Assembly: GCA_965644295.1 (NCBI GenBank)
Contig: CBFFRP010000090.1
Coordinates: forward strand, 62,001-126,000
DNA length: 64,000 bases
Reading direction: 5' to 3'
Source: Paraphysomonas bandaiensis
Lineage: Eukaryota; Protista; Chrysophyceae
Shown: in pieces, positions 1-64,000 of the stretch
How the letters are laid out: every line of letters starts with the position of its first letter
How positions within the stretch are numbered: position 1 is the first letter of the stretch
Made by a program: the position numbers and the translations under genes
The notes under the pieces: generated by a model
What the model was told of the DNA's origin: nothing
Seen by the model: the letters and a program-made list of their open reading frames with translations, nothing else
Database searches by the model: none

Positions 1-739
1 CTGGAGATGGTGGGTGGATGGGTGGCATGGCTCCCGATAATAAGCAGAAGTTTGAGCCCGAGCAAGAAACTCCCGATGTTATGACAACGTATGTTAATTG
101 TGTTTCCTTGTCGCTATTATTTACATTTCATTCAGGCAAAATAAAGACAAACATTTCAATGATGACGATGCAGGTATAGACGTCACTATCCCTAACACTA
201 ATCAAATAGTGTGAGTCATCAAATGTTCTCACAGAAATTGTCATCCCTGATCTTGATGAGGATGGAGGTGGCGATACAGATCAGAGAGGTAAATTAGATT
301 TTTTTCGTGTATACCATAACGCTCTTCTAGTTGCTCATGCACCACGGAATGTTAGTCGAAAGATTCCACCTCTCTCATCACTGCAGCACGAGGCCAAAAC
401 GTTTTTACAGACAAACAAGGTATGTGCTTTATTTTTTGATGTATCATATGTCCTATGTTTTTTATATCTAATAAGCTATGCTTTTATGTACAACATGATT
501 TGAAAGTAATTACATCAGGATGGAATTGATTTGAGTATACTTCTTGGAACCCTCGTTCCATCGAACATGTTGGTGGAGGATGACTCGCTCTGGACTTTTG
601 ATTCGTTATTGCGGGTAATTTAGCATGAGATATGTATAGTTGTGTAATAGTGCACCTGAATTTCTAGGAAGTAACTGAGGAGCTGCATTCAATGGCGAAA
701 GAACAGGCGGCCACTACGAAGAGTGCTCCAAAAGCGTAG
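1..739 (+). CDS. IFT43: Intraflagellar transport protein 43, 3' part (5' end outside window), about 6 short exons
   Basis: Manually spliced peptide ...IVIPDLDEDGGGDTDQR-VAHAPRNVSRKIPPLSSLQHE...DGIDLSILLGTLVPSNMLVEDDSLWTFDSLLR-EVTEEL...KA* matches the IFT43 pattern (IPDL...IDLxxL...VxExDxxWxFDxL). GT-AG introns, e.g. 89-135. Stop TAG at 737-739. Confidence 0.8.
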
Positions 740-1180
740 TTGGATATTGTACATATAGTGGAGAGGCACGTCTGTGGTAGACAATATTTCTGTGTCCGTA
801 CTTACTAATGAGTCTTGTGCACACTGTGCTAGTGCAAATTTACAATGTTTAGTCGAGCTATGCATTGTAGAGTAGTAAAGTTGTCGAAGTTAGTGTATTT
901 AGTAATGTACACTTGACGTTTGTTCATTTGTAGACGCAGCTGCAAGGATAATTAAGGAGTAGAACATTCGGGTGGCAATTTCTCTTGTATGGTATAAGTT
1001 GTGCTAGGATACTGACATAGAGAGACTATACACACACACCACAGCAAGAGAAATCCTTCGGATTCCGTGTGTATATTTTTTGAAAGAATAGGAAGATATG
1101 CCAGGGTTACTTTTCAGCTCACTTTAGGAAAGTAAATCGACAACCTTTGAAGAAACAGTATTGCATGCAGTTGTGTGATG

Positions 1181-1653
1181 ATATTGAAGGTCTTATTATT
1201 AGCAATAGGCGTTAAGAATCAGCACCCTAGTACAACCTCTATTACCCTACGATTTAATGCTACGGAGGCTGCTTGTGCGTCGCGCAAGCACCAAGGTGCA
1301 ACCACCTCAGCTCTATCGCTCAAAGCAAACGCAGTGAGCAAGCAAAATGTTGATACATAGCTACCTGACATATGCTAACTTTAAGGTGAACATCCCGGAT
1401 GCTTGACTTCAGCAGGCAGCCCAATAACCCAGTCACCCTTCAGGTGGGCCCATTTCCGGAAGCCTGTTTATTTGTCAAGGCCCAAAGGCTTTACACGAGT
1501 GACACTTATTGATGTCCCTTGTACCACACAAGCATTCGGCTATGAGTGGGCAGAACAATATCTACTGTCTATGTTTGCGGCTCACGATAGTTTCCCGGAG
1601 AAATATCTCCCAAGAACACCACGAAATGGTGCGAGTCCGACTTTGTTGAGAGG
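1181..1653 (-). mobile_element. Non-autonomous retroelement (SINE-like family X), full-length copy
   Basis: Homologous to 16661-17118 and 27232-29100. Flanked by 8-bp direct repeat GTGTGATG (1173-1180, 1654-1661). 3' tail shared with the LINE at 46984-48625. Confidence 0.75.
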
Positions 1654-1789
1654 GTGTGATGTGTGTTACAGTGACATCATTATATTACATTTTACACAAG
1701 AGATCTGCAACTAATTTTAAGGTGCTCTTCGGTTTTGTATGTTCGGTGCTAGTGTGTACTCTTTCTGTATAGTATAATAAGTCCGAAAA

Positions 1790-1821
1790 TTAAAATTACC
1801 ATTCACGGATACCAGGCCCTG
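1790..1821. mobile_element. Isolated hAT terminus (right-end remnant)
   Basis: attaccattcacggataccaggccctg resembles the right TIR region ending at 28922 (attaccattaacggttaccaggccctg). Confidence 0.55.
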
Positions 1822-2059
1822 CTCCATATCACCATCCCCTTTTGTTGTAGCTGCTGAATGAATGACCTGATCTATGCTCCATCAATTTAAATTTAGTTCT
1901 ATGACCTCATTGTTCTGTATGCGTAGTGCGTAGCTATATATGCGAGAAAAATATATTTGTCTCCTAAAATATGACCAAGAATTTACTAATTTATAATGAA
2001 AGTCATTTCAATCATTTTGGCAATCTTATATCTCTAGTAAAACCGGTACACTGTCATAA

Positions 2060-4380
2060 TCACACTGTGCTTTTACAAAGCATATTGAGAAGTATAAAGG
2101 TTTTCATCTTTGCTGTGGTACCACTATCATGAAAACCATCCGCTAGATCTAAGTTCGCGCTCGTCAGTAAATACATATCGATTACTTCAAACTTGAGATC
2201 ATCAACATAAAGCTTGGATACTATTCTGTCAGTTCGTCGTATAACTTCTCCTATGGAACCGTAAAAGGCAGCGTTACTATAGAGATTGTTGCCATTTAGG
2301 TATATCTTAATTCGAGGTAAGTACTCGGCATTAGAATATTGGTGCCGTTGCCAGAATTTCAGCCAGTGGGTATTTTGCAAATACTTCTCGTAGTTATCTA
2401 AATCACCCCATAGCTGTAAATTGTGAGACAAAGCCATGTTCTGGATATACACGTCGGGATACGGCTTCGACATAATCTGCAATATCAAAGTTAATGTGCA
2501 CATACTAAGCACATGTACCTACTTTATCCACGGTTTCATCGTCAGACCAAGCATTGTGAAAACCGATATGCACTCCCATCTTATCAGTCTTAAGCTCCTG
2601 TATGTAGGTTGTAATACATACACACGTACACACGTACACACTGGCTGCACACATTGGCAACGCAACATAGGGCAGATTATTATGAGCACATGCGTACATC
2701 AAGCGTGCATAGCTTCAAATGGAATTACCTTGTAACCTTTCACATTAGTCATTTCCTTCATCTCTGCTGCGGATAATTCGGACAGCCCTAAGGCGTGGTT
2801 AATACTTGTAGTAAGTCCTCGCACTTGTGAGTCTCCGTGAAGGAATATGTTAGTGAGGTTACGGTCGTTTAGACACTTTATTGCCTAGAAAACATCACAA
2901 TTAGACAACGCGTAATTACTGCGATAACATGCGCCATAGAAGTGATTATATCATACAGAATTACCTCCTTTCTTCCCATGATCTCGTACTTGCACTCATA
3001 TGGTGCATATATTTGCAGCCTTGAAACATACTCTGGTCTCATTTCTCCTACATAATATAGGCTGCATATCTTGCCGTTCGCATATCTGTTCCATGTTACC
3101 GGTATTCAGCTAGCGCATACTTGATCATCACTTGCTTACCTCGATAGTTCCAGTAGATGAATTTGTGCATCAGTGAGTTTCCCACTGTACAAATTATTGT
3201 CATCAATAGCTTCTTCCTTCATCTGTGTATACATGTCTCCCCACATATAGCTCGGACTTAAGGTGTCAGCGTAGGTAAAGTACTCTAGCTTTTCATGTGG
3301 TGCCTTGGCAGGTTTAGGCTTGAGGTACGAGTACGGGGCCGCTCCACACTGTTTACTGACAATATCAGGTAGTACTATCCAACGCCCAGAATGATTTCCA
3401 CTCGTGCATATAGGCAGACTCTTCGACGACGCATGTGATCTACATCGATAAGCTCCGTCTGATACTGTAATCGCACGTGGTGTCCGCGGCAGGAATGCTT
3501 GTCTGTCGCACTCTTCCATGTACCATGTGCTTTTGGCCCCACAGGAAGAGTAGCGCTTGCATCTATACTCCGTCCCGCCCATATATACCGCATACCAGCT
3601 ATTGATTCCCTTCTTTACTTCTGCCGGGGTCCACTTGAAAAGCGCATTGGGATAGAACCACATCATTCTAGTCTCGAGATTATATTGCCCTGGCACAGTA
3701 AGCGTGTAATCGGCAACCAGCACATCCATACAGTTTCCATCTGTGCATACAGGTAAATGGCGTTGCAAGGGCGCTACAATCTCAGGGCCGATCAATCTAA
3801 TGTTAATTTGGAGGGCACGAGGAGACCACCCCGCATATGTTACACTTTTCCATCTGTCAATAGTAATATTAGAGTGAGACCTTGTCCTTATTTCGTTCCA
3901 ATAAGCTTTGTACCGCTCCTGTAGACCTCGTATATTCGTATAGGTCTTGCTGGTATCGCCACAAGTCAGAATTCCAAGCCAGCATTTCGAATGAGTTGTA
4001 CAGTTGTTTGGTCCGAATACCCATGGAATCATACCTGTGAGTTTATAGAGCAAGGGCACACCCCTCCCCTCTGGTCTAGGAGTGAAGTTGGGGTTATGTA
4101 TGATGGGGCTCTGTACTTTCTTCTTTATGAGAGATTTGAATTCATCCGACCCCATAAACGCCATACACTCCGCTGCACCGACCTTATACCACCTCTCGAT
4201 CTCGTCTCTAGAGGGTCCACCCATTGTCCCATCATCTGGCTGAGGGAGTACAGTGGGAGGAGAGGGGGGGGAGTATCTGGCCTTCTCTGATGAAGAACAC
4301 ACGGGTTCAAACTCATCTCCTACCACACAGCAACCAATAGACACATACACAACACAGACTAACAGAATGAGTGATGTCAT
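2060..4380 (-). CDS. Secreted or membrane-anchored SGNH-fold (PC-esterase/NXPE-like) protein, multi-exon
   Basis: Hydrophobic N-terminus (MTSLILLVCVVYVSIGCC). Internal exon at about 2810-2860 reads NIFLHGDSQVRGL (GDSxxR). Last exon has LADGFH (DxxH). Ig-like stretch ADYTLTVPGQYNLE. ORFs 3136-4380 and 2060-2512 are joined by short exons. Confidence 0.6.
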
Positions 4381-5299
4381 AGATAGAGAAACAGGTATTT
4401 CACTGAGATATGAATTGCTGTGTCTTCTATCCTGCCATTAATAGATACACACACACCGAATACTGAGCACTGAGCTGAACACACTGGTGTACAGTTGGAC
4501 TGCTGTATAGACTGTACTTTACATTCTGTGATTCTCATAATACGCATATTTGGGGAAATTTACTTAAAAATCCATGTTTTTCATGTATTTTGTTTTTTGA
4601 TAATAATTAAAGGAGCAGAAACCCCCAAGCAGATATCTGCTGTATATATACAGCCAGCAGCAGTGTACACCAGCAGAGCCATCATATCTTCAACAAACAG
4701 AACGCACTTCTTTTCCAGCCTTCACTTCTACTTGTATGTATAGATACGGACACAGGCAGGTCGCTACTTTACCTTGAACTTCAGGTACACTAAGCGGACA
4801 CGATGACGCTTACAGATTTTTGATTGGTGTTCTTTTACTTTCAGGGCGAGCGAATTCGAAGGAGCCCCCAAGAATTCGAAGATCACTCAGTGTTGCTCGC
4901 ACAGGCAGCTGGAGAGCCCCCGATAGACTCTCGAAGGGTCGCATATGAGTCTATTAGACTATAATTAACATTGCAGTCTCGTATAATGCACCTGCTGTGC
5001 AGTGCTGACGACGTCGATGTGGATATGTTGCAGCTCCCCACCGTCTCAATGGGGCAGCGAACACCTAAACAAGGGAAACGTAAAAAGGCTGTAGAGCCCA
5101 CTACGGTCCGCACGAGCCATATTCGGCACAAGCAGGTTGGAGCTTGTCTAGCGATGGAGCAGGAGGGGGTCCTGAGCGCCCTCTCCCCTCCTGGGAGCAC
5201 TGCTAATGATAGTGCATCCACAATGCCATTCCTCGCACCTTTCAGGAGTTTTGTGAAGGCTCAACGACTCCGGGGTTGAAGACCTTCCTGCTTTGCGAG

Positions 5300-6116
5300 G
5301 GATGTATACCGTGGAAGAGCGGAAGGAAGCGCTCTTGGATGCACTGAGGCTTCTACTTACGATCGTGCCTCAGAGGATTATGGCGTCCCTGGCCGGACTA
5401 TACTTCGAGACAAGAAGGCTGTCATGGAGGGATTTCACTTGACCGAGCGCAACGCCTTCAGAGAATTTGCTCGTGATGTCAGTAATCATGCTACAATCGA
5501 AGAATTTATTGAAGCCATGAAATTTCCTTGCATGGGCCGAAGGAGGTAATATTATTTATTATTTTTGCGTTCTTCCTACCAACTGCGTATCGGTATCCTT
5601 TGTATAGTTTGTTCAAAGATGCCTCATATATTGAGTCAAAAATTATCTGTATTCCAGCTGTTGTTGTATCTCAGTAATATAGAGAGTTTTTGCTTCAATT
5701 TATTCCCGAAAACGATGCTGACTGCCGATACGTGAATTATTTTCAGTTATATACCCTCATATGATCGCTCCGTCATTGCTGTGGGATTTGAACTGAGGGG
5801 ACGGCGGGTGCTGGCGCAACCACTTGTGTCATGTCCAGAACATTGTCGGCAGTACTGCCGGGCAGAGGGTAAGGCACTCGTGGAGGCCAATGGTGTCTCT
5901 ACTCCCCTGTCGGAGCGGCTGCTATCGGCAAAGTGTGGCAGACAGTTTATTTTTCATAACTTTATCAACGTGAAGGACAACTTTGGTTTGGGAGAGGTCG
6001 CGAAACCGACCAAAGTTGCCCTTCACGTTGAGAGTTCTAAGAATCCGAGTCTGATGTCAGTGTGTGATTTTGCATTTCCATCTGTGCCATTCACCACAAA
6101 TCGTTCTCTTGCCTAA
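5300..6116 (+). pseudogene. Decayed pipsqueak-like HTH gene, possibly a pogo-type transposase N-terminus
   Basis: MYTVEERKEALLDA, a frameshift, then STYDRASEDYGVPGRTILRDK resembles the psq HTH pattern (YTxExxxxAL...AxxYGVPxxTL). No DDE domain seen. Confidence 0.3.
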
Positions 6117-8193
6117 CATGAACATAACTTGATGTTGATGATGTCCTTTTTTGGAAATAATAATTATTTGTGTAGACAGTGTTGATTGCTCTATTATACT
6201 TATTTCTACAACTGAGATTTTAGCAAATTTGTACTGCTAAGATAGCATTCAAGCACTTTTAGAACCATTCTACAACAATTCTTAAAAGTCTAGTAAAATC
6301 TACTAGAATTTCCCAAATTTCTGAAAATTTCCCACGTTTGCATATTGTTTACTTTGTAGATAGAGTGATCAACCAAGAGATATTTAGCAGGTAATTGGTA
6401 TCATTTGTATTGTGATCATCAATGTTCAATAATTTCTTATCATAATTTAGATATAAGTTCTAGATACACTATATTCACCAAATACAACACGAGAGTATGA
6501 AGTTGCCGTGCAACTGATGGCAGTTACCTGAACATTAGATCTATCCCGATCTTTCATTCTAGTTACACTGTTAAGTTTTTTCAACGATCCATTTACCCAC
6601 CTTACCTTTCAATGCAGGGGTTATTCCACAAAGAATCTATAGCTTCATTAGGACCAAAGTGTTCTCTTGTATACCTAATACCTTTGTAACAACATTCTAT
6701 GTCATTATCATGCACGTTAAATACAGAGAATGGTGGGGCGTCTGTATCATAATAACCCAGAGATTCCTCGTGCTTTCAATTAGCTCAATGCTGTCAGGAT
6801 GACGTTGATCGTCCACAATCATGTCAAACGTAATAAATAGTAAGTTTTATTGTTTCATTTGTGCATCAATGTCACTCTTGGTGAGCAACATCTACGACAT
6901 AAAATACCAGGCATCGTGTGTAAGTTACCCTACACAGTGCTACACAACGAATTACAGCGATCTGAGCACATCAGCGTATCAAGCACAGTTGAATTAGTCT
7001 AATAGTAATGTCAGATGTAATGTACGAAGTACTCATGACGCGTCATGTAGGGATCATTCCATAGTATGGTGTGTATGTGACTTCCACTGACAGTGAAAAC
7101 CCGCCATGCTAACATAATTCCTACTCGTAGTGCTGTGCATCATCATCTGTATCCGTAGCGTAGCGGCGCTCTCTGCTGATGTGGGTCATCTGGATCATTG
7201 TTTTGATTGGGGATGCCGGACGCTATCTATGGATTGGTATCCCATACCCGTCTATGGAATAGCTGAAGGAGGCACAGTCTGTACATTGCATCCCTGACAC
7301 AGTCATGTGTACTAGAGTGCGGTATACGTATGAGATTGTTGAGTGGTGGGTGTGTGTATAGGCACACGGGTATGTCAACACCAGTGATGGTGATGTTCGT
7401 GGATAGAGAGCATGTATAGTACAGCACATACATGATAAGGACAGAGACATCGCTGAATTATGTATATTTATATACACTCAATTGTTAGACTCCTGATATA
7501 TCAGAACAGCAACTAAGACGGATCACAGACTCTTTGTAAGTGTTGGATTTGTAATATAAGCTCTGATGTTGTGATGTGAAAATAAAGCGATTTATTAATC
7601 GTACGAATTGAATGAAGAGCGTTGCACCACCCTTTTTCCCTTTATCAGCAGTTATAATGGAGCTCTTCAACTTTGGTCCCAAGTTACAAACCTTATGTAT
7701 GATGGTAGATGTCAATACTGGAGTGCACTTACAGATATTCAATATAGTCATGGGGTTTAATAAATTTATGTTACTATATTGTCAAAAATTTAAGTTGAAA
7801 GCATATTATATTTTGTGAATACATTGACCACGGATCATACAAATGGCCGCTCATATATCAGTATCGCTTAGCAAACCCTATTCATTTCTGTTTCACTTTC
7901 ATTATGAAAAAAATCAAATATTGTAAATGGAAGTATCCAAGATAGAATATCTAACACTAAAATATCCATCATGGTCAAGTTGAGTTCAACTGTTTGTAAG
8001 ATATATTTCTAAAGTATATTATGATTTAAGTCTTACTTGAAATATACAGTTGCGATTAACAGTATTACATACATCATGAACAAATGATATGATAGAACAT
8101 AGGAAAAGTAGTAGTGAAAATGAAATATATATTGACAGTCTGTCTGCTACCGACATATAGTTTGAAACTTTAAAATAAATTGGAATACATGAT

Positions 8194-11100
8194 TTATAAA
8201 TTAAACAGCGAAGTCACTGCACTCTGAACATGATTTCTAACAACATTTCTAACGTCTATTTCGGAGTCAACAGTATGGTTTGCTAAATTTACACGGTATA
8301 TACGAACTCCATGTGCCTCCGATAAGTACCTATCACGAACTGTATCAAATAAATTACTCCTAGGGTACTGGTGCGTTGGGCCGTCGATTTCGATGTTTAT
8401 CACTCTGCCATCGCCACTGGTGAGGAGTATATCTGCCTCGAACCCGTGAATGTATATGTTACTAGTTACTTTCGCATCCAACCCACAGTCATTTACAAAT
8501 GATTGAATTTCACGCAAAAACAGATCCTGGGTATTTGACTGACTATGCTTGACTTGACAGACACCACGAGTTTCTTTGATAGTAAGTGTGCTTACTTCCC
8601 TCAGAATCTCCACCAACCTACATTTTACATTCTCAGGTATATCTTTCACACCATGTAGAAACAAGTCGACAGATCGCCATAAATCCATCGCCCCTTCATA
8701 TCCCCACAAGGACTGACCAGTGACCTCACATGTGACGTATTCCTGTACATTGGAGGGTACTTTTTCCAGTGCAGAAGACAAAAACATACTAACCGCTACA
8801 TGCTGCGCTGACATGCCCTGAAGGCCATATAGACATTGACTAAGCGTCTGTGGAGGTAGGAGTGACAAGTCAGTTCGAATTCTTGAAGCCAGTAAACCCA
8901 ACACGTCCCTAACCTCCGGGTAGTGACTGGACATGCGCTGCAGACCATACACAGCGATCCCTATCGCTTGAGAACCCAACGGCTCATCACATGACTGCAT
9001 CTTACTGCTTAGAGCTTGCAATACAACACGGACCTCTGGATATTCGCTACTCATACCCTGAAGTCCATAAAATGCTGCACCAATCTCTGCAGGACGAAGA
9101 GCATCACTACATTGAAATATCTTAGGAGCAAGTGCAACTAGCATGTCGCGTACTTCAGAGTGACTGCTACACATGCCTTGCATACCATACAGCGCACTAC
9201 TAATATGCTGCGATTCCAGTGCACCAGGGCTAGCAGATACGTGCCCTACGAGCACACTCAGTAGTGTTCGCACTTCAGGATGATAACTAGTAAACTTTTG
9301 CATACCATACAGGGCATTCCCGACACTACAAGATGATATACGCTCCGTACACTGTCGTATCTTGTCACTCAATACAAGCACTATTTCCCTAACCTCCGGG
9401 TAACAACTAGACATACGCCTCAAGCCATAAAGCGCACTTCCAACACCCTGCTCATCAAGACCCTCACTGGACTGTTTAATCCTCTTGCTTAGACAACGAA
9501 GAAGATCCCTGACCTCCTCGTGGGTAGCAGACATACTCTGTAAACCGTACACAGCGATTCCCATCTCCTGTGGGCTCATATTGCCAGAAACCCTATCGAT
9601 ATGAGGAGTCAAATGAGATATCAGAATCCGAACTTCCTCGTAGTCACTTGACATTCCCTGGAGCCCATAGAGTGCATTCGATACAGCCTGAGGAGTGAGC
9701 TCTTGTTGGAAAGACTTGATCTTTTCCCCAAGTGATCTCACCAATTCACGGACCTCTGTGTGGTCACTGGTCATGGACTGCAGTCCATACAGGGCATTGC
9801 CAATCTCTTGAGGCCGAAGGGAATCACCACTATCATGCATACATCCACATAAAGCAGATAATAACTCTCGGACTTCTTTATACTGAGAGGACATTCTACG
9901 CATACCATACAATGCGTTTCCGATCGCTTGAGACTTCAGTGGTTCAGGAGATGCGGCTATTTTCGTTGTGAGTGCTGTCAGTAACTCCCGCACTTCAGGA
10001 TAATCAGTCGACATATTCTGAAGTCCGTATATCGCACTACCAATTTCCAGAGAACTCAATGCTTGATTCCCAAGCAGTATAAGTCTCGTCAATATAGGTA
10101 TAACCTGCCTAACTTCTGTGTGGTCACTGGTCATGGACTGCAGTCCATACAGGGCATTGCCAATCTCTTGAGGCCGAAGGGAATCACCACTATCATGCAT
10201 ACATCCACATAAAGCAGATAATAACTCTCGGACTTCTTTATACTGAGAGGACATTCTACGCATACCATACAATGCGTTTCCGATCGCCTGAGAGTTCAGT
10301 GGTTCAGGAGATGCGGCTATTTTTGTTGTGAGTGCTGTCAGTAACTCCCGCACTTCAGGATAATCAGTCGACATATTCTGAAGTCCGTATAAAGCATTAC
10401 CAAGTATCTGTGAATCTATTATTGCCTTAGATGAATAAATACGACTAGTTAGTGCAGATATTAGTTCCCGGACTTCACTGTGTTCGCAAGACATCTTTCG
10501 CATACCATATAGCACATTTCCTATGGCCTGGGCACTCAGTGGTTCGGTTGAAGATGATATATTTTTCGTGAGCGCAGATAAGAGAGAAACAACTTCTGAA
10601 TGACTAGAAGACATGTTGCGGAGGCCAAATAGAGCACCAGATATTTCCAGATCGTTCAGTGGTTCACTACACGACAAAATCTTTGTAGACAAGGAATGTG
10701 CTAATGCACAGACTTCTGCATGTTCACTTGACATGCCACGCAGTCCATACAATGCGCTAGCAAGAGAATACCGCTCCATAACAGCATCGCTCTCAATAAC
10801 ACATTGAGTCAAGATAAAAACCAATTGACGGACCTCAGAAGAATACGAAGACATATTTTTCAATCCATACAGAGAACACCCTATATCTTGACCACTAAAA
10901 TTACCCGAAACCGAAGAAAATTTCGAGGACAATATGGCCAACAAAGAACGCACCTCAGAAGATTCACAAGACATGTTCTGAAATCCAAACAAAGACTTTG
11001 ATAAAGTATACGAATGAAATAAATCATCACAATCGGATATCAGGGGTGTTAGTGCAGCCAGCATATCGCGTACTTCAGAGTGACTGCTACACATGCCTTG

Positions 11101-12492
11101 CATACCATACAGGGCATTTCCGACACTGCGTGATGATATACGCTCCGTACACTGTCGTATCTTGTCACTCAATACAAGCACTATTTCTCTAACCTCCGGG
11201 TAACAACTAGACATACGCCTCAAGCCATAAAGCGCACTTCCAACACCCTGACCATCAAGACCCTCACTGGACTGTTTAATCCTCTTGCTTAGACAACGAA
11301 GAAGATCCCTGACCTCCTCGTGGGTAGCAGACATACTCTGTAAGCCATACATAGCGTTACTCATCTCCTGTGGACTCATATTGCCAGAAACCCTATCGAT
11401 ATGAGGAGTCAAATGAGATATCAAAATCCGAACTTCCTCGTAGTCACTTGACATTCCCTGGAGCCCATAGAGTGCATTCGATACAGCCTGAGGAGTGAGC
11501 TCTTGTTGGAAAGACTTGATCTTTTCCCCAAGTGATCTCACCAATTCACGGACCTCTGTGTGGTCACTGGTCATGGACTGCAGTCCATACAGAGCATTGC
11601 CAATCTCTTGAGGCCGAAGGGAATCACCACTATCATGCATACATCCACATAAAGCAGATAATAACTCTCGGACTTCTTTATACTGAGAGGACATTCTACG
11701 CATACCATACAATGCGTTTCCGATCGCCTGAGAGTTCAGTGGTTCAGGAGATGCGGCTATTTTTGTTGTGAGTGCTGTCAGTAACTCCCGCACTTCAGGA
11801 TAATCAGTCGACATATTCTGAAGTCCGTATAGTGCGCTTCCTATATTTCTGGCTGGTAATACATCTACACACCCTCTGACGTTTTGATTTATAGAAGATA
11901 TGAGACTACGCACTTCGCTATGTCGACTAGACATTCCTCGCAAACCGTACAATCCGTTACCCACTGCCTGTGCACTGAAAGCATCGTCACACTGTGATAT
12001 CCTATACGAAAAAACACTGAGAAATTTTCTAACATCCTCATATTCGGAAGACATTCCCTTCAATGAGTATAATATCGTCCCAATGTTCCGTTCATTGAGT
12101 TTAGTCGGTATACGTTCCATATGAATAGTCAATGCTCGCAACAACTCCATTGCACCGGAACTACGACTAGATAAGACACGCAGAGCATTAAGAGACTTAT
12201 ACACATCTCCTGCAGCCATTTTCTCGCAAGTCATCAGCTCCTTTGCGATACTGCAGAGATTCAACGCAGTGATGTGTGTGTTCCTGTACCCAAAGCCGTG
12301 TAAAACTGTAGCCAGGGCGGGTATGTCGCTATTCTCTATCAGCTCCTTCAGCTGACCACCAACAGGCAATCTCTTCTTGGTATTTGGAGGACGTCGTCGG
12401 GATGTGACAGTGGAAGCACTGCTACATAGTCGTCTGGTCAGAGAGATCGAATAGGCTCTGCATGGAGACCGCCTTAATATGATTGATAGCAT
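8194..12492 (-). CDS. Helical-repeat/RAP-domain protein A: 28 x 40-aa OPR-like repeats plus RAP domain, putatively mitochondrial
   Basis: Intronless 1432-aa ORF (ATG at 12492; the ORF-track start 12495 is GTG). Arg/Ser-rich, acid-free N-terminus. Repeat consensus LxxQxIGNALYGLQxMSSxxxEVRxLLxxLxxKI. C-terminal HGFEADILL...INIEIDGPTHQY...RDRYL...GVRIYRV is a RAP-type signature. Confidence 0.85.
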   Translation of the reverse strand: MLSIILRRSPCRAYSISLTRRLCSSASTVTSRRRPPNTKKRLPVGGQLKELIENSDIPALATVLHGFGYRNTHITALNLCSIAKELMTCEKMAAGDVYKSLNALRVLSSRSSGAMELLRALTIHMERIPTKLNERNIGTILYSLKGMSSEYEDVRKFLSVFSYRISQCDDAFSAQAVGNGLYGLRGMSSRHSEVRSLISSINQNVRGCVDVLPARNIGSALYGLQNMSTDYPEVRELLTALTTKIAASPEPLNSQAIGNALYGMRRMSSQYKEVRELLSALCGCMHDSGDSLRPQEIGNALYGLQSMTSDHTEVRELVRSLGEKIKSFQQELTPQAVSNALYGLQGMSSDYEEVRILISHLTPHIDRVSGNMSPQEMSNAMYGLQSMSATHEEVRDLLRCLSKRIKQSSEGLDGQGVGSALYGLRRMSSCYPEVREIVLVLSDKIRQCTERISSRSVGNALYGMQGMCSSHSEVRDMLAALTPLISDCDDLFHSYTLSKSLFGFQNMSCESSEVRSLLAILSSKFSSVSGNFSGQDIGCSLYGLKNMSSYSSEVRQLVFILTQCVIESDAVMERYSLASALYGLRGMSSEHAEVCALAHSLSTKILSCSEPLNDLEISGALFGLRNMSSSHSEVVSLLSALTKNISSSTEPLSAQAIGNVLYGMRKMSCEHSEVRELISALTSRIYSSKAIIDSQILGNALYGLQNMSTDYPEVRELLTALTTKIAASPEPLNSQAIGNALYGMRRMSSQYKEVRELLSALCGCMHDSGDSLRPQEIGNALYGLQSMTSDHTEVRQVIPILTRLILLGNQALSSLEIGSAIYGLQNMSTDYPEVRELLTALTTKIAASPEPLKSQAIGNALYGMRRMSSQYKEVRELLSALCGCMHDSGDSLRPQEIGNALYGLQSMTSDHTEVRELVRSLGEKIKSFQQELTPQAVSNALYGLQGMSSDYEEVRILISHLTPHIDRVSGNMSPQEMGIAVYGLQSMSATHEEVRDLLRCLSKRIKQSSEGLDEQGVGSALYGLRRMSSCYPEVREIVLVLSDKIRQCTERISSCSVGNALYGMQKFTSYHPEVRTLLSVLVGHVSASPGALESQHISSALYGMQGMCSSHSEVRDMLVALAPKIFQCSDALRPAEIGAAFYGLQGMSSEYPEVRVVLQALSSKMQSCDEPLGSQAIGIAVYGLQRMSSHYPEVRDVLGLLASRIRTDLSLLPPQTLSQCLYGLQGMSAQHVAVSMFLSSALEKVPSNVQEYVTCEVTGQSLWGYEGAMDLWRSVDLFLHGVKDIPENVKCRLVEILREVSTLTIKETRGVCQVKHSQSNTQDLFLREIQSFVNDCGLDAKVTSNIYIHGFEADILLTSGDGRVINIEIDGPTHQYPRSNLFDTVRDRYLSEAHGVRIYRVNLANHTVDSEIDVRNVVRNHVQSAVTSLFNL
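8740..12099 (-). repeat. Coding tandem array of 28 x 120-bp units with near-identical duplicated blocks
   Basis: Exact 40-aa periodicity. Identical blocks recur at offsets of 360, 1440 and 1800 bp (e.g. near-identical shadow ORFs at 9732 and 11532). Confidence 0.95.
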
Positions 12493-13039
12493 CACAGTTA
12501 CTTATGAAACCCTCGCATCATATCATCATATTCATATACTTATATTCATGTGCATTGATTGGATATCGCCCTCTCACTTCGTCTTCATTGTCCGTGAAGT
12601 TTAAATAGTCTCATATACAGCAGTACATATGCAGATGTACTCTTAGCGTATATGTGTACTATCGTATAGATGTGCAGGCTATATGCGGCTATCATCCTCC
12701 ATCAAATTATTTTTTAGGGTGGACTGAATACCCTCGTAGTACACTATACTATGTACTGCTAGACTCATATGTAGAGTAGTACGGTATGTATGCGGTGGTA
12801 CTGTACAGTGAGCGGGTTGCTGACACACACTGGAGCTGCTCTTAATAGAGCGACTGGTTATATATATACCACACCAGCTCGCTATGCATATTGAGGCTAT
12901 CTACATCATGTCTTGATATGCAGTAGAGTATATATCTCAATGATTCCATCGCACTGGTGACTCATACATACATATCATGAGAGACGACTGTCACTGGTAG
13001 ACGACATATAGACATAGATATATACTGACCACTGGCTAT
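12493..13039. promoter_or_regulatory. Putative bidirectional promoter of the repeat/RAP gene pair
   Basis: 547-bp spacer between divergent ATGs, rich in alternating purine-pyrimidine tracts (tatatg, gtgtac, catac) like the other divergent spacers in the window. Confidence 0.5.
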
Positions 13040-15526
13040 ATGTGGCGCATTACAGTCAGATTGAAACGGACGACTCTGCCGACGAGACGAATTAATAGTT
13101 CAATCAAGAAGGTTGCCAAACAAAAGAATACTAGAAGCATCCCTCCTGCTATAGGGAACATACTTGATGACATTGTCGGAAAGAAAGACTTGTCTGCCAT
13201 TGCTTCATTGCTTTATTCTTGTGGAAAGAGTAAATTTGCACTTCCAAACCATGTTCTATACAGCATTGCAAGAGAAGTGCATAACTGTGCCCCAGTTACC
13301 AGTGTCAGTGATATTGACAAGTCGTTTAACGCCCTCCGTGTCTTATCCAGTCGTAGTCCCGGTGCAATGGAGTTGTTGCGAGCATTGAGCATTCGTCTTG
13401 AGCGGGTGTCAACCAAACTCACACAACGGAACATTGGGTCGATATTATTTTCATTGAAGGGTATGTCTTCCGAATATGAGGATGTTAGAAAGCTTCTTAG
13501 TATACTATCCGAGAAAATATATCTCTGTGAAGATAATTTTAGTGCACAAGCAGTGGGTAACGGGTTGTACGGTTTGCGAGGAATGTCTTGTAGTCATCCG
13601 GAGGTCAGGAAGTTACTAACAGCGCTTACTACCAGAGTAGCCGCATCATCTGAGCCACTTAACTCTCAGGCGATCGGAAACGCATTGTATGGCATGCGCA
13701 GAATGTCTTCAGAGTATAAAGAAGTCCGTGAACTGTTGTCTGTTCTTACTATAGGTATCGATGCTAGTACAGATATCATGCGAACACAGGAAATCGGAAA
13801 CGCGATATATGGCCTTCAAGGAATGTCAAGCGAGGAAAATGAAGTCCGTAGGCTACTGGCAGCAATAAAACGAAAACTTGATAACTGCAATGGATTATTT
13901 CGGCCTCAAGAGATTGGCAATGCTCTGTATGGACTGCAGTCCATGACCAGTGACCACACAGAGGTCCGTGAATTGGTGAGATCACTTGGGGAAAAGATCA
14001 AGTCTTTCCAACAAGAGCTCACTCCTCAGGCTGTATCGAATGCACTCTATGGGCTCCAGGGAATGTCAAGTGACTACGAGGAAGTTCGGATTTTGATATC
14101 TCATTTGACTCCTCATATCGATAGGGTTTCTGGCAATATGAGTCCACAGGAGATGAGTAACGCTATGTATGGCTTACAGAGTATGTCTGCTACCCACGAG
14201 GAGGTCAGGGATCTTCTTCGTTGTCTAAGCAAGAGGATTAAACAGTCCAGTGAGGGTCTTGATGGTCAGGGTGTTGGAAGTGCGCTTTATGGCTTGAGGC
14301 GTATGTCTAGTTGTTACCCGGAGGTTAGGGAAATAGTGCTTGTATTGAGTGACAAGATACGACAGTGTACGGAGCGTATATCGTCACGCAGTGTCGGGAA
14401 TGCCCTGTATGGTATGCAGAAGTTTACTAGTTATCATCCTGAAGTGCGAACACTACTGAGTGTGCTCGTAGGGCACGTATCTGCTAGCCCTGGTGCACTG
14501 GAATCGCAGCATATTAGTAGTGCGCTGTATGGTATGCAAGGCATGTGTAGCAGTCACTCTGAAGTACGCGACATGCTAGTTGCACTTATTCCCAAGATAT
14601 TTCAATGTAGTGATACTCTTCGTCCTGCAGAGATTGGTGCAGCATTTTATGGACTTCAGGGTATGAGTAGCGAATATCCAGAGGTCCGTGTTGTATTGCA
14701 AGCTCTAAGCAGTAAGATGCAGTCATGTGATGAGCCGTTGGGTTCTCAAGCGATAGGGATCGCTGTGTATGGTCTGCAGCGCATGTCCAGTCACTACCCG
14801 GAGGTTAGGGACGTGTTGGGTTTACTGGCTTCAAGAATTCGAACTGACTTGTCACTCCTACCTCCACAGACGCTTAGTCAATGTCTATATGGCCTTCAGG
14901 GCATGTCAGCGCAGCATGTAGCGGTTAGTATGTTTTTGTCTTCTGCACTGGAAAAAGTACCCTCCAATGTACAGGAATACGTCACATGTGAGGTCACTGG
15001 TCAGTCCTTGTGGGGATATGAAGGGGCGATGGATTTATGGCGATCTGTCGACTTGTTTCTACATGGTGTGAAAGATATACCTGAGAATGTAAAATGTAGG
15101 TTGGTGGAGATTCTGAGGGAAGTAAGCACACTTACTATCAAAGAAACTCGTGGTGTCTGTCAAGTCAAGCATAGTCAGTCGAATACCCAGGATCTGTTTT
15201 TGCGTGAAATTCAATCATTTGTAAATGACTGTGGGTTGGATGCGAAAGTAACTAGTAACATATACATTCACGGGTTCGAGGCAGATATACTCCTCACCAG
15301 TGGCGATGGCAGAGTGATAAACATCGAAATCGACGGCCCAACGCACCAGTACCCTAGGAGTAATTTATTTGATACAGTTCGTGATAGGTACTTATCGGAG
15401 GCACATGGAGTTCGTATATACCGTGTAAATTTGGCGAAGATATTTTATGGCTCCAACGTAGACGTTAGAAATTCTGTTAGAGATAAGATTCGGAGACTGT
15501 GTATTGAACCATTTTATAATTCATAG
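13040..15526 (+). CDS. Helical-repeat/RAP-domain protein B: 13 x 40-aa repeats (13418-14977) plus RAP domain, putatively mitochondrial
   Basis: Intronless 828-aa ORF. Basic presequence-like N-terminus (MWRITVRLKRTTLPTRR). Same repeat consensus and RAP core (about 15254-15432) as protein A. Confidence 0.85.
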   Translation: MWRITVRLKRTTLPTRRINSSIKKVAKQKNTRSIPPAIGNILDDIVGKKDLSAIASLLYSCGKSKFALPNHVLYSIAREVHNCAPVTSVSDIDKSFNALRVLSSRSPGAMELLRALSIRLERVSTKLTQRNIGSILFSLKGMSSEYEDVRKLLSILSEKIYLCEDNFSAQAVGNGLYGLRGMSCSHPEVRKLLTALTTRVAASSEPLNSQAIGNALYGMRRMSSEYKEVRELLSVLTIGIDASTDIMRTQEIGNAIYGLQGMSSEENEVRRLLAAIKRKLDNCNGLFRPQEIGNALYGLQSMTSDHTEVRELVRSLGEKIKSFQQELTPQAVSNALYGLQGMSSDYEEVRILISHLTPHIDRVSGNMSPQEMSNAMYGLQSMSATHEEVRDLLRCLSKRIKQSSEGLDGQGVGSALYGLRRMSSCYPEVREIVLVLSDKIRQCTERISSRSVGNALYGMQKFTSYHPEVRTLLSVLVGHVSASPGALESQHISSALYGMQGMCSSHSEVRDMLVALIPKIFQCSDTLRPAEIGAAFYGLQGMSSEYPEVRVVLQALSSKMQSCDEPLGSQAIGIAVYGLQRMSSHYPEVRDVLGLLASRIRTDLSLLPPQTLSQCLYGLQGMSAQHVAVSMFLSSALEKVPSNVQEYVTCEVTGQSLWGYEGAMDLWRSVDLFLHGVKDIPENVKCRLVEILREVSTLTIKETRGVCQVKHSQSNTQDLFLREIQSFVNDCGLDAKVTSNIYIHGFEADILLTSGDGRVINIEIDGPTHQYPRSNLFDTVRDRYLSEAHGVRIYRVNLAKIFYGSNVDVRNSVRDKIRRLCIEPFYNS

Positions 15527-16660
15527 AACTTTGCATAGATTTTTGAAAAGTTTCCCACTGTTTATGGTTTATGGCCTACCCTTGTAAAGTCGTAAATTTC
15601 TTTACGTTTTCCGTATGCAGAGAAACATTGCATTATAATTCGAATAGGAATAATACTCAGTTTGAACTTGTCATGTAAAATTATCGTACGTATGCAAGAA
15701 TTTGTATTATTCGAAAAGTGACATATAGTCACAACATCATAGTTGTAGGTTGTAGTAAATGTCTGCTTAGTTAGCAATAGGAGTTTAAGAGTCAAGACCA
15801 GATAAGTAGTTATATGACAAACTCGCCAAGCTAGATAAGCATTTACAAATTTTTAACTAGCGCAATCTCTGATATCCTACTATTTTGCGCTTCGATAATT
15901 GTCACATCGTCACATCATCTACTCTCAAGAAATAACTTAACGAAGCATATTCAGGTATAAACATATAGAATATTATATTTTGGGAAATATTATTCAATCA
16001 AGTCACACTGAGCTTGGTATAAAAACCTAGTTCAAGTAATAAATACTAATGCAGTATATGCGTTCAGTGTTCATTAATTGATGGTAAAAATACCATTAGC
16101 CCCTAGTCATTCTACTACTGGACAACCTTGTCATTAGGAACTAAAAATAAGAATTAGTTTTTAATCTCTTGACTAGGTATTTATACTGTTTGACGTGACT
16201 GGGTTCAATAATAGATCCCTTAAATTTCAAGGTGCCACGAATAAGCAAATTTTTCATAAACTTGGTAAATATGTGATTCTTAAACTTGGTAAAGTGGTTT
16301 CAATGTAGTTGGAGAATAGATATATATTATATATATATTATTCTACCTATAGTCACACTAATTTAGGTTGTATTATTACTAAAGGTTGGGGATAATAAAC
16401 AACGTGTAAGTTTCTTAAATGCAACAGAGAAGAAACGAGTTTTTGTCAAGATTTTTTTTCTGAATCCTTATGTGTGCAGAATTTCTACCCAAATAGTTAA
16501 GAAAATAGCAGGTGTTCCATTTTTATTTGACGTAAATCTTTAGCTTTTGAACAGGAAACGAGATGTTTGAAGTAATATTATGCTACCACACATAAATATC
16601 TCATTATCATTGCTAAGTGTTCTAATCGTAATTCCCCTGGGGTCGTATATAAAAGTTAAT

Positions 16661-17118
16661 CCCTCAACAAAGTTGGACTCACACCTTTTCGTGGTGTTCT
16701 GGGGGCTGGGGGATAAGTACCGGAGATATTTCTCTGGGAAACTAACGTGAGCCGCATAATATATAGTATATAGTCAGCAGATACTGTTCTGCTCACTCAT
16801 AGCCTAATATAAGTGTCACTTGTGTAGACGTCTTTGGGCCTTGACGAATACACAGGCATCCGGAAATCCGGAAATGGGCCCACTACAAGGGCATCCGGGG
16901 TATTGGGCTATCTACTGAAGTCAAGCATCCGGGCTGTTCACCTGAAGGACAGAGAGCGGAGGTGGTTACACCTTGGTGCTTGCGGTGACGCATGGGCAAA
17001 TTTCGTAGCGCCAAATAGCAAATAGTATGATATCAGAGTTAAGCACTAGTTAGCTAAATTGTTTTGTGACATAGTTCTGAGTCTTACACACCTATTGCAA
17101 ATAATCAGACATTCACTA
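16661..17118 (+). mobile_element. SINE-like family X copy
   Basis: Begins ccctcaacaaagttggactcacacc as at 27233 and 1653 (reverse complement). Contains the ggtgcttgcg-gtga-cgca hairpin and the cctattgc...aatcagacattca tail. Confidence 0.7.
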
Positions 17119-17356
17119 CTACTGTAGAACTGTAGAATAGGTAATAACAGCAGTCAAAATCATGAGAAGATTTTATTTACAGAGCATATCCTATATATAT
17201 CATGTATTGACTTGTGAGTAAATTGTTATCCGAAAGTAGTAACGACCTGCCTAGTGTTGAGTTTCTTTTGAGATTTAGAACTATTTAGACTAAAATTAAA
17301 ATGGATTATATCAAACTAATGGTAATACAAAGTTCGATGGCGACCAACACAGATAA

Positions 17357-19532
17357 TTAAAATTTCGGAACTACAATATATATTTCTCTATCAGTTGGCC
17401 ACGACAATACAACACTAATATACACAACATGCTTTTCGCTGTCGACAGAAATGGCTTCAACTTCTTCAAAGTGGCGAAATCCTGTCAATTCAGTGCGGGA
17501 AGCAACACCCTCAGGAGTTAGTACTATAAGTGTTCTATCTTCAATGACATACATATATCCATCGCCTCCTAGTGCACTGCAACTAAAGAAGTCACCTGTT
17601 TTGTACACCTCATGTGCTGCTCCTTCACCATCTCTTCTAAATCCTACGTAACCTATTTCATTATCAACTACGAATGCGCTCATGTCCGGTCTTAACCAGA
17701 CGTTCGCACCCAAGTTCTCAAGCACAGATGTCAAACCCACAAAGCGAGACAGAGTTCCTTTAGAGGCGTCAAACAGTAGTGGGGCAGCACATTTAACCGT
17801 AAATATTACACACTGCGCCAACACTGGGTGCATTTGTATCATCGCCACCTCAGAGGAATTTATCCCCACACCGCCGTTGTCGTACGCCCAATTCAAACGA
17901 AATTTCCTATATACAAAACTTAAACGCAGACACGAAAAAATATATACTCACGCTTTCTCAGAGGCTTTTCCAGAGGCTTTGTAACAAACTTTTTTGTGTC
18001 CATTAGTCCAGTGAGCCCTGTGACACTCACGGCTACAATACCCCACACACACACATCTGGAGCAGTACAATGGCTCCGGTGAACATATATTTCCACAAAA
18101 AGAACAACAAAATGAACTTGACTTATCAACAACAGAATACTCCATAATAAAGCCACATGTCAATACCACAAAAGAATCTGCGGAGCTAGTCGTCACTGCC
18201 CTTATTGTGGTGCCGTCAGGGTAGCGTATGGAGTAACAAACTCGTCGCCTTTTTATAATATTGACAGTTGTTTCCGCTGAAGCCATTAACCCGACTAACG
18301 CATTCTGACGAGGAAGAAAACATGTCCTAAACCTTCCACCAGAAGCATTCAACTCGTCAGAAATGGGACAAAATGGTAGTGCCTCTTTTTGAAACTGTCC
18401 CCTAAACGTGCCATTGTGCGCGCGGACCTGATCGATTCATCAGCGAAATGTAGTGAAATAACAATCATGCATGAAAATTTGTATCTAAAGCTCTACAGGT
18501 AAAGTAAAACAGTGAAACACAACTCACAAATGCAATCGACTCCTCTCGATTCTGTCGAGCTAATTTGCGGTGATGTTGTAGACGACGAGCAAGGGCTCGT
18601 TCCTGAAAAGTCGGAGGTCGAGGGACCTTATCAGGCAATGGCGTCGCACAGGCAGGGCACGTATTATCATGCAAGAACATACTTTCCAAACAGTTCCAGT
18701 GCACGGGATGGCCACACTGTGGTAGTTTCAATAGCAGTGAATCTTCAGTCTGTTCGCTACGGTCGAGGCCCCCGGAACAAATCGCACATACGCTATTCGG
18801 CTCCAGAAAGTTCGCTAGTGTGGATGAAGGAACAGCCAATAAACGACAACCAGTTTGAACATTTAGTGGTGTAGGCTGCCCGGCGGGTAAGTCCTTCATA
18901 TTCCACCGTTATATACATTATATTTAGTGGTATACACATACCCTGGGTCCACGCTCTCCACACTTATACATGTAAGAATATTTCGGCGCAGATACATTAC
19001 ACGCAATAGCAATGCGTGCCTCCAAGTGGCATCTTTTCCAGCGAGTAGGAATTGGAGTATCGCATTCGTGTTGCAGTCCAGGACACATTTTAATAACCCC
19101 AGTGTAGCCAAAGAACATTTTCAAATTGTCTTCGTTGTCTTCCCCGTACGAAACAAGGGCCTCCATTAGACGCTTCTCGCTTACAAGCTCATCTGATATA
19201 TCGTAACCACAGCGATTGGCTAAAGAAAAAGCTTTGGGGTTTCGTACAACAAGTGATATCGACTGCATCATATCCATAACATTCTTGTCGTCACACGGAT
19301 ACAGTGAATCCAATACAGAGTAATACCCTGCTTTGCGGTTACTTTTCTCTGTACCACACACTTCTTGATGGTCTTCAAAGTGTCTGTCTTGACATGAATT
19401 AGAGCAATACACTGCAACACAGTTATTCTGCTGGCAATCTACTCGTGAATCGTTTATTTCCATGCCGCAAAAATAACACTCCATTCCACTGACTATGTCC
19501 GTGTTCATGTCTGGAGAAACACTATGCTGCAT
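17357..19532 (-). CDS. MYND / RING-H2 / MYND zinc-finger protein, probably 4 exons
   Basis: MYND-like CYFC...YCSNSCQDRHFEDHQEVC; RING-H2 CAIC...CGHPVHWNC...CPAC; second MYND CSFC...CSRC...YCSRECHRAHWTNGHKKVC. GT donors (gtatgt ~18941, gtgagt ~18528, gtgagt ~17951) and AG acceptors can link the four ORFs. Confidence 0.7.
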
Positions 19533-20021
19533 GGTGTAATAGATAGTAGTGAAGAATTCCCCTCGAATGAAGTGAAGAGGGTGTCATGTCAAGGGAACAG
19601 TCATCTGATATTAAATGAATAGGTTAAGATAGGCAGGCCCTCACGGACCCATACAGGAACAGCAACAACAACCTACTTTGTAACACCAAATATTAGGAGT
19701 AAGGCAGAAACCCCCACTTTTCTCAAAATCATACAGAAAAGTAAGGATTTTCACAAAAAGAAAATATAAACTTCTAGGAAGTTCGTAGATATGTACTCTG
19801 TAGTGTTGGTGTGTATGTGAGGTGTGTGGAGCCATTGATTGTGTTCCACTGTTCCAGAAGTGTCCCATCAATAGACACTCTCGTATACTTGTATACTTGG
19901 TGTGTCTACTTCACCACATGTACGACGCAGTGTATAAGTAACTAAATCTCCCGAGAGTTTTCATAGTCTACAAACACATAACATAACTCTGCTCATATAT
20001 AGTACGACATTGTTTTAAAAA

Positions 20022-20789
20022 ATGGCTGACTCTTGGGAAGACGAAGATCCTGATGATTATGCTACCCCACAGGTTTCCACTAAAGCCAATTGGGATGATG
20101 AGGACGAGGAAGAGGACGAGACACTCATTGAGCAAAGGAGAGCAGCTGAGGCAGCAGCAGCAGCAGCTAAACCCACACCCGCTCAAATAGAGGCACAGAA
20201 GAAGAGGGAGAGAGATGAGGCAGCTAAATTGGAGAACCAGTTAAAGTTCGCTCAACAGGAAAATGAAACTGAAGAGCAGCGTAGAATACGAGAGAGGAAG
20301 CAGGTTGAGGAGGCAGATGCGGACATCACTGCTGAACTGTTTAACGCGGGTGGAAATCCTACTGCTGCCAAGCGAACTGTGTCTTCTGGGGTGGCTGGAA
20401 TTTCTCTTAGAAATAGAGAAGACCACGTCAACTTCGGTATCACAGTAGCCAATAAATTGGCGGACTCCACATCGTTCTGTCTTACTGCTTTCCTAACCGA
20501 GGTCCTTAAACGAGATGGAGAAAAGCTTTCCGCAGAGAGCTTATCTACTCTATCTACTGAAATCGCGGTAGATTTCTACGCAATGTGCTCAGCTTTGTAC
20601 TAACGGTAAATATTTTAGAAACTACAAAAGACGAAAAAACAGGCGGAGGATCTGGTCAACAAAGGCAAGCACAAGTCCAAGAAAGCCGAGAAGGCTAAGG
20701 CCAAGAGACACGCAGACATTTTTGGTGATCCCGAGGACGATATGCCAGAATATGAGGAGTACGGAAACATAGAAGATGACTTTTTCTGA
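20022..20789 (+). CDS. EIF3J: Translation initiation factor eIF3 subunit J (exons 20022-20567 and 20619-20789)
   Basis: MADSWEDED...NWDDEDEE, ERKQVEEAD...ELF, acidic C-terminus EDDFF. A 51-nt GT-AG intron restores the frame. Confidence 0.85.
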
Positions 20790-21147
20790 TAATAGTCTAG
20801 TGCGTTTTGAGTGCCAGGCGTTCGACATATGAGTATGACAATCGCAAATTATCGCAATAATTAATTCTTGTTTTCATTTAAATTCTTGATACTAAAATAC
20901 TGGTGGTCTCAGATTTGACAGTTGATATCTTGTATACGTGTTACGCGTACCCATCCTGTTCGTCCTGGATGGCCAAAATTCAAGCGATTTAGTACTTTGG
21001 CCTGTGTGCTATATGCGTTCGCAGCATATAGAAGAGTTCACCGTTCAGATATTTAAGTTTTAATCACCCTAATGTCACTGATAAAATAGAATAATACTAC
21101 TACAAAGTCACTTTGTGCTTTGTGGAATTATATATGAGAAGTGAGAA

Positions 21148-21409
21148 TATTAGGATTCAGCTTAATACATGATTGTATCTGTGAGTTATAATGTTCAATG
21201 AAATATACCATGAACTGAATTAGAGAGAGTATCTGTCGAAGATACGTGATCGTCATCATAACGTCGTCATTATCAGTTACACTTCTAACTATTCCGTTGT
21301 GCATGATAGTACGTTCTATATTGTTATTCATAATTTTCACTCTATCGTGTTCATTACTTACACTCTAATAATCACAACATTGTTTTACTAATAAGCTTAA
21401 ATCTTATTT
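21148..21409 (+). repeat. 5' LTR
   Basis: Matches 26613-26874; starts TATT, ends ATTT. Confidence 0.95.
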
Positions 21410-21419
21410 TGGTAGCGAG

Positions 21420-24400
21420 ATGTCAGTTAAAGTTACAAGTTACGACTCAACCGACTCGGATTCAACAACCGAAAAACAGAAAGACTCAATGCCAAAGTTC
21501 GACGCGAAGAACTTCTCCAAGTGGCAGAAGAAGTGCCGTGCATGGTTTTACAGAAAGCCTAAGATCGTTTATACTCTACAGAACGATCACCCAATTGAGC
21601 CTGAAGCAGGAGAAAACTCAGATGACGAGGACTACCAGTATCGACTCGAACAGTATCAGGATGCGAAACGATATTATGATGAAGGTAATAACTACCAATG
21701 GTCAGTCATTGCAAGCTCTATCATTGGTCAGGATGAAGAGGCTGAGGGGATTTTGGAGAACGTCCCCGATGGAGACGGAAAAACCGCCTGGACGGACTTG
21801 CTCAACCACTTCAAAGAAAAAACGACTAACGATGTAATCACCGATCTGATTGGCCAGTTTCAGAGCATAAAAATCAAAAAAGGTCAGTCGATAATCAACT
21901 TTCTTGACGCTGTCGAAAAGCTCCGAAACAAGCTGATTAATTATGGTCATCGGATAAGTGACCAAGATCTCATATCACGCATTCGACAAGGCCTGGTATC
22001 CAAAGAAAATATGACGTATCGAGAACTGGCAATCAACCTGCAGATGCACCCTATCGATGACTACAAAACACTCATACGCAGACTACGCGGATTAGGAAGC
22101 TCATCTGTAGGAATGCTCTTGTCAAGCAACGAAGAAACAAAAACCGACAGTATTCAGCTTGCAGCCTCAAAACCCCCATTTTTCAAAAGTAAAGTGAATT
22201 CCAAGCGCAAAAAGGGGACATCTTTCAGAAACCGTTCCAATAAACCGAAACATGACAAGAGAACTGACAAGGACATTAAGTGTTTCCGATGCGATGGAAA
22301 AGGACACATCGCTTCAGAATGCAAACACTCATGGGAAAGGATCCAACAAATGAAGAGTTCCTCTGGAAACAAATCAACCAGTAGGAAATTCAAAAAAGTT
22401 AGATTCCAGACCCACCAGAGCACTGAAAACGACGAATCCGACCAGTTTGCAGATTATGAAGACAGTGGTCCACTACAACAGAAAGGACGAGACTTCGGAG
22501 GAGTCGGATATCCAACAAACGACGAAACGAACTTCGTTTTTGATCAAGAAGCCGGAATGGGAACCCTTGATTCTGGCTGCACAGTCTCCATCACACCTGA
22601 AGCCGGATACATCACCAATTATGAGGAATGCCTCACCGACATTCAAACAGCTAAGTCAGGATCGACTATGACCTCTTCAGGACATGGAAGACTTGGTATT
22701 ATCCCCAAGTGCAAGCACGTGGACCATGCTTCGAGGACACTCGTGTCCATCAGCCAATTAGATGACCTAGGGTATAAAATCTTGTTCGGAAACCAATCAG
22801 TTGAGATATATAAAGATGAAATACTGCTATCAAAGGGTAAGAGAGTTGGAGGCCTATATGAAATTCCATTAACAGACCTCGGTACTCCTATTGACGAATC
22901 CCACCTTGCTTCAACTGCTTCAGGCCCACTCGCAACTCTAGCACATAAGAGATTGGCACATTCTTCAATTGGACTCATACAGAAAGCTGTACAGTCAAAA
23001 TTAGTAACGGGTATTAAGTTAACGAAGTCGGAGATGAATGCTACTTCTTTACCGGGTGGCCTATGTGATGGTTGTGCTAGTGGTAAATCTCATCGCCGAA
23101 AACATAGACACGCTATCAGACAAATGCTGCTCAAGCGTGTAAGAAGAGCAAATGAGCTGGGGGAGCTAGTAGTAGCCGATTTTTCTGGACCCCATGCACC
23201 AGAGGCAATCATTACTGGCAACCGTTACATACTCGGGATGACAGATGTAGCTTCCAGACACCAATGGGACTCCTACGGACCAACGAGAGATGAAGATTTC
23301 GTCATCCAATCCATCCAGAAAGTTGTCATGTATCTACATAGTAAAGGCAAACGACTACAACATTATCATGCGGATGGGGGGAAGGAGCTGGTATCAAGAA
23401 AAGTTCTAGAGTATCTTCAATCAATAGGGGCTACATGGACTTTCAACTCCCCGTATACCCCCGAGGATAACCCATTCCAAGAGCGATCATGGCGGACAAC
23501 TAAAGAACGAGCACTCAGCAGCCTTATCGACTCTGGACTCCCACCGAATTTCTGGGAACAAGCCTCAAAGGCGACAATACACATCAAGAACAGGTTACCG
23601 TGTCAAACAGCTAAAGGATTTATGTCTCCACTTCAGTTTATCGAAAACGAAATACCAGACTTGAGTTATGCCAGAATATGGGGATGTAAATGCTTTGTGA
23701 ATATCGATTCCAGTCTCCGAAAGAACAATTGGGACAGACATAGCTGGCCTGGGTATTTTATGGGCTATCGAGAGGATGGTCCTGGATATATAGTCTTTGT
23801 TCCCGCATTAAGAGATTTTGTTATATCAGGACATGTATTTTTCAACGAATGTGTTCCACCAGCGGATAAGAGATATTTTAAAGAGATAAATGAGATCTTC
23901 AGAGAGAATGAGACCTCCAGGACAGTAGAAAGTTTCAAATATCTCATAGGTCTAGCTCATGTAGATCCAGACGATGGATTAACATATGTAACGACTCAAA
24001 TAAAGCTCAGAAAAGGATTAATCGCAGCGTATCGTGGTCTAGTGGACGACAGCGGTGACAAGACACGACTCATCCAGCTCGACGACCCCATTCATGCTGC
24101 AGACGTCGAAAAGTACACTGAAGAATACATAGAACTCAAAGCAGTTGGTCTCAAATGTAATACTTCTCGATCTAAAACCCCAATACATAAATCCAGCAAA
24201 TCAGATCGAGACCCCGATACAGTTAATGGATCTCCAGCGCCAGCCGCTACTTCCAGGGGGAGTGGCGTGAATCGAAGACATCATGATGCCGCGCAGGAGA
24301 GAATCAGCAGCCATCGGTGTGAACCTACCCACTCCGATGCAAAGATAGCGAAGACTCGCCCTTCGAAACAATTCAATGGGAATCTAGTGCCGAATCCGGC

Positions 24401-26414
24401 ACCACACGGTCAAGTGGATCGTGTGCGTCAGCGTGTGGCCAAACGCTGCAACAAGCCTGCTGATTCATCGGGAGATTGGGAAAATCAGGGTACACCTGAA
24501 GGGCCAAGTAAGGTCCGTGCTACAGCAAAACAACAATTTTTAGCTGGTAGAAAGAGTGTTCTCCGAAGCAGGAGAATGGCCAGGAAACGGGTAATCGTAA
24601 ATATACATAAACTTGGTGATGGTGTATATACATGTGATGTAAATGCTAAACATGTAGTAAATCATATGGCACATGACACACAATGTATATCAAAATTACA
24701 TACTAACAATATTGATATTGTTATGCATGCTATCAGTAATTGCGATGACATTGACGAGCTAACTGATACACCAAAGAGTGTTCAAGATGCTATTTCAGGT
24801 AAATATAAACAGCAGTGGATCGATGCTATCAACAGAGAAATATCCACTCTTCAGAGGAAAGGGTGCTGGAGATACACTGCGTTACCACCTGGAGCAAGAG
24901 CCATAAAGGGGAAACTCATATTCAAAATAAAAAGAAAACAGAATGATATCAAATTCAAGGCTCGACTAGTCGCACAGGGTTTTACTCAAATCCAAGGCAT
25001 CGATTACAATGATACATACAGCCCCGTCGCGAAGGCTACATCCCTACGTACAATTATTGCCCTTTCGACTATTATGAAACTCAAATTGCACCAAATCGAT
25101 TTCACAACTGCGTACATCAATGCTGACCTCGAAGAGGACATATACATGTATCCCCCTCCTGGCATGGACGTCCCTGACGGAAAAGTCCTCAAACTGATGA
25201 AAAGCATCTATGGTCTAAAGCAAGCAGGTCTTAACTGGTATAAGTGCTGTACAAATTTTATGCTAGATATGGGTTTCACCAGACTAATATCTGACCCGTG
25301 TATATTCAAAAAGCAGATTAATGGCAGGATTATGCTAATAGCCATGTATGTGGACGATATTATTATAGCATCTACATCCGACACTGATATCCAACAATTC
25401 AAAGATCATTTATCCAAAAAGTTCGAAATTACGGATCTCGGACTCCTAGATTATTACTTGGGCATCTCCATTCATCAAGATTTTGACAAAAATATCACGA
25501 CTCTCAGTCAGGAGCAGTATGTCAGAAAACTGCTGGACAAATTCAACATGTCCAACAGTAAACCCATGTCAACACCTATGTTACTGTCTTTCAACTATGA
25601 TTTACATGAATACAATCATCTTTCAGAGTCAAATCAAAGTTATGTTCAGAATTTCCCCTACAAGGAGCTCATAGGTTCCCTGATGTATCTAGCTGTATGC
25701 ACTCGACCGGATATCGCCTACGCAGTCAATACTCTTGCCAGATTTTCTGATATGCCTAATCTAACTACCTGTAATGCTGCGTTACATGTTCTTAGGTATC
25801 TCAAAGGCACTGCTAAGCAAGGATTGATATATTCTGGATCCCACATAACATTGTCAGGATACTGCGATAGCGATTGGGCACGATGTCACCTCACTCGACG
25901 GTCCACTACAGCTTTTACATTCTTCATAGGTAATTGTCTTATATCATGGCAATCTCGATTACAGACAACTGTGGCATTGTCATCTACTGAAGCTGAGTAT
26001 ATGGCTCTATCGTCAGCAGCTCAGGAAGCATTATGGCTACGCTCTTTATTATCAGAAATTGGTTTCAAACTTCCATTCTCAACAACTATTTGGTGCGATA
26101 ATAAAGGGGCAGTCCAATTATGCTACAATCCTACTCATCATCGTCGTACGAAACATATTGCGATACGGTATCATTTCATTCGAGAAAATATTGCCGAAAA
26201 CCAATTGACTGTTGACCATATTCCCACCACGTCAATGTTAGCCGATCTTCTCACGAAACCACTAGGAACAACTAATTTTCTTCAATTGCGAACTACATTG
26301 ATGGGGGGAGCTGGGTTCGACATCCCATCCAGCAGCAACAGAAAGCGATCAACAACCTCAGAGACACCTAAATCACAATTAACAAGCCACAAGCGACCTA
26401 GGTGGCTAGTTTGA
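21420..26414 (+). CDS. Copia Gag-Pol polyprotein (Gag, zinc knuckle, protease, integrase, RT, RNase H)
   Basis: CFRCDGKGHIASEC; LDSGCT; HKRLAH...CDGC; integrase D..D..E (ADFSGP / HADGGKE / NPFQER); KARLVAQGF...YVDD; GYCDSDWA...STEAEY. Integrase precedes RT (Copia order). Confidence 0.97.
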   Translation: MSVKVTSYDSTDSDSTTEKQKDSMPKFDAKNFSKWQKKCRAWFYRKPKIVYTLQNDHPIEPEAGENSDDEDYQYRLEQYQDAKRYYDEGNNYQWSVIASSIIGQDEEAEGILENVPDGDGKTAWTDLLNHFKEKTTNDVITDLIGQFQSIKIKKGQSIINFLDAVEKLRNKLINYGHRISDQDLISRIRQGLVSKENMTYRELAINLQMHPIDDYKTLIRRLRGLGSSSVGMLLSSNEETKTDSIQLAASKPPFFKSKVNSKRKKGTSFRNRSNKPKHDKRTDKDIKCFRCDGKGHIASECKHSWERIQQMKSSSGNKSTSRKFKKVRFQTHQSTENDESDQFADYEDSGPLQQKGRDFGGVGYPTNDETNFVFDQEAGMGTLDSGCTVSITPEAGYITNYEECLTDIQTAKSGSTMTSSGHGRLGIIPKCKHVDHASRTLVSISQLDDLGYKILFGNQSVEIYKDEILLSKGKRVGGLYEIPLTDLGTPIDESHLASTASGPLATLAHKRLAHSSIGLIQKAVQSKLVTGIKLTKSEMNATSLPGGLCDGCASGKSHRRKHRHAIRQMLLKRVRRANELGELVVADFSGPHAPEAIITGNRYILGMTDVASRHQWDSYGPTRDEDFVIQSIQKVVMYLHSKGKRLQHYHADGGKELVSRKVLEYLQSIGATWTFNSPYTPEDNPFQERSWRTTKERALSSLIDSGLPPNFWEQASKATIHIKNRLPCQTAKGFMSPLQFIENEIPDLSYARIWGCKCFVNIDSSLRKNNWDRHSWPGYFMGYREDGPGYIVFVPALRDFVISGHVFFNECVPPADKRYFKEINEIFRENETSRTVESFKYLIGLAHVDPDDGLTYVTTQIKLRKGLIAAYRGLVDDSGDKTRLIQLDDPIHAADVEKYTEEYIELKAVGLKCNTSRSKTPIHKSSKSDRDPDTVNGSPAPAATSRGSGVNRRHHDAAQERISSHRCEPTHSDAKIAKTRPSKQFNGNLVPNPAPHGQVDRVRQRVAKRCNKPADSSGDWENQGTPEGPSKVRATAKQQFLAGRKSVLRSRRMARKRVIVNIHKLGDGVYTCDVNAKHVVNHMAHDTQCISKLHTNNIDIVMHAISNCDDIDELTDTPKSVQDAISGKYKQQWIDAINREISTLQRKGCWRYTALPPGARAIKGKLIFKIKRKQNDIKFKARLVAQGFTQIQGIDYNDTYSPVAKATSLRTIIALSTIMKLKLHQIDFTTAYINADLEEDIYMYPPPGMDVPDGKVLKLMKSIYGLKQAGLNWYKCCTNFMLDMGFTRLISDPCIFKKQINGRIMLIAMYVDDIIIASTSDTDIQQFKDHLSKKFEITDLGLLDYYLGISIHQDFDKNITTLSQEQYVRKLLDKFNMSNSKPMSTPMLLSFNYDLHEYNHLSESNQSYVQNFPYKELIGSLMYLAVCTRPDIAYAVNTLARFSDMPNLTTCNAALHVLRYLKGTAKQGLIYSGSHITLSGYCDSDWARCHLTRRSTTAFTFFIGNCLISWQSRLQTTVALSSTEAEYMALSSAAQEALWLRSLLSEIGFKLPFSTTIWCDNKGAVQLCYNPTHHRRTKHIAIRYHFIRENIAENQLTVDHIPTTSMLADLLTKPLGTTNFLQLRTTLMGGAGFDIPSSSNRKRSTTSETPKSQLTSHKRPRWLV

Positions 26415-26612
26415 GTTACACGGAGTTTTTACCATTTTTTTATTTTTATTCAATACATGATGCTGGACTAGAAGGATGGTCTCACAATATGGCATCTCTG
26501 CAGTTCGCTTATTATTGACTAGTGACTGCTACTCTGGTTTTTACTCTCAGTGTGCATAAGTTCATATTCTCTCTATTATCTACGATTCACTGATTATTTC
26601 ATTGAGGGGGCG

Positions 26613-26874
26613 TATTAGGATTCAGCTTAATACATGATTGTATCTGTGAGTTATAATGTTCAATGAAATATACCATGAACTGAATTAGAGAGAGTATCTG
26701 TCGAAGATACGTGATCGTCATCATAACGTCGTCATTATCAGTTACACTTCTAACTATTCCGTTGTGCATGATAGTACGTTCTATATTGTTATTCATAATT
26801 TTCACTCTATCGTGTTCATTACTTACACTCTAATAATCACAACATTGTTTTACTAATAAGCTTAAATCTTATTT
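26613..26874 (+). repeat. 3' LTR
   Basis: Matches the 5' LTR; preceded by the PPT and followed by the TSD. Confidence 0.95.
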
Positions 26875-27534
26875 GAGAAGCATCAAATAAGAGTCAGAAA
26901 TGATCGAAGGATATGTTAAGTAAAGCTCAATTAAAATAACACATAAAACAGTAGCTACTATTCTCATCATATATAACGAATCCCTTGTATTACTATATCG
27001 TTCATTATTACTATATCTATAATCTATAATCTATAAAATCATCCTAATTATAATGTATCTCGGCACCTATTCCAGCAGTATATGCATACACACACACTAC
27101 ATCAGACATCAGACCCATTCTCCTAGGGTCTTGACCGTACTGATTAGAGCAATCTACCATTAGACGAAGCCACTTATTCTCGTTCAACTGCTACCTCTGG
27201 TGGAAGTTCGAGTAAATGGACACTGGAATCGACCCCTCAACAAAGTCGGACTCACACCTTTTCGTGGTCTTCTGGGGGCTGGGGGATAAGTACCGGAGAT
27301 ATTTCTCTGGGAAACTAACGTGAGCCGCATAATATATAGTATATAGTCAGCAGATACTGTTCTGCCCACTCGTAGCATAATGCTTGTGTGGTACAAGGGA
27401 TACTAATATATAAGTGACACTTGTATAGACGTCTTTGGGCCCTGACAAATACACAGGCATCCGGAAATGGCCCACCTCAAAGGCATCCGGGGTATTGGGC
27501 TATCTACTGAAGTCAAGCATCCGGCTGTTCAACT

Positions 27535-28922
27535 CAGGGCCTGGTAACCATTAATGATCCATAAATGGTAGTCCAGTCCCCGGCAATTATAATGGCATTA
27601 ATGAAAAATCTCCAACATGTAATTAGCCGCTCGTAGGGATAGCAACGATTCTAGACGAGATGGATTCATTTTTCTACACTTAGGTGTCATAATCAACTTT
27701 ACACGACTAAGCCTCTCAACAACATTAGGTGTTACTATATGCTGCGGACCTCAAGAGCAACCGGACAAAAACGATTTACCTGGTATTGAATTTACTACGG
27801 ATGATATTGGAGATTCTATCATTAATCAACTGCAATTATTCAATAAAACTCTTGCCAATGTCGATTGTCTTGTGTGTGATAACTGTTCAGTAAATCGCAA
27901 ACTGGCTGAACTAATGGAAAAGCCAATGGTTGATTGCTACTCACATCGACTGTATATTGTGGCAATTGCAAATATTTTCTTCGACCAGACAGGCCTCTCT
28001 CTACCATTATTGAAAGAATCGATTCTTTGATGAAGGATTTAAGGACGCTGAAGAATGCAAGTTTCCTTACGCAGAAGACAAACATAAAGCCGGAAAGAAG
28101 AAATGTGACTCGGTGGTCTTCAACATACAACATGCTGGTTAAATACGTAAAACTGCATCCTATTCTTGGTGAATGTAATTTTATGAGTATTCTGGAAGAT
28201 AATATTTTTACTCCAGCTAAATTTCGAGATCTGAAAAATACTTGACGCAACTTGAAAAGTTGCAAAGTGTTACGCTAACCTTACACAGATATGGAACCTA
28301 TATATTGAAAGTCTTATTAATAGCAATAGAGGCGTTAAAGCCTGCACCGATTTAGTAGCTAGATGAGTCCTAGTCAATCTAGTTAGACCACTATCTGTAA
28401 CTGATCAGTACAAACTCTATTATCCTACTATTTAACGCTACGAAAGCTGCTTGTGCGTGGCCGCAAGCACCAAGGTGAAACCACTTCCGTTCTGAGTCCT
28501 TAAGGTAAACATCCCGGATGCTTGACTTCAGCAGGCAGCCCAACGAGCGGCTAATTACATGTTGTGGGATGTTTATACCCTCCATGAAGCCCTGCAAGAA
28601 GATCCTGATGTGCCAGTAGAGAGCGAGAAGTAGTTAAAATTTGTAGAGTCTGCTATGTTTAACTAAAAGTTAGTAATTAAGGGAGCACAACACTATCTAT
28701 TATATGAGTGGTGCTATCTACTTTAAGTTAGTAGCTATTAATGGCCTTTTAATTGCCGGGAGATTTTTCATTAATGCCATTATAATTGCCGGGAACTGGA
28801 CTACCATTAATGGGCCATTAATGGTTACCAGGCCCTGTATAGCAGTACAGATCATTAATGGGATACCATCAATGGCCCATAAATGGTGGTCCGGCATTAC
28901 CATTAACGGTTACCAGGCCCTG
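27535..28922 (+). mobile_element. Defective hAT DNA transposon
   Basis: 22-bp TIRs CAGGGCCTGGTAACC(A/G)TTAATG. Perfect 8-bp TSD GTTCAACT (27527-27534, 28923-28930). Transposase remnant CDNCSVNRKLA...CYSHRL...RNVTRWSSTYNML at about 27870-28245. Confidence 0.9.
28298..28543 (-). mobile_element. 5'-truncated family X copy nested inside the hAT
   Basis: Reverse-complement match to the family X middle and tail (tatattgaaagtcttatt...gcttgtgcgtggccgcaagcacc...atcccggatgcttgacttcagc). Confidence 0.75.
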
Positions 28923-29509
28923 GTTCAACTTATGTCAACATTCTGCTTGCTCGCTGCGTTTGCTTTGAGTGATAGAGCGAAAGTGGTTGCACTTTGGTGC
29001 TTGCGGCGACGCATAAGCAGCTTTCACAGCGTTAAACAGTAGGATGTCAAAGTTAATCACTGACTCATAAACGCCTATTATTAATACTAAGACATTCATT
29101 ACTGGAGTCGTCACGGAGCACGTAGAGTTTAGCAGTGTTGTTGGCAGCGAGTGACATGATGCGAATACATACACCTACGTTGGAAAGGGGCGACAGATAC
29201 GAATACCAATGGCCATGGAACTCGCTGTGCTGGTACCGTTGGAGTGAATGTTGGTGCTGCTCCTATACAAACCAACGCCAATCATAACTGTCTTCAACAA
29301 TCATAAATAAATCTCATTCTATTTGAAAAATGTGTGAGATATAGTAACAACATTGCAGCAATGCACAAGCAGTCCCGAGACAACTGAGCATTTCGTAATC
29401 TGTGTTACCACTAGTCTAGAGTCATAGATAGATAAATGCAATAAGTTCTCTCATGTAATAATCAGATCTTCATATATAGTAACAACTATTTATTACAAAA
29501 TCACACGAG

Positions 29510-31370
29510 CTATATTACAATAGATAACTTCTTCGGTGGAGACTGTTCACGTTTTATGTCAATACTAGATTTATGCTCAGTTGACACGTCTGATATAGAT
29601 AGTTTGGGGTCATCTGTGTCATAGCTACGATTTGCAGCAGTCAGGCCGTCGAATTCCTTAAGTCGCTTATATTGACTACTCAAGCTAGTAGCTTTATCTA
29701 AAGAGCTTGACAGTTTCTTAGCATGTGCAGCAAAAAGTGATGCCATATGATCGTCATTTGGGTCAAGTTCGGCAGCTTTGTTTGTGTTGACATGTGGGTG
29801 GTGGCCAGCGGCTGATCGGGCGTGCCCTGTTCGTTTACTCTTGCCGGATTTGATTTCAGAAATCTGGACAGCAGCACTGCGATTTTCGTTATGCCTCCCC
29901 GACACAATTCCTGTAGAATCCGTGGGAATAACTGGTTTGAGTCGTACACCTGCTCGCTGAAGACGACCAGTGTAATACTTGCTGATCATTTTGCTCCCGG
30001 CTCCACGGCCGAGCAATCGCTGAGTACCTGCAAGGGGCTGCAAACGATACGGTAGATTGTCCTCACCCTCTTCTATGTGCGGTTTCAATGCTCGGGATAC
30101 TTTCGTAAAGTTCGGTGCGGATCTTGATCCCATTAGATTCGAGGACTTGACGCTGTTACTGTTTCCTTTGTTAGGTATACCACTCACAGTGCGGTATTTG
30201 CTCTCGCTATTGTTTAAGTTACCGCAATCTGTTATTTGTGCAGCTCGGTCAACACGTTGTAAGCCACCAAGGCCATCTCGGTCCACCTTTCGAGAAGGCT
30301 TCAGACCCGTTGCACCAACACCAGACCGGCGAGCTGTGACTCCTTTTCGGGGGAGATACCGGGATGTTGTTCCTGATGCACTGACAGTTGGTTCGCCCTT
30401 CAATTTTGAGCGGGTGCCGTTTGCTACAACTCGGGGCTTGACTTTCGTGCTACGCGAGGATGTATGTGTGTCAACTTTTTTACTTTTCTTCTTTCGGACA
30501 GTTTTCCCAGTGTTCGTTTTCGCCGTAGATTTCTTCGCGCTGATATCCGCCCTTCTCTCCGCACATTGGTCCGCAAAATTTTTCGTGGGTTTAGGGGGAG
30601 GTGTAGACAGGGCCTTGCGAAGCAATTCCTCTTGATGTGCCTCCATTGAACCTCTTTGAAGGGCCTGGTGGAGATGCTCTTTAGTACGTGCCGAATATAT
30701 GCCGGTGGGAGAATATACCTCCTGACTTTTTTTCATTGGGGTCCCCTGGATATTAATACGTACATCCATATGCGGAAGCTCATCCTCCTGGTCTAGCCCA
30801 GTGAGAAAAAAAGAGTCCGCCTCTTCTTGCCGACCCTGCGGTATGATAGATTCCTTTCTTGGTGTAGTGATAGGTGAGTGCCTATCTTCTGGCGACCCTT
30901 TTTGACGTATGGGCGAGTGCATTTTTTCTGATCTCTTCTTTGCCTTCGCGGGTTTAACTTTAGAGCGTCGTGGCGGCGGTTTATCCAATCGCCGCTGTCG
31001 CCGCTCAACATCACGACTCTTTACAGGAGACTCGTGCCTTCCCTTAACAGGATCCGCCAAACGTTCCAGTGTCTTCTTCGCAAGAATTTTAGGCTTTGCT
31101 GGTTGACAATTATAGCGTTGCATGATAACACTGTACGCTGGGCTCTCAACAACTTTATTGTGGTGATAAAATGGATCCTAAAAATATTATACACAGAATT
31201 GAGTGTGATTGATTGCCTACCTTCATTTTCTTCGCCTTGACCAGTGCATCATTCTCTCTCTGCAAATCATTCAGTAAGCTCCCTAAATTCAATCCATCCC
31301 ACAAGTCTGTCACATCTTCGGACATTGGGTGGTCCGAGTCAATCGTATTTAAGTCCATAGTATCTAACAT
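29510..31370 (-). CDS. Uncharacterised basic, low-complexity protein (2 exons)
   Basis: ORF 31155-31370 has a donor at AAG|gtaggc that can join the 537-aa ORF 29510-31123. Lys/Arg/Ser-rich with no recognisable domain. Confidence 0.65.
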
Positions 31371-32048
31371 CAGCTATAGAAATTTAGAGTAGGATTAAAT
31401 CGTCGTCTATATATTGATGAGCGCTTCCTGTAGTGAGAAGAAGCATAGAAGTGGTCATGGGTAGATTCCACTTAGCTCGCAGCTACATGGAGTGAAGTAT
31501 CTGGCCACACAAGGATAGTATTCTACCAATAGATACCTAAGTAACTACTTGGTTTCATAGTTGTTTTGTTCTGAGGATGATTCTACGTACTGCTGTGTAT
31601 GTACCATACCACTGGTGACATCGTAACGTACAGCAGTCAATAGGCATCTCAACCCCTATAAAAAATTCCATATATAAAAGTAGGATATTTAGTATAAAAG
31701 TAGGTATTTTCATATGAATGCTCATTATTTTTGGTAAACTATCATATTTTATGCTACATATTCGAGTGAGTGGAATAGAATTCAAATCCCTCCTACAGAT
31801 TGAGGTGCACTTCTATGAAGTTCACTTCATATCTCCACACCGCACAGTCACATCGAAGTATACCACACCATACCTCGACCTATACCCTACCTATACTCAT
31901 ACAGCGCAGTGGGCTCTCATCTACTCTCACAGTACCGATTAGTGGTTACTAAGTCAAGTATTCATGTGGTTCACACCAGTTTGTGACATACAAACAGTTT
32001 AGCGACCTCATAGTGAACTTCTATTGTACGTGTGAGTCTAATCTGTTA

Positions 32049-34930
32049 ATGGACCCGTTGCGTAATGGTGCGATATTTCGACTTGATCCGAAAGCATTGG
32101 CGAGATTGGGCACTCCATCACCCGCCCAGAGAACCCCCCCACCTAGGCCTCCTGTAGTCGCATCATCCGGTGACGTAAACTCTGAAATAAAGGCTAAATT
32201 CAATGAGCTTTATAGGTCCACTCCAAACCCTCTCTCTGCCCTCATGTCATCTCCGCCGGCACGATATCCAGGTATATTTAGTCCGCCTATCCACAACCAT
32301 TCGCACATGCAGTCACCATCTATTTCGGCGTCTCCAGATATACACTACCCGGTCAGAGAGGTACACTCATCACACATTCAAACATCTAACCCGATAGATA
32401 AAAATGCACGTACCAGTAAGGTCTCTCCCGCTGTCGAGCCGGGTAGACAGCAGCAACAATCTAACAGAACAACTCCGTCGGATTTTTCTGAGTCAGCTCA
32501 TGGTGTATGTGAATCAGTTTCACAGCCTATGCACGATAAACCATCGTCGTCTGAGTCATCTGTTTTACATTCTGACGATGTAGAAGCGAATGTATACTCA
32601 AACGGGAAACAGCATGCACTGTCATGTCGACAGTCTGCAATCACTTCTTCAGTAGTAGATTCGACAGACGACATTGCTGTGTCCTCTGTTACCCCAGCAA
32701 AGAAGGAAACGAAGAAACGTCGTAAGTCGAGCTCTAATGTTATCCAAAGAACGCCAATTAATCGTTCCACCCGGCGGGAAGTCCACTCTGCCCCCCCTGT
32801 CAAATCCCGAGCAACTTTGCAGCTGTCAGCTCAACAAAATACTGAACCTAGCACTCCGACCGATTCGTGTGGTAATAGAAACTTGTTGAATACCTCCGTG
32901 ATGCACCGGCAAGTGCAGTCTGAGGTGAAAGCCCGCCTCTCTAGACCAGAACGAGTAAGTAGGGGGCGGACACAGAAGACGGCGGACTCGCTCGTGATGC
33001 TGAATCAAAACCATATCAAGACTGAAGTGAATACCCAGTCTTTGTCGAAAGAGGTGAAGAAAGTCGAATCATCTACGAAGAATATACAATCCCCATCCTC
33101 AAAACTCAAAGTTTCCGAGAGCATCAATGGTTCTTCGTCAAAATCGTCCAAGTCTACTCTGAGAAAATCCAAGCGTGGCCCCGTAACGGAGGAAGAAAAT
33201 ATTATGGGAGGGGAAGAGGTACACAGTGAACACAGGCAACCGTCCAAGCCTTCAACTGAGGACCCGAGATCATCTAGTAATGGTAAAAAACGTCGCCGTT
33301 TTGCATCCTCAGATACAGTTCTAGAGGAAACAGTGAATCGAAAGAAAATAAAGGATATCGAAGGCCCGGATAAATTGAAAGTGAGTGATTCGAATGTAAA
33401 GAAAAGACGAACGGATAGAAAAGCATCCTCACAGTCGAGCAAGAGAAAGTCTGTTAAATCGCAGATGGAAAGTGCACCTGCACCTGGAGAAAGGATATCT
33501 AATGAAGTGGTTGCTCCCCTGGTAGCTCCGGCAACGACGAGCGGCCGGAGAGCTGCACGCCACACAAATGGTTTGCTTTCTCTAGGTGCTCCTGATTGTA
33601 ACGATAAAATATCCCACCGTACGAGATCTCGCATGTTGGAGGCAAAGGAGGAAGTGGAACCGCCGGTTGAGTGTGCAAGTGTGATTGAGTCAACACAGAA
33701 CGACAGTATTTCTCAACAGGCTCCTGTAAAGTCAGCAGGTAAGAAGGGAAAGAAAACCACCACTATCAGAAAAGTTTCGGATGGCGGTACAAAGAATCAG
33801 GATCTTAAAAAGAACAGAGCTAAACCTGTTGTTGGTGATGATGACACTGGTCCTTCTGTAGCTACCGTAAAGGAGATTTCCTCAAAACATTCAACGGATT
33901 CCCGAAAGTGGAACGCGCAGGAAATTAAGGCCTTGAAGCAGGCGCACAGACAGTGTCCAGTATCAGCACCTGATTTTTGGACCCAAGTAGCGACGACAAT
34001 GACTCGACTTATGACAGGTAGTGTTGCGGAGTATTCCGGACGGAGTGAAACAGAGTGTCAAGAACAGTGGTTTAAGGTGTGCTGCTGACAAGTAACACTA
34101 ATTCATATTAAATAGTATACACGCAGGCACTGGAAGAAAAACAACAGAAAGAGAAAAAGAGAATCAAGCCAAACACCATGTCGAAGTCTGTAATATCCAG
34201 CAAAGTTCAAGGTATCGTATGACGATACTTGAAGATCCTGTTGTAAGTTAGTGTATACCTCAGATGACGATGGCAGCGTACCGCCACCGAAAAAGAAGAG
34301 AATGACAAGAGCCGAAATGCAGGTGTGTTTAACAACTGTTGCCATTAAGTAGTAAGTGCTGATCGAGATGATAAATGTCTTTATACTTACGTGTTTAATT
34401 GTTATTTGCTCCTCTGTATTCAGCACCTGCTCCAAGAGGCCTTTGTCAGTGACGCAGATGATATTTTTGACAGCGCGGATTTGAGGAGGAACAGCGCTGC
34501 TGATTCCCCTGATCCTACCGTCAACAAAAGCTGCCTGATCTCCTTGTCGTCGCCGCGCGACTTGGATGAGCACAGCGAAGACGATGATAGTGCGAAGCAA
34601 TCAAGCACTACGGCTGCACGGTCCAAGTCAAGTAAATCAAGGTGGCAGGCGAATTATGTGAATAAGATGAAGAAGCGCGTGGTTCCGAAGATTGCGAGTC
34701 AGTCGGCTGGTAAATCTTCTAAGAGCAAGGGGAATAAAATACACTCGCTGATTCATTCTGAAGACACAGATTTGAATCTCGATACTGGTAGAAGCACTGT
34801 TAATATCAAAGCCCGTGTATCTACCAGTGGCCGTGTGTGTGTGTCTCTGAAGCCCGAAGATTCGGATGAAGATATCGAGGAGTATTTGAATAGGTCAGAT
34901 GGGGATAGTGATGATAACTCATCCTCATAG
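32049..34930 (+). CDS. SANT/Myb-domain nuclear protein, Mis18BP1/KNL2-like C-terminus, multi-exon
   Basis: WNAQEIKALKQA...DFWTQVA...GRSETECQEQWF (SANT), followed by HLLQEAF...DDIFDS and YVNKMKK. Long disordered N-terminus with NLS-like clusters. First ATG at 32049. Confidence 0.6.
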
Positions 34931-35429
34931 GTGCTCTATTCATTATTTTTACTAGCTGTTATGTCCATATGTGTCCATGTATATTATACTTTAACAATGT
35001 ATTACACATATTGTTTAAGATAAAAGAACAACAATATTATAGTGTTTTATCGACTATTCTGATAACCTCTTCAGTGATTGTACTAAGTGAAATGTACTTC
35101 TCTATCCTATGTCATCAATGGCAGCATGTTTAGCATCAAGCTAACCTTTCCATCACATAATTACTTGCTTATATAATAAATAGCACCTTATGTAGGAGTT
35201 GCATATTGAATATACAATATACTGTTTCAGACAAACGAGATATAATACGAAAGCTGTCTATGTTAAATAATGTTGATTAGATATAAATGATGTATTTGCA
35301 CATGAAGGCGAGCTGGATGAAAAGAAAGAGAATGATGAAAAAGCCAAGATCATTCGTTTACATAAGGACCCCGAAAGCGAAAGAAAGCACTCACCAAGCT
35401 GTCAACATGATATCGTTGCATAAAACAAT

Positions 35430-35570
35430 TGTATGGCACTACTAATGTTTGTCACAGGTTGTTTAGCAGAGATAAGATTGTTATGACTAATTTCGCAAGC
35501 GAATGACACCTCTAGACACCTTGAAATGTTGATGTTTCTGCGTGCAAATCGACATCTTTGGGGTAAAATT
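35430..35570 (+). mobile_element. hAT transposase C-terminal dimerisation-domain remnant
   Basis: Frameshifted TTNVCHRLFSRDKIVMT/RKRMTP/RHLEMLMFLRANRHLW resembles SNxVERLFS...RxxMxP..LE.LMFLxxNxxLW. Confidence 0.7.
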
Positions 35571-35943
35571 ATAGGTCAGAAAGCTATTCTAAGATCTAGC
35601 AATAGATTTGAAGGCAATTAATAGGATGCTTGATAATAATAGCAATTATTATTGTTGGATATCTGTCACCTATTTATTGTTACGCAATCCTGTCAAGTGC
35701 ACAGAATAACTCTTCGTTTACACATTTACACGATCAAGGAGTGAGACAATTGTTGTGCTAAGTGCCAACTGTGCTTAATGTAGAATGTAGTATGTAGTCG
35801 TTAAATTAATGTAAAATGTTCATTAGTACTGTTACTTTAATGATTGATAATTGATAACAGTTAATAGTCTTTAATAATAAGATGTTTTTATTCAGAACCG
35901 CATTCAAAATCACGTGAGATATCAACATTTGGTACAGCAGTAC

Positions 35944-36860
35944 TTAACCCAACCAATTTAACAAAAGTCTGTCGTGGGACATTTGCTTTATTTCATCCCT
36001 ACTACCGTGCAGACAAAGAAATTCGAGCACTCTGTCTTCGCGGCTTCCTTGAAGTATACCTTGTATATTTATTGAATTCACAGTGCGGCCCCCTTTTTCT
36101 GAGCTAGTATTTGAATTATTACTCCGAAGAAGTTCTGCTCTGCGCCTTCTCTGACGCCTTCGATTGACTGTGAAAGGAGTAGTGGAGAGAGGTCGTTTTC
36201 TACATTCATCAGATAAGTCCCCAGTGTCTCGTTGTACTTCACGTGGAAGTGATCTACCTAACCGCCCAAGCATTCCTCGGTCAATGATGCAGAATGAATA
36301 TGTGTAAACACTAGGATACGAAGAACTGAATTTACACCATTCCTCGTAAAGATTTTCCGCGTCTTGTTTACCTCTCCTGCGGAAATGGTCATAAATCTAA
36401 GTAGAAGGTTATAAAACACTATACTTGAGTATATATTCTTACATTTGTCAGTGTGCTTCTTATCTGACTCATTTCTTTCCTGATCCACTCCCCGTCTCGA
36501 TGTGATCTCCCATCCAACGAAGGATTAAGATCATAGCAGCTTTGGGCTATGCTCTCCATTTCTGAAACGGGCCTGTAGTACATTGTGTAATACCATTCGT
36601 CACTCACATGAAATGATTTGAGGGTGTGCCGTCCTCGTTATAGTGTACACATTGGTTTTGGAACACTAAACTGTGATCATTAAACATTTTTGCCAATTGC
36701 AAATGCATCAAACGGCATCTGCACATATAAATTTAGTGGCAATAACTTGCTTACGATATGGTGTGTAACCTGTCATGCTTTGTAGTATTGGCTCCATCAT
36801 CTTGGTCAGTATCAAAGGCTTCAGGCTTGGTTGCCATTTTAGTTCACAGTTATATATGAG
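35944..36860 (-). CDS. Hypothetical multi-exon protein, possibly degenerate or transposon-associated
   Basis: Chain of short ORFs spliceable to ...LNPSLDGRSHRDGEWIRKEMSQIRSTLT..YDHFRRRGKQDAENLYEEWCKF...MLGRLGRSLP. Ends are uncertain. Confidence 0.35.
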
Positions 36861-37369
36861 TATGTTATGAGGTGTGTTGCTACATAGCAATATACTCTGT
36901 GTGTGTATAGAGAAGCAGCCAAAACAAACTTAACTATCATGCATATATTGTCAATTCAACCAATCATATCACTCCTTACTATCCTGCTGCTGGTCATGTG
37001 TAGAAAGCGTTTTTGAAACGGTTGTATGTGGGTGTATACAGAGCAGAGGCAGTAATACAGTACTGTGTAAAGGTGTGAGTATACGTCTTGTGTAGGAGAT
37101 TGTGCACTATGTACACAGCATAGAGCAGTACATACATCATCATATGTAAGACCACTCAAGCTGACTTCGACTTCATTCCTGTGTCCTCTGTACGAAGATG
37201 AAGACAGGCTGAGCTACCCATAACTATATATAGAATCCTATAGCTACCTATCACACTATTATTACAAGCTGACCAGCTGGTGTATACTGTAGAGAACACA
37301 TGTTTCATGCACTCTTCGTTTATTGTGACTGTGATTTACTTACCTTATAGTTCGTTTGATTAGCTTAAG

Positions 37370-40300
37370 ATGCCACGAGTGAATCAGAGTAGTAGAAATC
37401 CCACTCTTGAGCCCATCATGCGCTCATCCACCACACAGCCACAGTATCTCTCTTCTGGTTCAAGAAGGGGTCAAGACTGGGACTCGAGTTGTCCAGCAGG
37501 TGGAAAAGTGATGATGGAATACAGTGCCATAACAGATCCGTACTGCCCGTACACGCGAACAAAGGCATTTAAAAAGCATATGAAACGACAGCAGAAACTT
37601 GAAAAAATTCCTGCGGAAAAGTTATCGAAGTCACTTGGTGCCGGGCTGCAGACTTCGATGAACACCTCTAGTCGGCCAACTTCAGCTCCTCAACGCAAAA
37701 ACGCCCCGAAACACCAAAGCGAGAATTTTCTGAGTAGCGGTGTAACTATATCTTCAGAAGCTCAAGGTAGTGCTGCCGAAAGTCAAGCTGAATTGGAGGT
37801 ATTGAAGGCTATTTTGAACCGCGAGGGTTATCTCTCTCGCCTGAGCAAGGTTGTTAAGAAAGTGGACAAAAAGTTCAAACCAGAGATCGCAGATGTTCTG
37901 GACATGATACGCATTGCCACTACAGATGTTGTGGATGCTATCGAGAATTGGCGAAATATTAAGGTAAATGTGACTGACGCATCTGATATGTCGAGTGATT
38001 TTTGTCGCTTACAGAACGATCCAGATTGTGCGTTTATGTGGAATGGAATTAATTACTTACTCAAGATTCCTACTGACATGGACTATATTGACCGGTGTAA
38101 AGTTATCACAGACTGGCTGGGGTTTGGAATTTCCCGTAACCCATTCTGTGTCCCGTATCCAATGGAGGAAGGAGCAGAATTATTCTCGGGATCCCTGATG
38201 GCCACATCAGAGGGTCCGAGCGAACAGATGTCCGTCTCGACGACTGATGGGTTTGTAATTGGCGGGAGTAAAAGTTTTTCGAGTTCATCTAAGTTGCGGA
38301 ACAAATTTCCTCGTGCATCTCGTCAGGGAGGTGAGGAATATGCATCGGCCAGTGTTGGATCTCCCTATAAGAGGGGTAGCGGTGATATATCGGGTTATAC
38401 ACCTAGCACATATGGTGGAGGCGCAGCGCTGGCAGGCTCGACATCCAAGGGTGCGGTACAGTCCTTTATTCCTAATAAAGAAATGGTTCGAATACGTAAC
38501 GCTGAGAGGGTGATACTGGTGGAAGAGGACAAGTTTGGTAGGCTAGACAGAGACCCCGAAGGAAGAATAATTCACAATTCCCAGGTAATTTGCGACGAAT
38601 ATATGTAGTGCAGGATATGAATAGTGATTGTACGTATGTTTTTTTATATTTACTGTTTGTTAGGAATTCGCTATGCCCATGTCGGTTTCGCAAAGGGGTG
38701 ATGAGTTGAGTGGGGCTGGGCTTGATAACGAGGTTGATTTATCAGACGGCGATGTGGATGCACTAGATAAAGTGACTCAGCGTCCAATCACAGGAAACAA
38801 AGAGCGTAGTGTGAGAGCGGTGGACGGTGGAATGATTACATCTGGGGTGTCTCAATCTCGGGTGTCACATCTTCCCACACGCTCGCATGAAGTAAATACT
38901 AAGAACAGTAACAGGAAGAAAACAGTTGGGGATAGGCTAGCTGAGATCACAGCACTGAAAGAGAAGATAGCCATGGAAAAGTCGCTTCTCGAAAAATCAC
39001 AACAGCAGTTAGATGAATTGAATGGTGTCAAGGTTGTCAAACCCAAGAAGGGCCGTGTTCAGAGTAAAACAGCCAAGAATATTGATGGGAAAGGAACGTT
39101 GGTGGAAAGTGTAGCGAATGAAGATGAAGTCAAGGAGGATAGAGACGAAGTTGACAACGTGAAAAGTAGTTCTGACTATGGAAAAGAGATATATATAGTA
39201 GAAGAAATTGAGCATAAAACTCTGCAAAATGAAGAAAGCGATGCGCGAAATAGTCCACAGAAAGATGTGCACTTCGATCCATATGATCTTTACGCAACCA
39301 AAGCTCAAACTCAAGTCCGAAAGTGGCTGGCCCAGCGGTTCGTGACCCATTATAGAAAAGCAGCGAATGAAGCGAGTAATGTTATCCAAACGAGAGTTAG
39401 AGGCATGTGTGCGAGATTAAGATGCAGGAAGCTCATGAGACAGAAACGCGCGGCAATTGAAATTCAAAGGCATTTTCGTGGAATGTCGTCAAGAGTAAGT
39501 ATTTAGTAACCGTCATGTGATAATGTTTAATATCTACGATAGCTGGCTAGTGCTGCTGTGGCTCGAAATTATCACGATTGTAAGGCTGCTATTAAAATAC
39601 AGAAGATATGGCGACGCATTCTGGCCCTTAATCGCGTTGAAACAAAAAAAATACTAGATGACTGCTCTGCAGATGCAATGGAATGTGTAAACGCAAGGAA
39701 TTTATTTCCAATGGATGTGAAAGAGCTATCGATTCGGATTCAATTGGCACTAAGCGAGCCTCATAATGTTACTCTTCCGCCTGATGAAGTACTTCACTTA
39801 CTTCGGATGAGTAGTATTCTACTCGCAGCCGGAGAAGGAGTTTCAAACCTAACTTCAACTGATCAGGGTGTGTCTACCTCGAGTCCTACACAAGATAGCC
39901 GCAATATGTCTTGGCAACAAGCAATGAAGCTTGTGAACAGATCAAATAAATTTCTTCGACGCATCAGGGCTCTGGCGTACGCACCAATTGCAAAGCCTCC
40001 GCGCTTGATTAATCTTCCTGATGATGCAATAGCACTGTATAAGGCACAGGGCCGCAACCCTAAATGGTGTCTCTCATATTTTGAATCAATTGGAAAAGGC
40101 TCGAAGTTTTGCGCACAGTTATTTAAGTGGCTTGTAAGCATGATTCAAGTGGGCCAGGCTCAAACGAAGTTCTTTGAGTACATTGGCGATAAATTTCCGG
40201 ATTGGCTCCCGAAATTGTTTGAGGTACAGAAGCAAGCTCGCAAATGCGAGTTTGATATAGCATTGAACAACCGTTCTATTGCTCTTATTATTCAAACAAT

Positions 40301-43300
40301 TGAGGTAACCCCTGATGATGGGAATCTAAAACTTATTCTTGAAAAAGAAAAGCAAGCCCTTGTCAAAGAAAACGAGGGGCTTGACTGTAAATTACAGAGC
40401 TATACTAAAAGAGAGAAAATAATATGTGATGATCAAAACGATGTGGAAACATCCACGCTTGATACAATGACCGCAAAGTTGGACATGAAAGAAAATAGTC
40501 TAAGAGAGACTGCTCAAGAATATTTGAGTCTAATCAAATTAACTGAAGAAGGTGACATGTCAGCAGAAAGTAAGTTACAACCCACAAGGGAGAAACTTAC
40601 TGCATTGCGCTCAGAGGTACAAGACGCTAGAATTCAGCATGGTCTGCTCGTGGCCCAGGTTGATAGCAATCGGAAACGGCGACGAAATAGAAAGCCTATT
40701 TCCGCTAATGTACTTGTTAAGGTAAATCTTGCCGGAGAAGCTAAAGCTTTGCTGACCCTCGCGACGGCCAAGAAGGCTGTTCTTTTATTGGATCGGGGCA
40801 TTCATTCAGAAGATGGGCTGCATCGAAATCCTGATGCTGCCGCCATATATGACGACTTGTGCTACCAAGAGAGGCAGCGAAAGACTGAATTTCGATCATT
40901 GCTGCGGCAAGCTGACGAGGAGCTCCAGGTTCTTAATAATTCATTCACGAGTGGAATATTCAAACGCGAAGAAGATGAAAGGAATGAGCGTGCGAAATTT
41001 GTTCCCACTGAGGCGGAGCTTGAGGAAGAGCGTATGGAAGATGAACGTGAAGCGAGGGAGGAGCGTTTTGCAAACCAGAATTTTGTGCCTCATGAAGTGA
41101 TGTACGATGCTCCTGACAGACTGCGGCCAGTAATATTGGCTTTTGGTCGCGATGTGCCTGGTTTCACCAAGGATAAGATCATATCTGATGTGACTGCGCA
41201 ACTTCCTGGAATGTTTATACAGCTGGACTGCGACGGAAACATGGGGCTTGATCGCAATGAAATGCAGGGCGTGTTAGATGCCAAGAAGTCAATTATCATA
41301 TCGGTTGATCATGGCCTAACACAAACCAGCCGTGTTGCTTTCATGAAAGCTTACTCTACCGTCGTGCGATGTTTAGTTCCAAAGCCGTACACAATATTTG
41401 TGTTAGGGGAAGATGGGAATGCTCGCAAAGCAAACGGCGATCAACGTTTTGGTGTATCTGTCAAAGACATTCAGCATTTGCACGATGCACCAATAAAGCT
41501 ATCACTGGAGAAAATGGCGTGGATTTTGCAAGAGCTCGTGACTGATGATATTCGCCAGCGAATGGAGTTACGGGCTGCAATGATTGTTCCTCCGTCCCCT
41601 GCATATATTATATGTTTGGAAGCGCTCTTCATTGCACAGTCTGATCATACGAGATTCCAGCAACCAGAAGATAATATTGCAGCTATTTCGTATCGGGCAA
41701 CACAGGCTTTACTCCAAGATCCGCATCGCCTTGTTGCCCTTCTGCAGCAAATGGGACGCGGAAAAGCAGATGAGAAGTTGTGTGATATATTGAAAAATTA
41801 CACCGCACATCGTTCGTGGCCGTATCCGTCGCATCCGGAAAGGCAGAGTGACCCACTGTTAAACTTGTTAGCAACTTATGTTGAGGAATGGACCAACAGT
41901 GAAGTGATGACACTTGAGCGAGGCGGTATACCCGATAGTGGTTTATTCAAAAATTCCATGGAAAGAGTGCAAAGTGTCGTCACCATAGCTGATGTAACTG
42001 ATGCTAATGATGAATTGGCGGCGAAAAAAAGGTCTGGTTGGAAGACTCCAATGACTCAAATTTTGAAAGGAATTTTGTATGAGATGAGAGTTGCGAAGAC
42101 TGTGCGGAAGATTGAAAAATATATGTACAGTATAAATGTATACCGTGAGGCTGGGCGAATATTCTTTGATGCGTATGATGCAAGCACGTCACAGAGCTAT
42201 GTAACGTCCGTATCCCTCTTCGAGGTGCCTTCGCTTCTTGTACCTAATGCTTTAACAAGTGACATGTCTAAAGAATCTGAAAGTGTGTCACCTCCTATGA
42301 CCCCAAAAGAAATGTATATGCGATTAGTGAAGTTGCTTCGATTCCAGAAGGCCTCAAAGCTGAGGTCTAGTCGGAAAGAGCTGTTATGCAGGAGGGAAAA
42401 TAGGTTCATGAGCCATCAAGTAACGAAGTTATGCGGTCACTCCGTAATGCTCAAGTGCTTTGAGGCTGCTTTAGGTGAACTATACTTTGAGGCTTATTTA
42501 CCAGAATATAGCGCTAAGCTGACGCTTCAAGTCGAAGACACTTTACGGTTAAAAATGTTAGCGAATTGTGACCAGCAGTTGGAGCATCGCATGTTGGAAT
42601 CTGATTATAGTGTGGATTTGTTACCTTATGTGTTGGATCGTTTGCGCGTTACGCCCACCAAACCTGTCACCGATTCGCGAAAAGAAAAAGTTACAACTAC
42701 TTCAGCGTTGTCACAGAAAACATCCAATCAAGGGTTTAGTTTGGTTCTGAACTGTAAAGCTGGTCCAGGTCGATTCCTTACAAAGAAAATTTTGTCTTTT
42801 GCTGGTATCCCATATTTATTGGCCTTACGCTCCTCTGCAGTCTCACAAACTCTGCGTATTATCGCGTACGAGCCGCGTACACAGGCGACTTCGGAATTGC
42901 GGTTGACTTCATTTTCCCGTGTGCTCTTACTTGGAGCAGTCAATGACGACCATAATATGTGGTTTCCAAAATTGAAAAAAATACTTCGCTTGGACTGGAA
43001 GAACAAGCGTGAATTGACAATTGACAAGACTTTATACCGTACAGTTAGGCGCATATCCAAGCGACGTTTAATCTTGACGTTTTCTCTTGCTGATGAAAAT
43101 GGTCTTCTGTTCGACTTTCATGACCCTTTCACAGGGGATCATTTCAGTGCTAATGTTACGAAGAATCATATTATAGATTTGTTGCATTATGACCAGAACG
43201 AATTGTTGGGTGAATCTAACACGGGTAAAATTGGCGCAGTTGTCAGTGCAGTGAAAGACATACTCCGATACATGCTGGGGGCAAGAAGGAAAGCGAATAA

Positions 43301-46222
43301 GGCGGGGACGAAAGCTATTGATCCATCTGAGTACGATATACCATTGGAAGATATATTGTCACAGAAAGAGTGCTTGATTCATCTTGCTAATCAAATGCAG
43401 CAGCTGGTTGAGCGTTTGGTTCCATCTGATATGAGGGGAGGTTATGTATGCCGATTTCCAACTGAAATTGTGTTTGAAAGGAAAGATCAAAGTGTTAACA
43501 ATACTACGCATATTGTTTCCAATGATGAGTCGGTTATAACAGATGCCTCTTCAGCTACGTCTCGTATTCCCGCTTCTTGTTCTGGTATTGAGTCTGCAGT
43601 TTGTGATAGGGGAGTGGATACCAAGCCAAAACTTGATATGGTTTTACGGCACACCCATCGCCTTGTTCAGCTTGAGCGTGGGGGTTCACTTGCGGATCTA
43701 ATTGCTCGGCGGAGACAGCCAAAAGTGGTACGCATGGAGGACGAGTTGGACCGTCTTGCAGAATCCATGGCAGAGGCTGCGAAGCAGCGAATGATTGCAG
43801 ATAAGTTGGCGGCTGAAGAGTTGCATCGTAAGCTCGTGGTTGATGGGGATGATCTTTCTTCGACAAATGAAGCCATTTCCAAAGAAATATTGCCTGACAA
43901 ATCTGACATAGCACCTGCCGCTTCAAATGCAGATATAGCTCTTGGGCCACCAAAAACATTGCGAGAGGAGAAAATCCGTGAGGAACGAGCTCCATTAAAA
44001 CAAAGAAGTGAGGGCGAAAAATCCTCGAAACCAAATGATGACGAATCATCTGTGCCAGTATCAGTCGAATTTGAGGATAGTAAATTAGATGAGAGTATTG
44101 TTTCTGGGGACTATTTTGAAAAGGAGACTCTGGGCACAAGTGTTTCTGCTTCTCCTCGGGACATGTTTGCCTCTGCAGATGATATTTCGGTGAGTCCCAG
44201 TTTGATTGACGACCATGTCAAGGTACCATCGACCAGACAGCAGAAGTTCTTGGAATCAGTGAAGTGCCGCCCACCACAATCCCTCTCGCCAGAAGAAGTT
44301 GAGAAAGTTCTCAAAGAAATAAAAGTTAGAGGTGAAATATGCGTGTTTGAAAGAGGTGTCAAGACGAATTTCCGTGAAGGTACTTCAAGATGGCATGGAC
44401 ACGTTAGTACTACTGTTTATGAAGCTGCATGCTGGGATAACATCGAAGGAGTGGGACGGAGTTTCCGATTCGTGGTGTATGAAACTAGAACTGCCTGCTA
44501 CTATGAGGGTGTCGTGCGATCTACAAAACATCTTCGTGAAGTACTTGGCCCGACTGCGCAACACTTGCTTCATGCGGAAAAAACGAAAGAAATGGTGCTA
44601 TTCATCTGTCGAAACAGGTTAGAAGTAGTCAGAAACACTACAACCTGGGATGGCGTGCCAGTAGAAGACCCCATGGCTCCTGCTTATCGAATTGAGTTCA
44701 AGACTGATCGTTTATATACCGATGAAAAGATTACCCCTGCCTACGTTGGAGGCGAAGCTGATGCTGAGGCGAATAAAGATAAACTTATTGACAACGGTAA
44801 CCTCCTGTCGTTTTTATTATTTTTTTTACAGTTCATTTTGCAGTTGAAGCTCGTGGTAGGAAAATTCTTCGCATTGCGAAACGAATCAGCGGTCTGTTAT
44901 TACAACTGGTCGTGTTTGAACTTCCGTCCGGTGATGTGGAAAAAGCGAAGGCGGCCGAGGAAGAAGCCAAAAAGAGAGAGACTGAAGGCAAAGAAGGTAA
45001 TACGTCAAAGGCGAGTAATCCTCCTCGTGTGGCCACGAAAAAGCGAGCGAATATGGAGCAATATATATCTCCTCCCATTCGTGTTGTTGGTTACGATCCG
45101 CGCACTAAGAAGCGTTCGGTTCTTTTCATCCCACCGGAAGCTGTGATGGAAGTTGCTGGCGGTGCCTATTCTCAATATCTAGAGTTTGACCGTAGACGTG
45201 AGTTGGGAAAGCTAATATGTGACGCGCTGCAGCTTAACTTCCCTCGAGGTGGTGGATTTGATATGATTGTTCCTTGGTCTAAGGCTACGAAAGAGTCTAT
45301 GGGCGCAGTGGCCTCTGATAAGACTTCATGGAGATCTTCAGCTGAACGTATTCTACGAAGACCTGGTAAAATATTCCGGTCAGCAATTTCGATCACTGGT
45401 TACAATATCATCGTATCCGTTTACGCCACCGGTATTGGTTCAGATGGGGCCGTGGGTGACGACAAGACCGTTGTCGTCAACTTCTATTCCTCGCTGGCAT
45501 CTGAGGCAACTGAAATTCGATTGCCAGAAAATATACAGGTTGAATATTTAGGACAGCCTGTGATGAATTACCCGTCAGGGGAAGATCGATCCACAGCAAT
45601 AAGGAATATGTGTAAATACTTTCGCGTGGATATATACGATGATCCCGATGTTGATTCCAGGAGAATTCTTGATGTGGAGATGCTCCCACATGGGAATAGT
45701 TCGAAGCCTGATTCACGACTTTCAGGAGCTGAAGATGATATTGGTACACAGGGTTTTTTGCCACCTGAGTCAACAGGAAAGCTTCTCTTCCGCAGAAATA
45801 CTCAAGTGTATGTTGTAGAGAAGGGCGGTTTGTCAGATGTAGAGTTTTTGGTATCGCTGTATACTAAGACAGAACAAGAAGGCGCAGAGAGGGGTATTGT
45901 GGTAAAAGTATACGATCCGAAGATTTCAGTCACATTCTTTCAAGACTACGGACACAATGAAATCATCGCGCTCTGCAATCAAGCAGATGAGCCTGATCTT
46001 CTCAGAGATATTGTCACTACCCGCGATTATGTTTGTGGTGAAGCTGATGATACCTTAGAAGAAGGCTTGGTTACACCAAGTGAAAAGGAAGAGTCTCAGG
46101 AGAAGATGAATGAGTTAATTTCTATACTCTGTGATATAGTTACGAAGGATATAGGGATGACGACGAATTCTCAGGGAGAGAGAAGCTTATGTTCTCGTAG
46201 TTCTGTTTTTGAACCAAGTTAA
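37370..46222 (+). CDS. Very large (about 2800 aa) IQ-motif coiled-coil protein with dynein MTBD-like segments, multi-exon, probably ciliary
   Basis: Consecutive + strand ORFs joined by short introns (e.g. 44797-44843 puts ORF 44912 in frame). Four IQ-like motifs at about 39290-39625 (IQTRVRG, IQRHFRG, IQKIWRR). Confidence 0.7.
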
Positions 46223-46523
46223 TGCATATTTTCTGTTTGTTTCGCATGTGTTTGTGGTTAGAATGTTACATAGTGATTTGGTACGTTAGTCACCGTAATA
46301 ATGTGTGTTTTTACACTTATGGAGCTGTTATGTTGCAGTGTTTTTCAATGGTTAGTAAACTGAATGTGTCTCTTAGGCCAAAGGTGTAACAAGTTGCCTT
46401 TATTTCGTATATATCGTAGTTAAGGCAACATGTCGTGGCCTGGAATAATGGATGTATCACAATCACATGAAGCGGCGACTGCTATGCTCTATGCTGTAGT
46501 CTAGTGTTATAATATGTACCGCC

Positions 46524-46860
46524 CACTCAGGACCTTAATACAGAACCCTGTACCTCAGAGCCTGGCGGAACCTTATCCCAAGGGGAGACCCCCGGACAAC
46601 TCGCGCCAGTGAGTCCTAAGACACACAAGCAGGGCGAAACTCACAAACAACAAGAACGGAAGTGGTTGCACCATGGTGCTTGCGGCGACGCACAAGCAGC
46701 TTCTGTAGCGCTAAATAGTAGGATAATAGAATTTGTGCTGATTAGTTATGGGTAGAGGTCTAACTAGTAGATCTAGCATACCACTGGCCACTATATCGGA
46801 ACGAGTTTTTAACGCCTATTGCTAAATAAAAAGACTTTCAATATAAAGACTTTCAATATA
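46524..46860 (+). mobile_element. 5'-truncated LINE insertion with target-site duplication
   Basis: TATAATATGTACCGCC at 46508-46523 and 46857-46872. The 5' part matches the LINE at about 47200-47270 (reverse complement). The tail ends in a doubled AAGACTTTCAATATA. Confidence 0.85.
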
Positions 46861-46983
46861 ATATGTACCGCCGACTATGGGCTTCGGTTAAATAATCAAT
46901 TTTGTATGTTGGGTAGTCTTGAAGTTAACATATAAGAAGGAAGAGTAAAGAGTATAGTCGAAGATGTAGAAGAATATATTTTT

Positions 46984-48625
46984 ATATATCAAAGTCTTAT
47001 CAAGAGCACTAGGCGTCAAGAATCCGCACCAAAAAAGTAGCTAGATTAAAACTAGTCAACTTCTACAAGTAACTCACTAGTACAAATTTTCATATCCTAC
47101 AATGTAACGCAAGCACCAAAGTGCGACTACTTCCGTTTTTATGTTAGGGAGAAGATCTCTATCGACGTAAGTCCTTGGAGTACAGATGGGTTTAGGCAGG
47201 GGAGGTCCTTGGGGTAGGGCTTTGCAAGGCTTTGGGTAGGCACAGGATTCTGTATTAGGGAGTCGAGTGTTCCTATAGCCTGAGATACGTGGGCGAGGGG
47301 GTAGAAAGAGGCTCCAGTATGCCTGGAGATTTCGCGGACTGCGAGTAGAGCTTGGGCGAAGTAATATAGCTGGCAGCGCCCGCGCTGCGGCATTTCCACT
47401 TGTGCAGGGTTTGTGGGGTTGGTAGACGTGTGGGGTCAGCTATGTCTCCTTGTTGCACCTAGTATGCGACGAACCCGCGGTTTCCTACGTTTCTGCCGGG
47501 TTATAGCGGAAAGTCTATGTGGCCCCTTGGGTGTGGTAACGTAACGGCGACTGCGGTCTTGAATCAATTATTTTGCGGCTGTATATAGAGCGGCTGGAGA
47601 AGATTGGCAACTGCCTTTTCTAGATTACGAAGTCCTCGTGAGCTCAAAGCACAGTTGTATTGTGCGCCAAACACATTCTCCAGCTGGGACTCAGTGATAG
47701 TCCCCGTCCAGAGTCGCTCAACCTGCGATGCTGAGATATTCCAGGCTCCACTGGAGAGTCTCTTGAGAATGGCGCCACGCCAAGTTGTTGGCAGGGTCGG
47801 GTCTCGTTGTAGGTCCCGGAGTCTCTTCTTGTGTCTCTGAAAGGCGGATTCTCATATCTGTGAGATGGAGTCGTGAGAGAGTCAAGTCGAAAACCACAGG
47901 CAGTGCATGTGGCGTTGTTCAGGTCTAGACCATATTTTGTTTTGGACCAATTCTTACCAATGCAGAAGGATTTGTCCCATACCAGGGCTATGTTGAGTAT
48001 GCGCTGTCGCAGGTGTGAACTGTCCTTAACCTTTGTTCTGTGAACAATCTGCCAGAGCCAGTTTATGCGGAAGTAAGGCACCACTCTCTTTCCAGAACCA
48101 GGTGCGCTATCAAGATTATGATCGTAGAGTTGGTCGCGAAGCGCAGCATAATTCACAAGCGTCCATTGGTCACGAAGGGTTGAGAACTCAGTGATCATAT
48201 AGTCTGTGACGTACGTCCGGCGTGTATCAGAAAGACGTCAGTGCCATACTCGGTTTCATGGCTCGGTTTCACTGAAAGTGTAGTTGTGACGGCTTAGCAT
48301 GCGGTCAACCTCTAACCAGCTACCCTGCAACCGCGTCTGCTATGTAAATTCATATGTCCATTCAGCTTCGTCAGTGGTGCGCCTTTCGGGGTGGGAGCGG
48401 ACCCAGCTAATGTTCCTCTTGGTAAACAGCTTAGTTGCCACGATGCTCTCAAGGAAGACCCCTTTGGCACGATGCCCTAGCGCACGTCGTCGTGAGGAGA
48501 GGGCTTCCACAGCTATCATGAATACGGCCTTACAATCAGTATTGGTAGGAATGTGGACGGGTGCTCGTGAGGTGAGTATGAGAGCTATGATAACTGCTAG
48601 TAGTTCTTACGCATATGGGTCAATG
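46984..48625 (-). mobile_element. Decayed non-LTR retrotransposon 3' half with RNase H domain and Cys motif
   Basis: Minus strand reads PYA*ELLAVIIAL...TNTDCKAV...WVRSHPE...(frameshift)IYIADAVAG (RNase H), then CTACG...DS and the family X tail. Confidence 0.75.
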
Positions 48626-49477
48626 CCTTGTATTTGTAGTTTCCATTGGTTTGGCATGTATAGATTTATAGATAATCTAGTTGTCCGTGGAGATAATAGA
48701 TTTAATGGAGCAAACTTAGAATGAACTCGTGCCACTCTTTTTTAAAAGTAACCTTGTATGATATCAAGCATACAGCTGAAAAATTTACAGCAGCGTAGAT
48801 GTATACATTACGTATGGATGATTAGATTACATGAAGAGTTCAATGATTATCTCATTCTCACAAGGTCAATCAGATGACGGAAACTTAATGAAATTAGCAT
48901 ACGTACATATATAAATTTTCTACATGGAGTGTTTTGGTCGACCAGAAATGCAGAAGACGACAGTGATGTTTAGCGATAAGCAGATCACAGACTTATACCA
49001 CTGTCTCGTATAGAATATTCGAGTACTGATTAGTTAAATTCTTTTCAATGCTTTACGTCTTTGCTCTTTACTTCTAGTTTGCAGTTGCAGCAGTAGATTC
49101 TTTGCATATAGACACGTATACGATGCACCTCACAGCATAAATGCATACTCGAAACAAGCCCATGCAATGTGTGTTATTACAGACACGTGAAGAGTATCAG
49201 ATACCCATACCCTGATAGCATTATGCTGCATCTACTAGTCAAGCATATCAATCTCTCCATATCTGACTAGATACCGCCAGGATCTGCCTGATAATCCGGC
49301 AGTTGACACACTGCTCTGTCAGTATACAATACGGACTACAGTCGTATAATATTCAAAACTCATGAAGGCTAAATATCCCTCTATTTTCACATTTCTGTGT
49401 GTAAATCCCACTTTTCTAAGATCTGTACAGCAGTATGTTTCACTTCTCAGTTCCTCTCTATGCATATGTACAGTGTA

Positions 49478-49541
49478 GGTATATATATATGTGTATATGT
49501 GTGTATATGTATATGTGTATGTGTATGTGTATGTATGTATA
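49478..49541. repeat. (TA/TG)-type microsatellite upstream of the TTLL gene
   Basis: gtatatatatatgtgtatatgtgtgtatatgtatatgtgtatgtgtatgtgtatgtatgtat. Confidence 0.85.
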
Positions 49542-49650
49542 CGCTACAACAGAATTAATTTGAACGAGAGTTTCTTCATAGTTACGCATGATGTCATCGA
49601 CGCACCTCATACACCCTCCTGTGTCGACTAACTTGAACTGATCTACATAT

Positions 49651-52600
49651 ATGATGTTTACTGACTCTCCTTCATGTGAGGAAGGGGTGATCTCAGTGAA
49701 AGAATGGTTCTCTAGCTCTCCATTAGAAGAGTTTGAGCTGCATGAGGGGGATATGAGTATGGAGGAATACTGGGCTCAAATGACACTCTCTTATGCAGAA
49801 AATGAGAATGGAAGTTTAGATGAGGATGATGATGAGGAGGATGAGGACAGCAGTGATAATGAAATAGATTTTGGTGATGAGTTTGTTATGCAGCCTCACA
49901 ATGGCGCCATTCTTAGTTTAGCTACTGGTATAAGCGACGATGAGGACGAGGAAGAGGAGGAAGAAACGAGCTCACGTGATGACAAGTCTGATTATTGTGA
50001 TGATAATAGCAGTGGTCATGAGTATGATGATGACGGTGGACATGAAGGGTTGTTCGACAAGTATATGACTAGTCCGAGACCTACGGATGCCTCAGTCAAC
50101 AAATCTACTCGTGATGAGCAAAATTTCTTTGGTCAAGGGATAGAAAATGAAGATAGCGACGAGGATGGGGTGACTGCCGACCTTTTAGGTGTATTGGGTG
50201 ATGGTGCACAGTCACAACATGACCAAACGAGTACTCCAATGTCGGAGCATAGTCATAAATCATCTCCTCAAAAGTCCCTCTCAATTGCGCAGAATAATGG
50301 TAATAATAGTAAATCGAATCCATATGAAGGCCAAAAACGCCCTGTTGCACAATCGAGAGGAAAGAATGGGGTTACAGAACGCAAGAGTGAACGTAAGGCA
50401 CTGGTAAAGAGACACAGAGCTGCTCATGACGCGGAGAAGAAACACAAAGTACGGCGACACGTTTACTCATACAACGTCATCATATGTTTGTGTATAGATG
50501 TGGCTTCTTGAGATGGTTGAGAAGAAACGGCAAGAGGAAGCTGAGTTAATGGACAAAGTGCGGAAGGCAGAACTGAAGCGAAAGAAGTTCAAGGAGGTGC
50601 GTCTTGTTTCATCGAGTTGTGTATGTAATTATTCGCATACACTATAAGTATATGAACTTGAAGTACAATGTACCTTCATTGACGCTATCCATGTAGGCTC
50701 TACTTGAAAGGGCTCGTGCCAAGCAGCAGGCGCAGCAGGAGGTAGACAATCAGGCACATGAACAGGAAGTTTCTAAACCAACGAAGAAGGTAATGAAAGT
50801 AATCAGATTTATTCCCCAGTATTTCATGTATAAATGTCAAAATCACTTATCGTACTACACTATTTCTGAGTAGTTTTATTTGTGTGCAATGTTGGTTGCG
50901 GTGTACGACCTCTGGCGTTGATACTTCACGCGGTAGTCTCATATATTGTACAGAAAGTTAAAAGACAACCTGCAGTCGATAGCAGCTGCGCAGTGCCAGG
51001 CAAAAAGAAAGATGATGGAGGTGTTGAGGATGGAGATGAGGAGGCCCTTTTGAAGGAGGAGGCGGAAGCTAGAAAGCAGGTGATGCTGCATTCGTACCTC
51101 GGAGTTTATATGAGTGATGTCAACTGGTACTCAGATGGAGGAAGCCATCAGGATACGGAAGAAGTTTAAGCGACAACAGAAGAAGATTCTGCAATCTCTT
51201 AAGCAGAAAAAAATAGAGGAAGAGAAGAAGGTGCGTTTTCCGTCATGTAATGTTGCCAGTATTTGCTTTTGTGTTGCTTTATCATTCGAATCTTAGATAA
51301 TGGAAGCTATGGAGAACGATGAGCGGGTTAAGGAACGATTGAGGAAGAGGTGGGGTTGGATAATTAACCTAGCTGTGTGACTTCTACTTATATCACACAA
51401 ATGACTTGTGACGTTAGAAACTAATATTTATGCCACAGAAACGAAAAACTGCTTCGAAAACGAGAGGTTAAAGTTGGCACAAAGCCAGGGGGAGAGGGAG
51501 AAGAAGGACAAGACTGGGCAGCAGGTGTACATGAAGTGTGTTTTAGTAACGACTTGGTATCTTCAAGTATATGCGCATTCTGCAGTGAATAGTAATAGGA
51601 GTATATAGTTAGGGATGATAGTGTTTTTGGATGCTGAAGCCATAGCGGATGCCATAGTGGATGTTGTTATTATTACCACGTATTGATAGAAATTGTTGAT
51701 TGTTTCAGGAAGTGGTGTGTCTGCTGTCCGCGCCTCTCGATCTCAAGGAGACCCAGCTGTCCCTATTACTGCGACGGAGTCTGAGTCATCGCACCCAGAG
51801 CGGGTAGGAAAAGTTACCCGTCGTTCTCGCAGTGTCAGTGCCGCAGATCGCTCTGCTGGTGCTACCGAAAGCAGCTATGGGGAAGAATCAGCTAAGCCGC
51901 GCAAACCCCGTAAAATGGCTTCCTCGTCCATGGCTGATGAAATATGCCGAGAGGGCGCGCAAGAAGATGATGGAAAGGATGAGAATGCCGATGAGGTAGC
52001 TGCTAAGGAGCGACGTAAGTTGGAAGCTAAGAGACGTCAAGAGAAGGTGGCCGCCCAATTGAAAGCCCTATCAGAGCAACGCCAAATGGCTGCCCTTAAG
52101 GCAAAAAGGCAAGAGGATAGAGCTAAGAAACGCGCCGATCTTCTTTCTGCCCGTGTTCAAATGGAGTTTTCCGAACGGAAGCTTATGGCGAAAGAAGATA
52201 AGTATGCGAATCCTGGCTGCCTGGGGGAAATGATGCTAACTAAACCAGAGGCTACTGATGCCGAGGCTCCGAAAAAGAAAGTCACCCCGGAAATGGCTGA
52301 AGCAATGTTTAACCGACTTCAGGCACGCCAGGCCAAGTCTAAGGAATGTGCAGACGCAAGAGCGAACTCTATGCCACAAGCACGTGATTTTGCAGACTGG
52401 AAGAAAAAAAATGCCGTACCCTCCGATGCAAAGGTGTTCTGTATGACGGGTTGGTACCCCTGTGTAAAGTCAGCTCTCCTTCAACGAGGGTGGTACTTTA
52501 ACCCTGATCATACCTCTCCTTACTGTGACCTGAAATGGACATTGCGCTCATCGGATGTAACAGCTGAAACTCTTCAACCGTGGCAGCTAACCAATCACTT

Positions 52601-55001
52601 CATGAAGAATATCGCACTAACAACAAAGATTGGTCTCCTGAAAAGCCTCCAACAGCTGGTGTGGATAGCTGATGCTACGGCGAATGATATAATCCCTCGC
52701 GGTTATGATTTGACTAATGCCATTGAAATTCAGGAGTATATCGATGACTTCCGTATTCAGCAGGCGGAATGTATCTTGAAAAAGCTCTATCACACTGCAA
52801 CGGGGCTGGATAAGCCTAAATCTTTTAAGAAACATGTCCCAATGACGCCACGGACTTCTCCCAGGGAGGCAGAGGGCGGAAATGGGAGTCAAACTCCCCA
52901 AAGAAAGGATGAAGATGTGGAAATTATTGCGGAAGTTCCCGAGCCGATTGTCGATGTAAATAAGTTACTTGTCAATCGAGCGGTGTTTTCGGCTTGTTGT
53001 GCAATTCTGGAGCGGTTTTTGAAACCATACTATTCTGATTGTATTGACAACGAACCGCAGTACGACGACAACTATGCTGTGAGCGCCTTGGAATGGGAGT
53101 TGATTAGCGAATACGACATTTCATCGACCCACATACTTCCTGAGAATGCGCCAGAGCCGATCGATGATTTTATACAGGATAAGAACGATGGCACGGATCC
53201 TGGCTCTCCGTTGAACACAGCTAAGCAAAGACAAGCCGTAGCACTGGCTAATAGGAACAGTAGACTTCAAAAGAAGCACGAAATGAAGGCAAGACAAGAG
53301 GCGTCCAATCATATCAAGGAACTTGTGCCTCTAGGTGAAGATGGACTCCGCACGGTGCATGAATTACTTAGTAAATGCAATATTATCAATTATAACCAGA
53401 CGAGCTTGAATGGGAAGGGAGCGAGCGCAATGAATATGTGGATTGTAAAACCTGCTGCCAAGAGTAGGGGGAGAGGCATTACAACTTTCTGTGATCTGAA
53501 AAAGCTTCTGGATTATGTGGAGCTAGGGCGAAACGGGAAGTCTTGCCTGACTTCATCGCACTGGATTGTGCAAAAATATATGGAAAATTCGATGATAATT
53601 GCTAATAGAAAGTTCGACTTACGCCAGTGGGTACTAGTATACGACTGGAACCCACTCACGATATACTTCTTCGATGAGTTTTACGCAAGGTTCAGCGTAG
53701 ACGAGTACTCTACGAGCGAGGAAACGATGGATAATGCTCATGTGCACCTCGTTAATAATTCTATCGGTAAGACTAGCGAAAAATACCACGAGAAGTGCGT
53801 AACAGATAATGGGGAGGTACTCGATGGGTTCATGCTGTCACATGAGCAGTTTTGCTCCTATCTTGAGTTCAAGTCAGGCGACCCTGGTATAGTATCGAAT
53901 CTCAAAAGTCGCATGAAAGATATGGCTGTGTGGAGCTTAATGTGTGGTTCTGATGCTATTGAGCACCGCAAAAATTCCTGGGAGCTCTATGGGTTCGATT
54001 TTATGGTGGACGACGAGTTTAATCCTTGGTTAATTGAGATAAATTCATCCCCTGCCTGTGACTACAGTACGAAGGTGACGGAGCGGTATGTCCAGAAAGC
54101 TCTTGTTGAGTTGCTGTCAGTTGTTTTAGACGTTAGGGAGTGGGAAAATACACCCAAAAAAGTAAGGGGAGAGAAGCCTGATACTGGTGGGTGGGAGTGT
54201 ATATATACTGGTCCGTACCTGGAGACCCCTGCCTCCTCTTTTGGAACCGATATGTCTGTTAAGGGAGAGGCAATGAAGGTCCCTAGAAAGAAAGCACCAA
54301 TGTACACTACTACTCTGTTCAGTGGAAAACAACTGGGGTCTTCTCCTCCTAGAGAAAAGAAGGAAGCCGGATATTCCAAGGCCGTGGAATCGAAGAAATC
54401 CATCCCTTCTGAGTGCACTAGTAAGAGAGCCGCGTCTACGAGCAATACGTTTGTGAAATATGACCCGAATGAGTGTAGTGATTCTGAGGAGGAAAGCGGC
54501 AGCCCTGGGCCTGTTAAACTGAAGCCTTCTCCGGAGCGTGCACGAAACTCTACTGCTAGTAAATCTGGCAAGCGCCCAGAGCATCTTCCTCGCGCCTCTG
54601 AGAAATCTCTAAGTGGTAGTAGAAATGCAGAGAGAGGCGACACCGTACACAGCTCTATTTTGCCTCCCAGTCAAGTTCGTGCTGCTGCTCTTTCTACCAT
54701 CGGAGGTGAGACAGAAGTCGAGCCTGTACGCTCTGTAAATAGTACCCGTGGGTCCTTTGTAAGCAGCCGTGGCACTGACAGTGGAACGGTTGCAATGCTA
54801 AACGATAGCGACAGTGACGATGAGGGACAGCCGGTTGGGGCAGCTAAAATAGCTCCAGAGACTGCTACAGTTGCTGCGGTCACTCAGCCGAAGAAAATGT
54901 CTATCAAAAGTCGCGCTAAATCGGGTGTGCCGTCAGATAGCTGTTCAAATAATGCCAGTGGTGCACCGATTCCAATAAAAACTCTGACTCTCGATTTCTA
55001 A
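49651..55001 (+). CDS. TTLL3: Tubulin glycylase of the TTLL3/TTLL8 subfamily, multi-exon, with long acidic and coiled-coil N-terminus
   Basis: LLQRGW, QLTNHF...LTTKIGL, WIVKPAAKSRGRGI, VQKYME...KFDLRQWVLV.DWNPLTIYFF, ELYGFDFMVD...WLIEINSSP. Linkage of the 5' exons (49651 to ~51550) is inferred from splice sites. Confidence 0.85.
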
Positions 55002-55709
55002 TTGTGCATTGCCATATGTAGGTGTAAATATAAGTTGTGCATGTCTCATTTATATATAACGATGCTCTATCACGTAATGAACTTAAAATTCTTTATTGTA
55101 CTGGTATGGGCTGTGTTCTATTACATATGAGCTAGGGGGCACCGCATATGCAATGTGTTACGCGTTACGGTTACGCAGATAGTAAGTACTTGTGACTAAC
55201 ACTACTTTCATTTCTCTAGGCGTAATACAATTAAAAGCAGCAAGAAAATAGAAGTAACTGCACACTATAGTTATAGTTTATTTGTCGGTGTAAAGAATGT
55301 GAAAATCATTCCCCCCCGCATAACCTATATTTATTTCACTCTTGCATTCAACATTTGGTGTCTATGTGTCTATACCGATTTACATCAATCAATAAAGTGT
55401 TGTATAGAGCATTGAATCATGAGTATGATGTTTCATTATACGAAATGCTTTCATCATCATTTATACATTATTACAAACTAGAGCCTTCAAGAATGACTGT
55501 AGGTTTTGTGAAGCGCATCGACGTTGGTTCATATATTGCATCACTCTTGAACTTGGGATCCACATTCAAGACTAGCACAATGTTAATATCATTCTAAAGT
55601 ACCACTCTACAAAATTACTTCAAGACCTTGATAACTATTACTGTGGGGCAATTACAGACCAGTAAATATAACTACATATTAATGGGCCAATTGCACAAAA
55701 TCCCCTATA

Positions 55710-57569
55710 CTACCCTATAGATCTGCTTGATTCCATGCGCTTTACTGTGCGCAAGTACTTATGCATGTCTTCAAGGTCCACTCTTCCAACATCTTGGTAA
55801 AGTGGTCCGGTTCCTTTGAAGTCCAAGCTTTTCACCCTATTCCATGTATGATAAATTAGACATTAAATATATTTCATCATTAGGCTACACTCACTTTGAG
55901 GCTACTCTCGCGTTTAGACTCTTAGCTTCACGAGCTGCCTTTGAGACACTGGCGATGACATTAAATTCTGTATTGCTCTTCGAGCTAGGAGGTATGAACT
56001 TTTTAGGAGGACAAGATGTACAATGTGAAGAGTTATTCGCAGCAACAACTGAGGTGGCTGCTGCAGTTGCAGCCATTCGTGCGGCGGCCTCAATCAGAGA
56101 AGAATCGTACAACCTAGGGGGAGAGGCCGATGCTGCTTTCTTTCCTCTCCTCCTGCGCCTAACTGGAGTATTGCTTCGTCGTCTACGGGGCGATGAATCG
56201 ATATACGGGGAGGTATACCTTCTACCAGTTAGCCGGTTAACCGATCGCGACACTTCCAAAGCCTTACTGGCTCCAATGGACTCGGCGTTGTCGAGTATAT
56301 ATTTAACTTCACGTTCGCGATTCTTCAATTGATTTTCCAGTTTTTTCTCAGCAATTCGTGTTGCACGATTATCTGTGTCTTCTCTTGCCTTTATAGCTTC
56401 GCAAAGATCGCCATTGACCTGAAAAATTAACACCTTAGCGTGTACCCAACATATCGACCGATATTATACACTACAATCTAATCTCATACTAAGTGCACTA
56501 CAATACCATACCAATCTTTGGATACGGGAACACTTACTTGGAGTATAATTTCCATGTATTTTTGAAGCGCCGCTAGACGGATATCTGCTTTCACAATCAT
56601 TATCTTTTCTTTTTCGTGAAGCTCCATAACTTCATGCAAGCGCTCTCTTAAAAGTTGCTCTTCAGCTGCTGCATCGGTATTGAGTCGCTTCTCCATACTA
56701 TCCCCCCTGGTTGTGGAGGCTACCAATTCGCTTTTGAGAGTACCCACCCTTTCACGTGCCAGGTCAATGTCATGCTCCAAACGTCGATTGTCGTTTGTTA
56801 GAATAGATTTCTTAGCAGAAAGGTGTTTAACTTGGTGTTCCAATGAGGAATGTGTTTCATTGCATTTTGATAACTTTTTACGAAGCTGGGCATGGCTATC
56901 CATCAATTCCTCTGTAGATGCTTTGATGGAAAGGTAGTGATCATTTACTCGCAGCTCCTGCTTATTACGTGCTAGGGCTTGGGACCGTCTGGCCTCAACA
57001 AGCTCTTGCCTTAGCTCATCCCTAATTCGGACCGCGGATGCTCGCTCAGTTTCAACACTTTTTGCCTTGCTCTGTAACTCCCTAAAGGCAGTAATGACAC
57101 TATTAGCAGAGTGTTTAGCCTCCAAAATTAAGACACTATCCGGGGTCCGCGGAGAGGCGGATGTACGTATAGTAGATGAAGTTGTGTAGTCTGTGCGAGG
57201 AGTCGTGAACGGAGTTTCACTCCGTATGGATGATCGTGGGGTGTATAGATGAGACAAGGAGCTGTTAGTATCATGTATAGTGGACTGATATTTTCTGTTG
57301 CTGGCAGTTGTTTCTTCTGAGAAGCGAATGTGTCCTTTCGAGCTCTTTGGAGTGCGCTGAATATCAGAGTTGTCGTGATGAGTGGAGCTGTGCTGTGTAT
57401 GTCCGCATATCGAGCAAATAGATGAGTCTCCTTCTTGTCTGTATATATCACTCTGTTTATCTGCCGATCTGTTCTGCGACTCTCTTATGATGCGATCCAT
57501 CTCTATGGATGCATCTTTATATGTCCAGGCTGTTGTAGGGGTTGACATGATTGGAGAGGCTACAGACAC
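55710..57569 (-). CDS. Coiled-coil protein with CEP57/translokin-like N-terminal motif (3 exons)
   Basis: SVITAFRELQSKAKSVETER resembles CEP57 AxxxALxxLQxKIxxLExER. Exons 57569 to ~56538, ~56419 to 55895, and ~55837 to 55710 (stop TAG). Confidence 0.5.
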
Positions 57570-58050
57570 ATCACTTGGACATCATTGCAGGGGCAGATAG
57601 ATTCACGGGTGATGGGTGTATATATTCCCGCCTCTATCTGATGTGTGTATGTATGTGTGGGTGTGTATGGGGGTTATTTTGGTAGTTGGGCGGATTTTTT
57701 TGGCGATATGAAGATATACACACACACTCCTGTATGTATACTGCTCTACATGCTGTACATGTACGTATCGTAGTATGTACGTATGTGTGTGGTGCATTGC
57801 TGTATGAATTCCTACCATGTGGCATGCGGACGTCATGTATATAGCGAATACTGCTGTAGTACACTGGTTCGACTGGTGTAGATCGCATGTACTGCTATAT
57901 CTGTACTCTGCTACTGTGTATATGTATACATGGAGTGGACTGTGTAAGTACTCTGCTGGCAGTGTGTCTGCAGTGATGTTAAACCATGAGACACACTCTG
58001 CTATCACGACAATATATTGATGTCACCTGGACTCAATTGACTCAGTAATA

Positions 58051-59622
58051 ATGTCTCACTTATTATCTCTTTCTCTTATAGTGTTTGTGGGGTTGAGTGC
58101 AGCGTGTGAGGATAGCAATGCACTGCACGATCCTCATCGCTGTCGTATGGTCTCAACATCAGAGTTTGTCTATAATTTAGAGGTAGAAAACATGCTCGAG
58201 GGCTTTGATGATACGATCATAATGAAATACGACTTTGAGATGGACCCTAAAATGAAAAATGAAATCAATGAGTGGAATGGTGGACTGGATGTGTATTTGA
58301 AATCCGCTTATGACTACACGAGATGGGATGGTCCGCTCGGAATGTATGTGAATCTTATGTGTATGCTTATATCGATGTATTCTTAGTATGGTAATGTCAG
58401 ATATGGTCCTCTAGGGCCGTACGGTCCTCTTGGCGCTTACGGTGCTGTCCCGAATCGATACAAGGGCAGCGTTCCACCAAACGATGAGGTATATTCTGTT
58501 ATCTGTATCAGATGTTATCTCAGTGCTTATTATAGAGGACTTACTGGAACAATTGGTGCCCAGTACCCTCGAGTGAGAACGATAAGGAGTGTGTGTATGG
58601 GTCTTTCGGGCCACTTGGGGAGTCTGGACCCTTGAATCTTTTTGCGTATTACAATACCATGTATCATCTACAGGAGAATGTTACATGGTATGGAGATTAC
58701 ACTATAAATTTAGATGCCGCAGGAGTGTGGGGGGTCCAGGGGTGAGAAAATTCTCTGTCACTGTCCTGTACTAATTCAGCTATGCAGCCCTCTTGGAGCT
58801 CTGGGATCATTGGGAGTTCTTGGACCAGTAGGCCCGCTTGGAATATCTCTACAATATGGTATATCTACTACTCTGAATGGCTCCTACACGACAAGTGACA
58901 TCCCTCCCACACAAGGTGAAAATAGTGTATTTGAATTGAGGGAAACCAGCCCCGTAAGGTACACTCATAATGCATCAGTATACCGGGTATACGATTTATT
59001 CGAGGTATACTCCCGATTGTATGCGTTGGAAAAGGAGTTAGACACTTCCTTTGCTGTGGATGCATCTCATGCACTAAAAGATGCTCAGCAAAGTTCTAGC
59101 AGCGTTAGCGTGTCGGATTTGTACACTTTTCGATCAAAACACGATCAATTTATCAGTATCAACATCGTTGCCTTTGGGGATAACTCCAGCGGACATGAGC
59201 TGTATGAAACATTCAAAGACCTATACGCCCAAAAGGACTACACTTCTGCAAGAAAACACAAAAACCACTGGGATGAGTTGCGAATGAGTGTAGGCTTGGT
59301 ATGTAACGGGAGTACAATTGCAGAAGCATCTTGTAAAATATCAGCATACAATCCTCAGCACTGTTTGATGCCTTATATAACAACTAGGCTCAAGTCCAAT
59401 GAGACATGCACCATTTCTACGTCGTTTGAGGCCCCCATGAACGACGAGTGTTGTGTTGATTGTTGGACTGGGTATTATCTCTATGTGACTGGATCGGGAC
59501 TGAGTGTTATATCCAGTGATTCACGGAATAATAACCCCGATCTATGGGGGCCACGTCTTCAGTCCAATGGTCAATACGGTTTTAATATCAATGGTGCGCA
59601 TCAGAGTTGGTCTCCTTTTTAG
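58051..59622 (+). CDS. Secreted protein with short Gly-Pro-Leu (G-X-Y) triplet runs, multi-exon
   Basis: Signal peptide MSHLLSLSLIVFVGLSAAC. Triplet runs GPLGPYGPLGAYG, GPLGESGPL and SPLGALGSLGVLGPVGPLG, then a globular C-terminal region. Confidence 0.6.
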
Positions 59623-59862
59623 GAAGGCATCGTTGATACGCGAAGCGAGCATATGATCAGCCGGAACTTTGGGCTTAAGTGGTTGAATGGTAACCAATTT
59701 TATTTTTTACTTATAAACAGACTGTCGTGATCACATATGGATTTTTATTACTCTTCAATAAATGTTTCTTTTTTATAGTACAATGATATTGTGTGCGTTA
59801 TGTGAAATTATTGTAATGTGGGATAAGTCATGTTGAATGGGAAATATTATTCAACCTAGTCT

Positions 59863-59939
59863 AATTGGTGTAAATACCTAGTCGATGTAATAAATGGTTC
59901 AAATTGGTGTTAATGCCTAGTCGATGTATAAATGGTTCA
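59863..59939. repeat. Two tandem copies of a ~39-bp unit
   Basis: aattggtgt(a/t)aat(a/g)cctagtcgatgta(a)taaatggttca occurs twice. The flank resembles 15980-16045. Confidence 0.7.
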
Positions 59940-60189
59940 ATTTAGCCCGTTTTAGTGTTACAACGTTCTATGTTTTATATCCATTAAAAACAGTAGTATT
60001 GGTTCCCTAGCCCTGGTGTGGTCAATGAAGCTGTTGACACAACTCCATGAATCATGAATCTGCAGGACACCTCTAGATCTTCATATGCTATGAGTCTATG
60101 AGTGACAGAGCTCTATCAGGTCTCCAAGAAAACGTGACCGGCCTCATCGACGAATTCATCGATGACAAGGTGCTTAAGCCAAGTGACTG

Positions 60190-60860
60190 GATCCTGAAGT
60201 CAGCAGATGTCAGGTGTATCAACTTTCTGCGTGTTCACTGCATTTGCTTGAGTAATAGAGCGAAAATGGTTGAACCTCGAAGCAGGGCCTTATAACCGTT
60301 AATAGTAATGCCATTATAATTGCCGGGAACTGGACTACCGTTAATGGACCATGCTTTGGTCTTTGGTGCTTATGGTGACGCACAAGCAGTCCCGAGACGG
60401 TTGCCCGCCACCAGTAGTATATAGCAAATCTAGTTATTAGCTAGTCTATAGACATAAACTAGTTTCTGTACGCAACCGTACTCATGTAATAATCAGACTT
60501 TCATATATATGGTGACGCACAAGCAGCATTCGTAGCACTAAAAAGTAGGATATCAGAGTTAAACACTAGCAAGTTTAATTGTTTTGCTACACTAGTCCTG
60601 ACTCTTACATGCTTATTTTGATAATAACAAGACATTATTAGCAACAGGGGTCAACAACCAGGCTCTGCTGGAGAGTATCTGGAGAATGTCATCACTCCAA
60701 GTTGGTAGGGCCGGGTCTCGTAGTAGGTCCCGGAGTCTTCTTGTGTCTCTGAAAGGCTGATTCTCGTATCTGTGAGATGGAGTCTTGAGGACAATCAAGA
60801 CACGTATGTTGTTTTGTTCACGTCGAGACCATGTTTTGTTTGGGTCCGATTCTTGCCAAT
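60190..60860. mobile_element. Cluster of family X tails (+ strand), a hAT terminal remnant (60283-60350) and a LINE ORF fragment (- strand, 60640-60860)
   Basis: ggtgacgcacaagcag hairpins at about 60375 and 60511; cagggcc..aaccgttaat...attgccgggaactggactacc; TPSHRYENQPFRDTRR matches TPSHRYENPPFRDTRR at about 47830. Confidence 0.7.
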
Positions 60861-61504
60861 GCCTGAATGGTGTGTGCGTCGATTACCGCGTAGTGCCTAA
60901 TTTCCTCGCTGATGCCCCTAATGACATCCTTGCCCATGCTCAGACTGTGGCGTTCGATGCATGAAATGAAAGAGGATGTGGAATGTGGAACTACACCGTG
61001 TTGGAAAATACATAACTGAAAAATACTTTCACTCTATGCTGATATTATATGTTAGAGACATATAGGAACATATAGCAACATATCGTAACACATAATAAAC
61101 TTATGATCAATACAACTTATCAATCACTTAAATTCATCCAATACGAATTGAAATATGCTTGCATCCGGCCGCAACTGTCGATTAGCTTTCAGAAACAACA
61201 GTTTAGCTGAATTTTTACAATATATTGTTCCCTATCCCTGACTCAATTCATGTTGATTCAACTACCTATCACTACAAAAAACATGGAGCAGTGACAAAAA
61301 AAAGTCAAAATATTCGGCGTAAAAATTCAATGTAGCTATCATGAGCCGCATCATTCTAACATATAACTAGTCTATCATAGTCATGCCTCATGGCATTGGT
61401 AAAAGCAATTCTACATACAAGTCCAGCCACACTCAAAGAAGAAGAAAATATTACAAATTAAATTAACACAATAATACCATTATATGTGTTCTGAAAGTGA
61501 ATTG

Positions 61505-62032
61505 CTACCGACGAGCGAGAATAGGGCACAAGAAAAATACATTAGCCAACCGTATGGGTTCCGCAAATTCATTCAAAAATAGCGCTACAGCAAATGTTCC
61601 AATGCGTGGGTTTTGCTCTATTGAAGCTCTAATTGATGTCGATTTGTCACCAGAGTCTGGAAGATATTCAATTGCCTACACAGATATCATCAGGCTGATA
61701 AAGTACAATGGTTTATAAAATACCTTGTTCAATAACTCCGAGTAACTGAAGCCAATTAATGAGCAGTCAAACATACCGCTATCCAAACCAAAAAACAGTA
61801 TTCCTAATGTGGTTAAATACGTCCCTGCGTACACGCCAATAGCAATGTATCCATACTTGGACCACATTTCAGAAATATTTTTCTTCATATCGGAGAGTGT
61901 GTATGATTTATGTCTGCGCTGTGTGTGTGCTGTGCAGCTGGCCTGAATTAACGTCCCTCCTATAGAACTGTGACCACTGCCTCGTAAAGCACGTCCCATA
62001 CGACAGGCGTGTAAACACTGTCGAGTTAACAT
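61505..62032 (-). CDS. DUF1279/FAM210-like mitochondrial membrane protein (2 exons)
   Basis: Presequence-like N-terminus; KYGYIAIGVYAGTYLTTLGILFFGLDSG; second exon GTFAVALFLNEFAEPIRLA...PILARR*. Confidence 0.75.
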
Positions 62033-62498
62033 TTTCAATAACTAAACTAAGCTATCGATATCGGACTAATGAGTGTCTCATATCGTGGCTGTTTCTACTA
62101 GGAAACCTACATATACATACACATATAGCCCCTATACCATATACACACATACTGCTGTGCATACTGCACATCCTACCTGCCGACATACATACATACATAC
62201 ACAGTAGATCGGAGACATCGTACAGTATATATGTACAGTATACAGTATATACGGAAGGACAGAATACACTGTACTATTCTGGAAGCATCTTCACACTGCT
62301 GTACATATACACATACATCTATATACGTACAGTGCTGTACATCTACCACAGATATGAGCCGTGTAGCTGTATATACACACACACTGCCGCTCAGTGGTCT
62401 TGAAACGACATATTGATATAGTTTGACGGGAGTCAGTAATAGTCAACGTACTTTAACTACAGCGTGATTTCTGTTATACTTTGTGAGTGTTTTAAAGA

Positions 62499-63711
62499 AT
62501 GTCAGACGAAAGATTCGATGGAATGTTCTTGACTATAGCGCAGCAAGCGCAGGGCATAGAGCCATTGCTCGATAACTTATTCTCCTTTCTACGAAGAAAA
62601 ACAGATTTCTTTGTTGGAGCATCTCCTCAGCATGTGGAAGAATTGGTGAATATCGATAACCACCTTTAATTTGAAACTAACCGACAGATTGGACAGGTGA
62701 TGAAGGTCATCAAGAAACACGCTGCATTGTCAGCCCAAACCGAAGCTGAGAAGCAAAAGGAGCGCGAAAAAGAAGAGAGAAAACGAAAAGAAAGGCTTGC
62801 CAAGAAGAAAAAGGTGAATGACTTAATTAATCTTCTCCTTATTTTGCAAATTTTGTCATTGTTTTGTTGTGATTGTGAGTAGGAAGAGGAGGAGGAAATT
62901 CGTCGTCACCAGGAAGCAATGAAGGCGAAGAAAGCCAAATCTGACACCACAACCCCTCCCGCTCCCCCTCAGGATGATGTTGTCGAACTTTCTGAAGATG
63001 GATCGTTTGATATTGCCTCTGCCCCATCCTCGAATAAGCCTGCTGAAGCTGTTGGTGCGGCGGAGACAGAAGCTCCTAAAGAAACGAATGATAAGGAGGG
63101 AGATGATGACGACGACGATGACTCCCCTCCACGTGAGTATATTTACACTTTTATTGACTGAACGTCGATGTGTACCTTGTTATGTTTGACCTATTGTCTG
63201 TTTAGCCGAGGGAAATGGTGGCCGCACGGATACCTATGTGTGGACTCAGACCCTGCAAGAGTTGAACGTCGTTATCGCTGTTCCTCCAGGAACCAAGACA
63301 CGCCAGGTCGTTGTAGATATCAAGAACCGCCATCTTAAGGTTGGACTTAAAGGAGAAGCGCCGATTATTGATGGCGAACTCCAGAAACGTGTGATAGTTG
63401 ATGACAGTTTCTGGACACTGGAGGATAACAAAGAGATAGCTATTAACCTGCAAAAAGACAACAAAATGGAGTGGTGGAGTTGTGTTATTCAAGGTGATCC
63501 TGAAATCAACACGAAGAAGGTTCAGCCAGAGAATAGTAAGCTGGCCGATTTGGATGGGGAGACCCGACAGACTGTAGAGAAAATGATGTATGACCAGCGT
63601 CAGAAAGCAATGGGAAAGCCTACCTCAGAGGAAGAGAAAAAGCAGGAGATGCTCAAGAAATTTATGGCAGCCCACCCTGAAATGGACTTTTCGAATGCTA
63701 AGTTTTCGTAA
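62499..63711 (+). CDS. NUDC: Nuclear migration protein NudC, multi-exon
   Basis: [11 protein letters not shown]...[12 protein letters not shown]; GNGG...YVWTQTLQE (CS/p23 domain); [29 protein letters not shown]...[12 protein letters not shown]. Confidence 0.95.
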
Positions 63712-64000
63712 AGTTGATGTTCGGTTGAATAATTGAATGAAGTGAAAATGCGAGTTTGTTTTTAGTTTAGCACATTTTCAGGGGTAGTGCAGTCATTGAA
63801 ATGTAACTGAGGCCTAGTGAGCTATACTTCTAACAAAGATGTAGTATTTCAGTAATTATTGCTATGCTAGTGACCTTACTTTTGAGTTGATAGAATGCTT
63901 TGCAGAGTTTAAATCAATTGTATGAGAAAGACTGTTTATCTTTAAGCTTCATGCATGTATGTATTTATAGTAGTATGGTAGTATGAGGGCCAAATACCCG

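Follow-up and report, generated by a model that had tools for sequence, protein, structure and literature searches.

The window analysed here, a 64,000-nt stretch of Paraphysomonas bandaiensis DNA, contains two intronless open reading frames, A (minus strand, 1433 aa) and B (plus strand, 828 aa), in the head-to-head arrangement described in the original prediction (Table 1). An ATG directly follows the GTG listed for gene A, and so the likely start is 12492. The region between the two genes is presumably a shared bidirectional promoter; in run X8, which is probable RNA with its kind guessed, no contig covers 12620-12743 of this region. Coding sequence was found at ≥99% identity in polyA metatranscriptomes. 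The host is a marine, stramenopile-like protist, apparently non-photosynthetic.

Table 1. Features of the A/B locus (positions within the window)
Feature	Position	Strand	Basis
Gene A	8194..12495	-	ORF list; contig of probable RNA run X8 over 5' part (12000-12594)
Gene A presequence-like N-terminal segment, residues ~1-45	12361..12495	-	Composition: 8 K/R, 0 D/E in first 35 aa; no hydrophobic signal-peptide core
Gene A repeat array, 28 units (A00-A27), residues 130-1249	8749..12108	-	Anchor motifs and repeat HMM, exact 40-aa register
Gene A capping unit (out of register by one residue) and helical linker to nuclease module	8536..8748	-	Identity with gene B
Gene A C-terminal PD-(D/E)xK (Vsr/DUF559/RAP-like) core	8194..8535	-	Pfam MTES_1575 E=1e-4, DUF559 E=0.086, both below cut-offs
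Divergent intergenic region, 544 bp, between both start codons	12496..13039	.	DNA runs span region
Gene B	13040..15526	+	ORF list; polyA metatranscriptome X13 contigs on 13793-15495, ≥99% identity
Gene B presequence-like N-terminus	13040..13144	+	Composition: 11 K/R, 0 D/E in first 35 aa
Gene B degenerate N-terminal helical hairpins prolonging solenoid, residues 36-123	13145..13408	+	AlphaFold secondary structure
Gene B repeat array, 13 units (B00-B12), residues 124-643	13409..14968	+	Exact 40-aa register; array pLDDT 92-98
Gene B capping unit and two long linker helices	14969..15181	+	Align with helical part of FAST-RAP module
Gene B C-terminal PD-(D/E)xK module	15182..15526	+	Fold matches 3r3p (I-Bth0305I) Z 11.8, 3hrl (DUF559) Z 10.7, Vsr 1cw0 Z 10.6
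Inverted-repeat arm, 1540 nt	13899..15438	.	99% complementary to 8279-9818

Register and duplication of the 40-residue repeats

Gene A has 28 copies of the anchor motif [LMVIF][YFW]G[LMFY] and gene B has 13; the copies are spaced by 40 aa throughout, the final spacing alone being 41. A repeat HMM placed 29 units in A and 13 in B in exact 40-aa register, and A carries an extra degenerate, in-register unit upstream of the array (residues 90-129). Both approaches thus confirm the 28 and 13 exact 40-aa units, free of indels, that had been claimed. Moreover, seven paralogues elsewhere in the genome, ∼40% identical to B, contain 12-29 units with every spacing 40 aa, and 40 aa makes up 69% of the spacings in 229 homologues that come from other organisms. 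Because these paralogues and homologues keep the period, the regularity is family-wide and not merely an effect of recent duplication.

The family comprises at least 30 loci in the P. bandaiensis genome. Whether it had already been described was left open originally; its 2117 cluster representatives in public data are all unnamed, and the family is unannotated. The nuclease module is absent from 16 of 28 paralogues; nuclease action is therefore not a property of the family as a whole.

At the DNA level the 41 in-register units of A and B fall into 26 clusters (≥90% identity) and are thus not 41 independent repeats. Identity to A19-A28 is 93-100% for units B04-B13, of which B04-B07 match A04-A07 as well, at 94-100%; the gene A array is itself a patchwork of recent copies. 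The inverted repeat (99% over 1540 nt) renders the 3' halves of the two genes nearly identical, and in independent DNA runs the short-read contigs break at its ends. Codon differences between duplicated blocks (12 non-synonymous, 11 synonymous) are bunched, and to judge from the sequences look like conversion patches rather than selection on code residues. A and B recombine, with repeat number changing within the species.

This bears on the question of a repeat code. All 15 residue types listed in the original prediction at five variable positions were found, within a total of 24 among the 41 in-register units; the idea that these discrete types hint at a TALE-like code is weakened, since they are mostly copies of recently duplicated units. 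The exposed face of helix A is formed by register positions 7, 8, 11 and 14 (consensus Q, x, N, Y). Genome-wide, positions 7 and 11 display 100 residue pairs among 240 repeats; they covary (z 6.7) and their alphabet is restricted (Q 43%, N 43%), the Q-N pair amounting to 22%, beyond which no small set of pairs dominates. Exposed helix-B positions vary freely. To judge from helical periodicity, positions 7, 8 and 11 may line the groove, and a one-repeat-per-base code in these arrays is hypothetical.

Targeting, solenoid fold and structural neighbours

The N-terminus of A is basic and Ser/Arg-rich, with its first acidic residue at position 51, and residues 1-34 of B are disordered in the AlphaFold model (pLDDT <50). 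The basic, acid-free composition of both N-termini bears out their description as presequence-like. Across 28 paralogues the first 35 residues contain 155 K/R versus 21 D/E, and none of these N-termini has a signal-peptide-like hydrophobic core. We infer that A and B are located in mitochondria. The 62.5-Mb assembly contains cox1, and no psbA, photosystem or light-harvesting/antenna genes were found in it, which makes mitochondrial RNA the likely target and substrate.

The AlphaFold model of B (pLDDT 88.9, pTM 0.85) is built of regular helix pairs, each unit running from helix A (9 residues) through the conserved loop G-L-Q-x-M-S-S to helix B (16 residues). The best VIA-align match of the model is a Toxoplasma mitoribosome chain, 9i05_Xi (Z 16.6 over 343 residues, tail included), and a second such chain, 9g6k_LJ (Z 15.1), also covers repeats and tail; chains neighbouring these two are deposited as RAP domain-containing proteins. 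Further matches are 7pkt_Q (Z 14.3, 430 residues), a probable OPR-class chain from the large subunit of the Chlamydomonas mitoribosome, and Polytomella ASA2 (6rd4_2, Z 13.6). Foldseek returned the same neighbours together with trypanosome RESC subunits, and PPR10 and designer PPR-RNA complexes were among its matches (E about 1e-4). Language-model neighbours were RAP/FAST_1/RESC6 clusters (scores 0.94-0.95). The Pfam FAST_1, FAST_2, PPR and other repeat models did not match A or B, and no TALE or mTERF structure was among the 50 best matches of the solenoid. Together, the modelled structures suggest that A and B form a branch within a known class of organellar RNA binders, the repeat proteins of the OPR/HPR/FASTK type. 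The proposed OPR-like repeat and RAP-like effector accordingly correspond, in the model, to an OPR/HPR-like α-solenoid followed by a RAP-like PD-(D/E)xK domain, with organellar RNA-binding repeat proteins as the nearest structures.

Importin-α and armadillo repeats also match B, at about Z 8, and the best PDB sequence-profile match is the designed helical repeat protein DHR14 (E 1.3e-4). Moreover, the arrays are not basic, with net charges of -1 (B) and -16 (A). Such observations would suit armadillo-like protein-protein scaffolds that read no nucleic acid and carry a degenerate, inactive nuclease fold. This is very improbable: Z 8 lies far under the Z 14-17 of the organellar RNA binders, the candidate active-site residues are kept across distant homologues, and a presequence with RAP-type architecture is typical of organellar RNA factors.

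The C-terminal nuclease-like module

Residue mapping gives D1355, E1369, D1371 and H1375 as candidate active-site residues of A. In B, D749 is invariant and E763, D765 and H769 are kept in at least 90% of homologues, in keeping with the catalytic role proposed for such residues; in full-length homologues R781 and D782 never vary. The tail may be an active nuclease.

In fold, the tail matches I-Bth0305I, DUF559 and Vsr structures (Table 1). A C-terminal 174-residue model also aligns with the Toxoplasma RAP protein 9g6k_LJ (Z 10.6, 150-152 residues) and with FAST1-FAST2-RAP of human FASTKD4 (9gek_A, Z 8.6, 150 residues), and in the ESM Atlas the closest shape is that of a RAP (PF08373) cluster (TM 0.67, 162 residues). 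In sequence, 24 of 50 family members score as DUF559 (best E 3e-8), 19 as MTES_1575 and none as RAP, and the Pfam RAP model matches neither A nor B. The tail is thus nearer in sequence to DUF559/MTES_1575, families of DNA nucleases, than to RAP, and the RAP domain originally proposed stands in fold and architecture but not in sequence. A Vsr/DUF559-type PD-(D/E)xK domain is, indeed, the fold on which RAP domains are modelled: those of FASTK proteins were built on 3r3p and Vsr templates, and the matching Asp is essential (PMC5449608).

The sequence family of the tail, its best folds (a homing endonuclease, Vsr and restriction enzymes) and the TALE-like strictness of the period would also fit mitochondrial DNA-targeting enzymes, in which the array reads DNA like mTERF/TALE and the tail nicks or cuts for repair, recombination or homing. 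We regard this as improbable. The 50 best solenoid matches include RNA-binding OPR/HPR/RESC/PPR proteins but no TALE or mTERF, RAP domains from proteins with a proven role in RNA processing rest on these templates too (PMC5449608), and the entire tail with its linker helices aligns with RAP-protein modules.

Proposed mode of action and comparison with known systems

The explanation that we consider reasonably likely, taken as a whole, is that A and B belong to a large nuclear gene family, in which they were duplicated recently and still recombine, and that this family encodes mitochondrion-targeted OPR/HPR/ASA2-like solenoids (presequence, 40-residue hairpins, linker and Vsr/DUF559-type PD-(D/E)xK domain) that act on RNA. 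Its basis lies in the architecture, fold class, conservation of candidate catalytic residues, family size, regular period and presence in polyA libraries. Going by the structures solved for OPR proteins of Chlamydomonas and RAP/HPR proteins of Toxoplasma, a stretch of single-stranded mitochondrial RNA would be bound in the inner groove of the superhelix, and the exposed side of the short helix A (positions 7, 8, 11 and 14) would contribute specificity. The C-terminal domain would cut nearby, or else hold the RNA end, and the outcome would likely be transcript-specific processing, stabilisation or decay. Indeed, in the Chlamydomonas mitoribosome ASA2-like/OPR proteins grip single-stranded rRNA ends in the inner groove (PMC8660880). 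Counting against this explanation are the non-basic arrays, whereas Chlamydomonas OPR grooves are described as lysine-/arginine-rich (PMC8660880), the DNA nucleases (DUF559, MTES_1575, Vsr, I-Bth0305I) among the tail's sequence neighbours, the unmatched Pfam RAP, FAST_1, PPR and other repeat models, and the paralogues without a nuclease module.

That last point would also suit a structural or assembly role in the mitoribosome, or a scaffold role in some other mitochondrial RNP, with rRNA or protein bound by charge and shape and with neither modular reading nor catalysis. This is how several ribosomal proteins of the OPR (Chlamydomonas) and RAP/HPR (Toxoplasma) types act, the best structural matches are all mitoribosomal or RESC subunits, and Chlamydomonas binding is described as mainly charge-based, with some OPR proteins using convex faces or inserts (PMC8660880). 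Such a role is nevertheless unlikely for A and B, whose arrays lack positive charge and whose candidate catalytic residues are strongly conserved; recombination that alters repeat number within a species is unusual for core ribosomal components, and strictly periodic arrays of 23-29 units are much longer than the ribosomal examples.

As putative RNA-binding solenoids, A and B can be compared with several known systems. PPR and TALE proteins have no sequence relationship or Pfam match to A/B, and no TALE is among the 50 best structure matches, but they too form long regular helical-repeat arrays, and two helix-A positions of A/B covary as PPR code positions do. DUF559/Vsr-like endonucleases (PF04480; 3hrl, 1cw0, 3r3p) are the closest sequence family of the tail (fold Z 10.6-11.8), with motifs F-E-x-D, E-x-D-G-x-x-H and R-D-x-Y-L in common; these, however, are bacterial or phage DNA enzymes, stand-alone or helicase-fused, and none has a 40-aa solenoid or presequence. 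[quoted passage not shown] The apicomplexan HPR/RAP proteins (Toxoplasma and Plasmodium mitoribosomal and RNA-stabilising factors) are mitochondrial, have the same repeat-plus-RAP layout and give the best structural matches overall. Their sequence-profile similarity to A/B is marginal (E 0.075-0.13), and their repeats, 37 aa long, are degenerate and follow no fixed motif, as against 40 aa and about ten strongly conserved positions in A/B.

The Chlamydomonas OPR-RAP/NCL (NCC-like) proteins likewise carry an organellar presequence, followed by helical hairpins in tandem and, at the C-terminus, a PD-(D/E)xK domain of RAP type, and NCL paralogues are also young, clustered and fast-diversifying. 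The family differs in its strict 40-aa period (degenerate 38 in OPR), in having 13-29 units (7-12 in NCL), in a tail that Pfam scores as DUF559/MTES_1575 rather than RAP, and in its probable target organelle, the mitochondrion and not the chloroplast, because the host is apparently non-photosynthetic. A/B also lack PPPEW (consensus x-E-V, no Trp) and have the conserved G-L-Q-x-M-S-S loop instead. The helix-A motif Q-x-[IV]-[GSA]-N-x-x-[YW]-[GSA]-L is nevertheless common to OPR and A/B: an OPR example from a review reads Q-x-V-S-N-x-x-W-S-L, against Q-x-I-G-N-x-x-Y-G-L in A/B, and the interval from Q to PEW/PEV is 19 residues in both.

The gene pair and its family

The original prediction described two intronless, head-to-head genes encoding exact 40-aa repeats (28 in gene A and 13 in gene B), and the open reading frames, the anchor-motif spacings and the register of a repeat HMM all agree with this description. 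The start codon listed for gene A is a GTG with an ATG directly after it, and so the real start is probably at 12492. Copies of the anchor motif number 28 in A and 13 in B, and all are spaced 40 residues apart but for the last spacing, which is 41; an HMM built from the A and B units fits a single unbroken 40-residue register of 29 units to A and one of 13 to B. In the register used here position 1 is B residue 124 + 40n, and the variable positions 3-5 and 7-8 of the original prediction are register positions 6-8 and 10-11; all of the residue types listed for them are present in the A and B units. Elsewhere in the window, the 1664-aa reading frame, about 6 kb from gene B, is a Ty1/copia-type retrotransposon, and the tubulin-tyrosine ligase reading frame fits with a flagellated eukaryote.

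Positions in the window of the gene pair, its shared inverted repeat and neighbouring reading frames
Feature	Position	Strand	Description
Gene A	8194-12495	-	Intronless ORF, 1433 aa, head to head with B
Gene B	13040-15526	+	Intronless ORF, 828 aa, head to head with A
Inverted repeat	8279-9818 vs 13899-15438		1540 nt, 99% identity, common to both genes
1664-aa ORF	21420-26414	+	Integrase core, retroviral SH3-like and RVT_2 reverse-transcriptase domains
1102-aa ORF	51693-55001	+	Tubulin-tyrosine ligase family domain, E 9e-58

Across the genome assembly (62.5 Mb, 669 contigs) 89 stretches, nearly all of them stop-free open frames, match the family and represent roughly at least 30 loci, from which 28 full-length paralogues were extracted. 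In seven of these (12-29 units, about 40% identical to B) all spacings are 40; several others deviate once or twice, and the rest have spacings of 38-45 and inserts. Among 229 homologues of other organisms the spacing is 40 in 69% of cases, 39-41 in 84% and 37 in 0.3%, and the longest exact 40-aa run is 14 units. The regularity ascribed to the pair thus recurs family-wide and, as judged from these sequences, the 40-aa period is a family property, despite the duplication between A and B. An exhaustive search returned 2117 cluster representatives at E ≤1e-3; with the threshold at 1e-30, 494 remained. The few named homologues, from Chromulina, Ochromonadaceae sp. CCMP2298, Mallomonas and a Karlodinium transcriptome, are all labelled ‘hypothetical’ or ‘uncharacterized’, and matching DNA occurs in marine plankton samples.

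Some contigs, C424, C426 and C434 among them, carry two or three family members each, an arrangement reminiscent of the NCL gene clusters of Chlamydomonas. The copies on contigs C298 (about 10-12 kb) and C473 (about 2-4 kb) score identically, which suggests duplication of a contig end.

Over their first 35 residues, the 28 paralogues together hold 155 K/R vs 21 D/E; by composition the N-termini are basic and acid-free in at least 24 of the 28, many begin M-L-R, and a signal-peptide-like hydrophobic core was found in none. The cox1 gene lies on the last contig of the assembly, and psbA and light-harvesting protein genes were not found there, an absence that in an assembly is not proof. The simplest reading is that the host is a heterotrophic stramenopile-like protist with mitochondria as its sole genome-bearing organelle, and the mitochondrion is probably the target organelle of the family. 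Contigs of a polyA metatranscriptome, a type of library that can contain DNA, match 13793-15495 at ≥99% identity. Moreover, a probable RNA run covers the 5′ regions of both genes and not 12620-12743 between them; DNA runs cover everything. This gap in coverage fits with two divergent transcripts.

Duplication between the genes and the code hypothesis

Much of the pair consists of DNA-level copies. Repeat units B04-B13 match A19-A28 at 93-100% DNA identity; four of them, B04-B07, match A04-A07 as well, at 94-100%, and A03, A15 and A18 are mutual copies. Direct repeats inside gene A are 91-96% identical. Clustering at 90% DNA identity reduces the 41 in-register units to 26 clusters; unrelated units share 50-65%. 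In independent DNA runs, short-read contigs end exactly at the borders of the inverted and direct repeats, and word depth is ∼1:3:2 over the unique, triplicated and duplicated parts; these steps, which are not a measure of copy number, are consistent with the assembly. The recurring residue ‘types’ that had been taken as the sign of a code are therefore mostly one unit copied, as the 26 clusters and the 99% inverted repeat show. Part of the evidence offered for programmability is thus a duplication effect.

The differences between the duplicated blocks were considered as candidate selected code residues. The copies differ at 12 non-synonymous and 11 synonymous codons, both kinds cluster at register positions 1-17, and unit A21 carries a patch reproducing the G-I-A-V-Y-G string of A26. 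Because synonymous and non-synonymous changes share the same patches, selected code residues were rejected and the differences are read as tracts of gene conversion, not targeted selection.

A 945-nt contig from the polyA marine metatranscriptome skips exactly 120 nt at window 14404-14525, joining the head of B08 to the tail of B09 within their shared A-L-Y-G-M-Q codons and then continuing from B10 on to the C-terminal module. This unit order is absent from both A and B, and so alleles with one repeat fewer seem to exist in natural populations. Unit A08 of gene A is a hybrid of the same kind.

In the AlphaFold model of B (31 homologues as input; pLDDT 88.9, pTM 0.85; array pLDDT 92-98), helix A of each unit is predicted to span 9 residues (positions 6-14) and helix B 16 residues (positions 24-39), with a conserved loop of 9 residues (G-L-Q-x-M-S-S-x-x) between them. 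By family-wide entropy, the positions that vary freely are 28, 31, 34, 35, 38 and 39, which lie on the exposed face of helix B, and 1-3, which lie in the loop between units. At positions 7 and 11 of helix A the alphabet is restricted and led by Q (43%) and N (43%); in strength of covariation this pair ranks second (z 6.7). From a helical wheel we infer that positions 7, 10, 11 and 14 (Q, G, N and Y) share one face, opposite the buried 9, 12 and 13. Residues that determine specificity might look restricted and covarying in this way, and neighbours on one helix face equally so. A small discrete code was rejected, as among 240 repeats family-wide positions 7 and 11 show 100 different pairs and, with position 8 included, 171 triples. 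The A and B arrays are not basic.

It is unlikely that the 40-aa arrays read one base per repeat. Also improbable is the combined proposal that they read single-stranded RNA in this manner, through positions 7, 8 and 11 with stacking by Tyr14, and that the Vsr-type domain is an active endonuclease. Programmability of the family is unproven. If the combined proposal were true, the proteins would be natural, protein-only, reprogrammable RNA cutters, with a code solvable from at least 30 paralogues per genome and thousands of homologues.

The C-terminal nuclease-like module

An unbiased structural search with the C-terminal module retrieved I-Bth0305I (3r3p, Z 11.8), the DUF559 protein 3hrl (Z 10.7), Vsr (1cw0, Z 10.6), a Toxoplasma mitoribosome chain (Z 10.6 over 152 residues) and the FAST1-FAST2-RAP module of FASTKD4 (9gek_A, Z 8.6 over 150 residues). 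In a shape search of the ESM Atlas the best match was a RAP (PF08373) cluster (TM 0.67). Among homologues D749 never varies, and F746, N761, E763, D765 and H769 are each conserved in ≥90%. FASTK RAP domains have themselves been modelled on the templates 3r3p and Vsr, and the Asp at the corresponding position is essential in FASTKD4 (PMC5449608). Together, predicted structure and alignment place a PD-(D/E)xK Vsr-like fold with a conserved candidate catalytic Asp after the helical repeats of A/B-type proteins.

Profile searches gave a different picture. The RAP profile (PF08373) matched neither of the isolated A and B modules, even at E up to 10, and none of 50 family modules at E up to 0.01; at that threshold DUF559 matched 24 of the 50 (best 3e-8) and MTES_1575 matched 19. 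The A and B modules themselves fall under the curated cut-offs for MTES_1575 (PF18741; 21-23 bits vs 38.2) and DUF559 (PF04480; 13 bits vs 20.6). FASTK-family Pfam domains were found in neither A, B nor 31 homologues, so that likeness to FASTK proteins is limited to the structural alignment with 9gek_A. With the RAP profile unmatched by sequence, ‘RAP-like’ is used here for the predicted fold and architecture, not for Pfam membership; the RAP domain originally proposed holds in that restricted sense only. An HMM census credited heterokonts with only 0-6 RAP proteins (PMC8190603), and the stramenopile RAP entry is blank in a review table (PMC9181182). The A/B family fills this gap in the record, with at least 30 loci in one genome missed by RAP models.

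The module is carried by 12 of the 28 full-length paralogues, and in the other 16 (for example L014, L011, L020, L035 and L046) no such module was detected after the repeat array. Among homologues from other organisms, many long ones (1250-1450 aa; P0001, P0002, P0010, P0014, P0018 and P0021) carry it mid-protein, for instance at residues 920-1099 of 1442, with at least 300 further residues after it.

Relation to organellar RNA-binding repeat families

The specific regulators of organellar gene expression are chiefly helical-repeat RNA-binding proteins, and PPR proteins are now design tools. The repeats of OPR, HPR and RAP proteins are too degenerate for good alignment, and we know of no recognition code for them. 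The A/B family shares their architecture, and its repeats are unusually rigid: the period is exactly 40 aa, the scaffold is fixed at about ten positions, and an array can hold up to 29 units. Such rigidity, together with many paralogues per genome, gives the type of data behind inference of the PPR code.

When whole proteins, isolated C-terminal modules and sets of 32 or 50 homologues were scanned against Pfam, no match to RAP, FAST, PPR, TPR or any other meaningful repeat family emerged; scattered matches (Hemerythrin, DUF6094, HD and others), with no single stretch significant, were rejected as noise from repeat composition. Sequence searches of the PDB with B or its module gave nothing significant, and profile searches gave marginal matches only, enriched for mitoribosomal RAP proteins, RESC8, ASA2 and mL104, with DUF559 chains too. 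Language-model neighbours were RAP/FAST_1/RESC6 clusters (scores 0.94-0.95). The best sequence-profile match in the PDB, obtained with alignment A1, was the designed helical repeat protein DHR14 (E 1.3e-4, over three units), probably a convergence of idealised helical-hairpin sequence patterns.

Structural alignment of the B model placed the Toxoplasma mitoribosome chains 9i05_Xi (Z 16.6) and 9g6k_LJ (Z 15.1) at the top, each covering the last repeats and the C-terminal module, a structural likeness to the HPR/RAP proteins of apicomplexan mitochondria. These were followed by 7pkt_Q, a large-subunit chain of the Chlamydomonas mitoribosome (Z 14.3, 430 residues, rmsd 5.4), and by Polytomella ASA2 (6rd4_2, Z 13.6), with armadillo and importin-α repeats at about Z 8. 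Foldseek retrieved 9i05_Xl (E 1.8e-6) and trypanosome RESC subunits, and, lower ranked, PPR10 and designer PPR-RNA complexes. The specific large-subunit mitoribosomal proteins of Chlamydomonas are classed as ‘ASA2-like/OPR’ and their inner groove holds single-stranded rRNA 3′ ends (PMC8660880); the B model thus resembles what are probably solved, RNA-bound proteins of the OPR class.

OPR repeats are tandem units of 38 aa (38-40 aa in PMC8635915), each an antiparallel helix pair within a solenoid, and the A/B units are predicted to form such pairs at 40 aa. The OPR unit quoted in a review starts P-Q-D-V-S-N-V-C-W-S-L and the consensus A/B-family unit S-Q-A-I-G-N-A-L-Y-G-L; moreover, the 19 residues from OPR Q5 to W24, the Trp of the PPPEW motif, equal those from Q7 to V26 here. 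The motif itself is absent: at the equivalent positions of 293 repeats of the genome P occurs in 20%, E in 73% and V in 93%, and a Trp or proline run in none. With this shared helix-A motif and Gln spacing, the unit looks like a relative of OPR that has exchanged PPPEW for x-x-P-E-V and gained two residues. The divergent OPR-like subfamily first suggested is accordingly upheld in fold, period, helix-A motif and Gln spacing, and fails on PPPEW.

The unit also differs from the 37-residue HPR unit, its length in A, B and seven further paralogues being 40 aa, and from PPR proteins, with their 35-residue, profile-matching repeats. Because it lacks both PPPEW and the 37-aa HPR length, the family is assigned to neither OPR nor HPR and is a variant of that class. 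Overall, the A/B family is real, large, regular and unannotated; a 40-residue variant of the OPR/HPR-RAP organellar RNA factors is the description that fits it best.

Follow-up and report, generated by a model that had tools for sequence, protein, structure and literature searches.

Gene A of a head-to-head, OPR/FASTK-RAP-like gene pair is a repeat mosaic probably built by register-preserving recombination

Introduction

In-register conversion among repeats or paralogues is well known in PPR restorer-like (RFL), TALE, PRDM9, and LRR genes. In TALE and PRDM9 arrays, tandem modules of fixed length recombine in register to give new module orders. These modules are near-identical throughout and bind DNA by a known code, and their number and order vary between strains or individuals. 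Fixed-length helical-repeat RNA-binding proteins are candidates for designer RNA tools, and how their specificity evolves outside the land-plant PPRs has been little studied. We know of no description of recent repeat shuffling in FASTK or apicomplexan RAP/HPR proteins. OPR-RAP proteins, including those of the Chlamydomonas NCL cluster, combine 38-40-aa helical repeats with a C-terminal endonuclease-like domain, as do the two genes described here, and form clusters of tandemly duplicated, diversifying paralogues that act on organelle transcripts (PMC8635915, PMC13126933).

We analyzed a 64,000-nucleotide stretch (the window) of the genome of Paraphysomonas bandaiensis, a marine protist. A sequence-only reading had proposed that one gene in it, gene A, is a mosaic assembled by homologous recombination among its repeats, with crossovers in conserved YGLQ and EVR motifs. 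At this locus, a very regular family of 40-residue repeats, from an algal lineage that has received little study, offers a dated, base-resolved series of block copies.

Results

Gene A (8194..12495, minus strand) is an intact ORF of 1432 aa with its ATG at 12492. The predicted protein begins with a basic, acid-free N terminus and a degenerate repeat R0; 28 repeats of 40 aa follow, then a degenerate R29, and the C terminus carries a nuclease-like end domain. The proposed numbering, in which Rn starts at 12099-120(n-1), yields 28 clean repeats of 120 bp plus R0 and R29, and we retained it. Tandem Repeats Finder reports a 360-bp period at 9759-10530. Gene B (13040..15526, plus strand), a paralogue of 828 aa with 13 repeats, lies head-to-head with A across a common divergent intergenic region of 544 bp (12496..13039), whose A-side and B-side cannot be aligned to each other. 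The two genes are an old pair, and the nuclear family to which they belong has at least 30 members in this genome. Both N termini are basic and lack acidic residues over ~43 positions, which suggests mitochondrial targeting.

An AlphaFold2 model of the gene B repeat region forms a regular alpha-solenoid (pLDDT 93.8), with helix A at repeat residues 3-11 and helix B at residues 21-36. Its nearest solved folds are organellar RNA-binding solenoids, namely RESC proteins, PPR proteins, and Chlamydomonas mitoribosome chain 7pkt_O. OPR proteins are defined by tandem, degenerate antiparallel helix-pair repeats of 38-40 aa stacked in an alpha-solenoid; A has 28 and B has 13, each exactly 40 aa. A Pfam profile search of both proteins gave weak, sub-threshold matches to DUF1601 only, and Pfam holds no OPR model (PMC13126933).

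The end domain of A contains a PD-(D/E)XK nuclease-like core (8203..8550, minus strand) that resembles RAP, DUF559, and Vsr. The pattern D, E.DG..H, D, R (D123, E137, D139, G140, H143, D156, and R169) is invariant in 42 homologues. Structural matches include 3r3p (I-Bth0305I; Z 11.8), a T. gondii mitoribosome protein (Z 11.3), the DUF559 structure 3hrl (Z 10.8), and Vsr 1cw0 (Z 10.6), and 3hrl was also the sole match in a sequence search of solved structures (E 0.0075). The module of helical linker plus PD-(D/E)XK core aligned with FAST1-FAST2-RAP of human FASTKD4 (Z 9.8 over 167 residues), so the predicted end domain has the arrangement of a RAP-like fold, a PD-(D/E)XK core after a helical linker. 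In the nearest ESM Atlas cluster (TM 0.65), 76% of members carry Pfam RAP, and a second cluster (TM 0.61) combines RAP with RESC6 and FAST_1. The MTES_1575 profile matched the end domain at E 1.8e-4 and 21.9 bits, under its 38.2-bit cut-off. Pfam RAP (PF08373) had no match on the end domains at E <= 10, the whole proteins at E <= 0.01, or the whole genome at E <= 1, and neither FAST_1 nor FAST_2 matched A or B. The predicted architecture, in which a basic presequence precedes a solenoid of helix-loop-helix repeats, each of 40 residues, and a PD-(D/E)XK domain forms the C terminus, resembles that of organellar OPR/FASTK-RAP RNA-binding proteins. On these models, gene A probably encodes an organelle RNA-binding protein, and the end domain may act as a nuclease.

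Three tracts of 277-734 bp within gene A are 97.4%-99.6% identical to one another, against a background of ~49%. The long tract occurs as copy 1 (11098..11831, minus strand; R3 nt 28 to R9 nt 41) and copy 2 (9298..10031, minus strand; R18 nt 28 to R24 nt 41), which differ at 19 of 734 positions (97.4% identity). The short tract (10115..10391, minus strand; R15 nt 28 to R17 nt 65) matches 11555-11831 (R3 nt 28 to R5 nt 65) at all but 1 of 277 positions and is the youngest copy. Between R15-R17 and R18-R20 (10403-10115 versus 10043-9755), identity is 97.9%. Thus, the block running from YGLQ to EVR does occur three times at near DNA identity (R3-R5, R15-R17, and R18-R20), as had been claimed. R5-R9 recurs both in R20-R24, within the 734-nt tract, and in gene B R5-R9, where 3 of 520 positions differ.

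Outside these tracts, similarity collapses. The first helices through which the block copies are entered are unrelated, as the earlier reading had noted: in their first 28 nt there are 10 differences, and no other match exceeds 67%. An 83-bp spacer (10032..10114, minus strand) made up of the second helix of R17 and the first helix of R18 separates two block copies; we found no donor for it anywhere in the genome, A and B included. The core between the blocks (10392..11050, minus strand) is old and has a single genomic copy; it comprises the tail of R9, R10-R14, and the first helix of R15. As proposed, R10-R14 have no counterpart in B (52%-63% identity), and none was found elsewhere in the 62.5-Mb genome. 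Both flanks of every tract are unrelated, with no flank donor in the genome, and the contrast between tract and flank is sharp (chi-square p = 1e-60 to 1e-115). The register is preserved, as the reading stated, with offsets that are always multiples of 120 bp; in a scan with 200-nt windows, only offsets of 360, 1440, and 1800 nt gave >=80% identity, and the best offset that was not a multiple of 120 reached just 42%.

One departure within the tracts is a cluster of seven substitutions in the first helix of R22 (9544..9574, minus strand), which changes SNAM to GIAV. Since four of the six changed core-patch sites agree with R27/B12, this cluster may be a micro-conversion.

Plain tandem duplication by unequal crossing-over, followed by ordinary divergence without gene conversion, would be an alternative history. 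With 28 repeats in A and 13 in B, duplications must have occurred at some time; the 360-bp period fits such a history, and both the R9 hybrid and the extra unit at A2b-A3a (below) resemble products of unequal exchange. However, a single unequal crossover leaves a contiguous tandem segment, and here identity ends abruptly on both sides of the tracts. R17b-R18a does not match R20b-R21a, nor do R3a, R15a, and R18a match one another. The copies lie 12-15 repeats apart with the unique R10-R14 between them, and point mutation cannot explain 10 differences in 28 nt beside a single one in 277. We therefore consider tandem duplication alone unlikely. Because unrelated sequence flanks each tract on both sides, gene-conversion-like recombination fits better.

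It is also extremely improbable that selection or convergence on identical protein modules maintained the near-identity without recent copying. Synonymous sites within the tracts are identical too (1-19 differences in 277-734 nt), whereas unrelated repeats differ at 49%-74% of synonymous sites. Synonymous changes account for 10 of the codons that differ between the long copies and non-synonymous changes for 6; thus, the identity of these copies is not maintained by selection on the protein, and these counts give no sign of positive selection between the young copies. The selection reading does apply to R0-R2, where the earlier reading had described alternating near-identical and divergent halves between A and B. 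The alternation is present, but the near-identical halves are so mainly as protein, and several carry 33%-51% synonymous differences despite identical peptides. Constraint shapes part of the A/B pattern, and the alternation in R0-R2 therefore partly reflects purifying selection and not recent exchange. Synonymous-site identity contradicts this explanation everywhere in the tracts; it holds for R0-R2 only.

Exchange also links the two genes. A 1.58-kb inverted tract is common to A (8236..9818, minus strand; R20 to 14 codons before the stop) and B (13899..15481, plus strand; B5 to 15 codons before the stop), with 97.9% identity between 9818-8236 and 13899-15481. Another part of A is closer still: 11618-11099 (A5 to A9 nt 41) is 99.4% identical to B 13899-14418. 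The best match to the B arm is A5 through A9 (nt 12-20) joined to A24 through the end, with 9 differences in 1535 positions versus 22 for the collinear A20-to-end alignment, and site patterns pair A5-9 with B5-9 and A24-end with B9-end. The direction of this exchange is ambiguous, as A20-24 could have acquired its 13 extra differences afterwards.

R9 (11020..11139, minus strand) was described as a chimera, and the alignments agree: nt 0-41 match B9, nt 23-88 match B10 (93.9% identity; also A25-like), and the tail is unique. The repeat offset moves by one unit within the common ALYGMQ codons.

The claim that junctions fall in the YGLQ and EVR motifs was borne out in part. Five of the approximately nine gene A junctions lie there; the rest lie at a repeat boundary or within a helix, including the A5/B5 boundary at nt 0, the start of the R9 tail at nt 88, and the B9 switch at nt 12-20. 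DNA conservation peaks at nt 30-47 (YGLQxM) and nt 60-71 (EVR) of the repeat, and the youngest junctions are located at these peaks. When junctions from A/B and two other paralogues were pooled, 8 of 15 fell in motif windows covering 32% of the repeat, which is not significant (binomial p = 0.08; p = 0.22 with three nt-28 junctions collapsed to one). The rule is only a tendency.

Two paralogues, on contigs C66 and C424, have in-register tracts of their own, with repeat pairs 97% and 99% identical, and such tracts also occur in 3 of 120 foreign homologues. Among named homologues, the nearest are from chrysophyte/ochromonad stramenopiles. Because a protein search returned no orthologue nearer than 33%-44% identity, repeat order is not comparable between species. 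A scan of metagenome contigs, from which near-identical records may have been excluded, detected no close relative with the A-specific R10-R14 peptide.

The mosaic could in principle be an artefact, produced if a single R3-R9 block was expanded, or reads of A and B were mixed, during long-read assembly. We examined short-read contigs assembled independently from four runs (X1, X5, X11, and X13) labelled as four organisms. These contigs contain the distinctive junctions, among them the R15 first helix, R17b-R18a, the R9 hybrid, and the R24 continuation. Across runs, contigs span R9-R15 (10362-11095), R17b-R18a (9955-10142), R24 (9163-9361), R4/R5, and R3; the contig over the unique core (10362-11095) is identical in X1 and X5, and a contig from X13 crosses the spacer 10032..10114. 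Contig depths, although not themselves copy numbers, fit the one, two, three, and three copies assembled for unique sequence, sequence common to A and B, R5-R9, and R4b-R5a, respectively: 31-40, 75, 118, and 102 in X1 and 81-96, 151, 194, and 258 in X5. R5-R9 and R4b-R5a, the latter absent from B, are each at ~3x unique depth, while a single-copy block predicts 2x and 1x. Moreover, the three block copies differ from one another at fixed sites. In favor of an artefact, no single record covers the whole array: none of the short-read contigs crosses a whole duplicated block, and 9466-9987 has no contig in any of the four runs, leaving copy-2-specific variants there without an independent view. 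Because contigs span the diagnostic junctions and depths fit 1x, 2x, and 3x, mis-assembly, which the earlier reading had named as its possible undoing, is very unlikely.

No alternative joints and no structural polymorphism of the array were seen in the contigs of the four runs, in which rare variants could go unnoticed; the same junctions occur throughout. As all four runs carry identical junctions, the recombination events predate the four samples. Several candidate variants were rejected. Loose contig ends at 9325 and 11060 were 30-52-nt weak matches of the C424 paralogue (19.6-20.2 kb) admitted at a 90% threshold. Apparent joints in X1 from 10346/11786 to 11929, and a cluster of other letters at 11968-12120, were gene B sequence of the same contig aligned onto A.

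Discussion

The mosaic in gene A is clear, with in-register exchange both within A and between A and B. Homologous recombination among repeats, as first proposed, stands; single unequal crossovers do not, since the tracts are patches with unrelated sequence on both sides. We consider it likely that gene A, within this OPR/FASTK-RAP-like pair, was shaped by five or more homologous recombination events, each non-reciprocal and register-preserving. A 734-bp patch would have been exchanged between R18-R24 and R3-R9, and a 277-bp patch would later have been copied from R3-R5 onto R15-R17. An exchange between the inverted genes would have homogenized the 3′ 1.6 kb of A and A5-A9 with B5 through its end. 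An older event presumably fused a B9-like and a B10-like repeat within the common ALYGMQ codons to give R9, and another would account for the one-repeat difference at A2b-A3a relative to B. A plausible mechanism is gene conversion or template switching during double-strand-break repair, begun and resolved where repeats are most similar. Conversion is not strictly separable from two successive crossovers or a template-switch insertion.

Block copying may alter which RNA is bound. To say that recombination rewrites a recognition string, as the sequence-only reading did, would presuppose a one-repeat-one-base code, and we know of no such code for this repeat family. Ongoing rewriting is unproven, because all four runs share the same junctions. 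If the repeats read RNA modularly, the three copies of the 2.3-repeat module should bind the same short RNA string, which offers a natural test. A bolder proposal is that the A/B locus encodes programmable nucleases that target organellar RNA and is still diversifying actively: through in-register patch copying and exchange between the inverted arms, natural populations would gain new repeat orders, and with them new RNA specificities, fast enough to measure. Such a protist counterpart of plant RFL genes, with conflict against the organelle genome as its driver, strikes us as improbable.

Among known systems, FASTK and apicomplexan RAP/HPR proteins resemble A in the end module, which superposes on FASTKD4 and on T. 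gondii mitoribosomal proteins, but have 37-aa or irregular repeats, and A and B lack their FAST_1, FAST_2, and RAP Pfam matches. Compared with OPR-RAP proteins, A and B come from a stramenopile and not a green alga, lack a Pfam RAP match, and have an end domain that fits MTES_1575/DUF559 best; their repeats are unusually regular, and blocks are copied in register at the DNA level. A and B share with TALE and PRDM9 arrays in-register recombination between modules, an analogy from which population polymorphism would be expected. However, most gene A repeats are ~50% identical, young blocks are few, and no polymorphism was detected in the four runs.

The closest precedent is the RFL genes of plants. 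Like A and B, these are nuclear, clustered genes for helical-repeat RNA-binding proteins targeted to organelles, a location that is predicted for A and B. RFL proteins differ in having a 35-aa repeat from another family with a known recognition code, and polymorphism among accessions and a link to mitochondrial conflict are documented for RFL genes and not for A/B. In the pair described here, exchange has instead run mostly within one gene and between the two inverted genes. It is a clear example of a modular protein reshaped by recombination, although one with precedents.

Genes A and B Encode Paralogous Helical-Repeat Proteins

The window is eukaryotic DNA within a 62.5-Mb assembly of 669 contigs. 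Gene A (8194-12495, minus strand) is an unbroken open reading frame (ORF) of 1432 amino acids counted from the ATG at 12492. Numbering its repeats so that Rn starts at 12099-120(n-1), as in an earlier sequence-only reading, divides it into 28 clean 40-residue repeats with the consensus LSSQDIGNALYGLQSMSSDYPEVRELLTALTTKISACTEP; R0 and R29 are degenerate. Gene B (13040-15526, plus strand; 828 amino acids) contains 13 repeats of the same type and lies head-to-head with gene A, 544 bp away. An intact copia-type polyprotein ORF (21420-26414, plus strand; 1664 amino acids; gag, zinc knuckle, integrase, and RVT_2) lies 6 kb from gene B.

Homologues (E values down to 1e-206, 25-44% identity) are eukaryotic metagenome and transcriptome proteins, and those with names are chrysophyte or ochromonad. 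The repeat region is predicted to form a regular alpha-solenoid (pLDDT 93.8), with each modelled repeat consisting of helix A (residues 3-11), a nine-residue loop containing GLQxMSS, and helix B (residues 21-36). The solved folds nearest to this model are organellar RNA-binding solenoids. For the last 200 residues, the predicted fold (pLDDT 83) is a helical linker followed by a PD-(D/E)XK core, which matches I-Bth0305I (Z 11.8), a T. gondii mitoribosomal protein (Z 11.3 over 178 residues), DUF559 3hrl (Z 10.8), Vsr (Z 10.6), and the FAST1-FAST2-RAP module of human FASTKD4 (Z 9.8). Pfam RAP makes up 76% of the closest ESM Atlas cluster, and RAP and HPR proteins are reported in the T. gondii mitoribosome (PMC11652630). 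As the Pfam RAP profile matched neither the A and B proteins nor any other sequence across the genome, the modelled domain is best described as RAP-like, rather than as a RAP family member. The N termini of both proteins are basic and lack acidic residues, suggesting mitochondrial import. Approximately one-third of the locus's words are present in poly-A metatranscriptome runs, hinting that the locus is expressed.

Gene A Is a Mosaic of In-Register Tracts

The sequence-only reading had described gene A as assembled by shuffling of repeat modules. Using in-register repeat comparison and BLAST, we mapped near-identical tracts with sharp edges (nt, position within the 120-bp repeat). As proposed, the block R3-R5 is present in three copies: R3 nt 28 to R5 nt 65 (11831-11555, minus strand) differs from R15-R17 (10391-10115) at 1 of 277 positions and is 97.9% identical to R18-R20. 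The first helices that precede the three copies are unrelated to each other. The recurrence of R5-R9 as R20-R24 and in gene B also held, since R3 nt 28 to R9 nt 41 (11831-11098, minus strand) matches R18-R24 (10031-9298; 19 of 734 differ) and A5 to A9 nt 41 matches B5 to B9 nt 41 (3 of 520 differ). From R20 to 14 codons short of the stop, gene A (9818-8236) is 97.9% identical to gene B (13899-15481). Unrelated repeats have a mean identity of 49%, and chi-square comparisons of positions inside and outside tracts gave p = 1e-60 to 1e-115. Register is preserved, as 80% identity in a 200-nt window was reached only at offsets of 360, 1440, and 1800 nt, and the best offset other than a multiple of 120 reached 42%. 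R9 is indeed a chimera, B9-like to nt 41, B10-like from nt 23 to 88 (93.9%), and otherwise unique, while R10-R14 have no match in gene B or elsewhere in the genome.

The alternation of near-identical and divergent half-repeats between A and B in R0-R2 was also seen, with the conserved halves conserved mainly as protein. Identical peptides carry many synonymous differences (51% for NALRVLSSRS and 43% for FSAQAVGNGL), and purifying selection, acting on helix A and on the YG..MS..EVR motif, partly explains this alternation.

Two local differences between A and B stood out. The last 10 codons of A4 (11620-11649) and B3 (13748-13777), which encode CGCMHDSGDS and TIGIDASTDI, contain ~12 non-synonymous and ~1 synonymous differences, with adjoining codons well conserved; the stretch covers the end of helix B plus the linker, and its divergence reflects diversifying selection acting locally or else the replacement of a patch. 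The final 13-14 codons of A (8197-8235) and B (15482-15523) are unrelated despite the near-identical 1.58 kb before them, and the A-B conversion tract terminates within the last helix of the nuclease-like domain.

Independent Contigs Reproduce the Junctions

To check the assembly we used Logan contigs, exclusively from short-read runs, four in number and labelled as four different organisms. Contigs of these runs reproduced the diagnostic junctions of gene A. One contig (10362-11095), identical in runs X1 and X5, extends from the R9 hybrid through R10-R14 into R15; others span the R24 continuation (9163-9361), R4/R5 (11589-11734), and R3 to the intergenic region, continuing into B (11802-13100). 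In run X13, one contig (9955-10142) spans R17 nt 65, the unique spacer, and R18 nt 28, and another (10366-10607) spans R15 nt 28 with just 25 nt on the far side, short of the 31-nt bridging criterion. No contig from the four runs was placed at 9466-9987. Contig depth, which is not a copy number, tracked the copies in the assembly: 31-40 in X1 and 81-96 in X5 for unique sequence, 75 and 151 for sequence common to A and B (two copies expected), 118 and 194 for R5-R9 (three), and 102 and 258 for R4b-R5a, which is absent from B (three; a and b, first and second half-repeat). Apparent joints and loose contig ends that might have been variants proved to come from gene B and from a paralogue located on contig C424. 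The contigs thus provide good, though not final, support for correct assembly.

Run X13 (organism D) carries an insertion of 28 nt at window position 7939, just downstream of gene A, and each of its contigs at the A/B locus departs from the window at 0-5 letters. This run thus represents a distinct strain, yet one with the same mosaic junctions.

Tracts Are Consistent with Non-reciprocal Copying

Each young tract is a patch: on both sides, identity falls from at least 97% to ~50% within a few nucleotides. No donors for the flanks R3a, R15a, R18a, R17b, R2b, and the R9 tail were found anywhere in the genome. A single unequal crossover predicts a contiguous tandem duplicate, whereas the copies lie 3, 12, and 15 repeats apart with unique sequence between them. 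Non-reciprocal copying is the economical reading; it could have acted on pre-existing repeats in register, either by gene conversion or by template switching as breaks were repaired. Unit number also changed, since the offset in R9 moves by one unit within the ALYGMQ codons common to B9 and B10, and A has one unit (A2b-A3a) more than B.

Ranked by divergence, the R3-9/R18-24 exchange is the oldest event (2.6%), and the A-B exchanges (0.5%) and the copying of R3-5 to R15-17 (0.4%) the youngest. Because R5 nt 26 is C in R17 and R20 and T in A5 and B5, the R15-17 copy probably preceded the B-linked change of A5. The best match to B5-end is A5 to A9 (nt 12-20) joined to A24-end, with 9 of 1535 positions different, versus 22 for collinear A20-end. 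Either the 3′ part of B arose by copying from A, with the template jumping over 15 repeats, or A20-24 gained changes of its own afterwards; several of these changes are clustered, such as a patch in R22 where 4 of 6 sites equal R27/B12.

The proposal that crossovers fall in the YGLQ and EVR motifs was borne out for some junctions, with others outside both. DNA conservation between unrelated repeats has two peaks, one over YGLQxM (nt 30-47) and one over EVR (nt 60-71). Junctions in gene A map to nt 28 (three times), 41, 65, 0 (A5/B5 boundary), 12-20 (the switch in B9), ~51-60 (R2), and 88 (R9 tail). Independent tracts in the C66 and C424 paralogues end at ~nt 113, 70, 74, 92, 15, and 32-40. Eight of 15 junctions fall within motif windows that make up 32% of the repeat (p = 0.08, or 0.22 with the three nt 28 junctions taken as one). 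As starting and resolving an exchange require homology, a motif preference is plausible; it is not a rule.

Similar Tracts Occur across the Family

Two other paralogues, each >1100 amino acids, contain young in-register tracts. In the C66 paralogue (L004, G000:C66), repeats 7 and 20 are at 97% identity; in the C424 paralogue (L005, G000:C424), repeats 17/20 are at 99% and 8/22 at 90%. In the C107 paralogue (L011/L017, G000:C107:67513-72474), at least a dozen repeats are mutually ~76% identical at every 120-nt multiple, the downstream match contains five stop codons, and this array may be homogenised or decaying. Tract offsets in all three are multiples of 120 nt. Two further contig regions (G000:C298:10221-11885 and G000:C473:2345-4009) have the same family-member matches with equal scores and spacing, probably representing a haplotig or duplicated contig end. 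Among 120 homologues in other organisms, three contain internal tracts of at least 90% identity, and most of these tracts are offset by a multiple of 40 amino acids. Gene A is the extreme case of a habit found across the family.

Comparison with Known Systems

The gene A mosaic is real and neatly resolved, and its kind is already known. By architecture, the nearest system is the Chlamydomonas NCL OPR-RAP cluster. The likeness to TALE and PRDM9 arrays drawn in the sequence-only reading holds for register-preserving exchange but not for polymorphism to the extent sampled here, as the same junctions are present in all four runs. Among documented systems, the plant RFL-PPR clusters offer the closest parallel: in these, unequal pairing accompanied by gene conversion or crossing-over duplicates and transplants single motifs and yields chimeric genes (PMC5075784).

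Follow-up and report, generated by a model that had tools for sequence, protein, structure and literature searches.

Clustered codon changes in one copy of a duplicated block within a 40-residue helical-repeat gene of Paraphysomonas bandaiensis

Two head-to-head genes for helical-repeat proteins

All coordinates given here are positions in the window, the 64,000-nt stretch of Paraphysomonas bandaiensis DNA (contig CBFFRP010000090.1) that was analysed, and the assembly searched comprised 62.5 Mb. The stretch under study is part of an intact gene (gene A) that encodes a protein of 40-residue helical repeats ending in a RAP/Vsr-like nuclease fold (Table 1). The 27 successive anchor spacings of gene A are all exactly 40 residues, without gaps, and its likely start is an ATG one codon downstream of the listed GTG. 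An arm of the paralogous gene B (13899-15438) is 99% identical, in inverted orientation, to 8279-9818, and both open reading frames are intact. As a compositional hint of organelle targeting, R, S, T and K abound at the N-termini of both products, from which acidic residues are missing. The product of gene A is probably an organellar RNA-binding protein of this marine protist. Repeat numbers are those of the preliminary description of this DNA minus 1.

Table 1. Features of the locus, with positions in the window.
Feature	Position	Strand	Description
Gene A	8194..12495	-	1433-aa ORF; about 28 exact 40-aa helical repeats, then RAP/Vsr-like nuclease fold
Gene B	13040..15526	+	828-aa paralogue, head-to-head with gene A; 13 repeats; C-terminal domain same as in gene A
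Block A	11098..11829	-	R2 codon 12 to R8 codon 15; state common to gene B and R14-R15
Block B	9298..10029	-	R17 codon 12 to R23 codon 15; 97.4% identical to block A; holds all four amino-acid-changing events
Third copy, in gene B	13899..14419	+	B4 codon 2 to B8 codon 15
Partial extra copy	10117..10389 (about)	-	R14 codon 12 to R16 codon 22
R18 cluster	9928..9934	-	AAC to AAG (N3K, 9934) and CAG to CAA (9928); 6 nt apart
R21 patch	9544..9561	-	18 nt, 6 substitutions; AGT AAC GCT ATG TAT GGC to GGA ATC GCT GTG TAC GGT
R22 double substitution	9451..9452	-	Tandem; GGT to GAG (G4E)
R23 cluster	9328..9331	-	3 substitutions in 4 nt; TCA CGC to TCT TGT (R5C and synonymous)
Gene A/gene B cluster outside helix A	9124..9129	-	GCT CCT versus ATT CCC; A/I at codon 32 of R24/B9
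R26 codons 8-13, candidate donor	8944..8961	-	GGG ATC GCT GTG TAT GGT (GIAVYG); 16/18 bases of patch
B11 codons 8-13, second candidate donor	14756..14773	+	Gene B; identical to R26 codons 8-13

A hidden Markov model of the gene A repeats gave 393 repeat matches, located in genes A and B and in 27 other open reading frames at paralogue loci. In the AlphaFold2 model of gene B (pLDDT 92.3, pTM 0.89), which was read at the level of secondary structure, helix A spans repeat positions 4-12 and helix B positions 22-37, and the helix pairs build an alpha-solenoid. Genes A and B thus have tandem repeats within the 38-40 residues of the OPR, with its paired-helix solenoid seen in the gene B model. The OPR motif is absent from domain databases, and its presumed specificity determinant, together with the three residues before it, lies in the first helix (PMC13126933). 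By analogy, helix A is probably the RNA-reading helix. The best structural matches of the whole gene B model are organellar RNA-associated solenoids, including Toxoplasma mitoribosome and trypanosome RESC proteins. When PDB sequences were searched with a profile, the matches were confined to designed repeat proteins, mL104 and RESC4; all were weak and none was an informative relative. The DUF1601 repeat, of which no mention was found in the literature, matches gene A weakly (16 bits against a cut-off of 25) and passes in the homologue P0051 (31 bits). PF26188 is listed for some homologues.

The fold of the gene A C-terminus was taken from the near-identical domain of gene B. The model of this domain has the PD-(D/E)XK-like alpha/beta fold found in FASTKD4, with whose FAST1-FAST2-RAP module VIA-align gave a Z of 10.4 (rmsd 3.5, 114 aligned). 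In the same comparison a homing endonuclease domain reached Z 11.0, Vsr 9.4 and two T. gondii mitoribosome proteins 11.0 and 8.5. The Foldseek matches were consistent, all with E above 0.001, and D749, R781, D782 and R795 of the domain are nearly invariant. The RAP profile (PF08373) gave no match to the C-terminal 181 residues of gene A at E up to 1, and, across the whole genome, none at E up to 0.01. The only profile match of this C-terminus was a weak one to MTES_1575 (22.3 bits against a cut-off of 38.2), and the homologue P0082 matches DUF559 at 25.4 bits (cut-off 20.6).

A six-repeat block duplicated within gene A

A block of 732 nt, equivalent to six repeats, has been duplicated within gene A, and its two young copies, block A and block B, differ at 19 bases. 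All statements on the block sequences were checked against the minus-strand open reading frame 8194-12495. The preliminary description did not contain the third copy in gene B and the partial copy R14-R16. The third copy differs from block A at 4 bases, all of them synonymous, and from block B at 17. The partial copy equals block A over R2b-R3 and has GCC at codon 10 of R16 in common with block B. The three copies, 97-99% identical, all lie within 7 kb, the 1.5-kb inverted repeat included. A 600-nt DNA search for more copies or haplotigs returned only these three and a 71-nt piece. In R8 a young first part is joined to an older second part of 83% identity, and B2 differs from R3 at 1 site in 36 nt and then at 24 in 84. 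The locus is still exchanging sequence, among block A, block B, the partial copy R14-R16 and the head-to-head paralogue gene B.

The background between the copies consists of isolated silent differences, at about 0.7-3%. In a three-way comparison 15 bases were unique to block B (three clusters and three isolated silent sites), whereas block A and gene B had two unique silent bases each. At every amino-acid-changing difference the gene B copy sides with block A, which makes block B the odd one out. Since the older repeat B2 retains AAC and CAG at the sites of the R18 cluster, the change in R18 is the derived state; the three copies form an unrooted tree over R19-R23, where the direction was assigned by parsimony. 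The third copy, the position of block B as the odd one out and the derived state of R18 are new relative to the preliminary description. Close orthologues were considered as an outgroup; the best of 333 relatives from a word-based protein search had 33-44% identity, and none was usable.

Block B contains four multi-nucleotide events, with two changes in 7 nt (R18), six in 18 nt (R21), two adjacent (R22) and three in 4 nt (R23). Each of these alters one to three residues at repeat positions 3-11, which form the N-cap and body of the 9-residue helix A. The preliminary description had reported the same replacements (N3K; S8G, N9I and M11V; G4E; R5C) and the same 18-nt patch, and its codons and coordinates for the patch proved exact. 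Its statement that all changes fall in the first 10 residues of a repeat applies to all but M11V, which in the register used here is at position 11, one beyond. Synonymous base changes accompany three of the four events, the R22 double substitution having no unambiguous one. The R21 patch includes two fully synonymous codon changes (TAT to TAC and GGC to GGT) and one synonymous third-base change, and a further synonymous change (AGT to AGC) is located at 9574, 13 nt upstream. Cys at position 5, as produced in R23, occurs in 2 of the 384 family repeats.

Six changes within an 18-nt window are unexpected by permutation (P=0.0004). The six codons of the patch hold three silent base changes where about 0.1 would be expected from the background pS of about 0.03. 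As in a conversion patch, silent and replacement changes stand together between flanks that are 99% identical. These sequence patterns support the view that the R21 patch arose as a single complex event and not as a series of independent point mutations. For block B as a whole, repeat positions 1-13 hold 16 of the 19 differing bases; counted as events the figure is only 6 of 9 (P=0.04). The confinement of the four amino-acid-changing events to positions 3-11 has a P of 0.003 if this window is regarded as fixed beforehand and of 0.04 if its post hoc choice is allowed for, in a sample of only four to six amino-acid-changing events. Of the synonymous differences between block A and block B, 9/12 are in positions 1-13, and pS is 0.15 there and 0.028 at positions 14-40. 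In the other paralogues the synonymous share of positions 1-13 is 33%, which equals the share expected under an even distribution. This implies that in the blocks the synonymous changes travel with the nonsynonymous ones, and their presence inside the same clusters argues for multi-nucleotide events instead of selected point mutations.

Candidate donors and tests of selection

The preliminary description had observed that the GIAVYG peptide recurs with other codons, which is correct (R26, its R27), and had supposed that the donor of the patch was probably a paralogue outside the window. The latter was not borne out. Searches of the 62.5-Mb assembly with 21-mer and 18-mer patterns, allowing up to two mismatches, revealed no exact donor and returned only the patch itself, R26 and B11; the last two, both inside the window, are its closest sequences in the genome. 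Among the 384 family repeats, G-I-A-V at positions 8-11 is confined to R21, R26 and the twin of the latter, B11. Hamming scans with both states, over the window and 29 paralogue loci, yielded a donor for none of the four clusters, and metagenome contigs had 0 matches to a degenerate 44-nt pattern that covers both patch states.

Within the patch R6 and R26 differ at five sites, and R21 is altered at every one of these, having taken the base of R26 at four. R26 or B11 would account for four of the six patch changes and leave GGA instead of GGG and TAC instead of TAT unexplained, the TAC base matching neither the recipient nor the candidate donor. The identity of R26 to R21 is 89% inside the patch and 48% outside it. 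The latter value is close to the local-repeat median of 47%, and R26 was rejected as a whole-repeat relative of R21. In a mosaic-donor test P was 0.07-0.09 when all 381 family donors were admitted and 0.01-0.05 when the 34 local donors were used; the three shorter clusters are too short for a template test. For the templated micro-conversion that the preliminary description had suggested, a single complex event and a peptide otherwise restricted to R26 and B11 speak in favour, whereas the missing exact donor and a templating P of 0.01-0.09 do not. As judged from the sequences, the evidence for templating of the patch is marginal.

The companion suggestion, diversifying selection on specificity positions, found no support in the substitution rates. 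Nei-Gojobori pN/pS between block A and block B was 0.17 overall and 0.33 at positions 3-11, and between gene A and gene B it was 0.22 and 0.32, respectively; in no partition tested of these two comparisons did it exceed 1. A clear concentration of amino-acid change in the first 10 residues was not seen family-wide either. When 28 independent pairs of nearest-neighbour repeats were taken from other paralogues, 25% of their nonsynonymous change fell at positions 3-11, where an even spread would place 22.5%; positions 8-9 ranked with those that change less. One paralogue array (C107, locus L029) has about 41% of its summed per-position pN in positions 1-10, with pN close to the mean pS at positions 1, 3-6 and 8-10, and positions 11-28 nearly invariant. 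Family entropy is equally high at positions 26, 29, 33, 36-37 and 39-40. The block comparison proves neither selection nor templated copying.

Origin of the clusters and known parallels

The preferred reading, to which a probability of about 0.45 is given, is that the block B clusters are by-products of recombinational repair. In this repeat-rich locus, repair would make use of short-tract templated copying or template switching together with error-prone synthesis, and the 18-nt patch would have been copied imperfectly from a GIAVYG-type helix A such as that of R26 or B11. Because helix A is probably RNA-reading, the events would probably retune the RNA specificity of the new block B, and they may have been kept by selection or merely tolerated. 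A bolder version is rather doubtful. It holds that an 18-nt 'helix A cassette', copied from another repeat by templated micro-conversion, rewrites the base-reading helix in one step, so that RNA specificity would be reprogrammed module by module in a stramenopile OPR-like family.

It is unlikely, though still worth serious consideration, that the clusters are untemplated multi-nucleotide mutations, made for example by an error-prone polymerase in repair and fixed under relaxed constraint in a redundant block, the likeness to R26 then being a coincidence. This would be in keeping with the failure to find a donor for any cluster, with the low pN/pS (0.17-0.33) and with the predominance of tandem or closely spaced substitutions (GT to AG, ACGC to TTGT, and GC to AT at 9128-9129), one cluster of which lies outside helix A. 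In addition, in 7-9% of simulations random changes were 'explained' equally well by some family repeat. However, six changes in 18 nt are many for one untemplated event, and coincidence has to provide for the change of all five sites at which R6 and R26 differ, four to the R26 base, for a G-I-A-V peptide otherwise present in R26/B11 only and for the lower P values obtained with local donors. Less probable again is that block B had once diverged much further and was later homogenised by gene conversion that spared selected specificity islands and the silent sites linked to them. The locus is indeed a conversion mosaic, as R8 and B2 illustrate, silent differences adjoin amino-acid differences as islands of divergence would, and a donor is not required. 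Nevertheless, B2 has the block A state at the R18 cluster, which makes at least that cluster newly derived, the likeness of the patch to R26 is local only, and it would take many conversion tracts, each precisely placed, to leave islands of 2-18 nt between flanks that match perfectly.

The second option of the preliminary description taken alone, namely independent point mutations that diversifying selection at base-specifying residues has driven, is improbable. The placement of 4/4 amino-acid-changing events at helix A positions 3-11, the C107 array and the parallels in PPR-RFL (PMC5075784) and Chlamydomonas NCL genes (PMC8635915, PMC8226300) would suit it, but pN/pS is low even at positions 3-11, the three silent changes of the patch are not selectable singly, and the 28 repeat pairs have only 25% of their nonsynonymous change at positions 3-11, with 8-9 among the less changeable positions. 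Slightly more improbable still is an assembly or polishing error among the near-identical copies. Three such copies within 7 kb, with a 1.5-kb inverted repeat, are a setting for it. However, all variants are substitutions that keep the frame, both open reading frames are intact and the patch equals no other sequence of the genome. Mis-mapped R26 or B11 reads would not yield the patch, and the flanks of R26 and R21 share only 48% identity.

Among known systems, the PPR-RFL and the Chlamydomonas OPR-RAP (NCL, NCC-like) gene clusters come closest. Like the genes described here, the NCL genes encode helical repeats of 38-40 residues in tandem and, at the C-terminus, a RAP-type nuclease fold, and their paralogues are clustered and recently duplicated. 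As the work of Boulouis et al. (2015) is related in PMC8635915 and PMC8226300, changing a single residue in an NCL repeat can give the protein new organellar RNAs as targets. The present organism is a stramenopile instead of a green alga, and the Pfam RAP profile has no match at the locus or elsewhere in the genome. The repeats are exactly 40 residues long with a helix A of 9, and the genes form a head-to-head pair with an internally duplicated block, where the NCL genes form an array of 30. Plant RFL genes likewise encode modular organellar RNA-binding repeat proteins (predicted here). In RFL genes, blocks of repeats are duplicated, inserted and exchanged by unequal crossing-over and gene conversion, and the base-specifying residues are highly variable within otherwise conserved motifs (PMC5075784). 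RFL genes differ in their 35-residue motifs, in an established code (positions 5 and 35) and in having no nuclease domain, and their diversifying selection has the support of many genes and species, as against four to six events and a pN/pS below 1 here. Ectopic micro gene conversion between tandem repeats resembles the patch in its short cluster of silent and replacement changes in otherwise identical DNA and in a peptide shared with another repeat of the same gene, but its defining exact donor is missing here, the best candidate agreeing at 16/18.

Helical-repeat organellar RNA-binding proteins (PPR, OPR/HPR) are thought to read RNA repeat by repeat, and to our knowledge the recognition code of the OPR type is unsolved. 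Nature has provided a clean contrast at this locus: the three copies are near-identical, and their residue differences, all of which lie in helix A, are limited to S8G/N9I/M11V, G4E, R5C and N3K. Should these residues read bases, swaps between the copies in a binding assay would be a direct test of the code; and if the cassette reading were true, block A and block B, six residues apart over six repeats, would be a natural matched pair for deciphering that code. The two blocks are a real but small-sample example of the known diversification of modular proteins, too small for a new principle. They add a further case of the duplication-plus-exchange mode described for PPR-RFL and NCL genes, in a lineage where such proteins are unstudied.

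The gene A/gene B cluster outside helix A (9124-9129) is followed by an A/T difference at codon 1 of R25 (9102). Although the FAST_1, FAST_2 and RAP profiles have no sequence-level match in genes A and B, these genes share with the FASTK family and the apicomplexan HPR/RAP proteins a helical-repeat N-terminal region and a C-terminal RAP nuclease-like fold.

The two repeat genes and their predicted proteins

Features of the locus, in window positions
Feature	Position	Strand	Description
Gene A	8194-12495	minus	1433-codon ORF containing the studied stretch
Gene B	13040-15526		divergent from gene A, 500 bases upstream; 828 aa, 13 repeats
Gene B arm	13899-15438		inverted copy of 8279-9818, 99% identical
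Block A	11098-11829		R2 codon 12 to R8 codon 15
Block B	9298-10029		R17 codon 12 to R23 codon 15
Patch	9544-9561		18 nt in R21 (R6 in block A)
R26 match to patch	8944-8961		reads GGGATCGCTGTGTATGGT
B11 match to patch	14756-14773		reads GGGATCGCTGTGTATGGT
R24/B9 cluster	9124-9129		codons 32-33, GCT CCT vs ATT CCC

Repeats are labelled R in gene A and B in gene B, the R numbers being one lower than in the preliminary description. In gene A about 28 tandem repeats follow an R/S/T-rich N-terminus of ~170 residues, and 27 anchor spacings in succession measure exactly 40 residues each. The assembly searched, at 62.5 Mb in 669 contigs, is by its size eukaryotic, and repeat matches on other contigs were found in ~30 distinct open frames; 29 paralogue loci were fetched for comparison, and chrysophyte relatives were present among the homologues. 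Two of the loci, L044 (G000:C298:9000-13500) and L045 (G000:C473:1000-4784), are one paralogue with identical search scores on contigs of 689 kb and 4.8 kb, the smaller of which is probably a haplotig or assembly duplicate.

A confident AlphaFold2 model of gene B (pLDDT 92.3, pTM 0.89) places helix A at positions 4-12 of the repeat (9 residues), a loop at 13-21 (G-L-Q-G-M-S-S...), helix B at 22-37 (16 residues) and a linker at 38-3. The structures nearest to the whole model were organellar RNA-associated solenoids, namely trypanosome RESC and Toxoplasma mitoribosome proteins. The C-terminal 142 residues were modelled as a PD-(D/E)XK fold, on which VIA-align and Foldseek were consistent, with VIA-align Z of 11.0 against a homing-endonuclease domain and also a Toxoplasma mitoribosome protein, 10.4 against the human FASTKD4 RAP module and 9.4 against Vsr. 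On the basis of these solenoid and nuclease-fold matches, the gene A protein is predicted to function in the manner of organellar RNA-binding proteins of the OPR/HPR/FASTK type, with a nuclease fold that is RAP-like. Its membership of Pfam RAP cannot be demonstrated from sequence: the RAP profile (PF08373) gave no match in the whole 62.5-Mb genome, and the Pfam search returned only sub-threshold MTES_1575 and DUF1601 matches, the DUF559 or DUF1601 cut-offs being passed by some homologues. For OPR no profile exists by which membership could be tested (PMC13126933). Between 0 and 6 RAP proteins per stramenopile have been reported (PMC8190603); counts resting on PF08373 would overlook this repeat family.

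The examined paralogues end in a conserved C-terminal motif, and for its gene B copy the model gives a RAP/Vsr-like fold. Genes A and B are 99% identical up to a point inside the final helix of the nuclease-fold domain, where the identity ends abruptly (8195-8278 vs 15439-15523); the final ~28 codons are unrelated, and thus the two proteins differ in their C-terminal tails. The GTG called as the first codon of gene A is followed directly by an ATG, which is the more likely start (12490-12495). Both N-termini are R/S/T/K-rich without acidic residues and look like a mitochondrial presequence.

Clustered differences between the duplicated blocks

Over 732 nt, block A and block B differ at 19 bases (97.4% identity). 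Every codon change listed in the preliminary description was correct and its location of the patch exact; the placing of all amino-acid changes in the first 10 residues held for all but the M-to-V change, which lies at position 11. Repeat positions 1-13 contain 16 of the 19 differing bases, which are not independent of each other; counted as events, 6 of 9 fall there (P=0.04). For six changes inside one 18-nt window the permutation P was 0.0004. All four amino-acid-changing events (the patch, N3K in R18, G4E in R22 and R5C in R23) lie in positions 3-11, with P=0.003 for a pre-set window and 0.04 allowing for its post hoc choice.

A third copy of R4-R8a/R19-R23a is located in gene B, and R14-R16 is a partial copy of R2b-R4a. 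Across the 520 nt shared by block A, block B and gene B, 15 bases are unique to block B (three clusters and three isolated silent sites), against two each, all silent, in block A and gene B, which differ from each other by 4 silent and 0 replacement changes. Of R3, R15 and R18, the first two do not differ and R18 alone departs from them. In every segment, therefore, it is block B that stands apart. At the R18 cluster the older repeat B2 (21% diverged) retains AAC and CAG, so that AAG and CAA in R18 are derived. For R19-R23, where the tree is unrooted, the block B states are taken as derived by parsimony. A further cluster in the 3' arms, in R24/B9, lies outside helix A.

Comparison with 9103-9196 shows R8 (11023-11142) to be a hybrid: a young copy of R23a/B8a makes up codons 1-15, and codons 16-40 are related to the second part of R24 by an older divergence, at 83% identity. 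An old unequal crossover, with later re-homogenisation of its first part, is suggested. Between B2 (13640-13759) and R3 (11623-11742) 1 of 36 nt differs in codons 1-12 and 24 of 84 nt thereafter. This older mosaic boundary lies at the conserved A-L-Y-G motif, where the younger blocks also start and stop.

Origin of the clusters

Diversifying selection had been proposed for these positions. The implied replacement excess was not borne out: pN/pS was 0.17 overall and 0.33 in positions 3-11 between the blocks, 0.22 and 0.32 between gene A and gene B, exceeding 1 in none of these comparisons, and silent changes accompany the replacements. Silent changes embedded in the replacement clusters raise the silent rate of positions 1-13 to 0.15, five times that of positions 14-40 (0.028). 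In the patch they comprise TAT to TAC, GGC to GGT and the last base of GGA; R23 has TCA to TCT and the last base of TGT, and R18 has CAG to CAA. Other paralogues supplied 28 independent repeat pairs in which positions 1-13 took 33% of the silent change, as expected if even, so that these positions are no general hotspot. The clusters are single multi-nucleotide events, which selection may have retained. Point mutations under diversifying selection cannot account for silent changes travelling with replacements and are very improbable; an assembly artefact is judged slightly less probable still.

The suggested donor, a paralogue outside the window, was not found: a genome search with the 21-mer and 18-mer (<=2 mismatches) matched only the patch itself, R26 and B11, the latter two at 16 of 18 bases, which therefore argues against such a donor. 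Among 384 repeats G-I-A-V at positions 8-11 is restricted to R21, R26 and B11. R26 and R21 are 89% identical within the patch and 48% outside it, and all five patch sites that differ between R6 and R26 are changed in R21, four to the R26 base. These points favour the proposed micro-conversion. Against it, R26/B11 leave two bases unaccounted for, having GGG where the patch has GGA and TAT where it has TAC, and in a single-tract mosaic test P was 0.07-0.09 when all 381 family repeats served as donors and 0.01-0.05 when the 34 local ones did. Templating of the patch from another repeat is suggestive, and support for selection or for templating is thin. We tentatively favour (probability about 0.45) complex multi-nucleotide events that would have arisen with recombination in this conversion/crossover mosaic locus, the 18-nt patch probably being an imperfect copy of a GIAVYG-type helix A as template. 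Untemplated multi-nucleotide mutation with relaxed constraint is unlikely; that the clusters are relic islands shielded from homogenising conversion is less likely still, being weakened by the B2 outgroup.

Helix A, known parallels and variation across the family

The four amino-acid-changing events between the blocks all fall in helix A. The first helix of OPR proteins carries the residue presumed to determine specificity, together with the three that precede it (PMC13126933), and on that basis helix A is by analogy likely the RNA-reading helix. Block duplication, inter-repeat exchange and changes at reading residues are described for plant PPR-RFL genes (PMC5075784), and the same mode for the Chlamydomonas OPR-RAP NCL cluster, in which single repeat substitutions retarget the protein (PMC8635915, PMC8226300). 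These systems already show the evolutionary mode seen here, to which the gene A/gene B locus adds an unstudied stramenopile branch. Three near-identical copies differing by only six helix-A residues offer a compact test bed for an OPR-type code.

Across 352 non-redundant repeats entropy was high at positions 1, 3-6 and 9, and equally high at 16, 20-22, 26, 29, 32-33, 36-37 and 39-40. Positions 3-11 accounted for 25% of the replacement change in 28 independent nearest-neighbour pairs (22.5% if even), and positions 8-9 were quiet. Set against the preliminary expectation the outcome is mixed: change is uneven but does not concentrate in the first ten residues. Weighted by these pair shares, 4/4 events give P ~0.004, and 4/6, counting two gene A/gene B differences, P ~0.04. 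Family variation tracks the buried/exposed pattern of both helices, and the first part of the repeat is only partly a variable 'code' region family-wide. The C107 paralogue has a very regular array, in which pN approaches mean pS at positions 39-40, 1, 3-6 and 8-10, and 11-28 are almost invariant. This paralogue (L029, G000:C107:67500-72500; ORF from base 1138, 14 repeats, scaffold positions 11-28 LYGLRGMSSEYVEVRELL) is the clearest example in the genome of variable helix-A residues set in a conserved frame.
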